In this document: piece by piece, positions 1 to 64,000 of the stretch
Layout: each line of letters begins with the position of its first letter
Position numbering within the stretch: position 1 is the stretch's first letter
Assembly: GCF_006345805.1 (NCBI RefSeq)
Contig: NC_042997.1
Location: forward strand, 30,814,001 to 30,878,000
From: Octopus sinensis
Taxonomy: Eukaryota
Direction: 5' to 3'
DNA: 64,000 bases
Position numbers and translations under genes: made by a program
Notes under the pieces: model-generated
Database searches by the model: none
Told to the model about the DNA's origin: nothing
The model's input: only the letters and a program-made list of their open reading frames with translations

Positions 1-119
1 GTCGTAAGACGCCTGCTGTTTTTGTCCTGCTTACCATTCTTGTTTTTTATTTCTATTTTTTGTTTCTTGTATTTATATCCGTGTGGCACCCTGTCTTTGT
101 TTCGTATACATTCGATCCT

Positions 120-330
120 CTTTCCAAGAAATCTAATGCCTGTGACTTAGTTTTTCATTGGGGCTGGCCGGTTCAGAGTGATATCGAGATTAAACAGCCG
201 AAATTGCTAAGATGATCCGGTTCCGACAGAAGATTAGAGGCTTTGAGTGACCCGTCTGTTTTTTTATGTGTCGTCTCTTTGTGTGTTTTTGCGTTCTTGT
301 CCCACTTTGTAATTTATATTTTATATTTAA
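120..330 (+). repeat. Unclassified dispersed repeat (second copy at about 16030-16200)
   Basis: ggctggcc...cagccgaaattgc...gatgatccggttc...gaagattagaggc is shared by both copies. Confidence 0.7.
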
Positions 331-339
331 TTTCTATAC

Positions 340-372
<33 letters not shown>

Positions 373-508
373 TACATATATATATGCATACACATATCTA
401 TACTTTTATATGTTTCTTGCGCTTTGCTTCATTTTTGCTTTAAAGAATCTAAAATGTCTCCATTTCATTCCTTGGTTCATTCAACATCTGGTGACATTAG
501 ATTTTCAG

Positions 509-874
509 GAACCTCATGATAATGCAGAACCACTATATGCGGAACCAAAACCATTATTACCACGACAAAAAATTACACCAAGACTAAAAATTCCACCAGG
601 ACTAAAAATTCCACCAGGACCAAATTCACCAGGATCAAATTCACCAGTGCCAAATTCGCCAGGACCAAATTCACCAGTGCCAAATTCACCAGGACCAAAT
701 TCACCAGGACCAAAATCACCAGTACCAAAATCAGCTATACGATTTCCACCTGTCCCACCACCACCGCCACCACCACCACCATTGCCTCAAAACCACATTG
801 CTTCAAAGACAGGACAGTTTCATTCTGTGAAAGAGCTGAAGCATTTCCCAGTACCAAATCTCAACAAGAGTTTG
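509..874 (+). CDS. Formin-like gene, internal exon A (SP-repeat region, FH1 polyproline, start of FH2 lasso)
   Basis: ttttcag|GAA acceptor and TTG|gtaagt donor, phase 0/0. Encodes EPHDNAEPLYAEP...(PNSPG/V)n...PPVPPPPPPPPPLP...KELKHFPVPNLNKSL. Confidence 0.85.
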
Positions 875-1084
875 GTAAGTCACTTATTATTACAGTTAGT
901 TAAATGGTTGGTTAGTTAATGAATTAAGCAACAAGACATATAATGATGAAAATTTCTAGGTAATAAAGTGAAATATTGATACTCATGCACACACATGCCC
1001 AGGTATGTTCGTGTATAAGTATGTATATGTTTATGTGTGCATTGGGTGGGGTGGGGCTTATGGATTATTTGAAGTGGTGTACAA

Positions 1085-1498
1085 AGGAGTGGCTGTGTGG
1101 TAAGTAGCTTGCTTACCAACCACATGGTTCCGGGTTCAGTCCCACTGCGTGGCACCTTGGGCAAGTGTCTTCTGCTATAGCCTCGGGCCGACCAATGCCT
1201 TGTGAGTGGATTTGGTAGACGGAAACTGAAAGAAGCCTGTCGTATATATGTATATATATATATATATGTGTGTATGTGTGTGTGTTTGTGTATCTGTGTT
1301 TGTCCCCCTAGCATTACTTGACAACCGATGCTGGTGTGTTTATGTCCCCGTCACTTAGCGGTTCAGCAAAAGAGACCGATAGAATAAGTACTGGGCTTAC
1401 AAAAGAATAAGTCCCGGGGTCGAGTTGCTTGATTAAAGGCGGTGCTCCAGCATGGCCGCAGTCAAATGACTGAAACAAGTAAAAGAGAGTAAAAGAGT
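1085..1498 (+). mobile_element. SINE family A (tRNA-derived head, CORE-like ccttgggcaag, microsatellite linker, tail ending aaaagag)
   Basis: A box TGGCTGTGTGG, B box GGTTCAGTCCC; more than 12 copies in the window. Confidence 0.85.
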
Positions 1499-1639
1499 AT
1501 ACTAACTAAAATTTGGGATAATTATGTATTAGCGCATTTGTCTTCTTCACTTCTGAAACTTGTCAGATATTTTCAGAAAATTTTTTAAACGTACATACAT
1601 ACATGCATATGTGCATATGTATGTGTGTATATATATATA

Positions 1640-2800
1640 TCATCATCATCATCGTTTAATGTCTGCTTTCCATGCTAGCATGGTTTGGATGATTTGACTG
1701 AGGGCTGGCGAACCAGATGGCTGCACCAGGCTCCCATCTAATCTGGCAGAGTTTCTACAGCTGGATGCCCTTCCTAACGCCTACCATTCTGAGAGCGTAG
1801 CGGGTGCTTTTACATGCCACCAGCACAAGGGCCAGTCAGGCGGTACTGGCAATGGCCAAGCTCAAATGGTGCTTGTTATGTGCCACCTGCACAGGAGCCA
1901 GTCTAGCGGCACTGGCAATGACCCTGCTTGAATGATTTTTTCACGTGCCAGTAAGGCAACACTGGTAATGATCACACTCGAATGGTACTTCTTACATGCC
2001 ACTGGCATGGAAACCAGTTAGCTGCTCTGGCAACGATCACATTTGGATGGTGCTCTTAGCGCTTGACTAGCATGGATGCTAGTCATTGAATTTGATTTTG
2101 ATTTTGATTTCACTTACCTCAACAGGTCTTCGCAAGCAGAGTTTAGTGTCCAGTGAAGGAAAGGCACGTATAAGTGGGCTGGTTACACCCCTGGCATAGG
2201 CCACGAGGTTATGGTCTCACTTGGCTTGCCAGGTCTTCTCAAGCACAGCATATTTCCAAAGGTCTCGGTCACTAGTCATTGCTTCGGTGAGGCCTAATGT
2301 TCAAAGGTCATGCTTCACCACCTCATCCCAGGTCTTCCTGGGTCTACCTCATCCACAGGTTCCTTCCACAGTTAGGAAGTGGCACTTCCTCATGCAGCTG
2401 TCCTCATCCATATGTAATACATGACCATACCAGTACAGTTGTCTGTCTTTCACACCACATTTGAGGCTTCTTAGGTCCAACTTTTCTCTCAAGGTACTTA
2501 CACTCTGTTGAGTATGCTCACTGGCATTACACATCCATTGGAGCATACTGGCTTCATTCTTTGCAAGCTTATGCATGTCCACAGTAGTCATGGCTCATGT
2601 TTCACTGCCATGTAACATGGCTGTTTGTACACATGCGTCATACAGTCTACCTTTTACTCTGAGTGAGAGGCCCTTTGTCACCAGCAGAGGTAAGAGCTCT
2701 CTGAACTTTGCCCTGGCCATTCTTATTCTAGCAGCTACACTTCTTCCATGAAAAGATAGCTTAAACTGTGCTCTAAATGGAGGTGTAGTCAAATCCTATT
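1640..2800 (-). mobile_element. RTE-clade LINE 3' end (ORF C-terminus, 3' UTR, (GAT)n tail)
   Basis: Minus-strand KGRLYDACVQTAMLHGSET...LYWYGHVLHM is contiguous with the common catcatcatcgtttaa tail, which identifies that tail family as RTE 3' ends. Confidence 0.8.
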
Positions 2801-2887
2801 TTATGGACTCAACCATGTTCTAAAATAAGTCGAAAGGTAAGCTACTATAAATTGGCATGAACTTTCCGGTCAACACAATATATAAAT

Positions 2888-3295
2888 ATCATCATCATCA
2901 TCATCATCATCGTTTAGCGTCCGTTTTCCATGCTAGCATGGGTTGGACAGTTCTACTGGGGTCTGTGAAGCCAGAAGGCTTCATCAGGCCCAGTCAAATC
3001 TGGCAGTGTTTCTACGGCTGGATGCCCTTCCTAACGCCAACCACTCCGTGAGTGTAGTGGGTGCTTTTTACGTGCCACCCGCACAGGTGCCAGACAGAGC
3101 TGGCAAACGGCCACGAACGGATGGTGCTTTTTATGTGCCACTGGCACGAGGGCCAGGCGAGGCTGGCAACGGACACGAACGGATGGTGCTTTTTACGTGC
3201 CACCGGCACGAGGCCAGTCGGGGCGGCGCTGGCAACGGTCGCGAAACGGAAGGTTCTCTTACATGCCACCGGCACTGGTAACACATCTGCAATTT
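2888..3295 (-). mobile_element. RTE 3'-end copy
   Basis: (CAT)n-gtttagcgtccgttttccatgctagcatggg...ggatgcccttcctaacg plus approximately 60-bp internal repeats. Confidence 0.75.
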
Positions 3296-3298
3296 CCA

Positions 3299-3339
<41 letters not shown>

Positions 3340-3670
3340 TATGTATATATGTATGTATGTACTATGTATGTATGTATGTATGTATGTATACATACACACT
3401 TCGATATATAAAGTTCAATTTTGGATTTCGTTTCCAAGATTTGGGAATTCATGTGTTGAAGCATGTTTTGTTGTGTCTGGTTAGAGCCATTCTCTTTTAG
3501 TACCTTATTATTTAACATACCAATAAAATTACCATTTATTTACTTATTCATTTCTACCTAAAATGTTCAATAGTCGTTAACTCTGTCTGTTATCTGAGCT
3601 GTTATTTTTATTTATTTGTGCACATGTGTGTGTGGGCCACTGTGTGTGTGCTTGCACATATATATGTATG

Positions 3671-4271
3671 TATGTACATTATTTATATTATTTACATTTG
3701 ATGGATATTTGTCCTAATCTTGTTTGTTGTTAACACGTTTTGGCTGATATACTCTCCAGCCTTCTTCAGATATCCTGGGGAAATTTCGAACCTGGGGTCT
3801 CACTCCTAAGGTATTTTTCGATGCTATTATTATTATTATCATTATTATTATTATTAATATTATTATTATTATTATTATTACTATTATTATTACTATTATT
3901 ATTGTTATTGTTATTATTATTATTCAGGTTACTGCCTGGAATTGAACTCAGAATCTTGGAGTTAGTAGCTCGTGCTCTTAACCACTACGCCATATGCCTG
4001 GGCTTATGGCATAGTGGTTAAGAGCACGGGCTACTAACCCCTAGGTTCTGAGTTTGATTCCAGGCAGTGACCTGAATAATAATAATAATCATAATAATAA
4101 TAACAACATTGAAAAGTACTTTAGGAACGAGAACTCAGGTTCAACATTTCCCCAGGACACCTAAAGAAGGCTGGATAGTATATCAGCCGAAACGTGTTAA
4201 CAAACAAGATGAGGACAAATACGTCAAATGTAAATAATGTACATAATTCCTCATCTCTCAAATATAGAACT
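3671..4271. mobile_element. Head-to-head inverted dimer of a tRNA-headed SINE-like unit with an HHR-like 3' region
   Basis: Arms 3671-3998 and 4001-4244 are reverse complements. Pol III A box TGGCGTAGTGG and B box GAGTTCAATTCC, then (AAT)n, then CT(G/A)AAGA-A-GGCTG/CAGCC-(G/A)AAAC. Confidence 0.75.
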
Positions 4272-4485
4272 GCATTATGTATGTATGCAAGCGTGTAAGT
4301 ATGTGTATGCATGTATGTGTGTGTGTGCATATGTATATATGTATGTGTGTACGTTTGTACATATGTATTCTGCATATTCATGTGCTTGTGTGTTTTTATG
4401 TGTGTGTTTGTGTGTGCATGTGTGTGTCTCCATGTGTGTGCATGTTTGAGCATGTCTGTGTATGGGTTTTTGTGACTGTGTACTA

Positions 4486-4742
4486 TCATCATCATCATCG
4501 TTTAACGTCCGCTTTCCATGCTAGCATGGGTTGGACGATTTGACTGAGGGGCTGGTGAACCAGATGGCTGCACCAGACTCCAATCTTGATCTGGCAGAGT
4601 TTCTACAGCTGGATGCCCTTCCTAACACCACCCACTCCGAGAGTGTAGTGGGTGCTTTTACGTGCCACCAGCACAAGGGCCAGCCAGTCAGGCGGTACTG
4701 GCAACGGCCACGCCCAAATGATGTTTTTTATGTGCCACCTGC
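4486..4742 (-). mobile_element. RTE 3'-end copy
   Basis: Same tail consensus. Confidence 0.75.
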
Positions 4743-6554
4743 ACTATGTCTGTATTTATGGATGTGTGTCTCCGTATGTATCCTTGTGTGAAGTGAAGTG
4801 TGTGCGTGTATGGTCACATGTTTCAGTTTTCATTTGCATATGTATGTGTGTATGTGTGCTTGACTGTTCATGTTACCTGTGTACCTCTCCATCTGTATAA
4901 CTATCTGTTTACATTCATATCTATTTACCTACATACATATGCATTATATTATTGAGTATCATTCAAGATTAATGCTAATTGGTAGGATCATTAGAACACT
5001 GAATTAAATGTTTTGCAATATTCAGTTCTTTTTAAGGCAATGAGCTGCAAAATCGTTACCATGACAGGAAAAATACTCTGTGGCATTTCTTCCGACTTCA
5101 CTTTCTGAGTTCAAATGCTGCTAGGGTCAACTTAACCTTTCTTCCTTTTGGAGTCAATGTAATTGAATTAATCCCTCCCCAGAAATTGCTGGCCTTGTGC
5201 CAAAATTAGAAAGCAGTATTCAGTTCTCTCTCTCTCTCTCTCTCTCAAACTGGTTTTGGTTGGGCCTGGAAAGGGTTGGGCTGAATCAGGTTTAAATATG
5301 CTTAAAGCACAGTGTGATGGTGGTGCTTTTATGATTCTGTCAGGTGTTGAAAGGGCAATACAAAAGAAGTTTGGGTATATTGTTTGACCAGAATGTGAGA
5401 AATGCACAGACTTAGGTCACACACAACTCTGTGCATTTTTGATTTTGTCTGAGCCTCTTGGCACAATCTACAGATGTTTTATTCCATATACATGCGATGT
5501 CACATAAAAGCACTTGTGCGGTGCCATGTAAAAGCATCCAGCACACTCTGTATAGAGGTTGACATTAGGAAGGGCATCCAGCCATAGAAACCATGTATCT
5601 GTCTTAAGAACCTAACACACAACCTGGTTTGGGAATCAAACTCAGTACCCCTTGATAATGAGCCTGGCACTCTAACCACTGAGTCATGCACGTTCCATAA
5701 TATTTCCAACATTTTCTGACTTTACTATAAAATAAAAGACCCACTTGAAAAACCTCACCTGTCTCTCCTTCTCTTATCACCTATACTCTTTCTTGCCACA
5801 CTAATTATTAAACCAAATACTTCTTACCAAGAATGTCAACTTTTTAGAGGAATTTCAACCATGTTTCGTGGTCTGCTCCCACAACAGCTCCTTTATAGGA
5901 TCCAGTTAGCTTAAGACATCATCAGGAGGAACCACATCCAGTTTCGGCCCCTACTCCTCTACCGTTTTGACATGGCGCCCCCCCACCCTTCGGAGGTATC
6001 TTCAGCTCTGGTGTTGGGTGCATGTCTTCTTTCTTCTTCTCTCTTCTGTTCCCTGGCCTCTTCGATGTAGCATCAACGAGTGTCAGCGGGCGACTGACTG
6101 CCTTGTCAAATTTCCCTTTAAATACTTGCTGCTAGGCTCCAGCAGGCAGCCCCAGCAAGTTGTCATGTGACATTGTCTCAATATTAACTGACCAATGATG
6201 GCATGTAGTCTTAGCCCACGCATTCTCTAAACGACCGTCACTTGTCAATCAGCGAAGCTAATTCAGTGTCAACTTGTCTCACCTAGTGATGTATTTTTCT
6301 TGCAAACATTAACATATAAGCAGAACATCACCCATATCAATTTCATTACTCCTAGAAGGCCTGAGAAAATTTGGGGGTTACTGTCTCTTCCTTCTGATTA
6401 AATCTTAAACAAAACTGAAAAAAATTCTTATCCATTTAATACTTCAACAACCATAATTACTCTTGAGTTCTGTGAAATAATTAATCTTTTTTTTTATTTT
6501 TGCATGTCTTCTTCTCTTGTTAAATTCTTTGCTGTGATGTTTATCTACTTAAAG

Positions 6555-6678
6555 CTGAATACATCAGTCTGGCAAAACCTACCAGATCTAACACCAAATT
6601 TAAAATTTAAATTACTGGAAGAAAAATTTGCTGTTAAAGAGAAAGGAAAAACCAAAACAGCAGTAACAACTAATACCG
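6555..6678 (+). CDS. Formin-like exon B (FH2 lasso/linker)
   Basis: ttaaag|CTG acceptor and G|gtaaaa donor, phase 0/1. LNTSVWQNLPDLTPNLKFKLLEEKFAVKEK resembles the FH2 TVW...LEELF motif. Confidence 0.85.
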
Positions 6679-6841
6679 GTAAAATATTTGTTTATTTATT
6701 TAATTATTTATCAAATTTACTTGAGGGTAACCTGTATCTTATGATGTCAAACAAGTAGCCAGAAATTTGGTATTTCATTCATATCTGTCAGTTGTGCTGT
6801 ATTGTGTCTTTTGCCAAAACAACACTAAAAAAAAACTGTAT

Positions 6842-7265
6842 AGGCGCAGGAGTGGCTGTGTGGTAAGTAGCTTGCTAACCAACCACATGGTTCCAGGTTC
6901 AGTCCCACTGCGTGGCATCTTGGGCAAGTGTCTTCTGCTATAGCCCCGGGCCGACCAATGCCTTGTGAGTGGATTTGGTAGACGGAAACTGAAAGAAGCC
7001 TGTCGTATATATGTATATATATATATATATATGTGTGTATGTGTCTGTGTTTGTGCATCTGTGTTTGTCCCCCTAGCATTGCTTGACAACCGATGCTGGT
7101 GTGTTTATGTCCCTGTCACTTAGCGGTTCGGCAAAAGAGACCGATAGAATAAGTACTGGGCTTACAAAGAATAAGTCCCGGGGTCGATTTGCTCCTCGAC
7201 TAAAGGCGGTGCTCCAGCATGGCCGCAGTCAAATGACTGAAACAAGTAAAAGAGAGAAAAGAGAG
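6842..7265 (+). mobile_element. SINE family A
   Basis: Full-length match to the family consensus. Confidence 0.85.
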
Positions 7266-7930
7266 TATCAACATAACTGTAAAATGGAATCAGGCATGGT
7301 TGTTTCAATCCTGTTGTGTAGCACCTTGAGTAAATGTCTTCAGCCAAAAACTTTTAAGTGGATTTTGGTAGCCTGGAACTGTGTAGAAACCCATCAGAGG
7401 AAACACTCCTACTCCTTGATGAGTAGATTCATTCCATCACCAGTCTTAACACCACCACTTGGGTAACTTTAACAGAGTTCATTCTGTCACAAGCATTTTA
7501 GTGACATCTCTAATCTGAGTATAACATACACCCTTCCTCTTACCAATCTTGAAGGACTTGAAAGGGGCCATAGGTGCAACTCTCCCCTCTCTAACTAAAC
7601 CATGATAGAAAAGGGTACTGTTGGTTATGCAAACCAGGCTGTTTTTAAGCATTTTGTTTATTTGCATAGCTTAGTTCAATTCTGTTTGTGTTGGGGTACA
7701 GCTAAGAGAATGAAGGCTTCCATCCACTTAGCTTATGATAAAGACATTACATAGAAACTAAGTCTTCAATGGGACCTCTATGATGCAATCTATTACGAGT
7801 TTCAGTCTTACCATCATCAACCCAGCAAAATTTATAGTGGAAGTAGGTACTTTATAAAATTTAATTATCAGGTTACTAAATTGCAGAATTGGTAAAACAT
7901 TGGGCAAACTCCATTTGTTGTATTTGGTTA

Positions 7931-8329
7931 TACTCTTTTACATGTTTCAGTCATTTGACTGTGGCCATGCTGGAGCACCACCTTTAGTCGAGCAAATCAA
8001 CCCCGGGACTTTTTCTTTGTAAGCCCAGTACTTATTCTATTGGTCTCTTTTGCCGAACCGCTAAGTGACAGGGATATAAACACACCAGCATCGGTTGTCA
8101 AGCAATGTTAGGGGGACAAACACAGACACGCAAACATACACACATACACATATATATACATATATACGACGGGCTTCTTTGAGTTTCCGTCTACCAAATC
8201 CACTCACAAGGCTTTGGTTGGCCCGAGCTCTAGTTGAAGACACTTGCCCAAGATGCCACGCAATGGAACTGAACATGGAACCATGTGGTTGGTAAGCAAG
8301 CTACTTACCACACAGCCACTCCTGCGCCT
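7931..8329 (-). mobile_element. SINE family A
   Basis: Full-length, minus strand; forms an inverted pair with 6842-7265. Confidence 0.85.
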
Positions 8330-9034
8330 ATGTGAAAATTATGTGAAAATATTACCAATACCATATACTATAATGCATGTCATCATCATCATCATCATTT
8401 GACATCCATCTTCCATGCATACACGGTTAGGACAGTTGACAGGAACCAGCCTCGTAGAAGACTACCCCCATGCAACTGTGTCTGTTTGGCAGGGTTTTAA
8501 GGCTGGATGCGCTTCCTAACACCAACCACTCCAGTTCTTTAAATTCCAGAAGCTGTGATTTTTTTATCTGGAAAAAATCCCTTTAAAGATGTATTAAAGA
8601 TGTCATTGTCCTCCTCCTTCTCCACCTTTAAAAGGTAACGTGCAAATATGGGACCAGTTGTGATAGTAGAACAACAAAATTTTCTGAATAGGGACTAAAT
8701 TGGGGAAGATAATGTAACAGTTGGTTTTGGCTGCAGCAAATACATCATCAAAGTTAGGCATGTCAACTCAAGGTGGTCACATTAATACAACTCTCTCTTT
8801 ACTCTTTTACTCTTTTACTTGTTTCAGTCATTTGACCATGGCCATGCTGGAGCACTGCCTTTAGTTGAGCAAATCGACCCCAGGACTTATTCTTTGTAAG
8901 CCTAGTACTTATTATATACGGTATCTTTTGCTGAACTGTTAAGTTACGGGGACGTAAACACACCAGCATCAGTTGTCAAGCGATGATGGGGGACAAAAAC
9001 AGACACACAAACATATACACACACATATATATAA

Positions 9035-9950
9035 ATAGGTGAATGAATTATCCTATGTTTATCGTCAGCATGGAAAATTCGTTGAACCGAAACCAGGGTA
9101 GCAAATTCACGTCAGAAACACGGTTGAAGCGACCTGTCCAAGGGTAGAAACTTCGGGTTCATGTGCAGAAATTTGTGTGTTGTATATGAATAAATGAAAG
9201 AATGGAGTCGAACGAAGATGTTAACAAAATTCCTTTACTCTCGACATATGTTTTGAAGACAACGTGGTTTCATTCCAAAGGAATAAAGGGTGCATTATGC
9301 AATCTTTTCATCAGGAAAGAAAGGGAACCTCTCTCGACAACAAGACAAACAAAAATTTCGATGACTGCCTACATGGTAAACAAAACGATAATGAGTGTTT
9401 TTAAAAAAACCGTTAGAAGACTTGACGTCAAAGTTAGATAGTAGGAAGAGAAGGGTTAAAGGAATAATAGGTAGGGAACAAGTGGAGAGGGAAGGGTACG
9501 TTGATTGAAAGAATGTTCGAAGGCTTAGGAAAGAATTTCGCTATTGAAGTGGAGTGCACGTTAAGCTAATTGTTCAAACCACAGTGACTATCGTTATCAT
9601 TTATATGAATAAAACGTATCAATCAACATACCCTTCCCTTCTCCACTTGTTCCCTACCTATTATTCCTTTAACCCTTCTCTTCCTACTATCTAACTTTGA
9701 CGTCAATTCTTCTAATGATTTTTTTTAAAAACACTCATTATCGTTTGTTTACCATGTAGGCAGTCATCGAAATTTTTGTTTGTCTTGTTGTTGAGAGAGG
9801 CTCCCTTTATTTCCTGATGAGAAGATTGCATAATGCACCCTTTATTCCTTTGGAATGAAACCATGTTGTCTTCGAAACATATGTCGAGAGTAAAGGAATT
9901 TTGTTAACATCTTCGTTCGACTCCATTCTTTCATTTATTCATATACAACA
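9035..9950. mobile_element. Penelope-like non-coding element with inverted pLTR-type arms
   Basis: Arms 9178-9508 and 9619-9950 are inverted, with an HHR motif in each. The left arm has about 140 extra bp. Inserted in the microsatellite linker of a SINE. Confidence 0.7.
9803..9896 (+). ncRNA. Type-I hammerhead ribozyme motif, intact core
   Basis: CTGATGA at 9814-9820; helix II GAAGA/TCTTC; GAAA at 9874-9877; helix III AC-ATAT-GT; cleavage triplet GTC ending 9885; helix I CCTTTATTTC/GAGAGTAAAGG (10 bp, 1 bulge). Confidence 0.8.
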
Positions 9951-10030
9951 CACACACACACAACACACACACACACACACACCACACACACACACATATA
10001 TATATATATTATATATATATATATATATAA

Positions 10031-10062
<32 letters not shown>

Positions 10063-10793
10063 CATATATATGACGGGCTTCTTTCAGTTTCCATCTACCA
10101 AATCAACTCACAAGGCTTTGGTCAGCCCGAGGCTATAGTAGAAGACACTTGCCCAAGGTGCCATCCAGTGGGAATGAACCCAGAACCACGTGGTTGGTAA
10201 GCAAGCTACTTACCACACAGCCACTCCTTAGCAAAAATGAAATCTCCTTATAGACCTTGCCATTTGCAACCGAGTAATGTACATGGTACTTGGAAAAATG
10301 TAAAAATTTATGTAGCAACAAACAGCTGATGGAAGTGATATACCAAACTATGTCATATTTCATACTGCCGATTAATAAAAAAAATGCAATGTTTAGGTTT
10401 GCTATATACATCTATGGAGAGGCCATATACTTAGTTGTGCTGTTACACTGAAACTCAGTTTGTCATACACTAATAGTACAATATAAAGTAATTAAATGCA
10501 ACATCAAAAGCCAGGAGGCTCATGGACCTATTAACATAACTTATATGTTCATTCTACTGGGAGCCCACTCTGCTGGATGGTTGGCATTAGGAAGGGCATC
10601 CCACTGTAAAATCCTGCCAAAACAGACAGAAGTCTGGTGCAGGCTTCTACCTGGCCGGTTCCTGTCAAACCGTCCTACCCATGCCGGCATGGAAGGCGTA
10701 TATTAAATGATGTTGATAATGATGGTTAATGGATGTGTGCACCCTGTCTTCAGCACAGTACCCAGGCTATATATAATGTAGCACACAGATACA

Positions 10794-11200
10794 AGGCGCA
10801 GGAGTGGCTGTGTGGTAAGTAGCTTGTTTACGAACCACATGGTTCCGGGTTCAGTCCCACTGCATGGCACCTTGGGCAAGTGTCTTCTACTATAGCCTCG
10901 CGCCGACCAAAGCCTTGTGAGTTGATTTGGTAGACGGAAACTGAAAGAAGCCCGTCGTATATATGTATATATATGTATGTGCGTGTATGTTTGTGTGTCT
11001 GTGTTTGTCCCCCCAACATCGCTTGATAACCGATGCTGGTGTGTTTATGTCTCCGTCACTTTGCGGTTCGGCAAAAGAAACCTTTAGAATAAGTACTGGG
11101 CTTACAAAAGAATAAGTCCCGGGGTTGAGTTGCTCGATTAAAGGCGGTGCACCAGCATGGCCACAGTCAAATGACTGAAACAAGTAAAAAGAGAAAGAGA
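10794..11200 (+). mobile_element. SINE family A
   Basis: Full-length. Confidence 0.85.
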
Positions 11201-11324
11201 AAGAGATATATATAATACAAATTGTAAAAACATTTTTTTCTACTTTGTGTAATTGTTCTTTCATTTCCGTCTCTTTTGAATATATAGTAAACAGAATATT
11301 ATTTATTCCATTCATAAAATATGT

Positions 11325-11712
11325 GGGAAGCACTCCGTCGGTTCCGACGACGAGAGTTCCGGTTGATCCGAATCAACGGAACATCCTGCTCGTGAAATTA
11401 ACGTGTAAGTGGCTGAGCACTCCACAGACACGTGTACCCTTAACGCAGTTCTCGGGGATATTCAGCGTGACACAGAGAGTGACAAGGCCGGCCCCTTGAA
11501 ATACAGGTACAACAGAAACAGGAAGTAAGAGTGAGAGAAAGTTGTGGTGAGAGAGTACAGCAGGGATCACCACCATCCCCTGCCGGAACCTTGTGGAGCT
11601 TTTAGGTGTTTTCGCTCAATAAACACTCACAACGCCCGGTCTGTGAATCGAAACCGTGATCCTACGACCGCGAGTCCGCTGCCCTAACCACTGGGCCATT
11701 GCACCTCCACAA
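11325..11712 (-). mobile_element. SINE family B (tRNA-Arg-like head)
   Basis: Minus-strand ggagg(t/c)gcaatggcccagtggttagggcagcggactcgcggtcgtaggatc...ggagtgcttcc. Confidence 0.85.
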
Positions 11713-11842
11713 ACAGGTCATGTACTAGTGAAGATAACAGTGATGACTAAAGATAGTTGGTGATGAGAGTGACAATAATAATGACTAAATTTTCGTCTCG
11801 CATTCAATAGTTTTACACTTGACCTGTATATACCTTCTTAGT

Positions 11843-12210
11843 GGAGGCGCAATGGCCCAGTGGTTAGGGCAGCGGACTTGCGGTTTCAACTCCCAAACCG
11901 GGCGTTGTGAGTGTTTATTGAGTGAAAACACCTAAAGCTCCCCCAGGCTCCGGCAGGGGATGGTGGTGATCCCTGCTGTACTCTTTCACCACAACTTTCT
12001 CTTACTCTTACTTCCTATTTCTGTTGTACCTGTATTTCAAAGGGCCGGCCTTGTCACTCTCTGTGTCACGCTGAATATCCCCGAGAACTACGTTAAGGGT
12101 ACACGTGTCTGTGGAGTGCTCAGCCACTTACACGTTAATTTCACGAGCAGGCTGTTCCGTTGATCGGATCAATCGGAATCCTCGTCGTCGTAACCGATGG
12201 AGTGCTTCCA
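11843..12210 (+). mobile_element. SINE family B
   Basis: Full-length; head-to-head with 11325-11712. Confidence 0.85.
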
Positions 12211-12277
12211 TCCCATATACCTTCTTAGACATTTTCACTTCTTACAGAGCTAAAAGTTTTTATATTTGTTTTTACAG

Positions 12278-12428
12278 ATAAAGTATTCATGAACGAAAAG
12301 AAGGCTCAAAACGTCATGATCTTGATGAGAGGGAGGTTTCTTCAGTCTGTAAGAAGCGTATCTTCAGCTCTTGTTTCACTCCAAGAACTTAATTATGTTA
12401 CGTTGGAAGATATACGCACTCTTCAAAA
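12278..12428 (+). CDS. Formin-like exon C (FH2 knob, conserved Ile)
   Basis: ttttacag|AT acceptor and AA|gtaata donor, phase 1/2, fitting both neighbours. DKVFMNEKKAQNVMILMRGRF matches LDxKxAQNxxIxL. Not in the supplied ORF track. Confidence 0.85.
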
Positions 12429-12489
12429 GTAATAATTTATTATCTTTACTCTTCATTATTTTTTTAATTATAATTATTAGTGTTATTAG

Positions 12490-12815
12490 CGGTTGGGAGG
12501 CAGTCGCCGGCAACCGTGGAGAATGGCGACGTACAGTAAAAGAGGGAATACAAAAGAGTGACAGAGAGAGAGAGGAGAAATGGAAAGAAAGGAAGAGACG
12601 TAAACAAGAGACTATGGCACTACAACCAGCCAGGAACAGTCTTCGCTACATTTGCGGTACCTGCCAGAGGGAGTGTTTGTCCAGGATAGGACTACACAGC
12701 CACAGCAGGAAATGTATCAGGACATGAAATATAAAAGCCGGACTAGACTACAAAAAAAAAAAAAAAGATGCGCATCTCCATTGTCTCCCGAGACAGAAAG
12801 GATGCCAATACCAAT
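12490..12815 (+). mobile_element. RTE LINE 3' end of a second family (C-terminal Zn-knuckle)
   Basis: WEAVAGNRGEWRRTV...YICGTCQRECLSRIGLHSHSRKC* followed by a 3' stem-loop-like sequence tccattgtctcccgagacagaaaggatgcc. Confidence 0.8.
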
Positions 12816-13144
12816 GAGGTGGCAGAATCATTAGTGTATTAGGCAAAATGCTTAGCAATATTTCACCTCTCTTTACATTCTGAGTTCAAATTCTGCCGAG
12901 GTTGGCTTTGCCAGTGTTATACAACATGCTCCACCAAACCATGGGATGGGTTAGTGTGCAGAATACAAGCCACATTATAGTATTAGTAAAATACAGAAAG
13001 TAAACATACTATCTTATGCTTTATAAATCATCTATATGCTTCAGCAAATTAACTGACAGGATTGCTTGACTGCTTGTTGAAACTCCTATAAACTTATTAA
13101 TTCACCTCTGCTCGGTGATTAGCAAAAATTTGCCAAAATATATA

Positions 13145-14125
13145 TCATCATCATCATCATCATCGTTTAACGTCCGCTTTCCATGCTAGCATGGGTTGGA
13201 CGATTTTGACTGAGGGCTGGCAAACCAGATGGCTGCAATCTTGATCTGGCAGAGTTTCTACAGCTGGATGCCCTTCCTAATGCCAACCACTCTGAGAGTG
13301 TAGTGGGTGCTTTTTCCGGGCCACCGGCATGGAGGCCAGTCAGGCGGTACTGGCAGTGACCTCGCTTGAATCTTTTTACACGTGCCAGTGAAGCGATGGT
13401 GGTAACAATCACACTCGAATGGTGCCCTTTTACGTGCCACAGGTACGAAAGCCAGTTGGCTGCTCTGGCAACGATCACGCTCGGATAGTGCTCTTGGTAC
13501 CCTACTAGCACAGGCACAAGTGCCAGTAAGGCGACGCTGGTAACGATCATACTCGAACGGTGCCCTTTTACGTGCCACAAGTACGGAAACCAGTTGGCTG
13601 CTCTGGCAATGATCACGCTCGGATGGTGCTCTTAGCACCCTACTAGCAGTGGCACAAGTGCCAGTAAGGTGACGCTGGTAACGATCATACTCGAACGGTG
13701 CCCTTTTACGTGCCACAAGTACGGAAGCCAGTTGGCTGCTCTGGCAACGATCACGCTCGGATAGTGCTCTTGGCACCCTACTAGCGCAGGCACAAGTGCC
13801 AGTAAGGCGACGCTGGTAACGATCATACTCGAATGGTGCCCTTTTACGTGCCACAAGTACGGAAGCCAGTTGGCTGCTCTGGCAACGATCACTCTCGGAT
13901 AGTGCTCTTGGCACCCTACTAGCGCAGGCACAAGTGCCAGTAAGGCGACACTGGTAATGATCATACTCGAACGGTGCCCTTTTATGTGCCACTGGCACAG
14001 AAGTCGGTTAGCTGCTCTGTCAACGATCATATTCGTATGGTGCTCTTTGCACCCCGCTAGCACGGATGCCAGTCATCGAATTGATTTTGATTTTGATTTC
14101 CCTTGCCTCAACAGGTCTTCAAAGC
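13145..14125 (-). mobile_element. RTE 3'-end copy with 138-bp tandem array
   Basis: Tail consensus; ggtgccc recurs at 13421, 13559, 13697, 13835 and 13973. Confidence 0.8.
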
Positions 14126-14250
14126 ATAAAATGCCATGCATATTTCCTGTACTTTATCTGTGTGTGTGATGAAAAAGGAAAGCAATGTTATATATGTACA
14201 TTTGTGTATGTTTTATAGAAATATATGAGTGAGTCTATTCATTTTTGCAG

Positions 14251-14428
14251 ATATCAACCTGATGCTGATGAAATTGAAATGTATCAGAGACTACAGACTG
14301 AAGAAGTTGAGCTGAAACCTGTTGATGATTGCATGCTAAAATTGTCCCTGATACCTTGTTTTAGAGATCGTCTTGAATTGATTCACACCATATGGAGCTT
14401 TTCTGAAGAGAATACAGAATTTATTATG
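14251..14428 (+). CDS. Formin-like exon D (FH2)
   Basis: ttttgcag|A acceptor and ATG|gtaatc donor, phase 2/0. YQPDADEIEMY...LKPVDDCMLKLSLIPCFRDRLE matches PxxEE...LxxxDxFxxxLxxIPxxxxRL. Confidence 0.9.
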
Positions 14429-14442
14429 GTAATCATCATCAT

Positions 14443-14583
14443 CATCATCATCATCATCATTTAGCGTCCGTTTTCCATGCTAGCATGGGTTGGACGGTTC
14501 TACTGGGGTCTGTGAAGCCAGAAGGCTTCATCAGGCCCAGTCAAATCTGGCAGTGTTTCTACGGCTGGATGCCCTTCCTAACG
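14443..14583 (-). mobile_element. Short RTE 3'-end copy just after formin exon D donor
   Basis: Near-identical to the start of 2888-3295. Confidence 0.75.
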
Positions 14584-14754
14584 TAATATCAAATGAAAAT
14601 GAAAATCAAATTATAATTTAAAAACTCATCCTGATTACTTAGTTTATTAACCTTAATTATAGAACCATCTTCAGTTAAATTTCTCCCTAGATCTGCACAT
14701 AAATGTGAAGGTGTGGGCAAGATTTTGTTGAATAAAACAGGCAACTCTCTTTAT

Positions 14755-15149
14755 AGGCGCAGGAGTGGCTGTGTGGTAAGTAGCTTGTCTACCAACCACA
14801 TGGTTCCGGGTTCAGTCCCACTACGTGGTACATTGGGCAAGTGTCTTCTACTATAGCCTCGGGCCGACCAAAGCCTTGTGAGTGGATTTGGTAGACGGTA
14901 ACTGAAAGAAGCCCGTCGTATATATGTATATATATATATATGCATGTGTGTGTCTGTGTTTGTCCCCCTAGCATTGCTTGACAACAGATGCTGGTGTGTT
15001 TATGTCCCCATTGCTTAGCGGTTCGGTAAAAGAGACCGATAGAATAAGTACTGGGCTTACAAAGGAACAAGTCCTGGGGTCGAGTTGCTCGATTAAAGGC
15101 GGTGCTCCAGCATGGCCGCAGTCAAATGACTGAAACAAGTGAAAAGAGT
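14755..15149 (+). mobile_element. SINE family A
   Basis: Full-length. Confidence 0.85.
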
Positions 15150-15641
15150 AATTGTCCATGTATGCATGTTTTTCCAATGTTTATCCAAGGGAAGGCTGCT
15201 GGATTAGCTTGCATATACACCATCCATAAATCAGGTACTGTGGTATAAATCCTCAGACAATATTTTGTATGAACATTCTGTATTACTGCCAATACACCTT
15301 GGTATCAGTCTCATCGCTGGTTTTGCAACAAGACATTCTGGCCAACCCTCTAACGGATTCATCAATCCTCCTCTCTGGATTGGAACTTTATGAACTCCAA
15401 AAGAATTAAAGGTTGACTTTGGTAGGATTTGAACTCAGTGCACAATAGATGAGAACAAATACTGTGAGGTATCCTGTCCAATGCATTTTGATGGCAGTTC
15501 TCCATGTCCACAAATCATGAGGAAGAACAGCAAGCCTTCTCTTAGTTATGTAAACTGATTCTTGAACAACAGGCTCTGGAGCACTCAGGGCAAATATGTA
15601 GGCTTTGATCAGATGGGTGTCAAAACATATATATATATATC

Positions 15642-15672
<31 letters not shown>

Positions 15673-15683
15673 CTGTGTGTGTG

Positions 15684-16020
15684 AAAGCGCATGGCTCAGT
15701 GGTTAGAGCATCGAGCTTGCGATTGTGAGGTTGTGAGCTCGAATCCTGGACCAGGCTGCGTGTTGTGTTCTTGAGCAAGACACTTTATTTCACTTTGCTC
15801 CAGTTCACTCAGCTGTAGAAATGAGTTGCGACGTCACTGGTGCCAAGCTGTATCGACCCCTTTGCCTTTCCCTTGGATAACACTGGTGGCGTGGAGAGGG
15901 GAGGTTGGTATGCATGGGTGACTGGTGGTCTTCCATAAAACAACTTTGCCCGGACTTGTGCTTGGGAGGGTAACTTTCTAGGTGCAATCCCATGGTCTGT
16001 GTTGTGATCGAAGGGGGTCT
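15684..16020 (+). mobile_element. SINE family C (tRNA head, ttgagcaagacacttt body)
   Basis: A box TGGCTCAGTGG and B box GAGCTCGAATCC; related minus-strand copies at about 50420-50710 and 51140-51350. Confidence 0.75.
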
Positions 16021-16449
16021 CAATGCTTGTAGCTTAGTTTTTCCTTGCGGCTGGCCAGATCGGAGCGATCTCAAGATTAATCAGCCGAAATTGCGAGGAT
16101 GATCCGGTTCGTGACTGAAGATTAGAGGCTTCGAATGACCCGTCCATTTTTTGTGTTGTCTCTTTGAGTGTTTTGCGTCCTTGTCCCATTTTGTATTTTT
16201 ATATATATTTTTTATACACACATATATATATCTGGTCTTATGTGTCCGAGGAGAGCGGCAGTTTATTTCAAATTGATGTAATGCTTACACTGATCGATTA
16301 TATGGAACTGCTTGAAATGGCCGTAATGCACTAATACCTGGACATCATTATTACTTATTTGCTTTTTATAAATATACATACATATCATCATCATTATCAT
16401 TTAACACACACACACACATATATGGTGCTTTTTTGCTTTTCTTTTTCAG

Positions 16450-16608
16450 TCAGTTAACATTGCATCAAAGTTGTGTGATGAGATATTGCGCTCTGAACGA
16501 TTAGTAAAAGTTTTAGCCTATGTCTTGGCTATTTTCAATTATCTAAATTCTTCTGGAAGTAGAAAATTCAATGCACTGCCTGGTTTTGATATGAATTACC
16601 TCAGTAAT
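16450..16608 (+). CDS. Formin-like exon E (FH2 post, GNYMN-equivalent motif)
   Basis: ctttttcag|TCA acceptor and AAT|gtaagt donor, phase 0/0. ACxELxxSxxLxxxLxxxLAxGNYMN appears here as LCDEILRSERLVKVLAYVLAIFNYLN, followed by GFDMNYLSN. Confidence 0.9.
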
Positions 16609-16754
16609 GTAAGTATTAAGAGGCACCATTATATTTCTGTTATTATCATTGAATACTGAACTAACTATGCTTTTATAAGTATTCTCATTGTTTGGGTCTC
16701 TTCTTCTCTTTATTTGTGCCTCCCTCTCACATATTCTTTCTGCTTGTGATCTGT

Positions 16755-16808
<54 letters not shown>

Positions 16809-18534
16809 GTGTGTGTGTGCGTGTGTGTGTAGGCATGGTTGTGTGGTAAGATCTTTGCTTACCAATCCAATGGTTCTGGATCCAGTCCCATTGCATGCCA
16901 ACTTGGACAAGTGTCTTCTGCTATAGCCCTGGGCTAACCAAAGCCTTATGAGTGGATTTGGTAGACAAAACCTGAAAAAAATCCATCATCATCATCATTT
17001 AACGCCCGCCTTCCAATTGGCTTGGGTTGGACCGTTTGACAGGAGCCGACCAAACAGGAACTTGCACCAGACTTCTGTGATTGTTTTGGCAGGGTTTTTC
17101 AGCTGGATGCCCTTCCTAACACCAACCACCCTGCAGAGTGATCCGAGGGCTTTTAATGTGGCACAAGCACAGGCAAAGTCAGTTTTTGGCAAGTTTTTTA
17201 TGGCTGGATGCTCTTCCAACTGCCAACCATTTTACAGTGTGGACTGCATGCTTTTTTTACATAGCATCAGCACATATGTTTGTGTGTATTGTATGTATGT
17301 ATGTATGTGTGTGTATATTGTATGTATATATATGTGTGTGTATTGTATGTCTATATATGTGTGTGTGTATATTGTATGTATGTATGTATGTGTGTGTGTG
17401 TATTGTATGTATGTATATGTGTGTGTGTATTGTTTGTATGTTGGTATATGTGTGTGTCTTGTATGTATGTATATATATGTATGTGTCTGTGTTATTGTTT
17501 CTTGATCTCAGGAGATAATTGTAAATGTGTGTTATCATGTAAGTGGTGTCCTTTGCTTATCTTTCATGAAAATATGACTGATCATGGGGAAAATATTAAC
17601 CTTACTTAGAAACAGGCGAGGTTGGCTACAAGAAGGGTGTCTTCATTTTTTTTCTGTGGGCATATATGGGCTAAAACTCCTGTAAACTGTGAGATTGTAA
17701 GCAGTAGTTTGTTTAGCTTATGCCTAAACCTGGCACTGACTGCTATGCACTGACTGCAGTCTTGCTTGACTCTAAAAATGCCAGACCACCTCATTGTAAA
17801 CACAAACTGTGCATAGGCACAATTTAAAAAGTGTAAATAGAATTAACTTTGCATAAATGTTAGCTTTTCATTCTATGAACATAGTAGAAGGCCCCAAGAA
17901 GACCATTAGGGAGAAGTTGTTCGTGCATCGCTACATAAAGCAGAAGCCCTCTAAGATATTCTAATGTTGTTTCTCTCTATGTTTTTAGAAAGTCTTGCTT
18001 CTTTATAATGGTAACCATGTTTGAGCCACATTGGAAAATATAGATCTTGCTATTGTTAGGGTTTATCCAACAGCTGCATATTGTTGGTTATCTCTGATTA
18101 ATGACATTCCATCTATAACCATCTTGACTTTTTGTATTTCCTTCTTTATTTAGGATAATAGGATGTGATTTGAGGGAGATTTACCTGCTACTTCTAGTTG
18201 GAAAGACTTCATAGAGGTTACCTCATTCGTTTACATTCATCTGTTGTAGTTTGTACTATGTGTTGATGTTCTGGTAGATTCTGGTCAAATTAAATTCATG
18301 GCCCAGACTCAATTGGTAAATGGTACTGCTTCATAGTATCAGAGTTGAGAGTAGTACTCCTCCCCTTTACTTATACTACTCCTCAGTCAGATATTGTGAA
18401 GTAGATTTGTAGCAGTAACAAGTCACATACTCAGAAGTCATTTATTGATCTTTGGCTATCATGTAATATCCGTGCTGATCAGTTTTTGACTCAAGCAGAA
18501 AGGCGAGTACTTCATACCTTGTCACTATCACTAT

Positions 18535-18918
18535 GGATCGGCGCAATGGCCCAGTGATTTGGGCAGCGGACTCACGGTCGTAGGATCGCGGTTTCGATTC
18601 CCAGACCGGGTGTTGTGAGTGTTTATTGAGCGAAAAACACCTGAAGCTCCACGAGGCTCCGGCAGGGATGGTGGTGATCCCTGCTGTACTCTTTCACCAC
18701 AACTTTCTCTCACTCTTACTTCCTGTTTCAGTTGTACCTGTATTTCAAAGGGCCAGCCTTGTCACTCTCTGTGTCACGCTGAATATTCCCGAGAACTACG
18801 TTAAGGGTACACGTGTCTGTGGAGTGCTCGGCCACTTACATGTTAATTTCACGAGCAGGCTGTTCCGTTGATCGGATCAACCGGAACCCTCGTCGTCGTG
18901 ACCGACGTAGTGCTTCCT
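18535..18918 (+). mobile_element. SINE family B
   Basis: Full-length. Confidence 0.85.
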
Positions 18919-18969
18919 CCTGGATCGGCACTCTCTAAAAACATATGTAATATATAAAAAAATGTAAAT

Positions 18970-19362
18970 AGGCGCAGGAGCGGCTGTGTGGTAAGTAGCT
19001 TGCTTACCAACCACATGGTTCCGGGTTCAGTCCCACTGCGTGGCACCTTGGGCAAGTGTCTTCTACTATAGCCTCGGGCCGACCAAAGTCTTGTGAGTGG
19101 ATTTGGTAGACGGAAACTGAAAAGAAGCCCGTCGTATATATGTATATATATATGTATGTGTGCGTGTATGTTTGTTTGTCTGTGTTTGTCCCCCTAGCAT
19201 TGCTTAACAACTGCTGGTGTTTTTATGTTCCCGTCACTTAGTGGTTCGGCAAAAGAGACCGATAGAATAAGTACTGGGCTTACAAAGAATAAGTCCCAGG
19301 GTCAAGTTGCTTGACTAAAGGCGGTGCTCCAGCATGGCCACAGTCAAATGACTGAAACAAGT
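18970..19362 (+). mobile_element. SINE family A
   Basis: Full-length. Confidence 0.85.
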
Positions 19363-19364
19363 CA

Positions 19365-19710
19365 ACAACATTTTTAGAGAGTTATAGCCAAAAAATAACA
19401 AAAAATGCATTAAAAATGGAAAAAAAATAATGGTAAATTTTTTTTAAAATCGTTGACTCATCGTAGACATTTTTAGAGAGTTACTTCCCTTATATAATAG
19501 CGAAAAAATGCATTAAAATGGAAAAAAATGATGGTAAATTATTTTTAAAATCGTAGACTCATCGTAGATGCACGCTAACACCCAGAAGGGCTCGATATGA
19601 ATCACGACTATAAGATACCCAGTTTTGGTTAAACTGCACCGCAAAATGTGGGAGTAGTTAGGAATCTAAATTGTAGGAGACAGACACAACCTTACTTTTA
19701 TATATAAAGA
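19365..19710 (-). mobile_element. Helitron-like 5' portion with internal ~100-bp duplication
   Basis: Minus-strand ATCTTTATATATAAAAG start; interior motifs shared with 39177-39548; 3' end absent. Confidence 0.55.
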
Positions 19711-19745
19711 TTTAAATAAAGCTGATCCATTTGAATTACTTTCAG

Positions 19746-19908
19746 CTGGATTCAATACGGGGAATGGGTAATTATACAGTTCTTAAAGTTCTCAAGTGTC
19801 ATTTAGAAGATGATAATGACAAAACTTTGCAAGAGTTTCCTGAAGATCTGAAATCTTTGCTTCAATGTGAACCCTTCTCAATCAAATCATTGACTGTCAG
19901 TTTGGAAG
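19746..19908 (+). CDS. Formin-like exon F (FH2)
   Basis: actttcag|CTG acceptor and G|gtaagt donor, phase 0/1. Encodes LDSIRGMGNYTVLKVLKCHLE...FPEDLKSLLQCEPFSIKSL. Confidence 0.9.
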
Positions 19909-19986
19909 GTAAGTTTTTTTCATCTTTTTTCTTGTCTTTGTTTTGTTCTGTTGGATTGTTAAATTCATTCAGCTTCTTTATTCCCT

Positions 19987-20320
19987 TTGGTAAACACCCA
20001 CAAGGTTATCAACCACCTCACCAACAACAACACTGAACATCTTTTTGATCTCCATGTGCCTAACACACGCGGACATGCCTACAAAGTCAGAAAACAACAC
20101 AGCTCCCATGACTTTCGGAAACATTTTTTCACGCTCAGAGTTGCTGAAGCATGGAATAAACTGCCTGCGTCAGTTGTTGACTGCCATGACACTGCATCCT
20201 TTAAGGCCCTCATGCTTTCCGAAATCCGACGAAACTACACCTGATTATATATACACTTTAGATGAGTTGTAGTGCACCTGAGCACTGTACACAATTATCA
20301 TTATTATTATTATTATTATT
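19987..20320 (+). mobile_element. CR1-type LINE 3' end
   Basis: NTRGHAYKV...RKHFFTLRVAEAWNKLPASVV..FK followed by a (TTA)n tail. Confidence 0.8.
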
Positions 20321-20703
20321 TATTTTAATCCATATGCATGTCCTAGTGGTTAGGGTATTGCCCTCATGATTGCCAGATAGTGAGTTCAGTTCCCAAACCA
20401 GGCAGCATGTATTCTTGAGCAAAACCTTTCACATTGCTCTAGTGTTATATGGGGACCTGCATTTGTCAGAATAGACCTAAATGTTACCTCTGCATGTAAT
20501 AAAAGGTGACTAAAAGAGGCTGAGGTTGTAGGAGTTGTACTATAACCTCATGAAACACTCACCAGCAATGACTACCCCAAACAAACCCCATAAGCTGGAA
20601 GGTTGTCGCCTGAGTGGTGCAAAAGTGTCATCTGCCAAGAGTAGGGAATCACTAGCAAATGGTGGATGCTGGAACACAATGTTACAGCGCACATGACTTC
20701 CAT

Positions 20704-20808
20704 GCTACTGCTGCTGCTACTACTACTACTACCACCACCACCACCACTACTACTACTACTACGACTACTACTACTACTACTACTACTACGACTACTACTA
20801 CTACTACT
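20704..20808. repeat. (CTA)n/(CCA)n microsatellite
   Basis: Direct inspection. Confidence 0.9.
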
Positions 20809-20809
20809 T

Positions 20810-22380
20810 ATTTTTCATCACCAATTTTAACAAATTAGTCCATCTTATATTCTCCTTCATTGTTCATGGCTTCTTGTTGGTGATCCACTAACTTGTCAAC
20901 GTCTTGGCACTAGAAATCACTGGATCTTGACTCGAAGAATTCATCTAGGCATGTTTTCAACCCTGTGTTGTTGTTGAATGAAATACCTCAGGCTTTTGGG
21001 GAGTGACTGAAAACTGACGATCCGAAAGTGCTATATAAGGAGAATATGGTGGGTGTAGATAAAACTTCCAAAATAAGCTCTTGAATAATATAATTGCTCA
21101 AATTAGCAATGTGGTGGTAAACATCATGTTGAAGAAGCATATCATGTCACCCATTGGGTCATTTCAGATATATTGCTTCAATGAGCCAATACATTTGCAG
21201 GTGTAAAATTCTGTGTTTACTGTATGGTTATTTTCAAGTATATTGTTGTGGGTTACCCCTTCATTATTCCACCAAATGCAGATAAATTTCTTGTATGGAT
21301 GCAATTATGGTTTGCTTTGAAGTGTTGCTTACTTTCTAGGATTCTTCTCTCTGCTTCATATTCATGTAAAGCCCTTTTTTTTTTCCATATAGGCGTAGGA
21401 GTGGCTGTGTGGTAAGTAGCTTGCTTACCAACCACATGGCTCCGGGTTCAGTCCCACTGCGTGGCACCTTGGGCAAGTGTCTTTTACTATAGCCTTGGGC
21501 CAACCAAAGCCTTGTGGGTGGATTTGGTAGATGGAAACTGAAAGAAGCCTGTTGTGTATATATATATATATATGCATGTGTGTCTGTGTTTGTCCCTCCA
21601 ACATCGCCTGACAGCCGATACTGGTGCATTTACATCCCCGTAACTTAGTGGTTCAGCAAAAGGGACCGATAGAATAAGTACTGGGCTTACAAAGAATAAG
21701 TCCTGGGGTCGATTTGCTTGACTAAAGGCGGTGCTCCAGCATGGCCACAGTCAAATGTCTGAAACAAGTAAAAGAGTGAGGATGTAAAAAAATCTCTGTT
21801 TGTAAACATGACTAACCTGGTGTTGAGCAAGAAACTGAAGGTGATAGAGGAGTGCTGGAGTTTGTCTCTTTAGTGCCAAGCTTGTGACATCCATGCACTG
21901 CGTTTTTGGATCTTACCCATCAAATGAAGTTGATAGGTGATATTATCATGAGAACATCATATCTGTTGGATCAGTTCTTTAGAGGATTGGCATGGATCCT
22001 CATAGATAAGCTGGTTCATTGAAACCTCATTGAACTGAACAAGTCAGTCAGAATGCAGAAAATCTGTGATGTTGAATTTCTACTCCTTGAAGCATGATTT
22101 CTTTCAGTATTTGCACCTTCTCTGTACATAGTAAAAGCATCTTGAGTGGCTTTGGCACTTTTGGAACTTTGATTAAAAGCAAAGGGAAAGTCCTACACTG
22201 CAGATATCAACAACCATCACCAAATTCCGAACCACATGAAGCCACTGTTCAAATAGTGTTCTTGTTTAGGAATCAAAAACTGAAATAATACACACTTCTG
22301 TGTGAGAAACAAAGTTTAACTTCATTGTAAAAAGACTTCATATTAACTCCATATATGTTATTTTTTGCATTGTATCAAGT
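20810..22380 (-). mobile_element. Degenerate mariner transposase interrupted by a SINE
   Basis: Minus-strand LVQFNEVSMNQLIYEDPCQSSKEL...HLMGKIQKRSAWM, LYMNMKQR and LHPPYSP, with stops and frameshifts. SINE at 21391-21776. TIRs not resolved. Confidence 0.8.
21391..21776 (+). mobile_element. SINE family A inserted in mariner
   Basis: Full-length; interrupts the transposase near the DEKW region. Confidence 0.85.
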
Positions 22381-22422
22381 CATTTTCTTCAGATTTTTTC
22401 TTCCTTTGATTTTCAAGCTTAA

Positions 22423-23160
22423 CCCTTTTGTTACCAAACCGCCTGAAAAAAATTTTGGTTAATGTGACCAAACCGCCCAAATTTACCTATTCATATTTAA
22501 ATGAGAATATCAGAGCAAATCTCTTTAGTACATTCGTGAAAATACATATTATACTTCGTAAAGAGTTCAACTACAGTTTTGTACAAAGATCGACGTGTAA
22601 TTTTAATTCCGTGAATTTTGGGAGATTTTTTTCCGAAATTTGTTCCTATTGTGTTTTCAAAATTTGTAATTCTGACAAAAAATGGATATGAATTTCATTA
22701 TATCAAGCAGCGAGTCAGAATTCGAAGGATTTTCTACTGAAGACCTTCATAAATCTAACTCTATGACTGAAAAAAAAAAGCATGTGGTATTTGATAATGA
22801 ATCTGATGTTTCATTTTCCAAAAGTGAAAACAGTGAATCCGAGAGCTCCGACAGCAATAAAGAAAATGAATTGGCACCTGAATGGAGTGAAAATTTAAAA
22901 ACTGTTTCTTTCGGTGATTTTTCTGAAGAAACTGGACCAAGCCACAGACTTTCCCAGAAGAGTAAAGCCTTAGACTATTTCTTTTTACTTTTTCGAATGA
23001 GCCTATTTGAAATTACGGCGGAAACGAACCGTTACGCTAAAGGTAAACAAAGCAAAAGAAAGGATAGTTAGTGGTTTCCCACAACCTTAAATGAAATTAA
23101 GACTATTTTGCCATAAATATTATTATGGGTATCAGAAAGTTACCCAGAATAACAAATTCT
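22423..23160 (+). mobile_element. piggyBac 5' fragment (TTAA|CCC TIR plus transposase N-terminus)
   Basis: ttaaCCCTTTTGTTACC. Acidic N-terminus, then FSEETGPSHRL..ALDYFFLLF..ETNRYA..WFPTTLNEIK..MGIRKLP, typical of PGBD transposases. Contains a stop and a frameshift. Confidence 0.8.
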
Positions 23161-23523
23161 ATCGTAAAATTTTGTTGTATACCCAATTGAATATTAGCTA
23201 ATAACCCATTTTCTATAGCGATGTTTGAACAAAATTTTAATAATTTTATATTTTGTTGAATTTACCAGAGTGGTCTCCACTCTGTTGCAAGTACTTGTAC
23301 CAAATCTCCTAACTCATGATATCATAATACACTTCTTCAGTCTATCACTTATCATTTTTTCTGCTCTTTCTCTGCTGCCAATCTAGGGAAGCCCTGTAAA
23401 ATGTCATGACCATTACCCTTCTTCCTCTGAGTAACCTGTCAAATACAAAAAGTAATAATTTATATCTTTTGATCTCAATTACAATAACAACATATATAAT
23501 ATACCTGATTTGTTTTTCAATAG

Positions 23524-23627
23524 TCTGGAAACAAACAATGGCAAATATAAAAAATTTGCTCACATCGATTGAAAAAAGATTGAAAAGAACTTCAGAAAAT
23601 GATGTCAAATTCTTTGCAGAAGTCAAG
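23524..23627 (+). CDS. Formin-like exon G (FH2 coiled coil)
   Basis: tttcaatag|TC acceptor and AAG|gtaaac donor, phase 1/0. Encodes WKQTMANIKNLLTSIEKRLKRTSENDVKFFAEVK. Confidence 0.8.
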
Positions 23628-24108
23628 GTAAACTGACATGAATTGTGTTTTCATATACTTTGCTTGTGTTGTTTGTGATATTCTTTTATTTGTTTCAGCC
23701 ATTTGACTGCGGCCATGCTGGAGTACCACCTTTAATTGAAGCTATTATATAGTTATAATAATTATTCTCCTGTCTATGTTATAATTATAAAAATTGTATA
23801 GTTATGATAATTATTCTCCTGCCTATATTCTTCTAACTACTTTTACCCTTTATTCTTCTATTTTATTCCTTATAAACCGTGATTTTATTCCTTGTAAACT
23901 TTAAATTTTCCCCGTCTAAAATATTCATACCTTGTCTCTGATGACAGAATACCCAGTGCAAGGACATGATAAACCAACCACTTGGGTTATCCCCGAAATG
24001 GCTGTAACACTTCAAATTCACCTTACCCCAATTAAATTATTCTAAATGACTTGAGATACTCGTTTTGCCTTGGTTTTGATTTTTCCTATAACATAACATA
24101 ATATAATA

Positions 24109-24233
24109 TGAGGGGTGTATGAAAAGTCTTGAGCCTCAAAAAAAAAAAAAACATGATGCAAGACTTCTGATGAAGGTACAAGGCTTCAAGGGTCAAAGGC
24201 CTTGAAGGTTCAAAACTTTTCACACTCCCCTCA
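24109..24233. mobile_element. Mariner-type MITE
   Basis: TIRs TGAGGGGTGTATGAAAAGT / ACTTTTCACACTCCCCTCA in TA context. Confidence 0.65.
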
Positions 24234-24255
24234 AATATATATATATATATATGTG

Positions 24256-24562
24256 TGGAGGCGCAATGGCCCAGTGGTTGGGGTAGCGGACTCGCGGTCG
24301 TAGGATTGCGGATTTGATTCCCAGACCGGGCGTTGTGTGTGTTTTTTGAGCGAAAACACCTAAAAGGTCCACGATGCTCCGGCAGGGGGTGGTAATCCCT
24401 GCTGTACTCTTTCACCACTCTTTCTCTCACTCTTTCGTCTGTTGGCCTGCTCGCTTAGCCAGCAGGGTGGCGTCATTCGGAGGCTAAAACAATGCGAACG
24501 CATTGTGACCAGCGATGTGTAGCAACATCTGATGGTCTGGTCGGTCACGTGATCATGTGATA
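24256..24562 (+). mobile_element. SINE family B head with alternative 3' module
   Basis: Same head and 5' body; diverges after tctctcactct. Confidence 0.75.
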
Positions 24563-24778
24563 TATATATATATATATATATATATACTACAAAATTAGAG
24601 AATGGAGAAACATACTTAAATCAATAAAACATCAACTATCCGATGATACCCAATCAATACTTTAATACACCATTACATATGAGTAAAGGCATTATACAAA
24701 ATGAGATATACAGTAATAGTAAAAAGATAAAGAGATATAAGTAAAAAATTTCAAATATAATATGCAATTAAATCAAAA

Positions 24779-24886
24779 CTGACAGCTGTTTCGGCAGTGA
24801 GGGCAGTCATACCTCATTTAACCTCTAAGCCATAAAGGCAGGTATAAATGAGGCATTAACAAGGATGCCCCACGGCCTCTTCAGAG
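24779..24886 (-). ncRNA. Type-I hammerhead motif, reverse-complement twin of 25385-25492
   Basis: Same sequence on the minus strand, in the left arm of the inverted repeat. Confidence 0.7.
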
Positions 24887-25384
24887 AATTAAATTAAATT
24901 TGTTATAATTGTGAAAAATATTATATAACCATATACATATAAATATAAAAATATAAAAATGTAATCGATCTTGAAAGGATGGACTTGGTGCAAACTTAAC
25001 TGTATCTATTATATTATTATTATTTTTATTATTATTATTATTATTAATATTAATAGTAATTTTTATAACTTTCATAGCTTTAGAATTTTATGAACTGAAC
25101 CATGGTTTAATTATATTTTTCATCTCCCTATGTGTTAGTTTTTTTAAAAAAAACTATTAGCCAAATATGTATAATATCGGTACTTATTATATTAATATAT
25201 ACACTGATATATATTTGTTTTATTTTGTTCTGTTTACCTTCCTTTATTGTACCAATGAGTATTATATTATATAAGTGTAGCATTATGATGTATAAGTTTT
25301 TATATTTTACATTTTTATATTTTTATATTTATATGTATATGGTTATATAATATTTTTCACAATTATAACAAATTTAATTTAATT

Positions 25385-25492
25385 CTCTGAAGAGGCCGTG
25401 GGGCATCCTTGTTAATGCCTCATTTATACCTGCCTTTATGGCTTAGAGGTTAAATGAGGTATGACTGCCCTCACTGCCGAAACAGCTGTCAG
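25385..25492 (+). ncRNA. Type-I hammerhead motif with long helix II, intact core
   Basis: CTGAAGA at 25387-25393; helix II GGCCGTGGGGCA/TGCCCTCACTGCC plus an inner 12-bp stem; GAAAC-AGCT-GTC, cleavage after 25490; helix I is weak. Confidence 0.7.
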
Positions 25493-26309
25493 TTTTGATT
25501 TAATTGCATATTATATTTGAAATTTTTTACTTATATCTCTTTATCTTTTTACTATTACTGTATATCTCATTTTGTATAATGCCTTTACTCATATGTAATG
25601 GTGTATTAAAGTATTGATTGGGTATCATCGGATAGTTGATGTTTTATTGATTTAAGTATGTTTCTCCATTCTCTAATTTGTAGTATTAATTTACGGTAAT
25701 ATTATTACCTTTACCCATATAATACAATAGATGAACTGATTGTTGACAATTTTTAACAATCTATGTATTAATCTTGTTGGGTACCTATCTGGCAGTATAT
25801 GGATATATATTATCCCATGGTGGGTTGAATTTTCAACCCCTATCTCATTTTATAACCTATATATATATATATATGTATAGAGAGAGAGAGAGAGTGGGGT
25901 AGATAAAGAGTATAAAAGGGATAAATTATCTTGGCAGACACTATATTATCTTACAAAATGGTATAGATGCCAGCTATCCACAATGGTTTAATTACATAGT
26001 ACTCAAACTTAAAAGAGTTACTGGTGCTGGTATGCCTCAATCATTGGGTAATTCTGTGTTTCTATTCAGAATTGCAAATATTCTGAGAGTATATGATTGA
26101 TAATGAAGAGGAGAGTGGAGATTTATTCACATCCAAAATTTTTTTATTAAAACATTTCCTACAGCATATATAACTCTGACCTACATATGTTTCGACTGTA
26201 GTTGAAACATGTAGATCAGTGTTATATATGCTGTAGAAAACTTTTGAATAAAAAAATCTCCATCCATGAAGTAATTTCCCATTAATAATAATATCTATCA
26301 TATATATAT

Positions 26310-28096
26310 ATATATATAGATTATATAGATGTAGGTCCGGGTTGATTCGGGGTTAACCACAGTAAATAAGGTACTCAATACATAGCAGAGTAAATTAATT
26401 TATTATATAGAAGGAGCTTCTACAGGACTAGAACTGTTTCATTCAAGAGAATCTTCAGGAAGCTAGTTACAAGAATTGTATTGGCATTTATACATTTAGG
26501 CAGGGTTGTGGGGACTTTTTTGGGGGTAGGCATAGCGCAAAAATCATACTTGGGGGAGTGGTCAAGGAGTCAGTGTTAAATTAGATTGAAGAATAAATAA
26601 AAAAATAAATAATAAAAATAAAATATAAAAAAATAAAAGAACCTATATATAAAAAAATAAATAAAAAAAACCTATATAAAAAAAAGGGGGAATAGAGTTT
26701 TAGGTAAATAGGAGATTCTCACTTATACCTATGCACTCATGTATACATAAACATACACAACATACAAACATATATACATATACATACACACATACATACA
26801 CACACATATATATACATATTTATACACTTACACATACACATACATATACATATCTACACATACACATATATGTACACATACACACACTCACAGCATACAC
26901 GTATACACACATGTGTATATATACACACACGACCTCACATACATATACGCACAGAAAAATATATATACACATACACACACATACTCACATACACGCATAC
27001 ACACACGTATCCACCACACACAATGCACACACAGCACACTAGTCCCTATATACACAATATACACATACACCACATATACACACCCATACATATACATACA
27101 TGTATATTATACATATGTGTACCTATGCAAACCTACACATACACACATATATATACACATACAAATACAGACCCATTCCCTAATTTTTAATTTTATTATC
27201 TTCGGTTATTACTTTTGTTATCTTTGCCGCTTGGTCACAAACATCTTGGCTATGACAGCCAGTCCATTTATCTGTCTACTGGAAAACAAGCACTCATTCA
27301 CTCACGCACACTCTTTAGCACGTACTCTCACTCATTCGTACACTCATACACATACACGCACGCACGCGTTATATTCATACATACATCCATCTACATACAT
27401 TCACGTTATACACATACGTACGCGTACCTACAGATTTATGTCTACACTCTTAGAAGGCTAGTCTATATATATACACCCATAAATATAAATACACACACAT
27501 ACATATACACCTACATACAAATACATAAAGGCCCTCTCCTTAACAAAATCTCAGAACACTCCCCAAATTGTATGCATAAGAAGTATGCGAACTACAAGAA
27601 CTATAGACCTACCCGGCAACCAGATTGATGACACCCCACCCACAATTAACCCCCCAAACCCACCGTTCCCCTAGCACCCCCCCCCCCCGATTACCTTTTC
27701 TCCTAAGACCTCTCACATATTGTATGTGCACGCTTGTATATGTGTATTCATGTGTGTATGCCTATGTATGTGTGTATATGTATGTGTGTATGTATGTGTA
27801 TGTATGTATAAAATATTATATAATTAGGGCTTAGTGAAATGGATTGCTTTGCCGCATACTGAACTCTCTAGAAATAGCAGCCAAAAAAGTTTTTTTAGCC
27901 TCTTCCACTACTTAGAGAATATTTTCCCTCAGACATTGTTTACTCATAAAAATAATGGTCCTTTTACATACTGAATACTTGGTGAAATTGATTACTAAAA
28001 TTAACTTTACCTCAATTGTTGATATATGGATGTGTGTGTATATATATGTGGGTGTATGTGTATATGTACATGTATGTATATGTGTATGATGTACGT

Positions 28097-28134
<38 letters not shown>

Positions 28135-28161
28135 CGCGTGTGTGTGTGTGTGGGTGTATAT

Positions 28162-28198
<37 letters not shown>

Positions 28199-28475
28199 TA
28201 TGCATATGTATGTTGTGTGTATGTATGTGTGGTGTATGTGTATTATGTATGTGTATTATGTATATGTATGTATATGTATATGTATATGTATGGGTGTGTA
28301 TATGTATATATGTGTATAATATGAGTGTATGCGAGTATGTCGATGTAATGTAGGTATGTAGAGTTATGTGTATGTGCAGGTATGTGAGTGTAGATACAAA
28401 TGTAGATGTGTATATGGGTGTGTGTGTATATATACATGTATATGGGTATATGTATGTGTGTGTATATGTAAAAAA

Positions 28476-28536
<61 letters not shown>

Positions 28537-29265
28537 GTGTGTGTGTATATGCGAGTATGTAGAGATATAAGTATGTGCATGTGTATATGTATATGTGTGT
28601 ATATATTGTATGGGTATGTGTAAGTGTATGTATGTATGTGTATATATATATATATGTATATGTATGTGTGTGTGTGTGTATGTATGCATACGTATGCATG
28701 TATGTATGTATGAATATGTGTATGGTATTGTGTGTAAGTGGTGTGTATACATGTAAATGTAAGTGTGTCTGCTTGTATGAGAATGTATGTATGTTTGCAC
28801 ACATGTATATATGTGTGTGTATGTGTATGTATATGTATATGTGTATATGTGGTGTATATGTATGAATATGTGTATGTATGTGTGTATGTATGTGTGTGTG
28901 TGTGTGTATATATATGTGTATATGTGTGTATGTATATATATATATATATATGGGTATGTATATGTATGTATATATATATATGTGTATATATATATATATA
29001 TGTGTGTGTGTGTATGTATATATATATGTATATATATGTATATATGTGTGTGTGTGTATACATGTGTGTATGTATGTATGTATATATATGCGTGTGTATG
29101 TGTATGTGTATATGTACATATGCGCGTACGCTCGTGTGTTTATGCATATGTAGGTACGTAGAGTTACCTATGTATGTATTTATATGTACATGTGTGTGAG
29201 TATGTATATATATGTATATATGTATGTGTATGTGTATGTGTATATATGTATGTATATGTATATAG

Positions 29266-29296
<31 letters not shown>

Positions 29297-29681
29297 GTGT
29301 GTAAGTTTATATGTATGTATCCGTCTATATAATAGGTAACTGCACGTACATATACTTAATATTTATTATTTATTTTTTGAGTATGCATGTACGAATAACT
29401 GCGCGTATATATATTTTACTATTTACTTATTTTTTGAGTATGCATGTAAGTATGAATATAAGGAGGCGCGGTGTGTGGTGTGTATGTGTAAGCATAGATA
29501 TATGTATACTTTTACGCATGTGTGTACTTATGTGTATATATGGATGCGCGCGGTGTGTGTGTGTGTATGGGTACGCAATGTACATGTGTATGTGCGTGTA
29601 GTGTATATATATGTATATGTGTGTGTGTATGCGTATGTGTGTGTATATGTGGTGTGTGTAATGTGTTATATACATATGTGA

Positions 29682-29722
<41 letters not shown>

Positions 29723-30900
29723 GTATATATATACATGTATGTATTTGTATGTAGGTGTATATGTATGTGTGTGTATTTATATTTATGGGGTGTATATATA
29801 TAGACTAGCCTTCTAAGAGTGTAGACATAAATCTGTAGGTACGCGTACGTATGTGTATATACGTGAATGTATGTAGATGGATGTATGTATGAATATAACG
29901 CGTTGCGTGCGTGTATGTGTATGAGTGTACGAATGAGTGAGAGTACGTGCTAAAGAGTGTGCGTGAGTGAATGAGTGCTTGTTTTCCAGTAGACAGATAA
30001 ATGGACTGGCTGTCATAGCCAAGATGTTTGTGACCAAGCGGCCAAAGATAACAAAAGTAATAACGAAGATAATAAAATTAAAATTAGGGAATGGGTCTGT
30101 ATTTGTATGTGTGTATATATATGTGTGTATGTGTAGGTTTGCATAGGTACACATATGTATATATATACATGTATGTATATGTATGGGTGTGTATATGTGT
30201 GTGTATGTGTATATATGTGTATATAGGGACTAGTGTGCTGTGTGTGCATGTGTGTGTGTGGATACGTGTGTGTATGCGTGTATGTGAGTATGTGTGTGTA
30301 TGTGTATATATATTTTCTGTGCGTATATGTATGTGAGGTCGTGTGTGTATATTACACATGTGTGTATACGTGTATGCATGTGAGGTGTGTATGTGTACAT
30401 ATATGTGTATGTGTAGATATGTATATGTATGTGTATGTGTAAGTGTATAATATGTATATATATGTGTGTGGTATGTATGTGTGTATGTATATGTTATATA
30501 GTTTGTATGTGTGTGTATGTATGTATACATGTGTGCATAGGTATAGTGAGAATCTCCTTATTTACCTAAAACCTATTCCCCTTTTTTTATATATAGGTTT
30601 TTTTTTTTTTATATATATAGGTTTTTTTTTTATATATATAGGTTCTTTTATTTTTTTATTTTATTTTATATTATTTATTTTTTTATTTATTCTTCAATCT
30701 AATTAAACACTGACTCCTTGACCACATCCCCCAAGTATGATATTTTGCGCTATGCCTACCCCAAAAAAGTCCCCCACCAACACCCCGTTAAACCTGCCTA
30801 AATGTATAAATGCCAATACAATTCTTGTTAACTAGCTTCCTGAAGATTTCTCTTGAATGAAACAGTTCTAGTCCTGTAGAAGCTCCTTCTATATAATAAA
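26310..30900. repeat. Large inverted repeat (about 1.1-kb arms) with microsatellite-rich spacer and Penelope-like remnants
   Basis: 26399-27527 is the reverse complement of 29738-30900. HHR-like motif near the outer ends. PLLNKISEHSPNCMHKKY at about 27530-27600. Confidence 0.7.
28020..29740. repeat. Compound (TA)/(TG)/(TATG) microsatellite expanse
   Basis: About 1.7 kb of low-complexity sequence; the source of many spurious H/T/Y/I and C/V/M/Y ORFs. Confidence 0.95.
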
Positions 30901-30922
30901 TATATATATATATATATATATA

Positions 30923-31365
30923 TCATCATCATCATCATCATCGTTTAATGTCCGCTTTCCATGCTAGCATGGTTTGGATGAATGACTGAGGGCTGGTGAA
31001 CCAGATGGCTGCACCAGGCTTCAATCTTGATCTGGCAGAGTTTCTACAGCTGGATGCCCTTCCTAATGCCAACCACTCCGAGAGTGTAGTGGGTGCTTTT
31101 ACGTGCCACCGGCATGGGGCCAGTCAGGCAGTACTGGCAACGGCCTCACTCGAATCTTTTACACATGCCACCAGCACAGGTGCCAGTAAGGCGATGCTGG
31201 TAACGATCACGCTCGAATGGTGTCTTTTACGTGCCACTTGCACGGAGGCCAGATAGCCGCTCTGACAATGATCATGCTCGGATGGTGCTCTTAATACCCT
31301 ACTAGCATGGGGCTCGAGTGCCAGTAAGGTGACACTGGTAACGATCACGCTCGAATGGTGCCTTT
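30923..31365 (-). mobile_element. RTE 3'-end copy
   Basis: Tail consensus. Confidence 0.75.
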
Positions 31366-31380
31366 ATATATATATATATA

Positions 31381-31532
31381 TTCTGTTGTGTCTGGGGAGA
31401 GTCATTCTCTTTTAGTGCCTTATAATTTAACACACTCACCCATAAAATTTCCACTCATTTCCGTCTTTTACTGGTGAGTGTGTTAAATTATCAGGCACTA
31501 AAAGAGAATGACTCTCCCCAGACACAAAAGAA
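31381..31532. repeat. Fold-back hairpin, 60-bp arms
   Basis: 31381-31440 vs 31473-31532, 2 mismatches, 32-nt loop. Confidence 0.9.
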
Positions 31533-31641
31533 TATGCTTCAACACACGAACTCACATGAAGAGTCTTGCAAACCAAATCCCAAAACAATATATATATATA
31601 TCTTGGCAAGATTTTTTATGTGAAGTCGTGTGTTGAAACAG

Positions 31642-31866
31642 ATATTGTTATATTTCGGAATGGTCATTTTGCCAGTTTAGCCAATAAAAACACACGCACT
31701 ATATATTTGGTGTTACTTTGCTTTGTGATGAAAGAACTCTGGCCGAAATAAGATTAAGATTAATGTAAAAAATAAATAACACTGAAGCAAAGTAACACCA
31801 AATATATAGTGCATGTGTTTTTAATGGCTAAACTGGCAAAATGACCATTCCGAAATATAACAATAT
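31642..31866. repeat. Fold-back element, about 80-bp arms
   Basis: 31642-31722 vs 31786-31866. Confidence 0.85.
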
Positions 31867-32433
31867 ATATATCTTGATAACAGAAAATACTTCATGGATG
31901 GAGTTTTTCTATTTTTATTAATGTATTGCTACATATGTTTTGGGACCACCTCTTCATATCCATAAGATGTCCAGTGAACAAAAGTAGAAAAGTTTTTTTT
32001 TAAAAATGGTACATTCATATTTTAACAAAGTTAAAGTCACTTGTATAATTTGTTTTGTAGAAATTGTGTTAATCATATTTTCTTGTTTTCTTTCATACCT
32101 GACAAGCAGGTAACATTCAGGTATAAAAAGGTAAATCAAAATAATGTACGTTTTCAAACTGATAGACATAACAATTGGCAACTGATTTTTCATTCATTTA
32201 ATTCTGGTTGACTTAAGACAGCCAAAAAGAGAATTGATTTTGATTGAATCCAAAGTCAAGATAGCTAACCACTAGCTAAGAGAGTGAGGGAGCTAAATAA
32301 GACAGCTTGCTTATGACTGCTGCCTGCCCAGTGGGAGGGAGAGAGAGAGAGTCTTAATTGTAGATTTTTTTCTAATCAAAATGGCTACCATCTTAGTCAT
32401 ATTTCAATTCAAATGGAACATATATCAAAATGG

Positions 32434-32808
32434 TGGAGGCGCAATGGCCCAGTGGGCAGCGGACTCGCGGTCATAGGATCGCAATTTCGATTCCCAGACT
32501 GGGCGTTGTGAGTGTTTATTGAGCGAAAACACCTAAAAAGCTCCACGTGGCTCCGGCAGGGGATGGTGGTGATCCCTGCTGTACTCTTTCACCACAACTT
32601 TCTCTTACTTCCTGTTTCTGTTGTACCTGTATTTCAAGGGGCTGGCCTTGTCACTCTCTGTATCACGCTGAATATCCCCGAGAACTACGTTAAGGGTGCA
32701 CGTGTCTGTGGAGTGCTCAGCCACTTACACGTTAATTTCACGAGCAGGCTGTTCCGTTGATTCAGATCAACTGGAACCCTCATCGTCGTAACCGACGGAG
32801 TGCTTCCA
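32434..32808 (+). mobile_element. SINE family B
   Basis: Full-length. Confidence 0.85.
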
Positions 32809-32948
32809 TATCAAAATGGTAAAATAGAAAAAAATCACTTGAATGAGGTTGCTACACACTCAATGCTGAGTTGATTGTCATATTACTATAATATAGTTGG
32901 AAGAATTTTTTCGAAACCATTTCTAATAAGAATCATTAAAACTTTCAG

Positions 32949-33032
32949 GCTTTTCAATCCCAGAAAATGAAAGAACATGGAAAAATTTCAAGCAAATGCA
33001 CACAGATTCAGAAAATGTTTAATAGTATATTG
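32949..33032 (+). CDS. Formin-like exon H (FH2)
   Basis: actttcag|GCT acceptor and TTG|gtgagt donor, phase 0/0, 28 open codons: AFQSQKMKEHGKISSKCTQIQKMFNSIL. Confidence 0.75.
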
Positions 33033-33426
33033 GTGAGTAAATAAACCAGACTTTTAAATTTTGTTTCATGTTTTTTTTCCTTTGTTATTATCATTCTTTT
33101 TTCTTTCTCCTCTTTCTCATTCTAGTCATCATCATCATCATCATCGTCATCATCATCATTCACTTCCTCTTTCTTCTTCCTATTATCTTCCTAATCATAC
33201 CCATCATCATTGTATTATTATTATTATTATTATATTATTATTATTATTATTGTTCCTGCCTTCTTAAATCATAAACAATGATGATTTAACAAAACCAGTG
33301 CCAAAGTCAAAGAAATTTTTGTCAAGGTGCCATGCAGCGGGAAGTGGGATCAAACCTAGAAGCATGTTGTTGCAAAGTGTATCACTTAACTGTGTGACTC
33401 TGTCTATATATATATATATATATATA

Positions 33427-33715
33427 TCATCATCATCATCATCATCATCATCGTTTAGCGTCCGCTTTCCATGCTGGCATGGGTTGGACAGTGCAACTGG
33501 GGTCTGGGAAGCCAGAAGGCTACACCAGGCCCAGTCTGATCTAGCTATGTTTCTACGGCTGGATGCCTTTCCTAACACCAACCACTCCATGAGTGTAGTG
33601 GGTGCTTTTTACGTGCCACCAGCACAGGTGCCAGGCGAAGCTGGCAAACGGCCATGGTCGGATGGTGCTTTTTACGTGCCACCGGCACGGAGGCCAGGCG
33701 AGGCTGGCAATGGCC
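33427..33715 (-). mobile_element. RTE 3'-end copy
   Basis: Tail consensus. Confidence 0.75.
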
Positions 33716-33790
33716 AAATATATATATATATATTACGGAGATGTACTCGCATAGCAAGTGATTTGATTTGAGATCGTGTGCTGAAATGAA

Positions 33791-34080
33791 AACAATTGCA
33801 GCGTGGAAAGTGTTTGTAAGCCATTTAAGAAACACACAAAAGTCGTTCGATTCACTTCAACATTTAAGTTTAATTTATCAAAATATTTTCGTCGCTTTAA
33901 GACCGTGACCTGTTCACTGACAAAAATCCATGCTGCATCTCGGATTTTTGTCAGTGAACAGGTCGCAGTCTTAAAGCGATGAAAATATTTTGACAAATTA
34001 AACTTAAATGTTGAAGTGAATCGAACGGCTTTTGTGTGTTTCTTAAATGGCTTACAAACACCTTCCACGCTGCAATTGTT
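33791..34080. repeat. Fold-back element, about 140-bp arms, 12-nt loop
   Basis: 33791-33929 vs 33942-34080. Confidence 0.9.
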
Positions 34081-34573
34081 ATATATATATATATATTATT
34101 TAATGTACACAGTATCTTGTTATGAGCCACTAATAGTTTCAAACATTGTAGATGTAGTCTCGGGATGTTCTAATAACATGCCTTCTGTTTCCAAGCAGTC
34201 TTCAGACTCTGAGCACTTGGCCTGTACAGTTTACAAATGAGGATGCTAGAGCAAGAGAAATCGTGAGAAAAAATGAGGAGGGAGATGCAAAAAGTGAAAG
34301 GGTGGGAAAAAAAAACAGAGAAAGAGAAGTAAAAAGAAAATTGGAGTTATGTCCCCTTTGACCATAGAGCCACGTTAGTGCCAGTTGTAGAATCAATCAG
34401 TCAATGCAGAGAGGTCCAAAGTCTGCAATACAGCCGCTCAATCCAGAGAAGGTGGTGTCCTCCAGTTTGCCAAAAGAGATTTGTTCACATGTTTGTATCT
34501 GCTGAAAATTTCTGATCTAGAATTCTTAAATCTAAAAGGAATATGTAATCTTTCTGCTACGTATAAGTTGGAC

Positions 34574-34599
<26 letters not shown>

Positions 34600-34631
<32 letters not shown>

Positions 34632-34835
34632 TCATAGTATAGCTGTGAAAACAGCAGAGAGATTGGGTATTACTACATTTATAAGACAGAAAAATGTTGT
34701 TGACAGACATATATATATATATTATATATATATATATACACACACACATCATAGTATAGCTGTGAAAACAGCAGAGAGATTGGGTATTACTACATTTATA
34801 AGACAGAAAAATGTTGTTGACAGACATATATATAC
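34600..34835 (+). repeat. Tandem duplication of a ~120-bp unit bounded by (TA)n
   Basis: cacatcatagtatagctgtgaaaacagc...gacagacata occurs twice. Confidence 0.9.
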
Positions 34836-35795
34836 ATCATCATTATCATTGTCACTTGACATCCGCTTTCCATGCTGGCATGGGTTGGACGGACTGACTG
34901 AGACCTGGCAAACCGGGAGGCTGCACTGGCTCCTATCTGATTCAGCAAAGTTTCTACAACTGGATGCCCTTCCTAATGCCAACCACTCCAAGAGTGTAGT
35001 GGATGCTTTTTACATACCACTGGCATGGGAGTCAGTTAGGCAACACTGGCATCAACCATGCTCTAATGGTACTTTTTATGTGCCACCGGCTTGGAGGCTA
35101 GTCAGGCAGCATTGGCATTGGCCATGCTCGAATGGTGCTTTTTACATGCTACCAGCACAGGTGCCAGTCAAGCAGCACTAGCAACTGTCATGCTTGAATG
35201 GTGCCTTTTACGAGCCAGTCAGGCAGCACTGTTATCGGCCCCACTCGAATGGAGTTTTTTTACCTACCACTGGTACAGGTACTAGTCAGGTGGAACTGGC
35301 ATCATCCACAACTACGATTTCTCTCAGTTCAACAAGTCTTTACAAGCACACCATATCGCCCAGAAATTAAAGGGTGCTTTTCAACGGGCCAGTTATGTGA
35401 CACTGGCATTGGCCACAAATACAATCTCACTTGGTTTGCCAGGTCTTCTCAAGCACGGCATATCTCCAAAGGTCTGGGTTGTTCTGTTCGTCATTGCCTC
35501 TGTGAGGCCCAATGTTCAAAGGTCATGCTTCACCACTTCATCCCATGTCTTCATGGGTCTACCTCTTCCACAAGTGCTTTCCAGTTAGGGTGCGACACTT
35601 CTTCACACAACTGTCCTTATCCATGCACATCACATAACCATACTAGCACAGTTGTCTCTCTTGTACACCACATCTGATACTTATTTCAGCTTTTCTCTCA
35701 GGGCACTTACACACTATCGTGTATGTACACTGACATTATGCACCCTGCGGAGCATACTAGCTTCATTTCTTTCAAGCCTATGCATGTCTTCAACA
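34835..35795 (-). mobile_element. RTE 3' end including degenerate ORF C-terminus
   Basis: Homologous to 1640-2800 (TVEDMHRLERNEASMLRR). Confidence 0.75.
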
Positions 35796-35805
35796 GTCAC
35801 AGTCC

Positions 35806-35847
<42 letters not shown>

Positions 35848-35849
<2 letters not shown>

Positions 35850-36250
35850 TCTTTTACTCTTTTATTTGTTTCAGTCATTTGACTGCGGCCATGCTGGAGC
35901 ACCGCCTTTAGTCGAGCAAATCGATCCCGGGACTTATTCTTTGTAAGCCCAGTACTTATTCTATCGGTCTCTTTTGCCGAACCGCTAAGTGACGGGGACG
36001 TAAACACACCAGCATCTGTTGTCAAGCAATGCTAGGGGAACAAACACAGACATACAAACACACACACATACAAATACATATATATACATATATACGACAG
36101 GCCTCTTTCAGTTTCCGTCTACCAAATCCACTCACAAGGCATTGGTCGGCCCGGGGCTATAGCAGAAGACAGTTGCCCAAGATGCCACGCAGTGGGACTG
36201 AACCATGTGGTTGGTTAGCAAGCTACTTACCACTCAGCCACTCCTGCGCC
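35848..36250 (-). mobile_element. SINE family A
   Basis: Full-length, minus strand. Confidence 0.85.
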
Positions 36251-36269
36251 TATATATATATATAATACA

Positions 36270-36492
36270 CAGGGTGCTCATAAACTACCTTTGCAATTTG
36301 GAAAATTCAGAGGAAAAAAAAACAAGGATAACTCATCAGGTTGCATGCAAGCAATGGTGCCCACATGGAAGTGTTCTGATGTTTCTGATAATACTTTATT
36401 CAATTGTCTATGTTATCCAATGAACTCTGCTGAGTTATCCTTTGTTTTTTTCTGAATTTTTCAAGTTGTAAAGGTAATTTATTAACATGCTA
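36270..36492. mobile_element. Tc1/mariner-type MITE
   Basis: About 70-bp imperfect TIRs starting CAGGGTG. Confidence 0.5.
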
Positions 36493-36499
36493 TATACAC

Positions 36500-36502
<3 letters not shown>

Positions 36503-36558
<56 letters not shown>

Positions 36559-36572
36559 TGAGAGAGAGAGAG
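36503..36572. repeat. (AG)n microsatellite
   Basis: Direct inspection. Confidence 0.95.
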
Positions 36573-36749
36573 TAAAATTGTGGTCACTAATTGAGTTCCA
36601 TACTCTGCACTGTTTCATGTGATATTTAAGTTTGAAAATTTATGCCAATAAACTGTACACCATATATTGAGTACTGTCTTTCTGTTTTTCTCTTACATCT
36701 ACAAACCCCAACATTTAGAGATATTAATTTATCTGTTTTATCTTTGCAG

Positions 36750-36839
36750 AAAAAGTTTGCTCTAAGTCCACAAATTTCATCTGAAAAATTTTTTGAAAAT
36801 CTTCAAAAATTCGTCAGAGACTATATAAATATTACTTAA
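36750..36839 (+). CDS. Formin-like terminal coding exon with stop (end of FH2)
   Basis: tctttgcag|AAA acceptor. KKFALSPQISSEKFFENLQKFVRDYINIT* matches YFGE...EEFFxxFxxFxxxF. The nine exons sum to 1419 nt in frame. Confidence 0.8.
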   Translation, partial: KKFALSPQISSEKFFENLQKFVRDYINIT

Positions 36840-37916
36840 AGTAACAAAATGTTTCCAAAATCTTAAAAAAATGATGCATCTAAAAAGATGCAAAAACAAA
36901 AGGTGCTACACATTTTTTTTTCTTTAATTTAAGAAAACAAGCAAAACATTTCCACATTTATATAAAACGAAAACAAACGGTGCTTGTTTGAACTCTCAAT
37001 TAAAAAATATTCAAACCAACTTCGGATATGTATGATGTCATATGGATAAAAAAATCTGGTAATTCTACATGCTTCAGTGTGCCATACTGATAAAATTTAT
37101 AAATTCACAGATGATTTGTTAGCATTATATTGAACATCCAGCTGTAAAAGAAATTGTTCCTACAAAATCTATTCTACCGATGGTTAGAAACAATGAGTTC
37201 AGGAGGTTCTGAGTTGTTGCTTGTCTTGTTAGATAATCGATGTGAAGTCCTCTTTAAATCCTACTCTCTCATCTTGAAATAAAGAAAGTTTTAGATAATA
37301 TAATCCTATACACACCAGAACTGAAAAAAAAACCCCAAAAAATAAAGAAGAAAAGAAAAACAGGATGGGATGGTTACACAGGGTACAGGGGGAACACTTT
37401 TGATTATAAACTTATTTCATAAGAACTGACCTGAAGCTAAATGGCAACTACAACAACTGGATTTGGAGAGACCATTCCATCGTTTGTCATTTAGGCTACC
37501 GAATATTACACACACACACACACACAAATAAATGCTAAAAAATGCTGTCTGAGATGTTTTCATCACATGTATTTATCTCTCATCAGATGGAGTACATTAT
37601 TTGTTAATCTTACCATTCCGGAACAGTACACCATATATATATATATATTGAGAAAAAAGGTCATCAGAATTTTGGACAAGTTCTAGAAAGGAATGAAAGC
37701 GCTAATAATAATGAAGAAATAAAATTAATTTTTTTCCAAAATTCTGACGACTTTTCTCAATATTCAATTTCTGTACATCACACCTAACGCTCTATGCATA
37801 CATACATACATACATATACACACACACAAACACACACATATAAATAAGGGTACTAGAAAGCATCAGTTTTTCTAAAAAAAACGCAATATATATTTTTATG
37901 AGCTACTTAATAGTTT

Positions 37917-38057
37917 CATGCAATGAAAACTTCTCAGACAGCATTTTTTAACATGTCTGGTGCCTTCACACAATCCTAATGTACAGGCTAGCCTGAGGGA
38001 TTGCATAAAAGCAGAAGACATGCTAAAAAATGCTGTCTGAGATGTTTTCATCGCATG
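37917..38057. repeat. MITE-like fold-back with about 40-bp TIRs
   Basis: catgcaatgaaaacttctcagacagc / gctgtctgagatgttttcatcgcatg; the right arm is repeated at about 37532. Confidence 0.7.
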
Positions 38058-38138
38058 TATTTATCTCTTATCAGATGGAGTTCTTTATTTGTTAATCTTA
38101 CCATCACAGAATAGTAGACTATATATATATATATATAT

Positions 38139-38441
38139 GTGAATAAATGAAAGAATGGAGTTGAACGACGATTTAACAAACTTCTTTTATTCTCGATATA
38201 TGTTTCGAAGGCTGCATATTCCTAATTTCGAAGGAATAAGGGGTGCATTATGCTGCCTTCTCAATCATCGTTCAACTCCATTCTTTCATTTATTTGTATT
38301 AAAATACAAACAAATTTCCACACGAAAGCACGTGATCTCTGCCCTTGGCATGTAGCTTCAACCGTGTTTTTCTGACGTGAATTTGCTACCCAGGTATCGG
38401 TTAACCGAATTATCCATACTAGGATAATTCATTCAACTACT

Positions 38442-38442
<1 letters not shown>
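38139..38442. mobile_element. Internally deleted relative of the 9035-9950 element
   Basis: Shares GAATAAATGAAAGAATGGAGT ends, the HHR 3' half and the 140-bp extension. Sits in (TA)n. Confidence 0.75.
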
Positions 38443-38472
<30 letters not shown>

Positions 38473-38769
38473 CAAACTTGTCAAATTTGACAAATTCTAG
38501 AAAGGAACTAAAGCGCTAATAATAATGAAGAAATAAAAAAGATTTTTTCCAAAATTCTGATGACTTTTCTTCTCAATAACACTCTATACATACATACATG
38601 GTGGCTGCCCCCTTCGTTATTGAGTATGGTCATTGCACGAAGCTTAATCAATGTTGTTATCGTGCAATGCCTGTACAAGAAGATTTTTTTTAAAGTGAGG
38701 AAAGGCTGTGCACTGAGTCAATCCCACTCACTAAGCAACAGCAGCCATAATCCGAAAAGAAGAACAAGT

Positions 38770-39153
38770 CAACATCATCGGTAACCACTGAGCCGCAGGT
38801 TTTATGACGGAGTTATCCCTGTTACCTGAGTTACCTTCTCCTAGAAGGATGCCCTAACAAAGGCTAGGAGTCCTTCACTCCCAATGGTTTAATCGCGTGA
38901 TCGGGTATTCAGTCCAATTATTTCTATGTCCCCACACATGATACAGCCTTAAGGCATTTATTGGATGGCCGTTGACTCTCAAGAGTTCCTCCGCCCTTTG
39001 ACGGGTTTTGTTTTTCATCCCGCAGGGTGTCCAATAAACACCCTCCTCACCAAGATAGCTTGGTGGGGTTGCCGGTTTAGTCGCCAACGACCCGACCATG
39101 CAACAGGTTGTACTGGGTTACATGTTACCAGTAGCACTCGAAAGTGACCTGAC
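38770..39153 (-). mobile_element. Putative RTE 5' UTR fragment
   Basis: Minus-strand gggcatccttctaggagaaggtaactc resembles RTE 5'-UTR motifs. Contains an HDV-like ribozyme candidate. Confidence 0.4.
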
Positions 39154-39176
39154 ATACATACATACATACATACATA

Positions 39177-39548
39177 TCTCTATATATATAAACGGCAGTT
39201 TGTCTGTGTGTGTTTCTGTGTGTCTGTTAGGTTGTACCCTCACCCTGACCACGGCTTTCAACCGATTCTGATGAAACTTGACACACACATAGCCCAATGT
39301 CATAATTCAAAAGTAACGCAGCGAAAATTTTGAAAATTTCCCCCGGTTCTGAAAAAAATCGATAAATTCGACATGAGGTCGAGAATCAGAAACACAAACC
39401 ACAGACTGTCTAGGGGACGCAACTCGACCTTTTTAACTAAAAAAAAAATTTACCATAATTTTTTTTCCATTTTTTGGTTATAACTCTCTAAAAATGCTTT
39501 ATAGTTACTTCCCTTACAAACCCGAGCAACGCCGGGCGATACTGCTAG
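39177..39548 (+). mobile_element. Non-autonomous Helitron-like element
   Basis: A|TCTCTATATATATAAA 5' end; 3' hairpin CCCGAGCAACGCCGGG followed by CTAG|T. Confidence 0.75.
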
Positions 39549-40050
39549 TATATATATATACACATTTCAAACATACATACATACACACACACATAGCGAG
39601 AGAGAGAGACTTATATACACATATATCATTGCTTGTGTGAGTGTGTGCTTTGCTATTTTCAAAAACTATTTTTATAGAATGTCTAATTGTTACAATATTC
39701 ACCTATCTTATAGGAGAATAATGGAAAAGGTTTGGAAAACTTGCATTAGCTTTGGCTTCATTAATTCATTGTTTACCAAATTTCATGTCAAACTGTTTTA
39801 TAACTTTCCATTTTTATATGATATATTAAAAAGTAAATAAATACATTCTATTTTTTTGTTATTTTCTTTCATTAATTTTCCTGTATAATATCGATGGTTT
39901 ATTGCATGTACGTGTATGGGCAGAAGTGGCGGTTTTTCATCGTCGCAAGCACGCACAACACCCCAACACCAAACCAGCCGGCCGACGACCTGGCACACTG
40001 GACGACTGAAGCGGTGAAGAAATGCCGTGACGACCGAAAGTGTACCGCTC

Positions 40051-40091
<41 letters not shown>

Positions 40092-40139
40092 GCATGCGTT
40101 ATTGACTACATCATGGTCAGGAATTTTGTGTAATATCAA

Positions 40140-40760
40140 CATTGATCACCTTGATGATCTAACAATCTTCATTGAAGTCAATGCTGCCATCAAAATGCTA
40201 AACAAACAAGAAATCTGGACAGAACATTCTAGAAGAGAAGTCAAAGGATATTGGTTACTTCTCCCAAGAGTTCTTAATCGCTACAACACAGAGGCAGGGG
40301 ACCAAGAGTACCTATTTCAACATTGAAAAATGTACCATCAAAACACCAATAACAAAAGCAAGGGAGGCAAACCTGTTTGCTCAAATAGTGGGAGAAAAAA
40401 AAACACGTTTGTGCTTGGAAGGTCTTGGCCAAAGTTCTTGATAAAAAATTAAAAAAACTTATTTGCTTAGGAAAAACATCAAAAGATCAATCTAAACAAT
40501 ATCAAAGTCACTGTGGGGCTTCTTCAAGGATCAAGCTATTGTCATGATCTTTATTATAATTGCACCTTCAAAATAAATGTAGGGAGCAATGTCAAGACCT
40601 CTATATTGCATTTGTAATTTCTCCAAAGTTTTTGTAACCATGAGGCAGTGAACTACTAAAAAATTTCGAGGTAATCTTTTGTTAGGTGTGTCAATCACAA
40701 AGCCCCATAGGCTGCATATTGTACATGACTGGCTTAGAGCATTCAAAACTCTACAAAAAA
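40140..40760 (+). mobile_element. Degenerate RTE reverse transcriptase fragment
   Basis: Frameshifted remnants EVNAAIKML, KGGKPVCSN, QSHCG, NKCREQCQDLYIAFV. Confidence 0.65.
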
Positions 40761-41039
40761 AAGCTAACCAGGAAATTTGAAAACAATTTACTACAGCAGT
40801 TCCTACCATTATGAATAGGTTACCTATAATAATTTTGATTTCTTTGGTAAAATGCTATGTATTTGAAGTGGGGAAAACATTTGATAAATTAAATTGACAT
40901 CAATATTAATCTACCCTTTGATGAGGGTAAAAGACGAAATTGAACACTGCAGCATTATAACTTAGATATTTGAGATGAAAACACAAATGAACTGACCCTC
41001 ATTGTGCATACAAACAGATTGATTACTCTTTTTTTTTTT

Positions 41040-41247
41040 TGTTTTACTTGTTTCAGTCATTTGACTGCGGCCATGCTGGAGCACCGCCTTTAGTTGAGCA
41101 AATCGCCCCCAGAACTTATTCTTTGTAAGCCCAGTACTTATTCTATTGGTCTCTTTGCCGAACTGCTAAGTGACGGGGACGTAAACACACCAGCATCGGT
41201 TGCCAAGCAATGCTAGGGGGACAAACACAGACACACAAACACACACA

Positions 41248-41282
<35 letters not shown>

Positions 41283-41445
41283 GACAGGCTTCTTTCAGTT
41301 TCCGTCTACCAAATCCACTCACAAGGCATTGGTCGGCCTGGGGCTATAGCAGAAGACACTTGCCCAAGGTGCCACGCAGTGGGACTGAACCCGGAACCAG
41401 GTGGTTGGTTAGCAAGCTACTTACCACACAGCCACTCCTGCGCCT
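41040..41445 (-). mobile_element. SINE family A
   Basis: Full-length, minus strand. Confidence 0.85.
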
Positions 41446-41459
41446 ATAATTTCTAACAA

Positions 41460-41655
41460 TGTCATCATTATCCTCATCATCATCAAGCGTCTGTTTTCCA
41501 TGCTGGCATGGGTTAGATGGTTCAACTGGAACTGGTAAGCCAGAGAGCTGTACCAAGCTCCAGTCTGTTTTGGCTTGGTTTCTACGGCTTGATGCCCTTC
41601 CTAACACCAACAACCCCAGCGAGTGTAGTGGGTGCCTTTTACGTGTCACTGGCAT
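41460..41655 (-). mobile_element. RTE 3'-end copy
   Basis: Tail consensus. Confidence 0.65.
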
Positions 41656-42895
41656 ATGTGTCTTACTTGAGAATACAATGTTAATAGTAATTTCTAAGAC
41701 AAAACCACATGAGTGGTTGTCTTAGAGAGAACAGTTGAATAAATTGGCTCCCACACTGGATTGGCACTGACTGGGTCGACCTATAGGCCCCAATGCAAAT
41801 CAATGCACTGGGTTCCTATAGTATTTATCATTTTTGACCACAAATCACAGTATAAATTGAGTAGAATTTGTCCCCTACGCAGCTGCCCAGTATGCCAATG
41901 TCATGAGATGGCACTGCCTTTGAAGAATGATAAGCAAAGTTGACTTCAGATGGAATTGAAATTGTAAAGTAAAATGACAATAAAAGAATGGTACAGGCAT
42001 CAGCACACAGGTTAATCAGTATGTAACATGGATTTGATGGTAATTGGATATTGTTCAGGCTGCATGTTGTTCACATATAAAACCAAGTTAACAAAATATT
42101 TCTTGTAGTAATTTCACAACACCACGTAAGCATTTGAATGTATTTTATTGTACTGTATTAGTATGAAAAGACAATGCATTACAATTAATGGAAATAGCAT
42201 AATACAACATGCAAGGAAAATATATTTTCAAAGTTTAACACTTGGGCTGGTTTTTATACATTAAGCAAATATTCAGGTGCTGTGTCATGTGTCTTCTTTG
42301 ATATCCTTCATTGAATATGCAACCATTACAACAGCTATAGAGAGTGTGCAATTCTAAGCTTGACCCAAGACACTCTAAAATTGATGAAAGTGGAGAACAT
42401 CATAGCAACTTGGATGTCTTGTCACTGTGAAATTGGAGCCTTTATTGACTGTTTATAAGCTTTGCTCATGGAAAGTTCCAGACTGGCTAAAGAACTATCA
42501 TGTGAACAACATCTGTCCATTGAACAAAGTCTTGGTTATGCACTTGATCAAACCATGATTGAATTGTGACTAGAAATTTGTATGTGGTAAAACACAGGTT
42601 CAAATTCAATGCTACAAGTAAGTATTAAGGATATAAGTTGTCAATGAAACTGTGTTGCCAATTCGAAATTTTTAAAATACACTATTTCAGTAGGTAAAAG
42701 GCACTAAAAAGCATCAAATAAAAGTGGAAAGGGAAGAGTTTCAGAATAATTTTTTAAACATCACCCCGTTCCCCCTAATACCTTCATGACAGCCATCACC
42801 ATTAAAAAGGTTTTTCTCCTTTTATTATCATATTACATTTCCTGAAACATTCGTCATTTGTAGACCAACAGACATGAAAAAAACAAAAACAACAG

Positions 42896-43290
42896 CAGGA
42901 GTGGCTGTGTGGTAAGTAGCTTGCTTACCAATTACATGGTTCTGGGTTCAGTCTCACTGCGTGACACCTTTGGCAAGTGTCTTCTACTATAGCCTCGAGC
43001 CAACCAAAGCCTTGTGAGTGGATTTGGTAGATGGAAACTGAAAGAAGCCCATCGTATATACGTATATATATGTGTGTGTGTTTGTGTTTGTCCCCCCCCC
43101 CCAAACATCGCTTGACAACCGATGCTGGTGTGTTTACGTTCCCGTAACTTAGCGGCTTGACAAAAGAGACTGATAGAATAAGTACTAGGCTTACAAAGAA
43201 TAAGTCCTGGGGTCGATTTGCTCGACTAAAAGTGGTGCTCCAGCATGGCCACAGTCAAATGACTAAAACAAGTAAAAGAGTAAAAGAGCA
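42896..43290 (+). mobile_element. SINE family A
   Basis: Full-length. Confidence 0.85.
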
Positions 43291-43639
43291 ACTACCACTA
43301 AAATATATATTTTTGTTAATTTCAACAATCATTTTATTATATTCTACATTCTGAAACATTTTGAATTCACATTTAAAGAAAAAAAGAATGAACAGACATT
43401 CTAACCCCCACCCCACCATTACCATTCATCATATCTTTCACAATTACAAACAAAAACCATAAGTCAATCTGCAATAAATGGAATTAGAATTTTGAAGTTT
43501 TTGAAGTTTCTATAAGACAATAACTTCACTCATTTAAAATGTAGAAAAGAATATTTTTAATTGAAGAGAAATAAAATGAGGCAAAAAAAATATCTTTTCT
43601 CCACTGTCTGTCTAATAGTGAAAGGTTTTTATTTTGAAT

Positions 43640-44295
43640 GAGAAAGGTAGAATAAACCAGAGGGTGTTGAAGAAGCTCTATCTGTTGCAAGTGTTAGAGT
43701 CAGGCATATAGGTGACAAGGTTCTTAAACTTGTTGGCTGATAGAGCCTCATTGTAATTGAGGATAGGTTCAAAATCCTCTTAATGACATTTTTATATGGC
43801 AATTAAACAGAAGAATGAATGCTGTACAAAATCAAGCAGATACTTCTGGAACTGCCTGGGCCATATCTCAGTGGAAGTAGACATTGCAGGCTTTGCTTGG
43901 CTGAAAGGAAAATCATTCTAAAACATTCACACAATTTGGGTGCCTTCCTGAACTTAAAAAGCGAAATATTTTGTTACTGCACTCATGTGGGAAAATTCGT
44001 TTGGCAATGTGGTTGTCCCCCCTTTTTTGGATGAAAGAATGGAAAACATGTAAACATGCGCAGCTAACCCCCTCCAATCACAGCTGATACCATTTCATGT
44101 GTAATAACTCCTCTTTCTCTCCTGAAAAATGTCATAACTTTTCATCAGTTTTTTTTTAATTCTGCAATTTATAGCCATCAAACAAAGAAGGACAGTATAT
44201 TTCCTCCAGCATAGAAGAGGCTATGCACTTCTAGCGAGCATATCTGAAGAGTTGTCAATATTGCCAAGATCCGGCATGGAACCATCAGTAACAAT
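43640..44295 (+). mobile_element. Penelope-like element fragment: GIY-YIG endonuclease C-terminus plus degenerate HHR
   Basis: GPYLSGSRHCRLCLAERKIIL...FLNLKSEIFCYCTHVGKF matches the PLE pattern PY...CxLCLxEK...LLNxRxE...CxH. CTGAAGA...GGAAC-CATCA-GTA at 44244-44290. Confidence 0.7.
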
Positions 44296-45241
44296 CTGTG
44301 TCTTATAATTACATGCATGCATGTATGCATAATACAACTGGTGTCAGTGCGTTTATATTCCTCTAACTTAGCAGTTGGGTAAAAGAAACTGATAGAATAA
44401 GTACCAGCCTTGAAAAAATAAAAGTTCTGGTGTTAATTCATGCGACTAAAATGCTTCAGTGCTGTGCTCCAGTATGGCCGCAGCCTTAGACTGGAACAAG
44501 TAAAAGATAAAAGATCATTTACGGTTATTTTCGTTTATTAGGTTTGTATGTATTTAACAAGCTAAACTACAGCTTTGCCTCTACGTGACTTGATTGTTAA
44601 CACTTTACCTCCGCGACCTCAAACTCTACGACGGTGCGAGGTTGAACCAACCACTTGCAGAGGCAGTTTGAATGATTTAAAAATTACCAAAGGTGGAAGG
44701 GAAAAGTATGGTGCATAAGCCCAATAGCTTTCTTGCTATTCAGGGTATCAATATTTACTGTTAAGACTAAGAAAGAAAGACGTCCTGGTCAGAAACTGTT
44801 TAATGAAAAGCACCATAAATTCAACGTACAACTATCAGCCATCATGCAGGTTTTCTGGAACCTGTCAGCGACAGCTCGAGAGAGTGGGGGGAGAGAGAGA
44901 GAATGAGAGAATAGCGGTGTATAGAATACGAACAGAATGAATTATATTAAAGAGTGGGAGAGAAAGATAAATTAAAGGAGGCACGTTGGTATAAATGTCT
45001 CTTAATTATAAATAGATTTTATTTATTTCAAACCCTTTCGTTTTAACAAAATACAAATATTTACATAAATTTCAAACTCGTGTAATCATGCTGTTGTAAA
45101 TCTAAACTGCAGTTATATTAAATGCAACGATCTCATTCAACCCCGATCTCATTCTTTATGATTAATAGTTAATAGTGAAAGTGCCGGGTTTTATTAAATG
45201 GAAAGTTGATATCGTAGGATTTATTTAAATTTATATTGACC

Positions 45242-45354
45242 ATGGGTAAAAGTGGCAAGAAAAATAAGAAACAAACTGCTGACGTGAAAGAAGCGGCTTC
45301 TAAAGATCCTAACAACTCATCGAAGAAAAACGTGCGGAATAAACCGAATAATAA
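45242..45354 (+). CDS. OGFOD3: OGFOD3-like exon 1 (basic cytosolic N-terminus)
   Basis: gaccATGG start context. Encodes MGKSGKKNKKQTADVKE...KPNN. AA|gtatga donor is phase 2, matching exon 2. Confidence 0.7.
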
Positions 45355-45469
45355 GTATGATGATGTATTTTACACTTCTAATTTCCGTTTACCCTTTAAT
45401 TGGACGTATTTATTTAACTCATTGGTGCTCATACTATTTCTCTGTTTATTGGGTATGTCTTATCACTTC

Positions 45470-45525
45470 TATCTATCTATCTATCTTTCTATCTATTTAT
45501 CTATCTTTCTATCTATTTATCTATC

Positions 45526-45567
<42 letters not shown>

Positions 45568-45606
45568 CATTTATCTACCTATCTATCTCTCTGTCTATCT
45601 ATCTAC

Positions 45607-45649
<43 letters not shown>

Positions 45650-45674
45650 CCTACCTACCTACCTACCTACCTAC

Positions 45675-45731
<57 letters not shown>

Positions 45732-45762
45732 CATTTATCTATTTATCTATCTCTCTGTCTAT
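45470..45762. repeat. (CTAT)n/(CTAC)n tetranucleotide array (GATA on minus strand)
   Basis: About 290 bp near the start of OGFOD3 intron 1. Confidence 0.95.
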
Positions 45763-46212
45763 CTGTAGTTTTGTCTGTCCGTTCTCAGTATTTTATTTAC
45801 CTCCAAATACCACTGGGGTCGTCTTTGCAGTTTATCCTTTCTAGGTCGATAAAATAAGTAGCAGTTAAGTACAGGGTCGGTGTCACCAACTTACCCCCAC
45901 CCACGAAATTGCTGGTCTTGTATTTGAAATTAACATTTAATTTACTTTCATGCTTATACATACTGAACATAATCTGCATGCAGTATGAGTGTGTTCCCAT
46001 CAGAAGTTAAATATAAACAATCGGTAAATCGAATCTGCAATATATATATATTTCTTCCGTTTTAAACGATTTCACTTCGAATTGTATGAACACCACAGAA
46101 CTCCAGTTCACACCGTTATAATTTAGTGATTTTTGTACCGATATGAAGAACCAATATTAAAGTATAAGGGACGTGGTGTTGGGAAATGGCACAGAGCACT
46201 GAAGGCGGAGGT

Positions 46213-46318
46213 AAAGAATACGCACGCCACCCGTTTTCGGCGTAACCCTTGCCCCAACCCTAAACCCTGACCCTAAACCCTGACCCTAACCCCTAAACAT
46301 CGGGTGTGCGTATTCTTT
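46213..46318. repeat. Short inverted-repeat element enclosing telomere-like (CCCTAA/CCCTGA/CCCTAAA) repeats
   Basis: AAAGAATACGCAC...GTGCGTATTCTTT flanks seven CCC runs. Confidence 0.75.
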
Positions 46319-47814
46319 GATTTCGCAGTACTTAGCTATATTTCTTTTCATTATTTTAATTGTGACTTCACATTTCTGAGCTTTGATATATTTCGGCAAC
46401 ACACACACACACACACACACATGTACATCAATGCTTCACATGCACGGTAACTTCAAAAGAACTTCCCTCGTCATACAATCGCTTTCTCTTAGTCTCTTTC
46501 GCTCTCATTACTTCAAAAGTTCCCGCAAGCCCATATGTAAAAAAAAAAAAAAATTTTTTTAACGGAAATCGACGGAAAGGTCTACTAGAGACGAAAGATT
46601 GCCGCTATATGAAATATAATGAAAAGGCTACGAGATTTGAAACCAGAACGTAGAAAGACTAAATATAAACACCCCTTTTTTTTTTTCATCTATTTCTGCT
46701 GATTTAATGATAGATTAATAATGATTTCATTGTATGCTGTTTAAACGAATGTCTATCTGCTCATTTAATCAATGCTTTACACGTATTATTTATAAAACCC
46801 ACCACTGTATACATGCTGTCGAGATATCGAAGGAACCTACGTGGTCGTTTGACAGGATCGCACGAAATATTAACCAAATCTCCCTAGAATCACGTTGCTA
46901 CTGTCTTAAAAACAAAAACGAAGTATAATGCAAAAAAGATATCTCATATCACTTAGACATGGCAGCCGCGGTTGGAATGCCTTATGATCGATGAATGTTG
47001 ACCTACAGCAGCTATACAGTAACACGTTTCTGTAGGAGTCGCGACACGAATCTATGAAAGAGCAGCATGTCACTTGACCTGCTAGAAATAGCAGCTAAAT
47101 CTCCCTCGAATCTATATCGTCTTAAAATGGAAGAACGCATTGAATAACAATAGTTCTTCATAGACTATCTGAAAAGAAAAGGGAGAGGTCGTCATGAGTG
47201 GAATGTCTTTGATTACAGGTCTCTTCTATTAGGGATTTGTCGTCGTCTAATGTAGTTAGTCTGTGTCGCCGATGTCTAGAATCGTTCTCCTTCCCAGGTT
47301 TTCGTACTGACCTGTCGAGATCCAACTGTAGATTTCTAAGCACATCCTGGGTAAGCTGGGTGTCTAGCCTGATTTCCTTGCATTGCTAACCAGCTGTGAA
47401 TTAAGTATTTGTCCTGGTAACCGAGCTTTACTTTATTCTTTGGACATGTGGAGGTTTCGCAGTCTCAATATTTCTTACACGTAAGGTGGTGAGCTGGCAC
47501 AATCGTTAGTATGCCGGGGCAAAATGCTAGGTAAAAATCAGTATCAGGTGAGATCCAGTGTTGATGTAATCGACTTACCCACTTCCATGAACTTGCCAAA
47601 ATTTGAAACCAATATTTCTTGTATACATTCTGTTGGGTGACAGTGTTCCTAATCATGTCTTTCTAAGTAAAGTTTACGGTCTTTTTCATCATGTATGCAA
47701 GTAGTTTTTTTTTTTACTTGTTTGCAATGTAACATACATCTTCATATCCTTACAATAGTTTGGATACCATTGTTTGGAATATTTAACACTTCACTTGTAC
47801 TGTAACACACTTAA

Positions 47815-47854
<40 letters not shown>

Positions 47855-47856
<2 letters not shown>

Positions 47857-48225
47857 CATCATCATTTAGCGTCCGCTTTCCATGCTAGCATGGGTTGGAC
47901 GGTTCAACTGGGGTCTGGGAAGCCAGAAGGCTGCACCAGGCCCAGTCTGATCTGGCAATGTTTCTACGGCTGGATGCCCTTCCTAACGTCAACCACTCCG
48001 TGAGTGTAGTGGGTACTTTTTACGTGCCAGATGGGGCTGGCAAACGGCCACGGTCGGATGGTGCTTTTTACATGCTATAGGCACAGGGGCCAGGCGAGGC
48101 TGGCAACGGCCATGATCGGAGGTGCTTTTTATGTGCCACCGGCACGGAGGCCAGACAGGGCAGCGCTGGCAACGGTCACGATCAGATGGTTCTCTTACGT
48201 GCCACCGGCACTTGTATCACAGCTG
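47855..48225 (-). mobile_element. RTE 3'-end copy
   Basis: Tail consensus following (AAT)n. Confidence 0.75.
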
Positions 48226-48329
48226 CAATAATAATAATGAAATTATTGTATACAGTGCTCAGGTGCACCACAACTTGTCAAAAGTGCATATAAAGCATAT
48301 GCAGTAATGTACAAATGTCTGGAAAGTGA

Positions 48330-48850
48330 ACAGTGTATGAGTCAGATACATGCTTGTGTGTGTATGGAGGGGAGAAAATCAGGTGTAGCGTTGGTGAATC
48401 TCAGAAAGCATGGAAGTTTTGGAGGATGCAGTGCTCCAACAACTAACAACTGATGCCGGCAGTTTGTTCCATGCTTCAACAACTCTTATCATGAAAAAAT
48501 GTTTCTGAAAGTCATGGGAGTTGTGCTGTTTTCTGACTTTGTAAACATGTCCACGGGTGTTAGACAGGTGGAGTTTGAAAAGGTGCTCAGAGTTATTGTT
48601 AGTAAGATGGTTAATAATTTTATGGGTGCCTGCCAAGTCAGCTGCCAGACGTCGGAGTTTCAATGTATTCATGCCCAGGGAAGTAAGGCGTAGCACGTCG
48701 CTGAACGGTTTCCAGACGATTAATATCCTGGGCAAGATAGGGGTTCCAGATCGGTGATGCAAATTCCAGGTGAGGCCGCACCATAACTGTTAACCTTATC
48801 AAACTTCTGAATATTGAGCTGACATTGTGCATTCTGTGATTTAGTTTGTC
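48330..48850 (-). mobile_element. CR1-type LINE 3' end (same family as 19987-20320)
   Basis: VRPHLEFASPIWNPYLAQDINRLETVQRRAT and TRGHVYK...RVVEAWNKLP. Confidence 0.8.
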
Positions 48851-48857
48851 TCTAAAC

Positions 48858-49108
48858 CAGTGGTTTTCGACTGTGATCCACATGACTCTTGGGGATCCAC
48901 ATGATTTTGTTGTTAAAATTTACATGCAATAAATTGGTTTTGCTTCTGCAATACACAAAACATTTTAACGATTTTCTGTACAATTCCTAATAATATTTAA
49001 TTATCAAAATAGGTGATTTTTTTTTAAACATTGAATGGCTATGAGGGCCCGCCTGAGAAAAATAGGAATCAAAGGGGTCCTTAGGTATAAAATGGTTGAG
49101 AACCACTG
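48858..49108. mobile_element. hAT-type MITE
   Basis: TIRs CAGTGGTTTTCGAC / GTTGAGAACCACTG; TSD not preserved. Confidence 0.65.
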
Positions 49109-49169
49109 TTTGTACTTCTTTGGTAGATTAAGTGGCTTACTTACATTTTCTAGCTTCTGCCCTTTGAGG

Positions 49170-50390
49170 ATGATGGGCTTAGGTCATGGTACTTGACTGA
49201 TATCAGAACTTCATAGGCAGGGAACATCTGTCCTCTCTGGATGTTAATATTCAATGTAAACTTTGTAGCTACATCACTAAAAGTATCCACTCTTCAAGTC
49301 CTCTGCACTATGAGAACAAGAGCACAATTAGCAAATAACATTCCTTTGTCTGGTCTTAGTTTTTTTCCTTTGAGATGCAACATTTTAAACAGGTTGGCAA
49401 CTTGTCTTGTCTGTATGCTTCTACACCTGCAGTTGGGTTGGATGATACTTCCTCAAACTTCGTTAACAGAAAGAGTGAAAATAATATAGATGCTAGCACA
49501 CAACCCTCCTTGGTTTTAAGACATAAGCAAAAAAGCTAAACTCAACTGTGTAACTGAATCCTCATGTCAGGATGTAGTGAGATAATCATATGAATGAACT
49601 TTTCCAAATGTCCAAATCTGTTGAGTATTTGCTGCAGACTCAGCCAGTTTACTGAGCTGAATGTCTTTGTGAAGTCAAAGAAGACCACACACAATGCCTT
49701 CTTCCATTCCACATATTTCTTCTGAGTCTGTCTGAGTCAAAATATGTCTATGGTGCTTCTTCTCCTTCTGAACCACATTGAGTTTCTGACAGAACTACTG
49801 TTATTTTCTCAATAAGTCTGTTGAGTGAGCAATACTCCTGTGAAGCACTTCCTGATAATAATGTGAAATCCCTTGATAGTCTTGCATTCATGCCCCTTGC
49901 TCTTCTTGAATATGAGGATGATGCTAATATCCTTCCAGTCTGGTGTGATGTCACCACCCTCTCATAATTCCAGTGTCAACTGGTGGAGATCTAATTGGTT
50001 AGTCTTCTCTATTTTTTTCACACTTCTGCTGGGATCCTGTCAACTCCTGGCATCTTTCTACACAAGAGTGTCCTAGCTGCAACCAACACCTCTTCTACAC
50101 GTGGTGGATCATGTTTCAATATATTAGCCATACTCTATGTCATATTTTTTGAGGTTCCCTACTCAGCATACTTCATTGCTTTAAGCATTTGGTAGAAGTC
50201 CTCTGCAAAGCAGTCAAGTAGTAGTCCTTTTCCTGGAACATTGTTCATTCATCAGCTGAACAGTACCTCTCTTCAAGGTCTGTATACATCTTCCAGTTCA
50301 GTATAAAAGCTGCACATATCAAAGTCTGCAGCAGTTTGAAGCTTAATTGCTTTGTTTGTTACCGACTACTTCAACTCCACCAAGTTTGAA
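49170..50390 (-). mobile_element. Degenerate RTE LINE, RT region
   Basis: Minus-strand ETQCG, LCVVFFDFTKTFSSVN, KQG(G)LCAS, MLFANCAL with stops and frameshifts. Confidence 0.7.
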
Positions 50391-50737
50391 ACCTTTATTA
50401 GGGTTTAGGGTAAGGGTAAAGGTCCCCTTCGGCCATGAATGATCATGGATTTGCACCTAGAAAGTACCCTCCAAAGCGCAAGTCCAAGCAAGGTTGCTTA
50501 TGGAAGCCCAATATTATGCAAGCAAAAGGCAAAGGCTGATTCAGCTAGGCACCAGTGCTGTCGCAATTCATTTCTACAGCTGAGTGAACTGGAGCATTGC
50601 AAAATAAAGTATCTTGTTCAAGAACACAACACACTGCCCGGTCCGGGAATCAAACTCATTACTTTATGGTTGTGAGCCCGACACTCTAACCACTGAGCCA
50701 TGTGCCTTCACCAAATTAGGGTTTACTTGTAGGTTAA

Positions 50738-50957
50738 CCCTTTCGTTACTAACCCAGCTGAAACCGGCTCTGGCTTTGAGTACAAATGTCTTGTTTTCAT
50801 ATGTTTTGAATTAAAGTCTTCCACCAAACCTTAGTCACAATTTATGTTCCTAACACTAGCTGAATGGTAACCAAGTTATTTTACTAAATTCTTTGTTATA
50901 TTTAGAGTAATTGAAAGAAGCACAAAACATCTCAAAATAAATACAGCGATGAAAGGG
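50738..50957. mobile_element. piggyBac-type MITE
   Basis: TTAA on both sides; TIRs CCCTTTCGTT / GATGAAAGGG. Confidence 0.8.
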
Positions 50958-51471
50958 TTAAACAGTGAAATGTTCTCTAGACTACCTACATGTTTGCATT
51001 TACCATCTAAAACCATGTCCATCATAACATTCAAATTTTAGGATTTCCTTTATTTTAAAAAATAATAGGGCCTTAAATGAGTTATTGGTTCAGTGGTGTA
51101 AGTAATTAAGAGAAGTTTCCTTCTCGAGTTTTACTGACTCATAAGGGCCCAGTTTCCATGGCATGTATATTCCCCCACCTGGATGGGATGTTGGGCCATT
51201 ACAAGATTACTCATTTTTGACAGCTGAGTGGACTGGAGCAACCTGAAACAAAGTGTTTTGCTCGAGAACACAATGCATCGCCCAGTCCAGGAATTGAAAC
51301 CACAATCTTACAATCATGAGTCCAGCACCCTAATCACTAAGCCACATGCCTCACCAGTGCAGTCTGTCAGTGTTAAATCCCATCTCCACATTGGAATTAT
51401 GAGTAAGTTAAATAAAATTGTTCAACTAGTGACTAAATCTATGTTGCAGTCTAGGCTCACCAAGATCAATT

Positions 51472-51768
51472 GGATGCTAATATTCAATGTAAACTTTGTA
51501 GCTACATTGCTAAAAGTATCCACTCTTCAAGTCCTCTGCACTATGAGAACAAGGGCACAATTAGCAAATAACATTCCTTTGTCTGGTCTTAGTTTTTTTC
51601 CTTTGAGATGCAACATTTTAAACAGTTTGGCAACTTGTCTTGTCTGTATGCTTCTACACCTGCAGGTGGGTTGGATGATACTTCCTCAAACTTCGTTAAC
51701 AGAAAGAGTGAAAATAATATAGATGCTAGCACATAACTCTCCTTGGTTTTAAGGCATAAGCAAAAAAG
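51472..51768 (-). repeat. Second copy of the 49238-49533 RTE RT segment
   Basis: About 300 bp nearly identical to 49238-49533. Confidence 0.8.
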
Positions 51769-51869
51769 TGGCCTGAACTCTTTACATGAACACCACCATG
51801 TACATAACTCCATGTCCCCCTACATGGCCTTGCTTTTTGAGCCCAAATTAACTAACTAACTAACTATCT

Positions 51870-52282
51870 GGTCTGTAAAGAAATGCACTTTTCAGGATCT
51901 TTGAGACTGTTGAGGAAAAGGAAGAAGTTATTAAAGTTATCTCCAAATTTGCCATCAAGATGTAGGACAAGATACTGGGATAGCCTGGGCTTCCGAGGCC
52001 CACAGCTCTTCAATATCCTCCCGAAGAACCTAAGAGACCTGCATGGGGTGGATGCAGATGTCTTTAAAATGAAACTGGATCTCTTCTTGTCAGGTATCCC
52101 AGATGAACCAACTTCACGGCAGGAGGTGCAGATGAGGGCAGCTGCATCGAACTCTCTCATGCACCAAATGGCAGTTGCTAAAAAGCATTCGTGAAGTAAA
52201 ACCATGTAGCAACACCAAATGGCGGTGCCCCAGCATGGCCACAGCTCGTGAGCTGAAACTAGAATCAATCAATCAATCAATC
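51870..52282 (+). mobile_element. CR1/L2-group LINE 3' end with (AATC)n tail
   Basis: SLGFRGPQLFNILPKNLRD...FKMKLDLFLSGIPDEP...AASNSL; its 3' UTR matches the SINE family A tail. Confidence 0.75.
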
Positions 52283-52549
52283 ATAGGAGAAGTGGTCGAA
52301 ATGCTTGCAATAAATGAACTTCCTTAAAGGCACCCATCAATCATGGTGGTGAGGTTAAACCAAAACAATAGACTAAGTCTGCTACCAAAAAACGGGAATT
52401 GTTCCTCTGATGGGTTTCTGCACAGTTTTTGTCTACCAAATTTCATTTACAAGCCTTTGTGTGACTTGAAATTATGCTAGTAGACATTTGTCCACAGTGT
52501 CATGCTGTAGTAATAAAACTGGAATGATTTAGTGAGTGTCTTAACTACT

Positions 52550-52934
52550 GATATATATATATGTATATAAAGCTGAAGTTGTCTGTGTATGGCAGGTTTG
52601 GTAGCCTTCAACTAACACTATCATCTCCGAGACCCTGAGGCACAAGTTGACCAAAATTGACAGTATGATAGAAGGAGGCTTGCTCTTCCTTCCATAGAAG
52701 AAAGAATTCAAATCGGACCATGTTAACACCAAAAATTTTTTACATCAAAAAGGTGCTTTTTTTCTATGAAAATCCCTATTTTTTTACTGCTGTGTCGCCA
52801 TTTTTCGGTGTATTTCAATCAGAAAAAAGTTCGCTTAAAGAGAATAACAAGCTACATAATGCAAAATTTTTACTTTTCAAAAATTCCAATTCTAAAGGGT
52901 CGAAAGAAACCCGAGCAACGTCGGGCGATACTAG
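52550..52934 (+). mobile_element. Non-autonomous Helitron-like element
   Basis: 3' hairpin CCCGAGCAACGTCGGG followed by CTAG|T, the same 3' end as 39177-39548 with a different interior. Confidence 0.7.
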
Positions 52935-53820
52935 TATATATATATATCTTCAGTCAATTATATATATGCATGTTCCCCAATTCTCTCACTGCCAGTGACT
53001 CTAGGATTGCAGTGACTTCGGGTCTTGTATATGCAGGCTGCAGTGCATTTGTGAGCTGATCGTGGAGTGCTTGAAAATTTCCAGCGGTAACGAGTTCTCT
53101 CATATGACCAAAACATGTCTGCAAGCAGTTGTCAGTCAGTAAACTGCTGATGATAAATCTCACTCCAGATTGCAGTAGGTCTAAAATTCGGGGGGTTGTC
53201 TCCCTTACTTTTCTTCAGTGGGAGGATAATTTGTTGTCTTTATTAGAGGACTAATTTTAATTAAAATTCCCAGGTTGCTTGGTCTGCTACTTGAAATATG
53301 CAAGCGCTCATTCTACTATACATAGATGCGCTAAATCATTTAGTGGATTTTAAAACATGGCTATAATGTTTTTATTTTTGTTTTTATGAGACAAGGGATA
53401 TAACTCTTGACCCTTGTTATATATGTCTTGTTTTAATGGATTTCTATTAAACGCCAGAGATAGGAGAGAGCCGTCCTCAATGCCTTATAATGTTTGGTTT
53501 TATTTATAACACTTATGTATTCAGTGTCCTGTTTCTAATCCTTTTGTAGTTGATAATATTATTCATGCTACAGTCGATGCAAGTGACTGCACGATACCCC
53601 TTACATATTTGGCTTTGAGCCATAATAAAAATTGCAGTTTTTTTTTGTCGAGTGAATCTAAAGAGTAAAAAACTGCCGTGTAAAGACTCTGTCACAAGCT
53701 TTAACGTGAATCACAAACTCAGGATTACATGAAGTGTTCATCCTATCTTCATTCTTTGAGCCAACGCAGAATCAGACGTGAATTCAGGGATTATCTCCCC
53801 TTAGTTTCTCAATCTTAATC

Positions 53821-54152
53821 CAGGAGTTCCCAACAAATTTTTTTTTTTTATCTAGGGACCCCTTTGATATAGTATTTGGTACTTGTGGACCCCATAACCT
53901 TTCGCTGTTTAAAAACTACTTTTGTAGAAACTTCTTTTAAAATTACTAATTTGTTTTTCTCGCTTTAACTCGTGTAAGTTGTACTATGTAAAATGTTAGA
54001 GAAAGAAACCTAGCTGTTTCTTGCAATACATACGAATGCATACATCAAAAGCAGAATTTTTTCAGGGGCCCTTAAAATACTATTGTGGACAGTTTACTCT
54101 TTTGTTACATGGACCCTCCTTGGCCATATGGAGCCCGGGTTGAGAAACACTG
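53821..54152. mobile_element. hAT-type MITE with perfect 8-bp TSD
   Basis: TIRs CAGGAGTTCCCAAC / GTTGAGAAACACTG; TCTTAATC at 53813-53820 and 54153-54160. Confidence 0.85.
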
Positions 54153-54214
54153 TCTTAATCGGTCATTGTGATAATTTTTTTTCATCTCAGTATAGATCAG
54201 TATAGATGTAATTG

Positions 54215-54580
54215 ATTGTACCATCACGTTTCCAACGAAGAACCACGTGTGAACACATATATAATCGCAGCTTCCAACTTCATAGCTATCCGCTGCATGT
54301 GCTGGTACCACATGTCTTCTGCCTTCCACCAGATCATCCTACCTGGGCCTTACTCTTGTTCGATGCAGCAGTGGCGGGCTGGATGAAGCCCCAAAGCAGG
54401 CCCCACACCAGACGGCTGGATATGATTGGGAAAGATCTCCAGATGCTCATCTTGAAGGATGTAGAGGGGCAGCAATGAGGAGCACTTCTAGACCTGCTTG
54501 GCTCTATGTACAATGATGCCTTTGGGATCACTAACCTGGAATTAACACAGCTCCACCAAGCGAGGGCATGAAACAGCAAG
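54215..54580 (+). mobile_element. Degenerate RTE 3' end
   Basis: HVFCLPPDHPTWALLLFD...GWMKPQSRPHTRRLDMIGKDL resembles the RTE GHV...RPRGRP...W.D...DL region. Confidence 0.6.
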
Positions 54581-55169
54581 CAGCAGCAGAATGTCTAGAT
54601 CCATGATATTAGCGCCCAGGTTGCATGGAGTGTTACTGCCATTCTATGGTCCTACAAGGAACCAAATGTGTATCACAGATTCAGATTTCAATGACCAATA
54701 GTGCCACACAGTGACCTTATTATAACTGTAGTTAAATAAAACTAGCAGTAGTCATTAATTTCTATTTGATAGTAAAGGAAGTCTCCAGTCTTGGTAGACA
54801 AATAGTCAATGGTCCGCTTATATCTCACTTTCATTTCATTTTCTTTTGTAAAACTGAAGAGAACACAGTTGCCACTACCATTGTGTGAGAAAGTTAAATC
54901 TCAGATGACTCACTTTGCACTAACTTGGTTGATTGTGGTTGTTTTGAGCTTTGTTATTTATTGTGTTCATGTGCAAGAAAGGTATGTCTCTGATTGTTTG
55001 CTTCATCTTTTTCTAACATGGTTAGTTGTAGTTGTTTAAACCCCACTCAAGCATATCCATGGTCTAAACTAAAGGGGTTTCCTGGTATGACCATCCTACC
55101 ATGTTTGTTTTTCAAGTGTAATGTATCAAGGATCACATTATTCAGAATGTCTTTTTTTTATTTATTTAA

Positions 55170-55389
55170 CCCTTTAGTGTTTAAACCAGCCATATCTGGA
55201 CAGAATACTATCCTTGTTTTATATTCAAACTTATGAGATTCAGCCTCTCACACCTACCCTACTATGTCATTCTAAAGATAAATAATCACATCATCAAAAT
55301 CTTGAATCTATGAGACAAGGCACAATTAATTCAAAACAATGTGAATAAATAAGTATTATATTTGACAAAGTAATCTAAACACTAAAGGG
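55170..55389. mobile_element. piggyBac-type MITE (second family)
   Basis: TTAA on both sides; TIRs CCCTTTAGTGTTT / AAACACTAAAGGG. Confidence 0.8.
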
Positions 55390-55804
55390 TTAAGAAAGTG
55401 AGGTATAATTTGAGAGGTTTAGCTGCTATTTCTAGGAGTTTGAGTAACCACAGACTCTATTGTTAGCTGAAGCTCTATGTACTATAGTGGTGGTGTAGCT
55501 CAGCACTGTAAATTTGAGAGGTATTTTCTCTGTTGGCTTGCAGGGCTGAGTAAAAATCCACTTGTAAGCTTGGAAATGTCAAATTGATACCATTACAGCA
55601 TAATTTTCTTTTGAATATCTACCAACACTGAGACTGGACTGTTGGTTGTGTCTCAAAACACTTTCATGTATATGATTCCTTTGAGTCTAAGCCATAAAAT
55701 TCTTCAGAATTATTACTTCATTCCATCATTAAGCTCATAGCTAAAATGCATTTATTTATAAATTTATTTATTCATATTTATTATAATTTCTTTGTAAATT
55801 CAAA

Positions 55805-55967
55805 AAGGTGCAGGAGTGGCTGTGTGGTAAGTAGTTTGCTTACCAACCACATGGTTTTGGGTTCATTCCCACTTCATGGCGCCTTGGGCAAGTGTCTTCT
55901 ACTATAGCCTCGGGCTGACCAAAGCCTTGTGAATGGATTTGGTAGATGGAAAATGAAAGAAGCCTGT

Positions 55968-56012
<45 letters not shown>

Positions 56013-56617
56013 AGGCGCAATGGCCCAGTGGTTAAGGCAGCGGACTCGCGCTCGTAAGAACGCGGTTTCGATTCCCAGACCGGGTGTTGTGAGTGTTTAT
56101 TGAGCGAAAACACCTAAAGCTCCACGAGGCTCCGGCAGGGGGTGGTGGCGATCCCTGCTGTACTCTTTCACCACAACTTTCTCTCACTCTTACTTCCTGT
56201 TTCTGTTGTACCTGTATTTCAGAGGGCCGGCCTTGTCACTCTCTGTGTCACGCTGAATATCCCCGAGAACTGCGTTAAGGGTACACGTGTCTGTGGAGTG
56301 CTCAGCCACTTACACGTTAATTTCACAAGCAGGCTGTTCCGTTGATCGGATCAACCGGAACCCTCATCGTTGTAACCGACAGAGTGCTTCCATTTCCATA
56401 TATTTATATATGTTTTTGTGTCTGTGTTTGTCCCTCCACCATTGCTTGACAACCAACAGTTGTGTGTTTATGTCCCTGTAACTTAGCAGTTCAGAAAAAG
56501 AGACTGATAGAATAAGTACTAGGCTTACAAAGAATAAGTCCTGGGGTCGATTTGCTTGGCTGAAGGCGGTGCTCCAGTATGGCCACAGTCAAATGACTGA
56601 AACAAGTAAAAGAGTAA
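55805..56617 (+). mobile_element. SINE family A with nested family B SINE
   Basis: Head at 55805-55970, tail at 56410-56617. Confidence 0.8.
56011..56392 (+). mobile_element. SINE family B nested in family A linker
   Basis: Full-length, in the (TA)n linker. Confidence 0.85.
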
Positions 56618-56763
56618 GAGTGATTTTGAATTTTTTTGCTGAGGGTGGGAATTGGAGAAGATTGGTTCTGTATGTTGAGTTACAGTTGATACATTTAAGT
56701 AACCTTCCCCACCTGTCAATTTCCAAACCTTCCTTAATATATTGATTTCCAAAACTTTCTTAA

Positions 56764-56964
56764 CCACCTTCGTTACCAACCTGGCTGAAACAGGCTCTGG
56801 CTCTGTGTACAAATATCTTGTTTTGAATTAAAATCTTCCACCAAACCTTAGTCACAATTTATGTTCATGACACTAGCTGAATGATAACTACTAAATTCTT
56901 TATTATATCTGAAGTAATTGAAAGAAACACAGAACATATCAAAATAAATACAGTGAAGAAAGGG
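56764..56964. mobile_element. piggyBac-type MITE (same family as 50738)
   Basis: TTAA flanks; homologous to 50738-50957. Confidence 0.75.
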
Positions 56965-56985
56965 TTAATATATTGATTTCCAAAT

Positions 56986-57216
56986 AAGGCGGCGAGCTGG
57001 CAGAAACGTTAGCACGCCGGGCGAAATGCTTAGCAGTATTTCGCCTGCCGCTATGTTCTGAGTTCAAATTCTGCCGAGGCCAACTTTGCCTTTCATTCTT
57101 TCTGGGTCGATTAAATAAGTACCAGTTACGCACTGGGGTTGATATAATCGACTTAATCCGTTTGTCTGTCCTTATTTGTTCCCTCTGTGTTTAGCCCCTT
57201 GTGGGTAGTAAAGAAA
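56986..57216 (+). mobile_element. SINE family D (ggcggcgagctggcagaa head, Meta-domain-like body)
   Basis: B box GAGTTCAAATTC; ctttgcctttcattctttctgggtcgattaaataagtacc. Degenerate relatives at about 5040-5215, 45790-45930, 59150-59490 and 62460-62820. Confidence 0.75.
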
Positions 57217-57242
57217 TATATTGATTTCCAAACCTTTCTTAA

Positions 57243-57920
57243 CCCCTTCGTTACCAACCTGGCTGAAACAGGCTCTGGCTCTGTGTACAAATGTCTTGTT
57301 TTGAATTAAAATCTTCCACCAAACCTTAGTCACAATATATGTTCCTGACACTAGCTGAATGATAACTACTAAATTCCTTGTTATATCTGAAGTAATTGAA
57401 AGAAACACAGAACATAAAGTACCTTGGATTTCAGAACAACCTGCTGTGCTTGAGGAGACCTATTGAGTCAAGTACATGAACATCGAAATAAATATCAAAT
57501 GGAAATAGTAGTTGTGATACCTGTGCCGGTGGCACGTAAAAAGCACCATCCGAATGTGGCCGATGCCAGCGCCGCCTTGACTGGCTTCTGTGCCGGTGGC
57601 ACGTAAAAAGCACCATCCAAACATGGCCGATGCCAGTGCCACCTTAACTGGCTTCTGTGCCGGTGGCACGTAAAAAGCACCAACCGATCGTGGCCGCTGC
57701 TATACTCTCCTGGCACCTGTGTCGGTGGCACGTATAAAGCACCCACTACACTCACGGAGTGGTTGGCGTTAGGCAGGGCATCCAGCTGTAGAAACACTGC
57801 CAGATCAGACTGGAGCCTGGTGCAGCCTCCTGGCTTCCCAGACCCCGATCGAACTGTCCAACCTGTGCTACCACGGAAAACGGACGTTAAACAATAATGA
57901 TGATAATGATGAAGAATGGG
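57243..57920. mobile_element. Duplicate piggyBac-type MITE split by an RTE insertion
   Basis: 57243-57414 is near-identical to 56764-56940; the right end gaagaatggg-TTAA is at 57911-57924. Confidence 0.7.
57415..57912 (+). mobile_element. RTE 3'-end copy inserted into a piggyBac-type MITE
   Basis: Tail consensus in + orientation, splitting the MITE at 57243-57920. Confidence 0.75.
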
Positions 57921-58723
57921 TTAATATATTGATTTCCAAACCTTCCTTAGTATATTTCTTCCTCTTCATCCACAGATTGATACTTAAGATTTGTTGCATG
58001 TATCCTCATTTCTCACATTGAAGCAGCTACACACTCAACAAAACTGACTATTAATAAAATACTTGTTCCTAACACAGGCACAAAGCCATAGATTTGAGGG
58101 AGGAGGCTTGTATTAAAATGACTTCAGTACTTCACTGATATTTTATTTTATTGACCCTAGAAGGATGAAAGAGAAATGCAATATCAGGCGGTGGCTTTCA
58201 TGGCTTCTGATCTTAACTGATTGGAAATGTTATCATGTACATTATTTTGTTTTGGTATAAAAGATGGGCTACAGCAAATATTCTGCTCAGTACCACAGAT
58301 TTGCTTGTCAATTGCTTGACCGTAACCAGTTGAGAATGTCCCTTAGTGGCTGATGATATGTGCATCTCTGATCATGAGTATAAGTAGTTGGGGAGTGTCA
58401 TAGCCATGTGCTGAGAGGAATTCTTTGGGGTTTGGATAATTCACCTTTGGAAACATGGGTGTTTCATTCAAAATCTTTAAACAACCCTTATTCAGGGACC
58501 TTTTGCGCAGGATGGGCTACTCGTCCTGAAGAAAATTCTTACTGGGCCCCACCTGCAAGGTCATGCACTATTTATCTTGATATGAGATCACTATGTCATA
58601 CACATATGGTTGTGATGCATGTGCCTGGTGTACCCTTATCAGACGGGTAGCCATGATGGTTATACTGGGCTTTGTATATTTTACCCCAGTGTCACTTTGA
58701 TGGCATGCACTACTCTCTCACTC

Positions 58724-58785
<62 letters not shown>
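58724..58785. repeat. (AAT)n microsatellite
   Basis: Direct inspection. Confidence 0.95.
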
Positions 58786-58786
<1 letters not shown>

Positions 58787-59624
58787 GAGCACTCAGAGAG
58801 TGCAAACCTCTGTTAACACCAACATCCAACGATTAGCCAGAGATGATTTTTAAAATGAGAATATCTGAAATAAACTTGACTGCTCTCACAAACGAGAATA
58901 CTAAAAATGAACCTGACTGCTCTCAAATATTAAATAAAAAAAACGGGAAAATAATCCAGAATCCTTGTCCAGTACCAGATCAATCCCCAAATTTAATCAG
59001 TTTGTGCCAGTCATGAGGCCAAACATCCCTGAAGGTTTCATCTGAATCCATCCAGCAGTTCTTGAGATACCTTGTCCACAGACAAACAGTCAAACTATAC
59101 CCCCACCTTTGCTGAGGTGGAGGTAATAATAATCACAATAATAATCCTTTCTACTATAGGCACAAGGCCTAAAGTTTTAGGGGAGTGGTCTAATTGATTA
59201 CATTGACCCCAGTGCGTAACTGGTTCTTAATTTATTGATCCCGTAAAGATGGAAGGCAAAGTTGACCATGATGAAATTTGAACTCAGAACGTAGCATTTC
59301 ATCCAGCATACCAATGATTCTGCCAATGCACCACCTTAATAATAATAATAATAATTGATTTCTAATTTTGGCACAGGGCCAGCAATTACAGGGAAGGGGT
59401 GCAATTTGATTATGTTAGCCCCAGTGCTCAACTTGTACTTACTTCAGTGACTCCAAAAGGATGAAAGGCACAGCGCAGTTGACTTTAGTGGAATAAATCA
59501 TAATAAATATTAGACTCTGTGTTGTATTGAGTTCTTTATTCAGTCAGTGTTTGTTTCGTTTGTGTGTATAAACGCACTAAACTTTTACCTTATTTTTCTA
59601 TATTATTTTTAAAACATTTTTCAG

Positions 59625-59815
59625 AACAAACTGGCAGAATGTGATGCTAGCCAAAATTGGTGTTTTGGGGACAGCTTTTTTAATCTCTGTAGTGGCATTG
59701 ATATTTTCTACCTCAAGTGAACAACAGCCAGTTTTTGCTAGTGCCAAAGAAGGCCATGAAAAACTTGTTGCTGAAATACCATGTTCCAAGGATTACGTTT
59801 CTGAACCATTCAAAG
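59625..59815 (+). CDS. OGFOD3: OGFOD3-like exon 2 (TM helix and start of lumenal domain)
   Basis: tttttcag|A acceptor and G|gtgagt donor. TM segment IGVLGTAFLISVVALIF, then EIPCSKDY, matching human OGFOD3 EVPCSEDY as I recall it. Confidence 0.85.
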
Positions 59816-59949
59816 GTGAGTTACTTTGGCAACAATAATGTCAGGGGTTTTTTTTTACCCTTTCCTTTCTTATTTATAATTTTATTGCAACTCTTTATAT
59901 ACTTCCAAATGTGTGTTTATGTACATATGTAGACCTGTATGTATTATAT

Positions 59950-60384
59950 TTGTGTAGTGTTTACATCCCCGTAACTTAGCGGTTTGGCAAAAGAGACCGA
60001 TAGAATAAGTACTAGGCTTACAAAGAATAAGTCCTGGGGTTGATTTGGTCGACTAAAAGGTGATGCTCCAGCATGGCCACAGTCAAAATGACTGAAACAA
60101 GTAAAGGAGTAATATATCGTTTAAAAGGATTATGAGACTGACGCGCTGCCTACTGCGCTATATATACTCTTTTACTCTTTTACTTGTTTCAGTCATTTGA
60201 CTGCGGCCATGCTGGAGCACCGCCTTTAATCGAGCAACTCGACCCCGGGACTTATTCTTTTGTAAGCCCAGTACTTATTCTATCGGAATCTTTTGCCGAA
60301 CCGCTAAGTAACGGGGACTTAAACACACCAGCATCGGTTGTCAAGCAATGCTAGGGGGACAAACACAGGCACACAAACACAACA

Positions 60385-60430
<46 letters not shown>

Positions 60431-60603
60431 ATACATATACATATACATATATACGACGGGCTTCTTTCAGTTTCTGTCTACCGGATCCACTCACAAGGCT
60501 TTGGTCGGCCCGAGGCTATAATAGAAGACACTTGCCCAAAGTGCCATGCAGTGGGACTGAACCCGGAACCACGTGGTTGGTAAACAAGCTACTTACCACA
60601 CAG
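59950..60603. mobile_element. Two family A SINEs tail-to-tail (59950-60110 +, 60166-60603 -)
   Basis: Tail halves are reverse complements, about 135 nt downstream of the OGFOD3 exon 2 donor. Confidence 0.8.
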
Positions 60604-61329
60604 CAACATATAATGTAACCATATGTGAATTGGTGATTTTTTTCCTCCGTCTTCCTCTTCTCTTGGACTTTCCTCTGTCTCCTTTCTAAAGAAGAGCTTT
60701 GCTCGAAATGTAAAACCACCTTTCTTTCCTTCCCTGAGCATCTGCTAATACTTTACATGTACCTTGTCCTTGTTGTGTTGCTTTTTTGTATTTGTTCTTC
60801 ATTTTTAGGGATTACTATATATATATATGGGGGTGGTGGTCTGTTTGTGTTTGTCCCTAACTCCACTTGACAACCAGTGTTGGTATGTTTACATTCCTGT
60901 AACTTAGCAGTTTGGCAAAGGAGACCAATAGAATAAATACCAGGCTTAAAAAGAAAATATGTACTGGGGTCAATTAGATTGACTAAAATTTCTCAAGGCA
61001 GTGCCCTAGCATGGCCACAGTCTGATGACTGAAACAACAGCTAACGACAAGCAAATATTGCAAGCCCAGCACTCAACCTTTACTGTTGTCTTACCATCAA
61101 AATACCTGGATTCTAATGAATCCTACAACTGAATGTGTTTGTGTGTAGTGTCTTTGTGTCTCTGTTTGACTCCCACCTCTGATTGACAACTGATATTAGT
61201 GTGTTTATGACCCCATAACTTAGTGGTTCACCAAAAAGAGACCAATAGTACCATTGGGGCCAATTCATTTGACTAAAAATTCTTTAAAGCAGTGCCCTAA
61301 CATGGCTGCTGTCTAATAACTAAAAACAA

Positions 61330-61617
61330 TAAACGTCGCCTTTTCAAGCCTAGCCAGGCTCATGGGCCTGGTTTCTGTGGTGTATGTGTTCCCCCAGCTG
61401 GACAGGACGCCAGTCCATCGCAGCGTTACTCAAGAAACAGGAAGAGAGAGTGAGAGAAAGTTGTGGCAAAAGAGTACAACAGGGGTTGCCAGCACTCCCT
61501 GCCGGAGCCTTGTGGAGCTTTTAGGTGTTTTCACTCAATAAACACACACAACGCCTGGTCTGGGAATTGAAACCACGATCCTCCGACTCCAAGTCCACTG
61601 GGCCATTGTGCCTCCAC
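61330..61617 (-). mobile_element. SINE family B head with V-domain-like 3' module
   Basis: Minus-strand gcgatggactggcgtcctgtccagctggg follows the shared body. Confidence 0.65.
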
Positions 61618-61780
61618 TCTAATAGCTAAAACAAAAGATAAAAGATAGATTATGTTTCTTTGTAGCATTAATCCTGTCTTTATAACATACCTACATTAAT
61701 GTGATGATCATAGTTTTTCTATTAGCAATGTTATTGAAGTGAACTTGTTTCTTGGTCTCCATTGCCCACCACTTATTCTG

Positions 61781-62425
61781 GTATCATCATCATCATCGTC
61801 CAACGTCCGCTTCCCATGCTTGCATAGGTTGGTCGGTCTGATTGAGGTCTGGAAAACCAGTGGCTGCACCAGGCTCCAATCTGATCTGGCAAGGTTTCTA
61901 CAGCTGGATGTCTTTCCTAATGCCCACCACTCCGAGAGTGTAGTGGATGCTTGTTACGTGCCACCGGCATGGGAGCCAGGCATGTGGAACTGGCATCGAC
62001 CTCATTTGGCTGGTGCTTTTTACGTGCCACCAGCATGGGAGCCAGTCAGGCGGCACTGGCATCGACCACGTTCGGATGGTGCTTATTATATGCCACCACA
62101 TGGGAGCCAATCAGGCGGCACTGGCATCAACCACGTTCGGATAGTGCTTTCTATGTGCCACCGACATGGGAGCCAGTCAGGTAGCACTGGCATCAACCAC
62201 GTTCAGATGGTGCTTTTTATATGTAACCAGCATGGGAGCCAGTCAGGTGGCACAGGCATTGACCACGTTTGGCTGGTGCTTTTGACGTGCCACCGACGTG
62301 GGAGCCAGTCAGGTAGCACTGGCATCAACCACGTTCAGATGGTGCTTTTTATATGCAACCAGCATGGGAGCCGTCAGGCGGCACTGGCATCGGCCATGTT
62401 CAGATGGTGCTTTTTATGTGCCACT
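61781..62425 (-). mobile_element. RTE 3'-end copy with 66-bp tandem array
   Basis: gggagcc recurs at 61971, 62037, 62102, 62168, 62234, 62300 and 62366. Confidence 0.8.
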
Positions 62426-62819
62426 GGCAGTGGTAACTATTAAATTATCTGTGGTAAGATGATGAGCTGGCTGAAACATTAACATGCTGGGCAGAATGCT
62501 TAGCAGCATTTTGTTTTTCTTTACATTCTGCTTGATTGCCACCAGGGCTGACTTTGCCTTTCTTCCTTTCGGGGTCAATAAAATTAATACCAGTTGAACA
62601 CTAGCGTCAATGTAATTGACTTACTGCCTCGCCAAAACTGCTGGCCTTGTGCCAAATTTTGAAACTAATATTCTTTTCTACTCTAGGCACAAGGCCCGAA
62701 ATTTTTTGGGGGTGGGGGAGTGCCAGTCAATTAGATCGACTCCAGTATGCAACTGGTACTTAATTTATCGACCTTGAAAGGATGAAAGGCAAAGTTGACC
62801 CCGGTGGAATTTGAACTTT

Positions 62820-63108
62820 GAGCGAGGTTGTTGCCAGTGCCACTGGACTGGCTCCTGTGCAGGTGGCACATAAAAAGCACCATTTGAGCGTGGCCGTTGC
62901 CAGTACCGCCTGACTGGCTCTTGTGCCGGTGGCACGTAAAAGCACCCACTACACTCTCGGAGAGGTTGGCATTAGGAAGGGCATCCAGCTGTAGAAACTC
63001 TACCAGATCAGATTGGAGTCTGGTGCAGCTATCTGGTTCGCCAGACCTCAGTCAAATCGTCCAACCCATGCTAGTGTGGAAAGCAGACGTTAAACAATGA
63101 TGATGATG
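62820..63108 (+). mobile_element. RTE 3'-end copy
   Basis: Tail consensus ending in (GAT)n. Confidence 0.75.
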
Positions 63109-63383
63109 GTGAATGTAAAGACAGATGAAATACCGCTAAGCATTTCACCTGGTGTGCTAATGTTTCTGCCGGCTCGCCACCTTAAAATTTGAAACTAATA
63201 TTAAATTCTCTGTGGGCTGGTGTTGATATAATTGGTTAAAAACTTGTTTTTTTTGTCCTATGTTCTGATATTTTTGCTGATTCATTGCCTATAAAACATT
63301 ATGAAAACAATGACATAGTTTTTTATATTTTTTTAAACTGTTGTTTTATTTCTCTTTTAACCATTTATTTCTTCCTCATTCAG

Positions 63384-63459
63384 GCTGTATTCCATCCCAA
63401 TGTAAAAGGGTTGTGTTGGACCACATGGTGACTACAGATGAAGCAAAATCTCTATTACT
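63384..63459 (+). CDS. OGFOD3: OGFOD3-like exon 3
   Basis: cattcag|GC acceptor and CT|gtgagt donor, phase 1/2. GCIPSQCKRVVLDHMVTTDEAKSLL matches OGFOD3 GCTPRKCGRGVTDVVITREEA as I recall it. The gene continues beyond the window. Confidence 0.85.
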
Positions 63460-64000
63460 GTGAGTTGGTTTCTTTTTATGTCCTTAAATGGAAAGAGCAA
63501 TGTGTATAATAAATGCATAGTCAGTTGACAAAATATGGTAATTAGGAGCAGAAAATTATTCCTTAAAATCATTCTACTTGTGATGGAAATGTAGGTCTTG
63601 AGCCAGTAATGCTACTTCTCTGTCATGTTCCAGCTTGCTAGAAATAGCAACCAAATCTCCTTCAAACCATGCTTTATCTTAAAAACTGAAAGACACATTG
63701 GATGATGTAGTCCCATTTATGCTGTGTTACGGCTGGAATGTATTTTGATCAGAGATATGCTTGTTCAGAAGCTGACCTAGGGCTAAACAGCAACAGCATG
63801 TTACAGATATTATGAATGGGCACAGCTGTTTGGGTATTGGCAATTTGGCATCGCTGACTGGTCATTGAGCCTGTTTTGGCAACAGTACTTTTAAGCACTA
63901 GAGGCAAACATACACACATACACACATGTATGCAGATATATACACATACAATTAGTAAAATAGAGAGAGAGAGAGAGAGAGAGACTTTACAGTTTATTAA

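Follow-up and report, generated by a model that had tools for sequence, protein, structure and literature searches.

The host gene

The window, that is, the whole 64-kb stretch of octopus DNA that was analysed, carries exons of a formin gene on its + strand. Two ORF fragments on this strand have matches to Pfam FH2 (E=1.5e-14), and the protein closest to them, at 85% identity, is a diaphanous-like protein of Octopus bimaculoides. This protein also served as the tblastn query for the last four of the exons given here:

6555 to 6678 (approximate), + strand: formin exon coding for FH2, upstream of the element, with AG before and GT after
12278 to 12428 (approximate), + strand: formin exon coding for FH2, downstream of the element, with AG/GT boundaries
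14219 onward, 16471-16611, ~19740-19907, 23523-23627, and 36744-36836, + strand: further formin exons, from ORF matches or tblastn

When the exons are spliced with the two candidates at 6555-6678 and 12278-12428 included, the product matches Pfam FH2 with E=2e-21 over profile positions 25-312. Because FH2 exons flank it on the + strand, the mobile element described below sits in the sense direction within an intron (6679-12277) of an octopod formin. An upstream poly-proline ORF (266-919) yields no homologue and matches no Pfam family; going by its composition and position alone, it looks like an FH1 region.

A head-to-head element inside a SINE-like repeat

The mobile element occupies positions ~9032-9954 and is composed of two 5'-truncated copies, joined head-to-head so that their 3' ends and their hammerheads point outward. 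The window also contains another, older insertion of this family. The features of the two sites are as follows:

8877 to 9031, + strand: left half of the interrupted SINE-like repeat, by comparison with the intact copy at 8000-8337
9032 to 9173, - strand: 3' extension ("tail") of ~140 nt, joined to the inverted copy alone, from the alignment
9174 to 9496, - strand: left arm, an inverted 5'-truncated copy of the element, from the arm-arm alignment
9232 to 9325, - strand: decayed hammerhead twin, by alignment with the right arm
9497 to 9631, no strand: central spacer of 135 nt between the arms, from the repeat boundaries
9632 to 9954, + strand: right arm, a direct 5'-truncated copy with the AC-rich end CATATACAACACACA and no tail, from the alignment
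9803 to 9896, + strand: intact type-I hammerhead motif, from its listed pairs and a sub-threshold match to Rfam Hammerhead_1
9948 to 10071, no strand: (AC)~25 followed by (AT)~39, adjoining the direct copy at its 3' end, from tandem-repeat analysis and repeat comparison
10072 to 10242, + strand: right half of the interrupted SINE-like repeat, by comparison with the intact copy at 8000-8337
38136 to 38439, - strand: second, older insertion of the element family, from BLAST of 9035-9950 against the window and alignments

The two arms of the first insertion differ at 14 of 325 aligned columns (4.3% divergence). Weak inverted similarity, detected by nhmmer, reaches into the spacer as far as about 9548-9583; the spacer represents either additional sequence from further upstream in one copy or what remains of a junction that has decayed. 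The second insertion is 76-83% identical to the first (about 18% diverged) and consists of the tail, 46 nt of the inverted copy, and a direct copy of 128 nt that is 5'-truncated inside the CUGAUGA box. The first insertion has 323 nt of each copy, separated by the spacer. In both, the order is the tail, the inverted 3' part, and then the direct 3' part, and the truncation points differ. The tail, which lies at 38300-38439 in the second insertion, is non-coding, and the direct copy ends in both cases with TTCATTTATTCA(T/C)ATA, followed by a microsatellite. An nhmmer search of the 64-kb window yields no copies beyond these two insertions, and an exact-pattern scan for two stretches conserved in the element finds no match in metagenome, prokaryote, and viral contigs. 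Ten ORFs of the window and an octopus protein, looked up as exact matches, likewise give no contig. As a counterpoint, the shorter second copy could also stem from an internal deletion of a hairpin-bearing element.

The first insertion lies within the SINE-like repeat and splits its internal (CA)n(TA)n microsatellite; the intact repeat at 8000-8337 provides an empty-site comparison. The (AT) run next to the direct copy is the target microsatellite. The (AC) run, absent from the corresponding position in the intact host repeat, has probably expanded out of the AC-rich element end. The second insertion has (TA)n on both flanks, and a target-site duplication is not definable at either insertion. 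Apart from (AC)n and (AT)n, Tandem Repeats Finder (TRF) reports no arrays, and a head-to-tail tandem array is lacking.

All reading frames of 9032-9954 are closed, which rejects a coding element, and the six-frame ORFs of the 64-kb window contain neither RT (YxDD) nor GIY-YIG motifs, which rejects an autonomous Penelope-like element (PLE) nearby. Other identities were also considered and discarded. A SINE is rejected, as ARAGORN finds no tRNA-like head and an internal T8 run argues against transcription by Pol III; a Helitron or a Tc1-type MITE is rejected by termini that do not match. The features of a MITE or foldback DNA transposon are lacking more generally: in each insertion the ~140 nt on the left is unique sequence, the termini are not complementary, and a target duplication is not definable. 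Finally, L1-style twin priming is rejected because both arms duplicate one and the same region.

The hammerhead motif

The motif in the right arm has the type-I topology, in which helix I is open and helices II and III are closed. Helix I pairs 9804-9813 with 9886-9896 to give 10 bp, one of them G-U, with G9890 bulged. The CUGAUGA box (9814-9820) and the GAAA box (9874-9877) supply the conserved core, which is complete (C3 U4 G5 A6 N7 G8 A9, G12 A13 A14, A15.1-U16.1, and H17). Between them lies helix II (9821-9873), whose first pair is G10.1-C11.1, within a 6-bp base (GAAGAU/GUCUUC), beyond which a U.U mismatch leads into a 4-bp stem and then an 8-bp distal hairpin. There is no unpaired nucleotide between A9 and 10.1, since G9821, paired with C9873, directly follows A9820. 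Helix III has only 2 bp (A9877-U9884 and C9878-G9883), closed by an AUAU loop. The stretch formed by helix III and its loop, ACAUAUGU (9877-9884), is a palindrome over its full length, with a predicted self-duplex of -8.4 kcal/mol; this is the minimal helix III, palindromic at 15.2-16.2 and loop 3, that is seen in PLE-associated hammerheads. The triplet is GUC with C17 at 9885, placing the cleavage site predicted from the sequence at 9885/9886.

Fast hammerhead cleavage requires a tertiary contact between helix I (a loop or bulge) and loop 2. No canonical loop-loop motif between helix I and loop 2 is recognisable in the 9803-9896 motif, in which helix I has only the bulged G9890 and helix II has the U.U internal mismatch. 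As an isolated RNA of 104 nt, the fragment has an unremarkable predicted stability (z = -1.0), and its hammerhead-compatible fold, at -17.2 kcal/mol, lies 3.7 kcal/mol above the MFE of -20.9 kcal/mol.

Chance expectation and covariance models

How often such a motif would arise by chance was estimated by scanning both strands of 776 Markov-1 random windows of 64 kb with a hammerhead descriptor:

Helix I of at least 6 bp, helix II of at least 4 bp: 0.03 matches per random 64-kb window
Helix I of at least 8 bp, helix II of at least 5 bp: 0.0013 matches per random 64-kb window
Helix I of at least 10 bp, helix II of at least 6 bp (the observed values): 0 matches in 776 random windows

With stringent settings, the same scan of both strands of the real window returns the 9803-9896 motif as its sole match.

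Tested against covariance models, the hammerhead assignment of an earlier note on this DNA came out mixed. There is no Rfam hammerhead match at the gathering score in the whole 64-kb window, nor one at E<=10 within 9000-10000. However, when a 121-nt segment is searched, RF00163 (Hammerhead_1) is the top family (9808-9891, E=0.029), with the full model (1-45) aligned and every core position matched. The score of 18.4 bits remains below the gathering cut-off of 34. It is low because helix II holds 49 nt inside, versus the 10 expected by the model. Neither the antisense twin at 9232-9325 (E<=10) nor the second copy at 38136-38439 gives an Rfam hammerhead match. Sub-threshold Rfam matches on 9437-9692, to plant microRNA and snoRNA models, are hairpin artefacts.

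These results bear on a first alternative, in which an unrelated repeat, of foldback or MITE type and produced by a DNA transposon or a replication snap-back, contains a hammerhead-like motif by chance. A sub-threshold Rfam score is what such a motif would give, and so are the ordinary z-score of the isolated fragment and the energy gap between its hammerhead fold and the MFE. In addition, the rate found with relaxed descriptors, 0.03 per 64 kb, means that some matches are expected in a gigabase genome. At the observed stringency, in contrast, the random windows contain none. The motif by itself is suggestive, and it is the context that settles the question.

The decayed twin and the second copy

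Alignment of the arms reveals what has happened to the hammerhead on the - strand. The twin has lost two core bases, G12, which is now A (window position 9254), and G10.1, also now A (9307), and each of two helix changes, A to C in helix I (9319) and U to C in helix II (9264), introduces a mismatch. These results agree with the earlier note, which had described the antisense twin as inactivated by a GAAA to AAAA change and by a G to A change in helix II; the features and coordinates that it had claimed for the sense motif (the core, the helices, the AUAU loop, and the GUC at 9885/9886) are likewise all present. The G12 change falls at the CpG formed by C11.1 and G12. A CpG is a mutational hot spot, and the twin illustrates the ease with which these ribozymes can be inactivated through the C11.1-G12 CpG. 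The hammerhead occupies 29% of the arm length and contains 4 of the 14 arm-arm differences, which is the neutral expectation; there is no sign of selection.

The available comparison is of three copies, two of which come from one insertion event. At all 11 testable core positions (U7 to A9, G10.1, C11.1, G12 to A14, A15.1, U16.1, and C17), the second insertion retains the hammerhead base. Helix II is also preserved there, through an A-U to G-C double change and through one-sided changes of U-G to C-G and G-U to G-C, and the C15.2-G16.2 pair is lost. The conservation seen in the sequence is consistent with a genuine structural module, but with three sequences it is weak evidence, since the chance that all 11 positions would be kept at 18% divergence is ~0.1. 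It also speaks against a chance motif, since an independent copy has retained every testable core base and has maintained helix II by compensatory changes.

Comparison with Penelope-like elements and retrozymes

Insertions of PLEs are often heavily 5'-truncated and can be accompanied by an adjacent, inverted, 5'-truncated copy, which generates inverted repeats (Craig et al. 2021, PMC8557442). A PLE tail, frequently present at one end only, is 30-40 nt long, and the hammerheads lie near the 3' end; the insertions are strongly biased toward (TA)n/(CA)n microsatellites, which masks target duplications; and non-autonomous derivatives have the 3' end alone in common with autonomous families (PMC8557442). 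The two octopus insertions are similar in many of these respects, with head-to-head 5'-truncated copies, variable truncation, 3' ends that point outward, an extension at one end only, and a (TA)n/(CA)n target at which no target duplication is recognisable. Differences are also apparent. The octopus tail is ~140 nt rather than the published 30-40 nt, and the octopus element has neither an ORF nor a head-to-tail pLTR at its locus. It appears to be non-autonomous or heavily truncated. The link to PLEs is one of architecture only, because neither the element nor the window contains an RT or GIY-YIG ORF. PLEs are abundant in octopus genomes, including that of Octopus vulgaris (PMC13282606).

A study of PAc has provided a mechanism for PLE insertion, in which the PLE protein makes cuts in the two DNA strands at AT-rich sites and extends both, reverse transcription begins within an AC-rich internal site located ~85-92 nt beyond the point of hammerhead cleavage, and the tail corresponds to the sequence between two alternative start sites (PMC11167929). 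The octopus element also has an AC-rich 3' end downstream of its hammerhead, at 60-69 nt past C17 versus ~85-92 nt in PAc. We count this as the published distance, and as such it is a further point against a chance motif, as is the finding that the inverted repeats of both octopus insertions are not terminal, with ~140 nt of unique sequence at one end. The lack of a PLE open reading frame in the window leans the other way, as do the TA repeats that flank both insertions, since TA is also the target of Tc1/mariner-type MITEs. On balance, a chance motif in an unrelated repeat is unlikely, although it is the strongest of the alternatives discussed here.

Hammerheads with a minimal, palindromic helix III have been found in the repeats of PLEs, and truncated PLEs can carry paired hammerheads on opposite strands, 100-700 bp apart (Cervera & de la Pena 2014, PMC4209133). 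In vitro, monomers of minimal-helix-III hammerheads do not cleave, and dimers cleave weakly or poorly (PMC4209133). The octopus motif resembles these hammerheads in being type-I, in its full core, its G10.1-C11.1 pair and a helix II of at least 6 bp, in its location within a dispersed repeat, and in having a 2-bp helix III and a palindromic loop, a combination that implies dimeric action; the two octopus hammerheads are likewise on opposite strands, with a gap of 478 bp. Unlike the published motifs, it lacks an unpaired base between A9 and 10.1, and its helix II has a distal extension of 41 nt. Helix I (10 bp with a bulged G) is longer than the 4-5 bp helix I of the Schistosoma families. Animal non-LTR retrozymes are similar to the octopus element in being non-coding and low in GC and in having a type-I hammerhead, which in invertebrates has the same 2-bp helix III and tetraloop. 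However, retrozymes are head-to-tail arrays of 170-400-nt units that give rise to circular RNAs (PMC7229834), whereas the octopus copies are inverted. Among cephalopods, a squid genome carries annotated Rfam Hammerhead_1 loci (PMC6962438). The octopus motif matches the RF00163 core fully, yet at its score it goes unseen at the scale of the window, suggesting that octopus has a PLE-related family whose hammerhead, with its unusually long helix II, is missed by the Hammerhead_1 gathering score.

The hammerhead within the formin pre-mRNA

When the whole element is folded as RNA, the prediction is a near-perfect hairpin of ~330 bp (-614 kcal/mol, z = -80) in which the hammerhead is wholly paired to the left arm. 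As the left arm is transcribed first, there is no interval in which the ribozyme could fold freely. With a helix III of only 2 bp, a second sense copy is needed, by the published data, for a dimer to form. The transcript has no such partner, because the sole candidate is antisense and mutated. Given the lack of a sense partner and the predicted ~330-bp duplex that would lock it, cleavage of the formin pre-mRNA by the hammerhead is very unlikely, and we infer that it does not occur. It is more plausible that the predicted duplex would serve as a substrate for ADAR editing or for Dicer than that the RNA would cleave itself.

A second alternative is that the host has co-opted the ribozyme. In this case, the sense hammerhead would cut the formin pre-mRNA co-transcriptionally and tune its output, and the left arm would act as a gate, opened, for example, by A-to-I editing or a helicase. 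Cephalopods perform heavy RNA editing, which counts in favor of this idea; so do the position of the motif on the sense strand of an intron and the condition of the two copies, as the sense copy has all of its core bases and the twin lacks two. Intronic hammerheads are also mentioned for vertebrates in work cited in PMC7229834. The rest of the evidence is against it. The insertion is young, as judged by the 4.3% divergence of its arms, and the hammerhead region bears a neutral share of the differences; that the three polarised changes are all on one arm has a probability of 0.125 by chance. Furthermore, a hammerhead with a 2-bp helix III and no sense dimer partner belongs to a kind whose monomers are inert and whose dimers are weak (PMC4209133), it would have to escape a duplex of -614 kcal/mol, and vertebrate retrozymes are depleted from introns (bioRxiv 10.64898/2026.07.22.740005). 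Co-option is therefore highly improbable. Its conditional form, in which the sense hammerhead would be a switch of the formin pre-mRNA, silenced by the antisense arm and freed by A-to-I editing or a helicase, is the least probable proposal of all; if true, it would connect cephalopod RNA editing with ribozyme control of transcript output.

A third alternative takes the long ~330-bp hairpin as the working unit, either as a source of endogenous siRNA or as a site of hyper-editing, and is compatible with a transposon origin of the element. The hairpin is indeed near-perfect, and it elicits a sub-threshold response from Rfam microRNA-precursor models, which shows hairpin likeness only. These matches are to plant families, far under the cut-offs, and are artefacts; moreover, any inverted transposon pair would be expected to behave alike. 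A working hairpin is thus improbable, a little more so than a chance motif but clearly less so than co-option.

The hammerhead is best read as a passenger in the formin pre-mRNA, transposon debris within an intron, for which a function in the host gene is unlikely. The interpretation that the earlier note had given is upheld only in part, since the motif, the PLE and retrozyme context, the position, and the masking hold, whereas a ribozyme that works for the gene is not supported. Its placement of the motif in sense position in a formin intron is borne out by the flanking FH2 exons and the spliced Pfam match; its association of minimal, palindromic type-I hammerheads with PLEs and retrozymes agrees with the literature (PMC4209133); and the masking that it had proposed, by a ~330-bp duplex of the arms, is seen in the predicted element fold. 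In contrast, its suggestion that the formin pre-mRNA contains a potentially cleavable ribozyme runs counter to the low covariance score, the missing sense dimer partner, the capture in a duplex, and the lack of any sign of selection.

Proposed origin of the insertion

The reading that we favor, with a probability of about 0.72, is that ~9032-9954 is one non-coding retroelement insertion, which is either mobilised by a PLE or is the 3' end of a 5'-truncated PLE, and that the hammerhead is the element's own 3'-proximal module. The octopus hammerhead is best read as one of a known kind, a PLE-borne relic, and not as a ribozyme used by the formin gene.

The insertion may have come about as follows. 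Within the SINE-like repeat, a PLE endonuclease would make a cut in each strand of an AT-rich target, (TA)n, and each free 3'-OH would then prime reverse transcription of the element RNA. A start at the AC-rich internal site would yield a tail-less copy, and a start further downstream would yield a copy with the ~140-nt tail. Joining of the two 5'-truncated cDNAs head-to-head would create two arms with no sequence difference at the outset and would place their hammerheads on opposite strands, pointing outward. Since then, the arms would have diverged by 4.3%, with the left hammerhead losing G12 (at the CpG) and G10.1 and the right one remaining untouched by happenstance. If the hammerhead has any activity in the life cycle of the element, it would be as a dimer, on element transcripts that are multimeric or arranged in tandem.

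For the formin gene the insertion is of little import, and it has some value for annotation. Should the element family prove large, it would lend itself well to testing for covariation and to building an improved covariance model for the hammerheads of PLEs. The locus also represents a clean, datable case of the PLE head-to-head insertion structure, with an empty-site comparison nearby. A clock for octopus transposable elements equates a JC distance of 0.09 with ~25 My (PMC13282606); by this clock, the divergence of the arms would make the insertion roughly 6 My old.

CpG decay of the hammerhead twin

The C11.1-G12 step of the type-I hammerhead is a CpG, present at 9873-9874 in the motif at 9803-9896 (+) and corresponding to 9254-9255 in its decayed minus-strand twin, and the loss of G12 in the twin is a typical CpG transition. 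Since several other arm-arm differences are likewise CpG versus TpG, the sequence hints that the hammerhead-bearing repeat may be methylated in the germline.

Spurious matches to RNA models

The inner part of the hairpin formed by the two inverted arms (9437-9692) matches Rfam models of plant microRNA precursors, namely MIR2118 (51 bits), MIR408 and MIR946, all under threshold. A plant microRNA precursor was rejected here, as such matches are an artefact expected of any long inverted repeat. In its relaxed form the hammerhead descriptor also responds weakly at ~27184 (-), with a helix I of 5 bp and a helix II of 4 bp, in low-complexity DNA; this match is at chance level (0.16 matches expected per window).

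Repeats and transposon fragments

A SINE-like repeat that contains a (CA)n(TA)n microsatellite is very abundant in the window, its translated pieces, e.g. FLQLDALPNANHSESVVGAF, recurring throughout, and the hammerhead element inserted into one of its copies. Copies lie at many other places besides these:

8000-8337 (+), SINE-like repeat
8877-9031 plus 10072-10242 (+), SINE-like repeat
10794-11000 (-), SINE-like repeat

Directly 5' of the formin FH2 exon at 14219, ~135-nt units form a tandem array (13100-14100) akin to the tail part of this repeat; its minus-strand translation gives repeated RKRAPFEYDRYQRRLTGTCACASRVPRALSE blocks. Degenerate CA/TA low-complexity DNA occupies about 3 kb at ~26900-30500. 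Its strands are extremely asymmetric, the GC skew at 28-30 kb being +0.67, and it gives rise to spurious long ORFs in which His, Thr, Tyr and Ile are abundant.

Fragments of LINEs are also present:

48379-48762 (-), C-terminal end of LINE ORF2
~20000-20250 (+), C-terminal end of LINE ORF2
12371-12727 (+), another LINE-like fragment, zinc-knuckle

The two ORF2 fragments are mutually related ('HLF.LH..NTRGH.YKVRKQH..HDF.KHFF..RV.EAWNKLPASVV') and possibly RTE-like. The zinc-knuckle fragment starts in the final part of formin exon 12278-12428 and continues into the intron. Within a formin intron, an ORF at 22682-23071 (+), for which no Pfam match over threshold was obtained, resembles the acidic N-terminal part of piggyBac-type transposases.
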